A stretch of DNA of 24,469 nt from a virus (taxonomy: Duplodnaviria; Caudoviricetes), in IMG/VR virus record IMGVR_UViG_3300029318_000096, positions 1 to 24,469 of that record. One strand, written 5' to 3'. This document shows, one piece after another, positions 1 through 24,469 of this stretch. The notes beneath the pieces are model-generated. The model searched no databases. It was not told where the DNA came from and saw nothing but the letters and a program-made list of their open reading frames with translations. Both the position numbers and the translations under genes were made by a program. Numbering within the stretch: position 1 is the first letter of the stretch; the number at the start of each line of letters is the position of its first letter.

Positions 1-717
1 GGTGGAAAGTCAGTTGAAGTTCCTATTTATGCAGCAGTATCAGCCGCAGCAGTAAACGAAGCAACAGATTTATCTAACACCGCAATTAATCCAAGTTCTG
101 TGACTATTACGGCATCAGAAGTTGGTGTAATGACAACATTAACTGATCTAGCAAGAAACTCAGCACCAAGAAATGTTGCTGCAGATATTGGTAGATTATT
201 TGGTGAAGCAATAGCTAAGAAAATGGATCAAGATTTAATTGCTCTATTTGATGGCTTTAGCACTGCAGCAGGTACAGATAGTGCAGCATTAACTCCTGCA
301 ACTGTATTCAATGCAGCTTCAACACTAAGAGCAGCAGGTTTACCTGTTGATGAAACATATCTTGTATTGCATCCTAAGGTGGCATATGACCTAAAATCTG
401 GTTTAACAAATACCTTTGCAGGTTTAGACCACGATCTATCTAATGAAGCATTAAGAAATGGCTTTATTGGTCAAATTGCAGGTATCAAAATCTTTGAAAC
501 TGGCAATATGTCAAACACAGGTACTGCAGGTGACTATAAAGGTGGAATGTTCCACAAAGATGCACTTGCTCTAGCTATGATGCAGGACATTAAGATTGAA
601 ACTCAAAGAGATGCTTCTTTAAGAGCAGATGAGATTGTAGCAACCGCAGTTTATGGTGTTGGTGAACTACATGATACATATGGTATTGAAGTTATCGCTG
701 ATTCTTCAATCCAATAA
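1..717 (+). CDS. Major capsid protein (HK97-fold; 5' truncated by window edge)
   Basis: Frame is open from base 1 (GGKSVEVPIY...), so the 100 start in the track is internal. Capsid-like motifs 'LVLHPKVAYDL', 'GFIGQIAGIKIFET', 'IETQRDASLRADEIVATAVYG'. Followed by a terminator and head-tail joining genes. Confidence 0.9.
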   Translation, partial: GGKSVEVPIYAAVSAAAVNEATDLSNTAINPSSVTITASEVGVMTTLTDLARNSAPRNVAADIGRLFGEAIAKKMDQDLIALFDGFSTAAGTDSAALTPATVFNAASTLRAAGLPVDETYLVLHPKVAYDLKSGLTNTFAGLDHDLSNEALRNGFIGQIAGIKIFETGNMSNTGTAGDYKGGMFHKDALALAMMQDIKIETQRDASLRADEIVATAVYGVGELHDTYGIEVIADSSIQ

Positions 718-728
718 TATAAACTATG

Positions 729-753
729 GGTGGGGATATATTCCCCACCTTTT
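729..753 (+). terminator. Intrinsic terminator/attenuator after the capsid gene
   Basis: Perfect 8-bp stem GGTGGGGA (729-736) / TCCCCACC (742-749), loop TATAT, then TTTT (750-753); 12 nt after the capsid stop codon. Confidence 0.75.
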
Positions 754-774
754 ACAATGTATAAAGGAACAATT

Positions 775-951
775 ATGGAATTAATAAAATTAAAAAAAGG
801 TGACAAGATCATCACTAGAACAAGATTTGATTACGAAAAAAATTTAATCCATTGGAAACTTAGAGGCTATGAGCCAGTAAAAGATAAGCCTATTGAAGAT
901 AAGCCTAAAGTTGATAAGGTAGAAAAACTAAAGAAAAAGAAAGATAAATAA
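775..951 (+). CDS. Small basic hypothetical protein (58 aa), head module
   Basis: ATG 775 preceded by AAAGGA; the track's GTG 730 lies inside the terminator stem. Stop overlaps the next ATG (TAATG). Confidence 0.7.
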   Translation: MELIKLKKGDKIITRTRFDYEKNLIHWKLRGYEPVKDKPIEDKPKVDKVEKLKKKKDK

Positions 952-1430
952 TGGCAGCAACATCAGTATTTGTAGTAGGTAGTTCAGATATCACATCTTA
1001 CCAACCAGATATTTTAGAATTTGGGATTGCAAATTTTGATACTCAATTACAATTCGCAGAAGATGATGTTTTAAGACAAATCAGGGAAGAATGGTGGGAA
1101 AGATACCGCCATACAGTCAGATACAAAGATATTACTAAGGTGACTACCTTAGAGATGGATAATAGCAAACTAACTGATGCTCAGTGGAAAAGATCAGTTA
1201 TTTATAAAGCATTAGCAGAATATATTTATCCTCAATTAACGAAATGGAAAGATCCACAAGGCGGAGATGGTCAAGATGCTTTCCAAGTACAAATAGAATT
1301 TTATAGAGCCAAGTATGCAGAGGAATTTAATGCTTGTTTAAGAGATGGTGTTGAATATGACGAAGATGGAGATGCTTCCGTCACTGCATCTGAAAAAGAG
1401 CCAATACATCATCTTAGGTTAGTCAGATAG
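951..1430 (+). CDS. Putative head-tail adaptor/connector protein
   Basis: 159 aa, largely helical-looking, position directly after capsid; assignment by synteny. Confidence 0.6.
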   Translation: MAATSVFVVGSSDITSYQPDILEFGIANFDTQLQFAEDDVLRQIREEWWERYRHTVRYKDITKVTTLEMDNSKLTDAQWKRSVIYKALAEYIYPQLTKWKDPQGGDGQDAFQVQIEFYRAKYAEEFNACLRDGVEYDEDGDASVTASEKEPIHHLRLVR

Positions 1431-1440
1431 GAGGATTGTC

Positions 1441-1479
1441 ATGTGCGATTTTTGTGGCGGTGAATGTATCTGTAGATAA
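1441..1479 (+). CDS. 12-aa cysteine-rich micropeptide MCDFCGGECICR
   Basis: Strong SD AGGAGG (1429-1434) 6 nt before ATG 1441; TAA overlaps the ATG of the next gene at 1479; fills the whole intergenic gap. Confidence 0.55.
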   Translation: MCDFCGGECICR

Positions 1480-1943
1480 TGGTAGCAAATGTTAAAGTAA
1501 AAACTAATGCTAATGAAATCCAAGCAATAGTAAAAAAGATTGAAAAGAGAACTAAGAGTGCAGTCAAAAAAGCACTAGCAAATGCAGCAGCTTTTCAGGT
1601 TGGTGCAATCAAAAAAAGAACTCAAACAAAAGGTGTTGATTTTAAAAATAGACCATTCAAGCCCTATTCTTTAAAATACAAAAGAAGATTAGTGAAACAA
1701 TCAGGAGTTGTTGATCTTACTGATACTGGTCAGATGTTTAGTTCACTAACATTTAGAGCCACTGAAAGCAAAGGCACATTATTTTTTAGACAACAAGCAG
1801 CTAATAGAAAAGCATTTTTCCATGATCAAGCAGGAGCAGGTAGAAAGAAAGTTATTAGACCATTTTTTAGTATTGGTGATGATGAAGAAAAGAAGATTGA
1901 AAAAATCTTTTTTCAAGTGTTAGATAAGGAATTAAGAATATGA
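1479..1943 (+). CDS. Virion morphogenesis / neck (tail completion) protein
   Basis: Basic 154 aa; motifs 'LTDTGQMFSSL', 'A.FHDQ.G', 'RPFFSI' typical of HK97 gp10 / Mu gpG-like proteins. Confidence 0.75.
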   Translation: MVANVKVKTNANEIQAIVKKIEKRTKSAVKKALANAAAFQVGAIKKRTQTKGVDFKNRPFKPYSLKYKRRLVKQSGVVDLTDTGQMFSSLTFRATESKGTLFFRQQAANRKAFFHDQAGAGRKKVIRPFFSIGDDEEKKIEKIFFQVLDKELRI

Positions 1944-2383
1944 GCAAAAGAGAAAACATAGCAGCAAATATTATTACTGCATTAGATGCAGTGACTTCAC
2001 CTATTGAGTTAAAGAAGATTACCAGAGAACCATTTGAGCCATCAGAACTAGCTGATCCTCAGTTCCCTGCATTGTTTATATCTACTGGAGATGAAACGAG
2101 AGAAGATTTTGCTTTAGGTGATACCGCAGCAGGGAAAAGATCAGGATCTATTGACTATGTTTTGGTGGGATATGTCAAAGGCAGTGACAGTAATTTAGAT
2201 ACTAAAAGAAATCAATTAATTGAAGTGATAGAAGAAACATTAGATGCAGATAGAACTAGAGGCGGAAATGCACTAGAAACAAAAGTAATTGATGTAAGTT
2301 CAGATGAGGGAACACTTTATCCTTTGGGCGGAGTAAGAATTGTGGTAAGAGTTTTATATGAATTTGTACGAGGTACTGCTTAA
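1940..2383 (+). CDS. Tail terminator protein
   Basis: 147 aa, starts 'MSKRENI', acidic, 'FPALFI', C-terminal beta strand; sits just before the tail tube gene. Confidence 0.65.
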   Translation: MSKRENIAANIITALDAVTSPIELKKITREPFEPSELADPQFPALFISTGDETREDFALGDTAAGKRSGSIDYVLVGYVKGSDSNLDTKRNQLIEVIEETLDADRTRGGNALETKVIDVSSDEGTLYPLGGVRIVVRVLYEFVRGTA

Positions 2384-2598
2384 TGGCTAAAAGAATTAAA
2401 ATTTGTATGCCTGATGGAAATGATACTATTGAAATTTGGGATAATGAGATAGACAAATTTATAGCTGAAGGATATAAACTTGAGCAAGAAAAAAAATCTA
2501 CTAGATCATCTAAGAAAAAAGATGTAGAAGTAGATGAACAACAACAAATAAACGAAGGAGTAAGCGAATGGCAACCCATGTCGGAACAAGCGGAGTAG
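2383..2598 (+). CDS. Small hypothetical protein
   Basis: 71-aa ORF coupled to the upstream stop (TAATG); overlaps the tail tube start. Confidence 0.6.
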   Translation: MAKRIKICMPDGNDTIEIWDNEIDKFIAEGYKLEQEKKSTRSSKKKDVEVDEQQQINEGVSEWQPMSEQAE

Positions 2599-2957
2599 TC
2601 AAAGTTGGATCAAACGCAGTTGCAGAAGTGACTGGTTTTACTATTGATGAAACAAATGACACAGTTGAAGATACTAACCTTACAGATACTGCTAAGACTT
2701 ATCTAACATTAAGAAAAGATGCTACAGGTACTGTAGAATGTCATTGGGATGAAACAGATACTACTGGTCAAACTGCATTAGCAGTAGGATCATCAGTGAC
2801 TTTAAATCTGTTCCCTGAAGGTGCAGATAGTGGTGACACATACTACACTGGCACTGCATTAGTGACTGGAGTATCTCAGAATGTATCTATGGATGGTGTT
2901 ATTGCTAGAACAATAACAGTGCAGTTCTCAGGCGGTGTAAGCATAACAACTGTATAA
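2568..2957 (+). CDS. Major tail (tube) protein, minimal 129 aa
   Basis: SD AAGGAG; Thr/Gly/Val-rich beta protein with 'YYTGTALVTGVS...VQFSG' tube pattern; precedes chaperone and tape measure genes. Confidence 0.85.
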   Translation: MATHVGTSGVVKVGSNAVAEVTGFTIDETNDTVEDTNLTDTAKTYLTLRKDATGTVECHWDETDTTGQTALAVGSSVTLNLFPEGADSGDTYYTGTALVTGVSQNVSMDGVIARTITVQFSGGVSITTV

Positions 2958-2962
2958 TTTAG

Positions 2963-3307
2963 ATGGCTAAAAAGGATTACCTTGAAGGTGCTATCTCTCA
3001 CTTTAAACACCAAGAGATAAAAATTATAGAAGTTGAAGAATGGAACTTAATTGGCGAAGATGCCATTTATGTTAAACCATTCACACTGCTTGAAAAATCT
3101 GAAATCTTTAAAGGATCAAACGATAATGATCTCACAGTATTAGTTGATGTAATTATCAAGAAGGCAGAAACTAAAGGTGGTGAGAAAATGTTTGATATAG
3201 AGAGTAAGATTAAAATGAAAAAATTTGTTGATCCTGACATCATAGGCAGGGTAGCTAGTCAGATCATGGGTACATTACCTGCTGCTGACACTTTAAAAAA
3301 AAAATAG
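2963..3307 (+). CDS. Tail assembly chaperone (lambda gpG analogue)
   Basis: Between tube and tape measure genes; ends in ACT TTA AAA AAA AAA TAG, a slippery run. Confidence 0.8.
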   Translation: MAKKDYLEGAISHFKHQEIKIIEVEEWNLIGEDAIYVKPFTLLEKSEIFKGSNDNDLTVLVDVIIKKAETKGGEKMFDIESKIKMKKFVDPDIIGRVASQIMGTLPAADTLKKK

Positions 3308-3486
3308 AAACTAACAACGATCTTAGATTTCATTTCTTCCTAGCAGAAAAACTACATAAAACTATTGGCGAAATTATGCAAATGCCAGTAGAAGAATTTG
3401 ATATGTGGGGTGCATATTATTCTCTAAAACATGAAGAAGAACAAAAAGCATTGAATAAACAAAGGATGCAAGGTAAAAGAAGATAA
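3292..3486 (+). CDS. -1 frameshift extension of the tail chaperone (gpGT analogue)
   Basis: T TTA AAA / A AAA AAA slippery site at 3292-3304. The -1 frame reads KIETNNDLRFHFFLAEKLHKTIGEIMQMPVEEFDMWGAYYSLKHEEEQKALNKQRMQGKRR and stops at TAA 3484-3486, overlapping the tape measure ATG. Confidence 0.8.
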   Translation, partial: FKKKIETNNDLRFHFFLAEKLHKTIGEIMQMPVEEFDMWGAYYSLKHEEEQKALNKQRMQGKRR

Positions 3487-5702
3487 TGACTAAAAAACTA
3501 TTTATTGACATTATCGCTAGAGATAAATCAAAACAAGCCCTAACTCGTGTTCAAACAAAATTAGGTGAAGTAAGAAATAGAGTATTTAGTTTAAAATCAG
3601 CATTTATAGGTCTTGGTGCAGGATTAGTTATTAGATCATTTGTTAATGTAGGTAAGGAAGTAGAAAGCCTACAAGTAAGATTTAAGTTTTTATTTGGATC
3701 AGCAGAAGAAGGTGCAGTCGCATTTGATAATCTTGCAAAATTTGCAGGTAAAGTTCCGTTTTCATTAGAAGAAATATCAAGAGCATCAGGAAATCTAGCA
3801 GTAGTTGCTGATGATGCTAATGATCTTAATAGAATATTAGAAATTACTGGTAATGTGGCAGCAGTCACAGGGCTTGATTTTGAAACTACATCTTCACAAA
3901 TTCAAAGAGCCTTTTCAGGTGGTATTGGTGCTGCTGATCTATTTAGAGAAAGAGGTGTTAGAGCCTTATTAGGTTTTAAAGCAGGTGCAAAAGTCACTGC
4001 AGAAGAAACAGTTGCAAGATTTGAAGAACTTTTTAGTGGTAATGGAAGATTTGCAAGTGCAACTGATGATTTAGCCCAAACACTTGAAGGAACTATATCA
4101 ATGATTGGAGATAAATTTTTTAATTTCCAAAAAGATGTAGCACAGGGATTTTTTGATGAACTAAAAGGTGAGTTTGGTGATCTTAACGAATTCTTAGAAG
4201 CAAATGAAGATCAAATAAAAGATATTGCAACAGCTATAGGTGAAAATTTTGCAGGAGCATTAACAAAAGCATCAGCTACAATTAAAGATGTAGCACCTGC
4301 TGTAAAGACTATTTCTGATGCGTTTGGAACTACAATTACAGGATTTACATCACTACCTACATATGTTCAATCATCAGGAATAATCTCAGCATTATTATTT
4401 GGTAAAAAAGGATTTCTTGCATTCAGTGCATTGAGTTTTTTAATGGGACAAATAGAAGAAATAATTGATAAATCAAGTGCAGGTTTAACTAGACCTTTAG
4501 TAGATATGGAGGAAGTAAATAAAGCAAAATCTGACATAGCAGAATTTCAAAAGGAAATGGAAAAAATAGCACCTTCTTTAAAAGAAGCAGGAATAGATTT
4601 AAATAATATCTTAGATTTTACAGTTCGTGCCGATTCTGATTTATTCAAAAAGTTTCCAGAAATAGGTACACAAGTTGAAAGATATAAAACTTTGCTATCT
4701 AAAACTTTAAGGCTACAAGAAAGTTTATTTGTATTTGATCAAGAACAAAATTTAGCTTTTGTGGATTCTATGTCAAAAAGTCTTAATGGATTTAATTCAG
4801 TAATGTCTAAAAGTAAAGATAAATTAGAAGAAGTATTTAAAGGTGGAGAGCAAGATGCAAGAGATTATCTAGCTAGACAAAAAGATTTAATTGAAGCACA
4901 GGAGTTTATGAACAAAAGAACAGAGCAGTTTATAGAATTACAAGCAAGAGTATCTAGCGGTATCGCAAGGTTAAAAGAAGCATATGATCCATATTTAGCA
5001 CAATTAAATGAAGAAAAAGAACAAATAAAATTAATTAATATAGCTAAAATGAATCAGTTAATATCTGATCAAGAATATGAAAGATTAAAAACTGAGATTA
5101 CAAAAAAAGGGGTAGAAGATAGAAAAATATTAAGAGAGCAAGAAGTTAATGAACAATTAAGAATATTTAAATCAGGTAAATTCCAAGAACTAGATTTTAC
5201 TAAATTATCAGAAGAACAGAAAAAAGATTTTACAATAAAAGCAGGTAGGGAAGTTTTAGGAGCATTAGCTAAAAATAATAAAAAAGCATTTGAGTTAAAT
5301 AAAGCACTGGCTACTGCTGAAGCTATTGTCAATACTGCACAAGGTGTCACTAAAGCCTTATCAACTGCTAATTATATTCAAGCCTTCCTAATTGGTGCTA
5401 TGGGTGCAATTCAAATAGCAACCATTCAATCACAACAATATCAAGGCAGGGCTATGGGTGGTAGAGTACAAGCAGGATCAGCTTATATGGTGGGTGAAGG
5501 CGGTAAACCTGAAATGTTCGTACCTGATCAATCAGGAACTATTATTCCAAATTCACAATTAGCTAGACAAACAACAGTGAATGTAAATGTTTATGCTAAT
5601 GACACTGAAGGTTTTGATGATCTATTAGTTAAAAGAAGATCAACTATTATTAATGTTATTAATGATGCACTGAATACACAAGGCAAGGAGGCATTAGTTT
5701 AA
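3486..5702 (+). CDS. Tail tape measure protein (738 aa)
   Basis: N-terminal tape-measure domain ('FAGKVPFSLEEI'), long helical/coiled-coil body, C-terminal 'GRAMGGRV.AG..Y.VGE.G.PEMFVP..SG.IIPN' motif. Confidence 0.92.
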   Translation: MTKKLFIDIIARDKSKQALTRVQTKLGEVRNRVFSLKSAFIGLGAGLVIRSFVNVGKEVESLQVRFKFLFGSAEEGAVAFDNLAKFAGKVPFSLEEISRASGNLAVVADDANDLNRILEITGNVAAVTGLDFETTSSQIQRAFSGGIGAADLFRERGVRALLGFKAGAKVTAEETVARFEELFSGNGRFASATDDLAQTLEGTISMIGDKFFNFQKDVAQGFFDELKGEFGDLNEFLEANEDQIKDIATAIGENFAGALTKASATIKDVAPAVKTISDAFGTTITGFTSLPTYVQSSGIISALLFGKKGFLAFSALSFLMGQIEEIIDKSSAGLTRPLVDMEEVNKAKSDIAEFQKEMEKIAPSLKEAGIDLNNILDFTVRADSDLFKKFPEIGTQVERYKTLLSKTLRLQESLFVFDQEQNLAFVDSMSKSLNGFNSVMSKSKDKLEEVFKGGEQDARDYLARQKDLIEAQEFMNKRTEQFIELQARVSSGIARLKEAYDPYLAQLNEEKEQIKLINIAKMNQLISDQEYERLKTEITKKGVEDRKILREQEVNEQLRIFKSGKFQELDFTKLSEEQKKDFTIKAGREVLGALAKNNKKAFELNKALATAEAIVNTAQGVTKALSTANYIQAFLIGAMGAIQIATIQSQQYQGRAMGGRVQAGSAYMVGEGGKPEMFVPDQSGTIIPNSQLARQTTVNVNVYANDTEGFDDLLVKRRSTIINVINDALNTQGKEALV

Positions 5703-6289
5703 TGAGTGGTACTTATCCAACCTCACCTACATTTAGAGCAATAGGTTTTAGTTCTGAGCAAAAGACAATTACTTCTACTACTGACAGTGGAAAAATGTTT
5801 AGTGTTCAAGTTGATGGTCAAAGATGGAAATTTTCAGCATCTTATCCGCCTATGACCAGAAGCACCTTTGCACCAGTCTATGCTTTCATAATAAAACAGA
5901 GAGGTCAGAAAGAAACATTTACAATAGTTCCTCCAGTAATATCTAATGCTCAAGGTAATGTTTCAGGTACTGTTCTTGTAAATGGTAGTCACACTGCAGG
6001 AGATACAACTATTGCAGTTGATGCTATGACAGGAACTTTAAAAGCAGGTGATTTAATAAAATTTTCACATTCTAAAGTTTATATGGTTGTTTCAGATGTG
6101 ACTGCAGATGGATCAAATGAAGCAACAATTACAATAGAGCCACCATTGAGAGAGGCTTTATCAGATAATAGTTCAGTGACTTATGACAATATTCCTTTTA
6201 CAGTAAGGCTTCAAAATGATGTTCAGCAATTTAAGACTGATGATATTGATAAATATACATTTGAAGTTGATTTTTGTGAGGCTTTATAA
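5702..6289 (+). CDS. Distal tail protein
   Basis: Directly after and coupled to the tape measure gene; beta-rich 195 aa. Confidence 0.7.
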   Translation: MSGTYPTSPTFRAIGFSSEQKTITSTTDSGKMFSVQVDGQRWKFSASYPPMTRSTFAPVYAFIIKQRGQKETFTIVPPVISNAQGNVSGTVLVNGSHTAGDTTIAVDAMTGTLKAGDLIKFSHSKVYMVVSDVTADGSNEATITIEPPLREALSDNSSVTYDNIPFTVRLQNDVQQFKTDDIDKYTFEVDFCEAL

Positions 6290-6834
6290 TGGCTAGAGGA
6301 TTATCTAATGCTCTCAAAACTGAATTAGCAAATCAAAATATCAAGCCTATACTTTTAGTAGAAATATTATTCCCAACACCACAAAGAATTACAAATCACT
6401 ACAAAGACATAACGCACAATTCAAATACTTATTCCGCTAGTGGTCACTTGCTATCTATTACGAATAAAGCAGAAAATGCAGAAATCAATGTTTCTAATTT
6501 TACGATAAATCTTTCAGCAGTTGATAGTGCATTTACATCAATAATTCTGAATAACAATGTAGCTAATGACATAGTGACTATTGATATTGGTTTACTTAAT
6601 AGTACAGATGCTTTGATTGACACTTACAATTATGACAAAGGCTATATAGAAAGTTTTAGAATTGATACAAAACAAGCTACCATATCTTTGATTTGTACTT
6701 CTCATTTTTCAGATTTCAGTAGAATTGCAGGTCGCAAAACTAACGAAGGATCACAACAAAGATTATTTGCTACTGATAGAGGTTTTGAATTTGCAGGTCA
6801 AACTGTTCAAGATATAAAATGGGGAAGGGCTTGA
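6289..6834 (+). CDS. Tail tip / hub protein (gpL / DUF2163-like)
   Basis: C-terminal 'QQRLF..DRGFEF....Q.DIKWG' typical of this minor tail protein family; synteny. Confidence 0.7.
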   Translation: MARGLSNALKTELANQNIKPILLVEILFPTPQRITNHYKDITHNSNTYSASGHLLSITNKAENAEINVSNFTINLSAVDSAFTSIILNNNVANDIVTIDIGLLNSTDALIDTYNYDKGYIESFRIDTKQATISLICTSHFSDFSRIAGRKTNEGSQQRLFATDRGFEFAGQTVQDIKWGRA

Positions 6835-7226
6835 TTGAAGAAGTTATTGACTTCTACAAGACATTTGACGAATACAAAGATAGCTTAGACCAAGAAATTT
6901 ATCAGCATTTAGAGCCATCTTTCAAACTTAATCAATACAAAATATTTAGAGATAATCAAATCACAGGATTTGTAAACTGGGCTTATCTTAATGATCTTAC
7001 TAAAACAAAATTAATTAATCATGGAATAATTGATTACAGTAATTGGAATTGTGGTAATAATCTGTGCTTTGCTGATTTACTTTGTAGAAAAAATATAAGA
7101 GATATGATTAATTGGTGTAAAGAACATTTTGGAAAGCAATTAGGATATGATAAAGAGGTTGTTTGGGTAAAGACTTTTAAAGGAAACAGAACAATAAAGG
7201 TAAATAATAATGTCAAATATTGTTAA
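6819..7226 (+). CDS. HlyC/RtxC-like (toxin-activating) lysine acyltransferase homologue
   Basis: 'PSFKLNQYKIFRDNQITGFVNWAYLN...NWNCGNNLCFAD' matches the remembered HlyC pattern 'PAI..NQY....D..PVAYCSWA.LS...DW.SG.R.WFID'. Confidence 0.7.
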   Translation: MGKGLIEEVIDFYKTFDEYKDSLDQEIYQHLEPSFKLNQYKIFRDNQITGFVNWAYLNDLTKTKLINHGIIDYSNWNCGNNLCFADLLCRKNIRDMINWCKEHFGKQLGYDKEVVWVKTFKGNRTIKVNNNVKYC

Positions 7227-10041
7227 AGGTATTCAGCAGGTAGTTCAGAAGGTTGTATCTTGGTTTATAGATATTCCTGAAATTCCTGATATTCCTGAAG
7301 TTGAGGAGATCAGAGGAACACTTATAAATAAATCCTCAAATAATGCACAAATACCAGTCATCTATGGAGAAAGATTGGTAGGCGGTACAAGAGTTTTTTT
7401 ACAAACTAGCGGAACAGATAATACATATCTTTATGGTGCATTGGTTTTATGTGAGGGTGAAATTAATGCAATTACACAAATTCAAGTAAATGATAGTGCA
7501 GTCACATTCTCAGGCAGCTTTGCTAGTGGATCTACAATAACATCAAATGATAGTAAGTATGGCACTACAATCCAAGTACAACCTTTTTATGGTGCTGACG
7601 ATCAAGCAGCTTCAAGTTTACTATCAACCTTATCCAACTGGGGTAGTAATCACAAGCTATCTGGAATTTGCTATCTTGCCTTTAGAATAACTTGGGATGC
7701 TGACAAATATACTGGTATTCCAAACTTTAAAGTAAAAGTTCAAGGAAAAAAAATATCAACATTTGATAATTCTAGTAATGAAACAACAGGACAATATTCA
7801 ACAAATCCTGCTTTTATTCTTTTAGATTTTATGAGAAATGAAAGATATGGAAAAGGTATTCCACTAACTGAATTAGATATTCCTAGCTTCTATGCAGCTT
7901 CACAGGTGGCAGATACTACAGTCACATATTTCACAGGAACTACAGGTAAATTATTTGAATGTAATGCAGTATTAAATACTAATAAGCAAATATTAGACAA
8001 TGTTAGAACTCTTTTAAGAGGAATGAGAGGGCTTTTACCTTATGTGCAAGGTAAATATAAATTAATTATTGAAACTACTGGCACTGCTGCATTTACTTTA
8101 AATGAAGATAATATTATAGGTGGTATAAAGCTAGAGAGTGAAAGAAAAAACGAAAAATACAACAGAGTTTTAGTAAACTTTGTCAATCCAGATAAAAATT
8201 ATCAATCAGATACTATTGTTTATGATACTGACCATGCAACCTTAAAAACTGCAGATGGTGGCTTTTTACAAGAAGGAAATGTGACTTTAACCACAATTAC
8301 TTCACCATATCAAGCACATGAGTTTGGTAAAATAATATTAAACAGAAGTAGAGATAATTTAAAACTAGGATTAACTGCTAATTATGAAGCATTGGATCTA
8401 GCTATTGGAGATATTGTAAATGTCACTTCTACAATTTTGGGAATGACGAACAAACCATTTAGAGTTAGTGGAATGACACTAAATGCAGATTTTACTGCAG
8501 CATTATCTTTACAAGAGCATCAAGATAGTTGGTACACATTTAGCACTATTTCCGAAGTTGCAACCATTGGAGATACATCTTTTCCTGATCCATTTACAGT
8601 TCAAGCACCTGCTTCATTAACATTAAGTGATGATTTAGTTGAATATAATGACGGAACTGTAATAACCAGATTATTAGTGACTGTTGGTGCTTCACCTGAC
8701 CAATTTGTTGATGACTATGAGATAGAGGTCAAACAAACATTAGATAAAGATGGTAATGCAGTATCAGATAGTTTTAGAATTGTATCTCAAGGTAAATCTT
8801 TAGAATATCAATTAATCAATGCGGTAGATGGTGCAACTTACGAAGTAAGAGCAAGAGGTATTAACTCATTAGGTGTAAAATCATCTTATACCTCAGGAAC
8901 TCACAAAGTAATTGGTGCTACAGAGCCACCTGCTAATGTGACTGATTTTAGTATATCTTTGATAGGATCAGATCAGATGCAGCTTTCATGGCTACCAGTC
9001 ACAGATTTAGATGTAGAAAGTTATGAGATTAGATATGAAAAAGTAGCTAATGGCACAGAATGGTTTAATTCTACTGATCTTGTCAGAGTACCTAGAAGAA
9101 GTGCAAACAGTGTTATCTTAAACAGGATTGATCCGCCATTTACTTTATCTATCAAAGCTATTGATAAATTAGGAAATGAAAGTCTTGAGCCAAACTTTAT
9201 TACTTCATCTAATGTAGCAGCAGAAGGATATAAGCAAATATCCTCAATCACAGAGCATCCAACATTTGATGGCACATTTACCAATACATTTAAAAGAACA
9301 GATACTGGTGCAGCAGGGGGAACTAATTGTATTACCTTAGATACAATTACTACCTTTGATGAAAAAACAGGCTTATTTGATGCGGTTGATAGTGCTTATG
9401 TATTTGAAACAGGCGGTGTAAATGAGAATATAATATCCAGTGGCACATATGATTTTAATAGTACATTCAGTTTACCTTTTGTTTATGATGCAACATTCAA
9501 AATACAATTAGATATGGTTGCAGATGATCCTTATGATTTATTTGATTTTGGTAGGGGTGAAACCTTATTTGAAAATGCCAAAGCACCTTTTGATGGAAAC
9601 TTACCTACCAATGCAGGAACTAATATTCAGATTGGTGCAAGTGAAACAAGCCTTGATGCTATCTCTACATTTACTGGTGTTGCACAACAAGGAACATTTA
9701 GGGGTAAGTTCTTTAAATTTAAAGCAAAATTAATTTCATTAAATAATCAATCAAGAGCATTGGTTAAAGGATTAACCATAACTCTAAATTTACAAAACAG
9801 GCAGGAAACAGGTGAAGATGTCAGTAGTGGTGCAGGAACTTACAGTGTCACCTTTACAAATCCATTCTATGCAAATCCTAATATCAATGTCACTGGTCAG
9901 AATATGTCTAGTGGAGATTATTTTGTAGTTGCTAATAAGAGTATCTCAGGTTTTGATGTCACTTTTTACAATTCTAGCAATTCTGCTATTTCAAAAACTT
10001 TTGACTATCAAGCTAATGGTTATGGCTTGAAATCTGCGTGA
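7210..10041 (+). CDS. Central tail tip / host-specificity protein (lambda J-like, FN3 repeats)
   Basis: 943 aa; 'IPVIYGERLVGG', 'STNPA.ILLDF..N.RYGKG', FN3-type 'YEVRARGINSLGVKS'. Confidence 0.88.
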   Translation: MSNIVKGIQQVVQKVVSWFIDIPEIPDIPEVEEIRGTLINKSSNNAQIPVIYGERLVGGTRVFLQTSGTDNTYLYGALVLCEGEINAITQIQVNDSAVTFSGSFASGSTITSNDSKYGTTIQVQPFYGADDQAASSLLSTLSNWGSNHKLSGICYLAFRITWDADKYTGIPNFKVKVQGKKISTFDNSSNETTGQYSTNPAFILLDFMRNERYGKGIPLTELDIPSFYAASQVADTTVTYFTGTTGKLFECNAVLNTNKQILDNVRTLLRGMRGLLPYVQGKYKLIIETTGTAAFTLNEDNIIGGIKLESERKNEKYNRVLVNFVNPDKNYQSDTIVYDTDHATLKTADGGFLQEGNVTLTTITSPYQAHEFGKIILNRSRDNLKLGLTANYEALDLAIGDIVNVTSTILGMTNKPFRVSGMTLNADFTAALSLQEHQDSWYTFSTISEVATIGDTSFPDPFTVQAPASLTLSDDLVEYNDGTVITRLLVTVGASPDQFVDDYEIEVKQTLDKDGNAVSDSFRIVSQGKSLEYQLINAVDGATYEVRARGINSLGVKSSYTSGTHKVIGATEPPANVTDFSISLIGSDQMQLSWLPVTDLDVESYEIRYEKVANGTEWFNSTDLVRVPRRSANSVILNRIDPPFTLSIKAIDKLGNESLEPNFITSSNVAAEGYKQISSITEHPTFDGTFTNTFKRTDTGAAGGTNCITLDTITTFDEKTGLFDAVDSAYVFETGGVNENIISSGTYDFNSTFSLPFVYDATFKIQLDMVADDPYDLFDFGRGETLFENAKAPFDGNLPTNAGTNIQIGASETSLDAISTFTGVAQQGTFRGKFFKFKAKLISLNNQSRALVKGLTITLNLQNRQETGEDVSSGAGTYSVTFTNPFYANPNINVTGQNMSSGDYFVVANKSISGFDVTFYNSSNSAISKTFDYQANGYGLKSA

Positions 10042-10061
10042 ATATGAGGTAGAAAAAACTA

Positions 10062-10376
10062 ATGTCACAAGTATCACAAATTACTATTGATAATGTTGCA
10101 TTTGGTACTTTTAGATCAAATCTAAATTCTGTACTGGGTGCTATAAATTCATCTCATTCAGGCACATCTGCACCTGCAACTGCAACCGCAGGTACACTAT
10201 GGGTAGATACTGCTACATCAGGAGTTTTAAAATTAAAAATGAATGATGGAACAGATAATGTTGAAATATTACAGCTAAATATTTCTTCAAATGCACTAAC
10301 AAGTACCATGAGTGTCACTGGTACAATAAGCGAAACCGATCCCAATGCTTTGCCATTGGCGATTGCACTAGGATAG
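10062..10376 (+). CDS. Short tail fibre / adaptor protein
   Basis: 'SSHSGTSAP...AGTLWVDT...LK' fibre motif and C-terminal 'ALAIALG'-type end. Confidence 0.6.
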   Translation: MSQVSQITIDNVAFGTFRSNLNSVLGAINSSHSGTSAPATATAGTLWVDTATSGVLKLKMNDGTDNVEILQLNISSNALTSTMSVTGTISETDPNALPLAIALG

Positions 10377-10383
10377 AGGAAGA

Positions 10384-10734
10384 ATGGCAAATACATTTAA
10401 AGTAAAAACAAATGGTGCTATGCCAGCAAGTGCAGGTACACCTTTAACTTTATATACAGTGCCAAATGCTACTACAACAGTCGTAATAGGCTTAGTTTTA
10501 TGTAATGTTCACACGACATCTGTGACTGCTGATGTTCAATTAGTATCAGATACTTCTGACACTGAAACAAACGAAACAGTCTTACTAGCAAAAGATGTAG
10601 TGATCCCTGCAGGTAGTTCATTGGAATTATTAACAGGCGGAAAAGTAGTAGTACAAGCAACTGATATTTTAAAGATTGATTGTTCTGTGACTGCAAAAAT
10701 AGACGCAACACTAAGTATATTAGAAATTACATAA
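10384..10734 (+). CDS. Structural protein (beta-sandwich, fibre-associated)
   Basis: 'MANTFK...LYTVP..TT.VVIGL.LCN...SILEIT' pattern recurrent in marine phage fibre regions; SD GAGGA. Confidence 0.6.
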   Translation: MANTFKVKTNGAMPASAGTPLTLYTVPNATTTVVIGLVLCNVHTTSVTADVQLVSDTSDTETNETVLLAKDVVIPAGSSLELLTGGKVVVQATDILKIDCSVTAKIDATLSILEIT

Positions 10735-10743
10735 GGGGTATAG

Positions 10744-11553
10744 ATGTCTTACATTGGAACAATACCAAAAGATACTTTTACCACAGGATTAGTAGATAGA
10801 TTTACTTCTACTACTGGTACTACAGTCACATTAACTCACGAAATTTCAGCCAAAAACGATATCATTGTATTTGTTAATTTTGTTAAACAGGATAGCACTA
10901 ACTATTCTGTAGGGGGAACTGGCAACAAGACATTAACTCTTGGTGGTACTCTTGTCAGTTCAGATATCGTTGAAGTTCATTATTTAAATAAAGTATTTGG
11001 AACACAACAACCTTCAGCAAATTCAGTTGGTATTACTGAATTAAATTTATCTGAGGGGACAAGCGGTCAAGCATTAACTACAAATGGTAGTGGTACATTA
11101 TCTTTTGCCACAATAGAAAGTGGATCTAACACACCTAATTTTGATGTAAGACTCTCAAGTAATTTTGGATTGACAAATGATACTTTTACAAAAGTCACAT
11201 GGGATAGTGAAACTTTTGACTCAGATAATGCTTTTGCTTCTAATAAATTTACTGTTCCAAGCGGTAAAGGAGGTAAGTATGTGTTTATAGCACACTATAA
11301 AATTGGAAATTCATTAGGATATTATACTTTTAAGTATTACAAAAATGGCTCTGCGGTAAGTATTGATGGTGGTGGCGTAAATAGAAATATTTACAATTAT
11401 GCTAATAGTGATAATGATTTTTCTTTTCATCATATTGTAATGCTAAATTTAAGTGCAGGTGATTATATAGAAACTTATGCTCAAACAACATCTGGTAGTG
11501 GTAATAATGTTTATGCAAATCAAAGTTATTTTCAGGGGTTTAAATTAATATAA
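10744..11553 (+). CDS. Tail fibre module A: long anchor + C1q-like head
   Basis: 'MSYIG..P' anchor, 'GQALTTNGSGTLSF' linker, C1q-like head 'FTVPSGKGGKY.F...L.LSAGDYIE.Y...F.GFKLI'. Confidence 0.75.
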   Translation: MSYIGTIPKDTFTTGLVDRFTSTTGTTVTLTHEISAKNDIIVFVNFVKQDSTNYSVGGTGNKTLTLGGTLVSSDIVEVHYLNKVFGTQQPSANSVGITELNLSEGTSGQALTTNGSGTLSFATIESGSNTPNFDVRLSSNFGLTNDTFTKVTWDSETFDSDNAFASNKFTVPSGKGGKYVFIAHYKIGNSLGYYTFKYYKNGSAVSIDGGGVNRNIYNYANSDNDFSFHHIVMLNLSAGDYIETYAQTTSGSGNNVYANQSYFQGFKLI

Positions 11554-11879
11554 TGGCAGATTTATCATCAAAAATTAGAAAATATGTAGGTGCTGAAGTT
11601 GATTTCACTTCAGATGTAATTTTACAAGATGACTCAGATGGCAAAGGTGCATACATAAAAGAGTGGAATTTAGAAATTTCTAAACCTACACAAGAACAAT
11701 TAGACGCAAAAGAAACTGAAGCTAATGATTACGAAACAAATAAAAATATAGATAGCAAAAGAAGATTACAATATGGTAGTTGGGAAGAACAAATGGAAAT
11801 GATTTACAAAGACCAAAAAAATGGAACAACAACATTTAAAGACCATTGTGATAAGGTCAGAGAGGATAACCCTAAGTAA
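11553..11879 (+). CDS. Fibre-associated chaperone (XkdW-like)
   Basis: 'LQDDSDGKGAYIKEWN...KPT.EQL'; paralogue of 13744-14064; coupled to module A. Confidence 0.65.
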   Translation: MADLSSKIRKYVGAEVDFTSDVILQDDSDGKGAYIKEWNLEISKPTQEQLDAKETEANDYETNKNIDSKRRLQYGSWEEQMEMIYKDQKNGTTTFKDHCDKVREDNPK

Positions 11880-12397
11880 TGCCATTTAATAAGATCATAG
11901 CAGAAAGTATGGATTTAACTGATACCTATGCCTTTACAGGTACAGTTAGTGGTGCAGGAAAAGTTCTTCAAATGAAATCTGTACAAGGAACTTCTGCTGT
12001 AAGTATAAATTCAGAAAGTTTTACAAATTTAACATCTATGGCAATAACATTCTCACCAATAAGTGCAAGTTCTATAATTTTGTTTCAAATTAGTGCTTCT
12101 GTAAATGGAGATCACGGAGATGTAAATCAAGGTATGAGATATGCTCTCAGAGATACCACAGGTGGATCAAATGAAGCAGAAATTACAGTTATGAGATATG
12201 TTTCTGCTCAAGCAGATTATATTTACGATCACCCTACAGTTATGTATAGAAAAGCTAGTTGGGGTGCAGGAACAAGTAAAGCATGGCAATGGCAAGGATC
12301 AACTGTTTCTGGCACAAATTTAGTACAATGGAATAGGCAATCTGTGTTTTCAACAAGTGGTAGAGCAGTATTTAGTATGATGGAGTATTTAGAGTAG
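11879..12397 (+). CDS. Tail fibre module B: short anchor + non-C1q head ('GKVLQ' type)
   Basis: N-terminus shares 'AFTGTVSGAG' with 14061-14579; different beta-sandwich head. Confidence 0.65.
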   Translation: MPFNKIIAESMDLTDTYAFTGTVSGAGKVLQMKSVQGTSAVSINSESFTNLTSMAITFSPISASSIILFQISASVNGDHGDVNQGMRYALRDTTGGSNEAEITVMRYVSAQADYIYDHPTVMYRKASWGAGTSKAWQWQGSTVSGTNLVQWNRQSVFSTSGRAVFSMMEYLE

Positions 12398-12399
12398 TT

Positions 12400-12774
12400 A
12401 TGGATATAGCAAATATTTTAGTATCTTTAAATAAAAGAAACAACAATGACTATCAATTCGTTGTTTATGGTAATCCAACAACAGAAGAAGAATTTAAAGA
12501 AAATGTAAATTTTGTTTCAGAAAGTTATACTTGGGCAGAAGTACAAACAGAAAAACCTTTAGCAGAATTTGATTATTCAATGGAAGAATTAAGAAAAAAA
12601 AGAAATAATCTTTTAAATCAAACTGATTACATAGTTATAAAAGCAAAAGAAACAGGTGGCACAATTCCAAGTGCATGGAAAACATATAGACAAGAACTTA
12701 GAGATTTAACAAACGGTTTGACTACTGTTGATGAAGTAAACGCAGTAGAATTTCCAGAAAGACCAAGTACATGA
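12400..12774 (+). CDS. Tail fibre assembly chaperone
   Basis: 'LRKKRN.LL..TD.....W..YRQ.LRDLT...FP..P' signature. Confidence 0.75.
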   Translation: MDIANILVSLNKRNNNDYQFVVYGNPTTEEEFKENVNFVSESYTWAEVQTEKPLAEFDYSMEELRKKRNNLLNQTDYIVIKAKETGGTIPSAWKTYRQELRDLTNGLTTVDEVNAVEFPERPST

Positions 12775-13739
12775 GTTATATAGGCAAGACACCGACAGTA
12801 GGTAATTTTATAAAGTTAGATTCACTAACCGCTAGTGCAACTGCTTCTTATACAATGCAACATGGTGGAGTAAACTTTCAACCAGAGAGTGCTTTACATA
12901 TGTTGGTATCACTAAATGGTGTTATACAATCACCGAACACTTCATTTACAATTAGTGGTAGCACGATCACATTTTCAAGTGCATTAACATCATCAGATAG
13001 TATTGACTTCATTATTGTTTATGGAAATGTTTTAGATATTGGAGTACCTAGTGATAGCACAGTCACTAATGCAAAAACTAATTTTGTATCTACATCAAGT
13101 GCTGCAGGTTTACAGATCAAAGGTGACGGAACTACTGACGGAACACTTCAGCTTAACTGTTCACAAAACAGTCATGGTATTAAATTAAAATCCCCTGCTC
13201 ACAGTGCAGGTGCTAGTTATACTTTAACTTTTCCAACTACTGACGGAAACGCAGATGAGTTTTTAAAGACTGACGGAAGTGGTGCATTGTCTTGGGCTAG
13301 TGCAGGTGGAACTAATACACCAAATTTTTCAGCTGTTATGGGTTCCAATCAATCTGTTGCTAATAGTACCAATACTAAACTTTTATATAATACAGAAGAA
13401 TTTGATAGTGGTGGTTGTTATGATGCTAGTAATAGTAAATTTGTTGTGCCTTCTGGTCAGGGTGGTAAATATATTTTTACTGCTCAGTTTGAAATTGACA
13501 CAGTAGATAGTGGTGAACGAGTGGAATTAAAAGTTTTCAAAAATGGTAGTGAAGATGCACGAGCAAGACAATTTACAGTATCTGGACATGATGGCAGAGA
13601 GCAATTTATAGAAAATACTTTTGTTTTAAATCTTAGTGCTTCTGATTATATTGAAATTTATAGTCAACATAATGTAGGTCAAACAAGAACATATTATGCA
13701 AGTCATACTAGATTTAGTGGGTTTAAATTAATAGAGTAG
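12771..13739 (+). CDS. Tail fibre module C: long anchor + spacer + C1q-like head
   Basis: Paralogue of module A ('MSYIG..P', 'LKTDGSGALSW', 'NTPNF', 'GFKLI') with an extra spacer segment. Confidence 0.75.
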   Translation: MSYIGKTPTVGNFIKLDSLTASATASYTMQHGGVNFQPESALHMLVSLNGVIQSPNTSFTISGSTITFSSALTSSDSIDFIIVYGNVLDIGVPSDSTVTNAKTNFVSTSSAAGLQIKGDGTTDGTLQLNCSQNSHGIKLKSPAHSAGASYTLTFPTTDGNADEFLKTDGSGALSWASAGGTNTPNFSAVMGSNQSVANSTNTKLLYNTEEFDSGGCYDASNSKFVVPSGQGGKYIFTAQFEIDTVDSGERVELKVFKNGSEDARARQFTVSGHDGREQFIENTFVLNLSASDYIEIYSQHNVGQTRTYYASHTRFSGFKLIE

Positions 13740-13743
13740 AAAC

Positions 13744-14064
13744 ATGGCAAATTTATATACAAAAGTAAAATTATACATAGAGGCAAATTCTGAAACTTGG
13801 AATGATGCTAAAGTATTATTACAAAATGACGGAGAGGAAGATTATATTAAGGAATGGTCTTATAGTTTTGCAAAACCTACTAACGCACAATTAAACGCAT
13901 TAGAAAGTGATGCTGATGACTATGAATATAACTTAGGTCAAATTGCAAAACGCAAAGCAGAATACGGAAGTGCTATAAGTCAAATGGAAAATATTATTGA
14001 AAATGGTTTATCGGCAGAACAAACTAGAGTAAATTCAATTAAGGAAAAATATCCAAAGAGATGA
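13744..14064 (+). CDS. Fibre-associated chaperone (XkdW-like)
   Basis: 'LQNDG..DYIKEW....KPT.AQL'; paralogue of 11553-11879. Confidence 0.65.
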   Translation: MANLYTKVKLYIEANSETWNDAKVLLQNDGEEDYIKEWSYSFAKPTNAQLNALESDADDYEYNLGQIAKRKAEYGSAISQMENIIENGLSAEQTRVNSIKEKYPKR

Positions 14065-14579
14065 CATTAATTAAAGCAAGATCAAGAGGTATTAATTTAG
14101 CAGATAATTTTGCATTTACAGGAACTGTAAGCGGTGCAGGTGGTAATACACCTGCATTTTTTGTTAAATTATCTGGGAATCAAACTATTAATAATGATTC
14201 AGTCACAACAATGGCTTTTAATACAGAAGTATATGACTCGGACTCTGCATTTGATACTTCAACTTATCGTTTTACAGTTCCTAGTGGTCAAGCAGGTAAA
14301 TATATTTTTACTGCAACAGGGGGTTTTAGTAATTCTGATGCGGCTACTGCTGCAAGATATCAATTAATGTTTTATAAAAATAATTCTTTAGCGGATTTTT
14401 CTGGTGATTTTGCACAAGCACAAAATTCAAGTGCAGATCCTACATTAAACTTTACAACACAGTTTGATTTATCTGTGGGTGATTATATTGATGCAAGAAT
14501 TTATCATAATGCTTCATCAACAGAAATATTACAGTCAGCTTATGCTAGATTTTTTGGTTTCAAAATTGGTGGTGCATAA
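14061..14579 (+). CDS. Tail fibre module D: short anchor + C1q-like head
   Basis: Anchor like module B, head like modules A and C ('NTPAF', 'FTVPSGQAGKYIF', 'LSVGDYID', 'FFGFKI'). Confidence 0.75.
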   Translation: MTLIKARSRGINLADNFAFTGTVSGAGGNTPAFFVKLSGNQTINNDSVTTMAFNTEVYDSDSAFDTSTYRFTVPSGQAGKYIFTATGGFSNSDAATAARYQLMFYKNNSLADFSGDFAQAQNSSADPTLNFTTQFDLSVGDYIDARIYHNASSTEILQSAYARFFGFKIGGA

Positions 14580-14584
14580 AGTGA

Positions 14585-15145
14585 ATGAGAAATGATTGGC
14601 TCATTTATGTCACTTCTTGTTGTGTAATATTTTTATTTTCTCTTTTAATTTGTACTCAAGTTCATGCTCAAAATAATACAGTCAGTTCAACTGTCACTGT
14701 AGATAAAACTCCACCTTCAGCTATATCACCAAGTGTAAATGCACAATCTGATCTATGCGTAGTTCCAGTATCAGGAGCAGTTCAATCAACTGTGATTGGT
14801 ATTAGTGCAGGGAGTGTCTATGATTCGGAATTTTGTCAGGCAGTTCGCCTAAGTAAATTATTAGCCTCACTAGGCTTAAAGGTAGCTTCTGTTTCTATCT
14901 TGGCTCAGAATGATGCAAGAGTTTTTGATAGTCTTTGGTTAGCAGGTACTTATCCTCCAATAAATGCAAAAATAGGAATTGATGCAAAAGAAGAATGGCT
15001 AAAGCCTGAGAACGCACATCTTATTCCAGAGGGTTCTAAAATATTTCCTAAAACAGAAATTAAACCAGTAGAAAATAAAGAAGGTGATTGGGATGCTCTT
15101 AAAGACTTTGGTCTTGTTGCTCTTAGTATGCTTCTCATACTCTAA
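14585..15145 (+). CDS. Exported/membrane-anchored hypothetical protein
   Basis: N-terminal signal peptide ending 'VHA-Q', two Cys in the mature part, hydrophobic C-terminus. Confidence 0.65.
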   Translation: MRNDWLIYVTSCCVIFLFSLLICTQVHAQNNTVSSTVTVDKTPPSAISPSVNAQSDLCVVPVSGAVQSTVIGISAGSVYDSEFCQAVRLSKLLASLGLKVASVSILAQNDARVFDSLWLAGTYPPINAKIGIDAKEEWLKPENAHLIPEGSKIFPKTEIKPVENKEGDWDALKDFGLVALSMLLIL

Positions 15146-16469
15146 TGCTTATGAGCAGCAATATCAAATTGGTGATGTTGGAGAGAATGGCGGCACAATT
15201 ATTTCAGTTGTTGTTCAAGAAGAACTCAGTGATATCCAAACAGAAATTATTGGTGATTTCCTAGAAACCACAGAAATCTACACTTACACAGAAACAGTTA
15301 TTGAAGAAGTAGAGCAAACTACTTACGAAACAGTCACCACAACTACAGAAATAAAAACAGATAATCTTTTAGATCAATACACAGATACCAATGTCAATGT
15401 AGTAGGTAATAATTATGGAATGACTGGTGCTGAGATTACTACAGGTAATCAATCTCAGGGCGGTGGCAGTCGTGTTTATGACATTGATTTAGACTATGAC
15501 AATGTTCAACAAATTGATTATGGCAGCAAAGTACATTCTCACATATCAAATCAAAATGTTCCTTTATGTGCTAACACATCAGGGGATTGTAAAGATGATT
15601 TTAAAATATCAGTAAGACTATATGAAGATGGTGTATTGAAAGAACAATATACACATAATTACACTGGCATTAGTTGGGTAGGATCACAAGACTATGATTT
15701 TACACAGGATGTATCAAATATAGCTTTTAATAGTGCTGAGTTAGAATTATATGGGATAGATAGAGGATATCTTACTGGATATTATGGTGTTGGTTTTAGT
15801 GATATGTATTTTGATATTACCTATAATCAGATCAATGAAATCATTAATGAGATCATCAATAAAATAGAAGTTAAGTATGCTCTAAAGACAGAAGAATATA
15901 TTTACAAATCTGATTATATTGCACCACCACCTGAGGAGATAATTGAGATTGAAGTTGGGGATGCACCTGAAGAAATAATTAGTTTTGAATTAGATGATTT
16001 TGTTGAAGATATTGAATTTGAAATTGATATCCAACCTACAGAAGAAATCCAAGAGATTGAGGTGGTAGAGGTTGAAGAAGTAAAATCAGAAGTAATGGAA
16101 GAATTTGAAAATATAGAAGAAGCACCTGAGGAAGTAGTAGAGGAAGTAAAAGAAGAAAAGCAGGAAGAAACAGAAGAACAGAAAGAAAAAGTGACACCTA
16201 AAGAAATCAAACAAAAGATCGCAAATAAAATTATGGCTTCTCAAAAAGATAAAATGTCAAATGATGCACAAACTACTCAATTAGCCCTGATGGTCATTTT
16301 AGCAGATGTAAGTTTTGATAGTTATTTAAGTATGCAGATTGCTGATGGTGAATTTTACAAAGATGTTGGTTTAGTAGATCAAAATGTGATAATAGATACT
16401 CAGGCAGGTATATTAGGGTATATGGATTACGGAACATTTAATGAAATGGTAGATAGTCAGTGGAAGTAG
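15093..16469 (+). CDS. Exported acidic protein with beta domain and Glu-rich linker
   Basis: Signal peptide 'MLLKTLVLLLLVCFSYSNA' (ATG 15093; track uses GTG 15084); Glu-rich stretch at about 15930-16200. Confidence 0.65.
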   Translation: MLLKTLVLLLLVCFSYSNAYEQQYQIGDVGENGGTIISVVVQEELSDIQTEIIGDFLETTEIYTYTETVIEEVEQTTYETVTTTTEIKTDNLLDQYTDTNVNVVGNNYGMTGAEITTGNQSQGGGSRVYDIDLDYDNVQQIDYGSKVHSHISNQNVPLCANTSGDCKDDFKISVRLYEDGVLKEQYTHNYTGISWVGSQDYDFTQDVSNIAFNSAELELYGIDRGYLTGYYGVGFSDMYFDITYNQINEIINEIINKIEVKYALKTEEYIYKSDYIAPPPEEIIEIEVGDAPEEIISFELDDFVEDIEFEIDIQPTEEIQEIEVVEVEEVKSEVMEEFENIEEAPEEVVEEVKEEKQEETEEQKEKVTPKEIKQKIANKIMASQKDKMSNDAQTTQLALMVILADVSFDSYLSMQIADGEFYKDVGLVDQNVIIDTQAGILGYMDYGTFNEMVDSQWK

Positions 16470-16906
16470 AATATAAGGGCATATCTATGAAGGGTGGAAA
16501 AATTTTCATCATTCTGTCTTTATTAGGAACTTTAGGTGGTGCTGCATGGACAGGATTTACTTTTTATCAAGATTATTTAGATATGAAGGAAAAAATACAA
16601 TCTTATACTGCACCTGATTTAAGCCATATTGATGAACAAATAGCAGTCTTGAAATCAGAGGTATCAATGGTGTTAGAAGAAGTTAGCCTAGTAAATGATG
16701 TAGCAACATCATTAAAAAACGATTTGAGAGATGATATAAAAACCATGAAATCTGACATCAGGCTACAAGACCGCATAATTAAAGATGTAGAAACTATGGT
16801 CAAAAACATGGATAGGCAACTACATGAAGATTTAAAACTTTTAGAAGAAGAATTAGATGCTAATATTAAGAAAGCACTAAGCAATCCACTTGCAGGAGTT
16901 AAGTAA
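16460..16906 (+). CDS. Single-pass membrane protein with coiled coil
   Basis: TM 'IFIILSLLGTLGGAAWTGF', heptad-rich body, C-terminal 'ALSNPLA'. Confidence 0.65.
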   Translation: MEVEYKGISMKGGKIFIILSLLGTLGGAAWTGFTFYQDYLDMKEKIQSYTAPDLSHIDEQIAVLKSEVSMVLEEVSLVNDVATSLKNDLRDDIKTMKSDIRLQDRIIKDVETMVKNMDRQLHEDLKLLEEELDANIKKALSNPLAGVK

Positions 16907-17220
16907 TGGCTACAGAGAAAGAATTAGAAAAACAACTAAGAGAGATCAAAAAAGAAGTTAGAGAACTAAGAACACACAACCAGTTCTTGGTAGATAGGCT
17001 TGAAAAAGGTCACGAAAGAAACGCAGAATTAAGAAAGCAAATGATGACTATGACATTTGATGATGTTGTAAAAAATCAAAAAGAACTAGCAGAATATCAG
17101 GCTAAACTAACTAAAGATAAAGAACTGCTAGAAACATTTGACAAACAAACAGAAGTAAAGTTAGATACCGCAGGGATAACAGATGGCGACACAAGCAGAG
17201 AAAATCAACAAGCTAGATAA
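16906..17220 (+). CDS. Coiled-coil hypothetical protein
   Basis: SD AGGAG, coupled start, heptad pattern. Confidence 0.6.
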   Translation: MATEKELEKQLREIKKEVRELRTHNQFLVDRLEKGHERNAELRKQMMTMTFDDVVKNQKELAEYQAKLTKDKELLETFDKQTEVKLDTAGITDGDTSRENQQAR

Positions 17221-17377
17221 AGAAGTAGCAGTCATAAAAAAAGATATTGAGATTATCAAAACAAATCATTTGGTGCATCTTGATCAAAAATTACGATCTG
17301 TAGAAAAAGTATTATGGACTGTTGGCATCTTAGTATTTTCAAACTTAATTATACTTCTTAGAGATATTATTCTTTGA
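17183..17377 (+). CDS. Small coiled-coil + C-terminal TM protein (XhlA-like, possible holin)
   Basis: Coiled coil followed by 'VLWTVGILVFSNLIILL'. Confidence 0.5.
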   Translation: MATQAEKINKLDKEVAVIKKDIEIIKTNHLVHLDQKLRSVEKVLWTVGILVFSNLIILLRDIIL

Positions 17378-17565
17378 AGATAGCCAGTATATTCCTTTTG
17401 GGATATATGTGCATATCAGGAGAGTGCATTTCCATCAACGAAAAACACAAATCAGTTCAAGATTGTAAATTAAACGGAACTTATTTAAAGTTAATGCTAG
17501 ATGAGCAAAATATTCGTAAATATTTTTTTGTTTGTATAGATGCAACAGAATACAAAGAAACATAG
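17374..17565 (+). CDS. Small Cys-containing hypothetical protein
   Basis: TTG start overlapping the previous TGA; hydrophobic N-terminus, four Cys. Confidence 0.5.
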   Translation: MKIASIFLLGYMCISGECISINEKHKSVQDCKLNGTYLKLMLDEQNIRKYFFVCIDATEYKET

Positions 17566-18259
17566 GAAGATCCTTGTCATTGGCGATACACATTTCCCCT
17601 ATTCGCATCCTGAAGTTATAGAGTTCCTCAAAAAGCTAAATAAGAATTACAAGCCTGACACAATCATTCATATTGGAGATGAAGCAGATTATCATTCTCA
17701 AAATTTTCATGGTGTAGATCCTGACTTGCCAAGTGCCTTTGATGAATTAGAAGTCACCAAATCTTGGATCAAAAGATTAGAAAAAATATTCCCTAAAATG
17801 ACATTATTGGAAAGCAATCATGGCAGCTTAGTATTACGCAGAGCCATAGCCAGTAAGATGTCAAGGCAGTTCATAAGACCATATAATGAGATATTAGAGG
17901 TCAATAAAAACTGGGTATGGAAAGATAAGCACATTATAAAAACAGATAAGAATACAATTTGTTTTGCTCATCAGTTTTGCAAGGATATTGCAAAGGCGGT
18001 CAGAGATACCAGTATGTGCTGCGTACAAGGGCATTTCCACACAGTATCAGAGGTCAAATTTGTAGCTAATGATTACTCACTAAACTGGGGGATATCAACT
18101 GGGTGCTTAGTCAATAAAGATAGTTTGGCTATGGCTTATATGAAAGTTAATGTTTCAAAGCCAATATTAAGTTGTGCTACAATAACTGATGGTGTTCCAT
18201 TTATAACACCAATGGTTTTGAAAAATAACGGATCATGGGATAGGAATATATATTTATGA
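17540..18259 (+). CDS. Calcineurin-like metallophosphoesterase
   Basis: Motifs GDTH, GDEAD, SNH, FAH, GHFH in the canonical order. Confidence 0.88.
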   Translation: MQQNTKKHRKILVIGDTHFPYSHPEVIEFLKKLNKNYKPDTIIHIGDEADYHSQNFHGVDPDLPSAFDELEVTKSWIKRLEKIFPKMTLLESNHGSLVLRRAIASKMSRQFIRPYNEILEVNKNWVWKDKHIIKTDKNTICFAHQFCKDIAKAVRDTSMCCVQGHFHTVSEVKFVANDYSLNWGISTGCLVNKDSLAMAYMKVNVSKPILSCATITDGVPFITPMVLKNNGSWDRNIYL

Positions 18260-18450
18260 AAGACAAGATAAATCCAAAGTATTATAGGAGAGGCATAGAA
18301 GTAGCTGATTTTATAGAAGAATATGATCTCAATTATTTTGAGGGAAATGTGGTTAAATATGTGGTAAGACATAAAGATAAAAATGGCTTAGAAGATTTAC
18401 AAAAAGCCAAATGGTATTTAGAGAGGTTAATAAAGAAATATGGACATTAG
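18256..18450 (+). CDS. DUF3310 family protein
   Basis: 'INPKYY...IEVADFI...GNVVKYV.R...KNGLEDLQKAKWYL' signature. Confidence 0.85.
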   Translation: MKDKINPKYYRRGIEVADFIEEYDLNYFEGNVVKYVVRHKDKNGLEDLQKAKWYLERLIKKYGH

Positions 18451-18880
18451 TAGATTAAGAGAAAGTATTATAGCCCATGAAGGTATTAGATATAAAGCCT
18501 ATGCAGATCCGATCTTAGGAGAAACTGCTATGACTACAGGGGTTGGTCATCTAATTAGATTACCTCAGGAAGAAGAACTCTTAGAGAAAGAACTGACAAT
18601 GGATGAGGTTATGGAAATACTTGATGGTGATATTGAAGTAGCCCTAAAAGATGCAAGAAGATTTATTGATGAAGATAGCATCCCTGAGGAAGCATTTGAG
18701 ATAGTTGTAGAACTTTCATTCCAGTTAGGCTATCCAAGATTATCAGGCTTTAAAAAATTCCAAGCTGCTCTAAAAGAGAATAATTTTTTATTAGCAAAAT
18801 CTGAGATGCTTGATAGCAAATGGGCTAGACAAGTTCCTGCAAGAGCAAAAAATTTATCAGATAAGATGGGTGAAATATAA
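18440..18880 (+). CDS. Endolysin, T4-type lysozyme (GH24)
   Basis: 'HEG.R.KAY.D.....TTGVGH' catalytic region and 'EMLDSKWARQVP.RA'. Confidence 0.88.
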   Translation: MDISRLRESIIAHEGIRYKAYADPILGETAMTTGVGHLIRLPQEEELLEKELTMDEVMEILDGDIEVALKDARRFIDEDSIPEEAFEIVVELSFQLGYPRLSGFKKFQAALKENNFLLAKSEMLDSKWARQVPARAKNLSDKMGEI

Positions 18881-19263
18881 TGTGGGGAATGATTTTAAAA
18901 CCACTTATGGGTGTAGCTATTGATGGTGTCAAAGGTTTTGTTGAAACTAAGAAATTAAAAAAAGAACAAAAACTAGCCCAGATAAAAGCAGAAACTTCTG
19001 TATTAGAAAAACAAATCAAAGGTGAGATGGACTGGGATATAGAAGGAATTAAAAATACAAAAGGATCTTGGAAAGATGAATACTTAACAATTTTATTTTC
19101 TATTCCATTATTATTATGTTTTTTACCTTTTACAGTTGATTATGTTGAAAGAGGATTTGAAGCATTAAGTAAAACACCTGACTGGTATAAATATACTTTA
19201 GGGGTGATTGTATCAGCAAGTTTTGGTATAAAAGGTGCTACCAAATTTTTTGGTAAAAAATAA
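18880..19263 (+). CDS. Putative holin (GTA 3TM-holin-like)
   Basis: 'SWKDEY' followed by two hydrophobic segments and 'SFGIKG..K'; adjacent to the endolysin. Confidence 0.6.
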   Translation: MWGMILKPLMGVAIDGVKGFVETKKLKKEQKLAQIKAETSVLEKQIKGEMDWDIEGIKNTKGSWKDEYLTILFSIPLLLCFLPFTVDYVERGFEALSKTPDWYKYTLGVIVSASFGIKGATKFFGKK

Positions 19264-19274
19264 GGGGATAGCAA

Positions 19275-19388
19275 ATGATAGATATGATTAAAGATTGGTT
19301 TGAGGGATTTACACAACTCAAACTATGGGTAAGAATATCAATGGTAGTGATCTTAGTAGTATTACTACATCATTGGGTATTGCACTAA
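19275..19388 (+). CDS. 37-aa membrane peptide (not in ORF track)
   Basis: SD AAGGGG, ATG 19275; MIDMIKDWFEGFTQLKLWVRISMVVILVVLLHHWVLH; amphipathic helix plus TM. Confidence 0.6.
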   Translation: MIDMIKDWFEGFTQLKLWVRISMVVILVVLLHHWVLH

Positions 19389-19532
19389 GTGATAACATCT
19401 ACCTCATCATTATCAGTTTTAATTAAACCAAGAATAATTGGTAGTAAGGGTAGAACATTTAAAAAGCTAACTTTTGGTAAGTATAAAAGAAAAATGCCTA
19501 AGTTAAGAATTAGAGCCAAGAGGATATTCTAA
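19389..19532 (+). CDS. 47-aa highly basic peptide (not in ORF track)
   Basis: GTG immediately after the previous TAA; MITSTSSLSVLIKPRIIGSKGRTFKKLTFGKYKRKMPKLRIRAKRIF; ends inside the terminator loop; no clear SD. Confidence 0.45.
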   Translation: MITSTSSLSVLIKPRIIGSKGRTFKKLTFGKYKRKMPKLRIRAKRIF

Positions 19533-19552
19533 AAATACCCTCTTGGTTTTTT
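19516..19552 (+). terminator. Intrinsic terminator ending the late operon
   Basis: CCAAGAGG (19516-19523) / CCTCTTGG (19539-19546), followed by TTTTTT. Confidence 0.75.
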
Positions 19553-19590
19553 GCGGAGTATATACAATGTTAATACATCTTTAAGTATTA

Positions 19591-19878
19591 ATGAAATATT
19601 CTAAAAATACAATACTCTACATAGAATTTGACGATCATGTCAGCACCTCACCATCTTGGGAAACCTTAGAAGAATTTAAAAAGAACAAAGTAGGCAAATG
19701 TATTGCAGTTGGCTTCTATGTTATGTCAGATGAAAAAGCGATCTATATTAGCACCATGAACTCCGAAGATGAACTGGGATCAGGTCATGTAATTCTTCAC
19801 AGTTGTATTACCCATATATCAGAGCTAAAAATACCCAAAAAACCTGTTTTAAAGCCCATACAAGCACCATCTAAATAA
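19591..19878 (+). CDS. Stand-alone hypothetical protein, possible Sm/Hfq-like beta-barrel
   Basis: 95 aa; pattern 'LYIEFDD...W...C.AVGF.V..DEKAIYI...G..HVI..SCI..I'; no obvious SD (possibly leaderless). Confidence 0.6.
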   Translation: MKYSKNTILYIEFDDHVSTSPSWETLEEFKKNKVGKCIAVGFYVMSDEKAIYISTMNSEDELGSGHVILHSCITHISELKIPKKPVLKPIQAPSK

Positions 19879-19911
19879 AAAAGGGCAACTAGCTGATCAA
19901 ACTAGCTGCCC
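19877..19911 (-). terminator. Minus-strand intrinsic terminator
   Basis: Minus-strand RNA GGGCAGCUAG-UU-UGAUC-AG-CUAGUUGCCC-UUUUUU. Two G-U pairs form only on this strand (A-C mismatches on +), and the U tract is only on this strand. Confidence 0.75.
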
Positions 19912-19951
19912 ACAGGAGGAACTTATTTAACTAAAGCTGAAAAATAAGACT
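19877..19951 (-). ncRNA. Candidate anti-Shine-Dalgarno small RNA
   Basis: On the minus strand: 5' hairpin (7-bp stem 19922-19928/19942-19948), single-stranded UUCCUCCUGU (19921-19912), terminator stem (19911-19883) and U6. The 5' end is estimated from a putative promoter. Confidence 0.55.
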
Positions 19952-19957
19952 AATTCC

Positions 19958-19986
19958 TAAATATACGAAAAAGCCTTTAAAAACAA
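19958..19986 (-). promoter_or_regulatory. Putative promoter for the minus-strand sRNA
   Basis: TTGTTT (19986-19981), 17-nt spacer, TATTTA (19963-19958); an overlapping TATATT lies at 15-nt spacing. Weak match in AT-rich DNA. Confidence 0.35.
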
Positions 19987-20022
19987 TGCTAACAAATATA
20001 TTAATTATTTATAATTGAGTTG

Positions 20023-20052
20023 TTGACAAATTATAAAAAAAAATGGTAAAAC
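20023..20052 (+). promoter_or_regulatory. Sigma70-type early promoter
   Basis: Perfect TTGACA (20023-20028), 18-nt spacer ending TGG, TAAAAC (20047-20052); upstream AT tract; heads the early operon. Confidence 0.65.
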
Positions 20053-20083
20053 TATATCAATGAAAAATACAGGAGAAACAAAA

Positions 20084-20563
20084 ATGAAAGTTCAATTATC
20101 AATGCCAAGACTTACAAGAGATGATAGGTTTGAAAAACTTATCTTAGAGGCTACACAATTTTTTGCTAAAGAATTGATGTCAGTCAGAATGATGAACACA
20201 ATCAAGATTAAGATTGATGTTAGAAAAACAACCTTAGACAAAAACACTTATGGTCAAGTAGCTAGCAAGTGCATGGGTTCAGTAAGACAAAAAGAGTTTA
20301 GAATTACTTTGCAGTATAACAGAATGGATAGTGATATCTTAACAACTCTTGCACACGAAATGATCCATGTTGAGCAGATTGTTTCTGGTCGTTTACAATA
20401 CAGATATTGGAAATCTGATCATCAGCTTCATGCTCGTTGGGAAGGTAAAGAGTTAGGTGTTAAATCACATATTCCTTATGAGGAACAGCCTTGGGAGATT
20501 GAAGCATTTAATAATCAATATGCTTTATTCAAAAAATATTATTTTCATGGGAGAACAGTATAA
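20084..20563 (+). CDS. Putative zinc metallopeptidase (HEXXH)
   Basis: 'TLAHEMIHVEQ' plus downstream 'PWEIEAF'; ATG 20084 follows SD AGGAG (ATG 20060 is an alternative, possibly leaderless start). Confidence 0.72.
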   Translation: MKVQLSMPRLTRDDRFEKLILEATQFFAKELMSVRMMNTIKIKIDVRKTTLDKNTYGQVASKCMGSVRQKEFRITLQYNRMDSDILTTLAHEMIHVEQIVSGRLQYRYWKSDHQLHARWEGKELGVKSHIPYEEQPWEIEAFNNQYALFKKYYFHGRTV

Positions 20564-20805
20564 TGGCAAGAAATTTTAAAGTAGGTGATATAGTCACACA
20601 CCAAATTATTGGCAATACCAATCCAATGCAAAGAAATAAGTCTTATGCAATTATTACAAAAATTGAAAACGGATATATTTTTTATCAATATACAACTGGA
20701 GCAGAAAGTTCAGAGTCTCTTTCATTTGCTAAGAATGGTGCTTTGTCTAAATCAAGAAATCAAGAAAAGCTAAAAAATAAATTTTATAAAAAGGAGAACA
20801 ACTAA
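20563..20805 (+). CDS. Small hypothetical protein (SH3-like 'FKVGDIV' start)
   Basis: Coupled ORF with SD GGGAG. Confidence 0.6.
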   Translation: MARNFKVGDIVTHQIIGNTNPMQRNKSYAIITKIENGYIFYQYTTGAESSESLSFAKNGALSKSRNQEKLKNKFYKKENN

Positions 20806-21296
20806 TGACAATGAAAACAATAGCAAACAAAGTTGTAAAGGTACTGAAAGAAATGGACAAAAGTAGTTTTTACAGAATTAAAAATCTAAGGGATTATGAA
20901 GGTAATACTAAATTTATGATCCAAAGATCAAAAGAAATTTATGATCAATTTAATCCAATGGATAAAGATGTAAATTTTGATTTTGTTAATGACTTTGATG
21001 TTGTTCTTACTTGGAAAAAAACAGGTGAGAAATTAAGCATAGAAGAACACAAAACTTATTTTGATAGCACTGTGTTCACTAAAATTCCTAAAGATCAAAT
21101 AGATTACGAAGATTACATTGTTATCTTTAAAGATAAGCATTGTATTCAAGTATCTGGTGAAGGTTATGGTGGAGGTCATCTCACTTGTTATGATGATGAT
21201 TACACAATGGCAGGTGACTTTGAGGAAAAATTAGGAAAACTTTTACCAACTAAAGAAGTTTATGTTGATGGTGGTAGAGTTGGAGTGTGGGGTTAA
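20805..21296 (+). CDS. Hypothetical protein
   Basis: 163-aa ORF, SD AAGGAG, coupled start. Confidence 0.65.
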   Translation: MTMKTIANKVVKVLKEMDKSSFYRIKNLRDYEGNTKFMIQRSKEIYDQFNPMDKDVNFDFVNDFDVVLTWKKTGEKLSIEEHKTYFDSTVFTKIPKDQIDYEDYIVIFKDKHCIQVSGEGYGGGHLTCYDDDYTMAGDFEEKLGKLLPTKEVYVDGGRVGVWG

Positions 21297-21297
21297 A

Positions 21298-21384
21298 ATG
21301 ATACACGATCTAATCACAGTGCTAGTTCACTTAGGAACATTTGCTTTCATACTTTATTTAATTAAGGAGATATTCAATGACTAA
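21298..21384 (+). CDS. 28-aa single-TM peptide (not in ORF track)
   Basis: MIHDLITVLVHLGTFAFILYLIKEIFND; ATG 2 nt after the previous stop. Confidence 0.55.
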   Translation: MIHDLITVLVHLGTFAFILYLIKEIFND

Positions 21385-21405
21385 GAAAAATGGGAGGGTA
21401 AAATA

Positions 21406-21723
21406 ATGACTTGGACAGTTCACTACGGATATCTCAATCCAAACGATACGATAGACACAACAGTTTTTGTTAAGGAGAATGATCGCAGCTATATTGCAGT
21501 TGCGATCTTCAATGGGAAATCAAGATCAGTTTATAAAAAAGATAAAGACAAACTTTTTAATAGATTATCTGATCCTAAAATCTTAACAAAGAATTGGGTT
21601 AATAACTTTGTTAATCCAAATTCAAAGGCTCTTGCAGGTTTTATGCAAAGAGTGTTTGAACAAAACAACCACACTAGAGAAATAAAAGAGTTCTTAGAAG
21701 GGAGAACATTTAATGACAACTAA
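21406..21723 (+). CDS. Hypothetical protein
   Basis: SD GGGAGG; 105-aa ORF. Confidence 0.65.
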   Translation: MTWTVHYGYLNPNDTIDTTVFVKENDRSYIAVAIFNGKSRSVYKKDKDKLFNRLSDPKILTKNWVNNFVNPNSKALAGFMQRVFEQNNHTREIKEFLEGRTFNDN

Positions 21724-21898
21724 ACTAGAAGTAATCTATGGCAAGAAGCCAAAGAAAGACGAGTTTATCACAAAAGCTATTCCAATATCGCTATGTGATA
21801 AAATTGACAAAATAACTGAGGGATATGATGCACCTTTTTATGTAAAGCTGACTGCATTTATAACTCATTATGAAAAAACTAAAGACGCAAAGTATTAA
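21713..21898 (+). CDS. Small protein, possibly ribbon-helix-helix DNA-binding
   Basis: SD GGGAG; strand-helix-helix-like 'FITKAIPISLCDKIDKI...KLTAFITHY'. The fold is a guess. Confidence 0.5.
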   Translation: MTTKLEVIYGKKPKKDEFITKAIPISLCDKIDKITEGYDAPFYVKLTAFITHYEKTKDAKY

Positions 21899-21916
21899 CC
21901 AAAGGAGGAACTTAAT

Positions 21917-22054
21917 ATGCAAGAAATAGAAAAATCAGTATGTGATGTTTGTAAAGGCAATCACTATTTCATTGATGAAGATGGAAATGTCAATCAATGC
22001 CCTGAGTGCGTAAATCAGGGCTATGTTGATGAAGGAGAACTACCAGATGAATAA
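21917..22054 (+). CDS. 45-aa zinc-ribbon protein (not in ORF track)
   Basis: Strong SD AAGGAGG; MQEIEKSVCDVCKGNHYFIDEDGNVNQCPECVNQGYVDEGELPDE (CxxCxG...CxxC). Confidence 0.75.
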   Translation: MQEIEKSVCDVCKGNHYFIDEDGNVNQCPECVNQGYVDEGELPDE

Positions 22055-22244
22055 TGAAACTAAACCATTCATGCACATTTTAAACAAGTGCTTTGAAAGA
22101 GAGGGAGAATTTGAAATCCCATTAGTTAAACGACAGGAGGAAGATAATGAAAGTAATACTACTATTACTACTTACCGCTTTCCTAAGTTCATGCTCATCA
22201 AAAATAATACACGATCCGAGAGGGAACAAGGGAGAAGAAGTTAG
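22047..22244 (+). CDS. Hypothetical protein
   Basis: ATG 22047 after AAGGAG; the 3' half overlaps the lipoprotein gene by about 100 nt. Confidence 0.45.
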   Translation: MNNETKPFMHILNKCFEREGEFEIPLVKRQEEDNESNTTITTYRFPKFMLIKNNTRSEREQGRRS

Positions 22245-22440
22245 TATGCGATATTTAGACGATAAATATAGCTGCGAACAATTAGCCAGAGAAAATACAA
22301 GTAATATTGTTGAAGGCTATAAAGTCATTCATAACTGGTATATTAGACCATCTTTTCTTTTCTTAATTGATAAGATGGAATATAGTTATGATAATTTAGT
22401 AAAGGAATGTTTACGAGGTCGTGGACATTCCATACTTTAG
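22147..22440 (+). CDS. Lipoprotein
   Basis: 'MKVILLLLLTAFLSS-C' lipobox; two further Cys; SD AGGAGG. Confidence 0.75.
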   Translation: MKVILLLLLTAFLSSCSSKIIHDPRGNKGEEVSMRYLDDKYSCEQLARENTSNIVEGYKVIHNWYIRPSFLFLIDKMEYSYDNLVKECLRGRGHSIL

Positions 22441-22453
22441 GGAAGGAACTAAA

Positions 22454-22903
22454 ATGGAAAATAAAACCGACAAGCTGCTTGAAGCACTTGAAGCAGCAAA
22501 GAAAGAGTTTAAGCCATTAGCAAAAAATGGAAAAAACAATTTCTTTAAAACTCAAAACGGAGTGCATGAATATAGTACATTAGTTGATATTAAAAATGCT
22601 ACCGAAGAAGCATTAAATGCTCATGGCTTATCTTTGTACTATACGATCACATTTGAAAACGATCTACATTTCCTGACTACTAACTTAGTACACACAGGAA
22701 CAGGTCAATTCATTCAATCCAAATCAGTAATAGGTGGTGCAACAAACACACCGCAGCAGAACGGATCAGGGATAACCTATTACCGCAGGTATCACATCCA
22801 AGCTATGCTGAACTTAGAAGCTGACTTTGATGATGATGGAAACAAAGCATCAAATGTAGAAAAGAAAGAAGAAAAAAAACAACCAATTAAAGGAGGCTTA
22901 TAA
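22454..22903 (+). CDS. ERF-family single-strand annealing recombinase
   Basis: 'PQQNGSGITYYRRY....L.L....DDDG' signature; ATG 22454 after AAGGA. Confidence 0.88.
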   Translation: MENKTDKLLEALEAAKKEFKPLAKNGKNNFFKTQNGVHEYSTLVDIKNATEEALNAHGLSLYYTITFENDLHFLTTNLVHTGTGQFIQSKSVIGGATNTPQQNGSGITYYRRYHIQAMLNLEADFDDDGNKASNVEKKEEKKQPIKGGL

Positions 22904-23145
22904 TGGCACAATATATAACTTTGTTTTTTAACGATAAGAAAGAAGATGGGGATGCTCTACCACTTTATCAAAATGGTAAAGTACAATTTGAAGAAACTAT
23001 GACTTTAGAAAAAGGAAAGTTTTATCAAGTTGCCTTATGGAAAAAAACCAAAAATAAAAATGGTGAAGAAATCAATGCTCTATCAATTAAGATTGATGAA
23101 AGTGACTACTGGAACGCAAAGAGCAAAGAGGAAGTGCCATTTTAA
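22903..23145 (+). CDS. Small SSB-like protein
   Basis: 'P.Y..G......Y.VALW' OB-like core and acidic C-terminal 'EEVPF'; follows ERF. Confidence 0.65.
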   Translation: MAQYITLFFNDKKEDGDALPLYQNGKVQFEETMTLEKGKFYQVALWKKTKNKNGEEINALSIKIDESDYWNAKSKEEVPF

Positions 23146-23151
23146 ATTAAC

Positions 23152-23177
23152 TGGGGATGGGTTTAGGCTCATCCCCA
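23152..23177 (+). other. GC-rich hairpin without U tract
   Basis: TGGGGATG (23152-23159) / CATCCCCA (23170-23177), extendable by G-U pairs on +. Confidence 0.6.
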
Positions 23178-23194
23178 ACACACAGGAGAAACTA

Positions 23195-23455
23195 ATGAGA
23201 AAGATACACGAATATAAGATCAAATCTTTATACAAAGGATTTGCACCAGTTAGAGATAAAGTAATCAATGACTGTAAGATCAGAAACCAAGATATAGCTA
23301 TTTTGGTTTATAACAAAAAAATGATACTGCCTATTGAGAGTTTTGAAAACTTCTCTTACTCAGTACCAGTGAAAGATAAATTTACTTCTGACATTCATCA
23401 GCTTTTGTATTTTGAATTTAAGGAAGAAAACAAACAACAAACTAATTTATTCTAA
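23195..23455 (+). CDS. Hypothetical protein (86 aa)
   Basis: ATG 23195 after AGGAG; the track's TTG 23030 would overlap SSB and the hairpin. Confidence 0.6.
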   Translation: MRKIHEYKIKSLYKGFAPVRDKVINDCKIRNQDIAILVYNKKMILPIESFENFSYSVPVKDKFTSDIHQLLYFEFKEENKQQTNLF

Positions 23456-23464
23456 GGAGGAACT

Positions 23465-24235
23465 ATGAATAAACAAAAATTTGAAGAATGGGATTTGCTA
23501 CCCATGTCATATAGCAAATTGAACTCATGGAAATCTTACCCATGTCAGTTCATCATTAATAAAATCTATAAGATCAACACAGGAACAAATCCTGCTATGT
23601 TTACTGGAGTAATCGTAGAGGAACTGCTCAAGGATCTTTTAGAGGGTAATGATAGTGAACAAAATACACAATATGCTCTCAAAGACTTTCAAAGAGAATT
23701 AGCTGATTATCACGATCAAAAAGAAGTAGCTAAATATCTTGAATTAATACCAAAGTTTTATGAAAACTGTAAACCACTGTTTAATAGATTTGGTAATCAG
23801 CAGCTTCATTCTTACCAAGAACAATTAACAACAGAAATAGAAGGAATTAATTTTGTTGGATATTCGGACTTTGTATGGGATTTAGGAGATGAGGGTATTC
23901 ATGTATTTGATCTTAAAACAAAAGGCAGAATGGCTTTAAATCCTAGCGATAAGTTGCAGCAGTGGGTTTATAAAAAGGCTTTAGAAGAAAAATACCAGAA
24001 ACCAGTGCATTGTAATTTATTTGTTGTGACACCAACGAAACATCATTTTGAGGAAATAGTCTTTACGCAGGAACATGAGATAGAGATAGTTAATGCTCTC
24101 AAAGGTATTGATAAAGTGTTGCATTTTTGCAACAGTCCTAAAGACTGGGCATATCTATATCAACCAAACAAAAGTGACTTTATTTGGAACAATCCAAAAA
24201 TGGTAGAGGCGAGGCAGCAGATATGGGGGATCTAA
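23465..24235 (+). CDS. PD-(D/E)XK exonuclease (RecB/Cas4-like)
   Basis: 'SYSKL', 'E..L', 'GYSD', 'DLKT', 'QQWVY' motifs; near ERF and SSB. Confidence 0.85.
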   Translation: MNKQKFEEWDLLPMSYSKLNSWKSYPCQFIINKIYKINTGTNPAMFTGVIVEELLKDLLEGNDSEQNTQYALKDFQRELADYHDQKEVAKYLELIPKFYENCKPLFNRFGNQQLHSYQEQLTTEIEGINFVGYSDFVWDLGDEGIHVFDLKTKGRMALNPSDKLQQWVYKKALEEKYQKPVHCNLFVVTPTKHHFEEIVFTQEHEIEIVNALKGIDKVLHFCNSPKDWAYLYQPNKSDFIWNNPKMVEARQQIWGI

Positions 24236-24402
24236 TGGGTAAATTACGAGGATTTGTTGCTGATAAGGAAAGAAAGCTAGTTAGATGTATGACTTGTTGG
24301 AAAAAATATACCAAATTTATGTCAATAAAGTTGTATCAGCACAAAGAAGATTATAAATGTATTAGATGCTACAATGGGGGAACGAAACTATGGCAAAAAT
24401 GA
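24235..24402 (+). CDS. Small zinc-ribbon protein
   Basis: Coupled ATG 24235; CMTC...CIRC. Confidence 0.6.
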   Translation: MGKLRGFVADKERKLVRCMTCWKKYTKFMSIKLYQHKEDYKCIRCYNGGTKLWQK

Positions 24403-24469
24403 TCTTTATAAATTATTGCCCTGATGATCAATTATCTGGGTGTATGATACTCAGCTATAAAGCTGAATT
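24390..24469 (+). CDS. N-terminus of a possible replication initiator (YdaU/DUF1376-like), truncated
   Basis: SD GGGGG; MAKMIFINYCPDDQLSGCMILSYKAE resembles 'F...D.L.....LS..E'; only 26 codons visible. Confidence 0.4.
   Translation, partial: MAKMIFINYCPDDQLSGCMILSYKAE

What the first reader, a model, noticed from the sequence alone, without database searches (positions are those of the whole stretch)
19877..19951. Candidate phage-encoded anti-Shine-Dalgarno sRNA on the otherwise silent minus strand
Seen in sequence: every credible gene is on +, yet this intergenic region holds a terminator that works only on the minus strand (two G-U pairs and a U6 tail there; A-C mismatches and no U tract on +), with no credible minus-strand ORF upstream. 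The implied RNA reads 5'-AGUCUUAUUUUUCAGCUUUAGUUAAAUAAGUUCCUCCUGUGGGCAGCUAGUUUGAUCAGCUAGUUGCCCUUUUUU-3'. It folds as a 7-bp hairpin (CUUAUUU/AAAUAAG), a 10-nt unpaired linker UUCCUCCUGU, and the terminator. The linker contains CCUCCU, the 16S rRNA anti-SD core. On +, the same bases look like a perfect RBS (ACAGGAGGAAC) but no start codon follows. Established knowledge: hairpin, exposed seed, terminator is the standard layout of base-pairing bacterial sRNAs, and C-rich seeds repress translation by masking SD sequences. Inference: a divergently transcribed sRNA at the late/early boundary silences translation of SD-led early phage genes and/or host mRNAs, acting as a timing or lifestyle switch.
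Basis: partly seen in the sequence, partly recalled or inferred. Interest (0 to 1): 0.88.

Follow-up and report, generated by a model that had tools for sequence, protein, structure and literature searches.

The report
Phage RNA mirroring early-gene ribosome sites
A group of marine phages related to those infecting SAR11 bacteria keeps a tiny folded non-coding element beside its early promoter, whose exposed sequence mirrors the ribosome-binding sites of the phage's own early genes and changes with them between lineages, so it is likely an RNA that turns those genes down as a group, though no transcript has been seen.

Summary
The window is a phage related to HTVC111P-type pelagiphages. The AGGAGG linker stands in 125 of 131 syntenic loci (3 truncated, 3 rearranged). 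No ATG follows it in 76 distinct sequences, while both stems change wholesale. Stem wobbles favour the minus strand 17 to 1, and a TTG-N16/17-TA promoter-like site precedes the 5' hairpin in 39 of 39 upstream variants. The linker mirrors more than the generic anti-SD. It matches this phage's own early RBSs by 10-12 nt, and each RNA family pairs best with its own first early leader. Family B adds a second site that the middle hairpin holds next to the seed. In a relative with an inverted early operon, the element moved with the operon and matches its first RBS by 11 nt. Best reading: a small RNA that likely represses early translation (0.68). Not shown: a transcript, repression, host targets. 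The U-tail is missing in family C, and much of the early-gene bias reflects strong SDs. No Rfam match. This scan noted similar elements in at least 18 other genomes (unchecked).

The parts
19877..19951 (-). Predicted 75-nt small RNA (family A): P1 hairpin, open seed, P2/terminator, U6
19922..19948 (-). P1, 5' hairpin (arms 19948-19942 and 19928-19922); sequence replaced in families B and C but a 5' stem is predicted, weak in B
19912..19921 (-). Unpaired seed UUCCUCCUGU (CCUCCU at 19919-19914); core invariant in relatives
   Evidence: (seed unpaired 0.91-1.00 in families A and C)
19877..19911 (-). P2: 12-bp stem with two G-U pairs plus U6; predicted intrinsic terminator in family A
19958..19986 (-). 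Predicted promoter of the RNA: -35 TTGTTT (19986-19981), 17 nt, -10 TATTTA (19963-19958)
   Evidence: same pattern in 39 of 39 distinct upstream sequences
20023..20052 (+). Predicted early promoter, TTGACA-N18-TAAAAC with TG before the -10, back to back with the RNA promoter
   Evidence: read from sequence; inferred
20060..20086 (+). First early leader: ATG at the predicted start, ACAGGAGAAAC (20069-20079), second in-frame ATG; predicted target (7 bp + bulge + 3 bp)
21903..21914 (+). RBS of the 45-aa Cys-rich ORF at 21917; 12-nt perfect match to the seed region
22133..22142 (+). RBS of gene 22147 (lipoprotein-like N terminus); 10-nt perfect match
23182..23192 (+). RBS ACAGGAGAAAC of the ORF starting at 23195; same motif as the first leader
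23455..23464 (+). RBS of the PD-(D/E)XK exonuclease gene 23465; 10-nt perfect match
19591..19878 (+). 95-aa gene of unknown function converging on the RNA; synteny anchor; stop codon overlaps the U-tail
19515..19552 (+). Hairpin plus T run; predicted terminator of the late operon upstream of the 95-aa gene
   Evidence: -14.9 kcal/mol; not reported by the scan

Best explanation
The element is likely a small RNA gene, predicted to be transcribed by host polymerase back to back with the early promoter, whose open seed is complementary to the extended ribosome-binding sites of the phage's own early and recombination genes and would block their translation as a group. Shown in sequence: conservation, stem covariation, minus-strand wobble bias, complementarity to early RBSs, lineage-matched flanks, and co-movement with the early operon. 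Inferred: transcription, pairing in the cell, repression, and timing. Both promoters would fire on entry, so the RNA would build up and damp early synthesis after a delay, with no protein repressor needed.
For: Seed kept in 125 of 131 loci, no ATG after it in 76 distinct variants. P2 covaries: 6 of 8 pairs with double changes, 97.4% of cells paired, 0 of 500 shuffles, slid controls 42-60%. Internal wobbles: 17 on minus against 1 on plus, composition expects 56%. Promoter-like site in 39 of 39, 3.6 expected. Mean binding of RNA family to first-leader family, kcal/mol: A -13.7/-7.7/-12.8, B -9.6/-13.0/-9.4, C -11.8/-7.6/-12.2 on A/B/C leaders. Family B second site matches the leader's first 8-10 nt in 32 of 32 pairs; seed and second site lie 19-73 nt apart in DNA but only 0-5 unpaired nt apart across P2 in 28 of 28 RNAs. 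Seed duplex of -14 or better: 41 of 172 early against 2 of 371 late start regions in 11 genomes. In G011 the element moved with the inverted early operon and matches the first RBS by 11 nt.
Against: No transcript evidence. Early genes simply have stronger SDs (AGGAGG in 46 of 172 early, 11 of 371 late), and real flanks beat shuffled own flanks in only 5 of 11 genomes. Family B seeds alone do not prefer family B start regions (-10.7 against -11.8 on C). A and C barely discriminate each other. There are only three families plus G011, so kinship can mimic co-change. Family C lacks a U-tail in 9 of 10. Nine of 28 family B RNAs fold as well or better on plus, and their seed is only 0.30-0.95 unpaired. 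The promoter pattern was written after seeing these sequences, and G011's candidate has a 19-nt spacer outside it.
Confidence: 0.68

Rival explanations
1. The RNA is real and pairs with the early leader, but the outcome is premature termination, decay or refolding of the early transcript (as for P4 CI RNA) rather than ribosome occlusion.
For: Family B pairs with the very 5' end of the predicted early transcript as well as the SD. P4 CI RNA uses two sites to cause termination (PMC4825925, passage).
Against: Matches sit on the SDs of several internal early genes up to 5 kb away, which fits gene-by-gene translational block.
Confidence: 0.1
2. The RNA's main targets are host mRNAs, or SD-led mRNAs in general; it is a generic anti-SD sponge.
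For: The invariant core is CCUCCU. Flank specificity is not significant in 6 of 11 genomes against shuffled own flanks.
Against: Flanks and the family B second site follow the phage's own leader. Host targets were not scanned, since no host genome was reached.
Confidence: 0.08
3. The matches are DNA-level direct repeats (operators of a phage protein, or recombination tracts for early-gene shuffling) beside an ordinary terminator that stops backward transcription from the AT-rich early promoter.
For: On the plus strand the seed and second site are direct repeats of the early leader; first early genes are swapped at this leader between close relatives; chimeric elements join at the seed (L218).
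Against: Variable DNA spacing with constant folded spacing, wobble bias, a conserved dedicated promoter, and family C keeps P2 without a U-tail.
Confidence: 0.08
4. A plus-strand feature: relic RBS, a micro-ORF, or a decoy copy of the early leader read through from the 95-aa gene.
For: 25 of 76 variants have GTG 4 nt after AGGAGG, 13 have TTG; 9 family B variants fold at least as well on plus.
Against: ATG in 0 of 76; the GTG frames run 5, 6, 8 or 12 codons; the window has no start at all; G011 keeps the element without the 95-aa gene beside it.
Confidence: 0.06

Closest known systems
c4 antisense RNA of phages P1/P7 (review PMC12197685, passages and part 1 read)
   Same: Structured phage RNA that pairs in trans around a ribosome-binding site of the phage's own mRNA to block translation; underlies heteroimmunity.
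   Different: c4 controls antirepressor synthesis in temperate phages. Here the predicted targets are several early and recombination genes of phages without a detected integrase, the seed lies in a linker, and there is no Rfam match.
Cuckoo / RSs0680 / alpha-r14 sRNAs of Alphaproteobacteria (PMC4615179, passages read)
   Same: Variable stems around one conserved anti-SD-like motif; alphaproteobacterial setting.
   Different: Cuckoo RNAs carry CCUCCUCCC in each hairpin loop and were described from bacterial genomes. Here a single UUCCUCCUG lies between hairpins, on a phage, with flanks matched to phage RBSs.
CI RNA of phage P4 (passage in PMC4825925)
   Same: Small phage RNA with two pairing sites on the early leader, as in family B.
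   Different: CI RNA is processed from the transcript it controls and causes termination in lysogens. This element has its own predicted divergent promoter.
Phage sRNAs VpdS (VP882) and PreS (lambda) (PMC12197685, part 1 read)
   Same: Phage-encoded base-pairing sRNAs acting in development.
   Different: Both are Hfq-binding and act on host RNAs; neither is described there as mirroring an RBS class of its own phage.

Membership tests
Cuckoo / RSs0680 / alpha-r14 | CCUCCUCCC motif in each hairpin loop | tested here: not met
   Motif is (U/A)UCCUCCU(G/A), once, in the linker; definition from PMC4615179
Cuckoo / RSs0680 / alpha-r14 | 2-4 adjacent hairpins with variable stems | tested here: met
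   2 hairpins in A and C, 3 in B
Cuckoo / RSs0680 / alpha-r14 | Match to an Rfam model | tested here: not met
   No match over the element in the window or in nine relatives
C4 antisense RNA | Match to the Rfam model | tested here: not met
C4 antisense RNA | Complementarity around an RBS of the phage's own mRNA | tested here: met
   Computed only:
C4 antisense RNA | Target is an antirepressor operon of a temperate phage | tested here: not met
   No integrase, CI-type repressor or antirepressor hit in 51 ORFs of complete genome G001 against Pfam, 29 of them against PHROGs; a winged-HTH gene is present
P4 CI RNA | Processed from the leader it controls; acts by termination | tested here: inconclusive
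   Encoded on the opposite strand with its own predicted promoter; mode of action not testable
Trans-acting base-pairing sRNA (general class) | Own promoter | tested here: met
   Predicted only; 39 of 39
Trans-acting base-pairing sRNA (general class) | Intrinsic terminator | tested here: inconclusive
   Met in A (10 of 11) and B (28 of 28), not in C (1 of 10)
Trans-acting base-pairing sRNA (general class) | Conserved exposed seed complementary to distant mRNAs | tested here: met
Trans-acting base-pairing sRNA (general class) | Expressed as a discrete RNA and represses targets | not testable with these tools
   No RNA run was listed
Trans-acting base-pairing sRNA (general class) | Dependence on Hfq or another chaperone | not tested
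   No host genome reached; PMC2704228 passages say nothing on Hfq in the host

The most novel reading that the evidence does not exclude
These phages run a protein-free early-gene timer: they have standardised the RBS flanks of their early genes into a private address that one small RNA reads, and RNA and address diverge together. The same RNA would silence the early genes of an incoming relative, so families A/C and B would behave as RNA-defined superinfection-immunity groups in phages related to those of the ocean's most abundant bacteria.
Probability: 0.25. Interest if true: 0.9.

Novelty: new variant of a known kind. Interest (0 to 1): 0.72.

Why it matters
How small lytic phages without their own polymerase or an obvious repressor shut off early genes is largely open, and described phage sRNAs come mostly from temperate phages of enterobacteria and Vibrio. 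Here one 65-165 nt element predicts its own targets, with natural seed and leader variants that serve as ready-made swap controls in reporter assays. If true, it adds regulon-wide RBS silencing as a timing device in SAR11-type phages and offers a compact programmable translational repressor.

Tried and rejected
RNA evidence: no RNA holder was listed, which says nothing either way. Host or prophage: no relative of the 95-aa gene or the capsid gene in genome contigs, so the SAR11 host rests on tail-protein identity of 40-52% to four pelagiphages. DNA similarity to cultured phages: chance hits only. Wider spread: a covariance model of families A and C found only the window among 89 sources, including four pelagiphage isolates and 73 loci anchored on the 18880 gene; it also missed three family B elements that were in that set (G001, G004, G009), so it is insensitive. 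A match between P1 and the leader 5' end in family A was not significant within the family (p 0.13) and is not used. A primase-site or origin reading (CTG beside a hairpin, recalled from ssDNA phage origins) was considered and set aside untested, because it does not explain the promoter or the RBS matching. One search failed on a script error and was rerun. Literature: ten searches showed no description of this element in listings or abstracts; PMC12753301 has no mention of sRNA or HTVC111P. In the supplements of PMC10690425 (10,000 viral structured RNA candidates) files 3-6 gave no hit, but two archives and three large files could not be read, so it may be listed there.

Full report
Setting. 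All credible genes of the window lie on the plus strand: capsid, tail and lysis genes up to about 19530, a 95-aa gene (19591-19878), then an early block with an ERF annealing protein and a PD-(D/E)XK exonuclease. The large tail protein is 40-52% identical to those of pelagiphages HTVC026P, 202P, 111P and 112P, a group described as lytic and without integrase (bioRxiv 10.1101/2019.12.14.876532, passages). A SAR11 host is therefore likely but not shown (searches found no cellular copy).

Observation. The 75 nt are as quoted. The minus strand folds into P1, an open linker and a 12-bp stem with U6 (-22.5 kcal/mol, z -3.86); the plus strand folds worse (-14.9). Rfam has no match.

Conservation. An alignment of the 95-aa gene brought 58 viral and 72 metagenomic loci, partly the same contigs. 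With the window that makes 131. AGGAGG lies within 200 nt of the stop in 125; three contigs end too early and three are rearranged. Among 76 distinct flanks an ATG follows in none, GTG in 25, TTG in 13; the GTG frames are 5-12 codons long. The 120 loci with enough flank give 49 distinct RNAs in three families: A (11, with the window), B (28) and C (10). Stems are replaced wholesale around the invariant core. In 19 A and C sequences P2 shows double changes at 6 of 8 pairs, above all shuffles and slid controls; family B shows 5 of 13. No Rfam family matches the element in nine relatives.

Strand. Folding with Watson-Crick pairs only and counting single internal mismatches gave 17 distinct contexts that are G-U on minus, 1 that is G-U on plus and 10 others; composition expects 56% (p about 5e-4, kinship ignored). 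Minus folds better in 40 of 49. A TTG-NNN-N16/17-TA site ends 3-6 nt before my 5' boundary in 39 of 39 distinct upstream sequences, with different hexamers per family and variable spacers; shuffles expect 3.6. I wrote that pattern after seeing the sequences. A U-rich tail closes the last hairpin in A (10 of 11) and B (28 of 28, on a third hairpin) but not in C (1 of 10), whose 3' end is unclear.

Targets. The first early RBS lies 145-170 nt from the seed behind a divergent promoter-like site (116 of 120 loci, four had no RBS match). In the window, the seed region matches the RBSs of genes 21917 (12 nt), 22147 (10 nt) and the exonuclease (10 nt) perfectly; each 10-mer is expected about 0.03 times by composition. 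In 11 genomes, with my own crude gene calls, 41 of 172 early and 2 of 371 late start regions pair at -14 kcal/mol or better. Much of that is SD strength. With the core held fixed, real flanks beat random flanks at 0.017 or below in 7 of 11 genomes and shuffled own flanks in 5 of 11, including all four of family A. Whole RNAs bind their own family's first leader best, clearly for B against A/C and barely between A and C; family B seeds alone show no preference over all early genes.

The family B argument. B leaders begin AUGUUAAA, then 4-5 nt, then AGGAGAAUA in most. B RNAs carry UUUAACA after P2, matching the first 8-10 nt of the leader in 32 of 32 distinct pairs, while A and C RNAs match their leaders there by 5 nt at most. 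The DNA distance from seed to second site is 19-73 nt, yet the interval is always one hairpin with 0-5 unpaired bases (28 of 28). That is what two RNA arms presented side by side would need, and it is hard to explain by DNA operators.

A prediction tested. The three rearranged loci have the exonuclease converging on the 95-aa gene, so their early operon is inverted. If the RNA belongs to that operon it should have moved. In the one record long enough (G011, locus L493), an element of the same layout stands at 9108-9186, divergent from the operon and 5 kb from the 95-aa gene (z -5.3). Its seed flank is new and matches the first early RBS by 11 nt, and four more early genes by 7-10 nt. Its promoter candidate has a 19-nt spacer, outside my pattern.

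Mechanism. Most likely host polymerase starts both promoters on entry; early proteins are made at once, the short RNA accumulates and covers the extended SD of the first leader and of several internal early genes, damping recombination and host-interaction proteins while late genes escape. Transcription, pairing and timing are inferred. Rivals are termination or decay instead of occlusion, generic anti-SD action on host mRNA, DNA repeats with a plain terminator, and a plus-strand relic. No integrase or CI-type repressor was found among the ORFs scanned in complete genome G001, so a lysogeny switch is unsupported; exclusion of related phages remains possible.

Comparison. It works like c4 RNA of P1/P7 (PMC12197685, part 1 and passages) and resembles cuckoo RNAs in design (PMC4615179, passages), with a two-site mode recalling P4 CI RNA (PMC4825925, passage). 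It fails the defining tests of each. Ten paper searches showed no description; part of the supplements of PMC10690425 could not be read. The scan's notes hold no look-alike of this sequence but 18 unchecked findings of the same kind in other genomes, seen only after this analysis and not counted as support.

Verdict. A real, conserved, probably transcribed element; new variant of a known kind; interest 0.72.

Noticed in passing
window 20060-20086 and relatives: The early leader opens with an ATG at the predicted transcription start, in frame with the SD-led start in 65 of 68 distinct leaders. A leaderless start could give a longer isoform or escape the RNA.
   Followed up: partly
L007:2790-2842, L008 about 2840-2890: An unrelated phage sharing the window's first early genes has, on the early strand behind an SSB-like gene, a U-rich linker plus terminator complementary to its own first RBS over 13 nt with one bulge, with no CCUCCU core. 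Possible analogous RNA.
   Followed up: partly
L023 and L024 (HTVC202P, HTVC111P), junction of record end and gp01: Four hairpins in a row on the minus strand; the last loop (UCUCUCUC) is complementary over 8-10 nt to the start regions of an early plus-strand gene and 7-8 nt to that of the DnaD-domain gene. Testable in cultured phages.
   Followed up: partly
L218:527-606; L181, L183, L186, L187: Chimeras: a family C 5' hairpin joined at the seed to a family A terminator; family B RNAs behind an A-like promoter.
   Followed up: no
family B third hairpin loop; family C 3' tail: Further conserved motifs in open or weakly paired regions: ACUAUA in most family B RNAs, and AACCUCAC in C, the latter complementary to GAGGUU in family C early RBSs.
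   Followed up: no
window 22147-22440: Conserved 97-aa gene with a lipoprotein-like N terminus (my reading) whose RBS is among the best seed matches in several genomes; candidate exclusion protein.
   Followed up: no
window 20084 versus L001:3470: Phages 97% identical across the intergenic region carry different first early genes behind the same leader: cassette swapping that keeps the predicted target site.
   Followed up: partly
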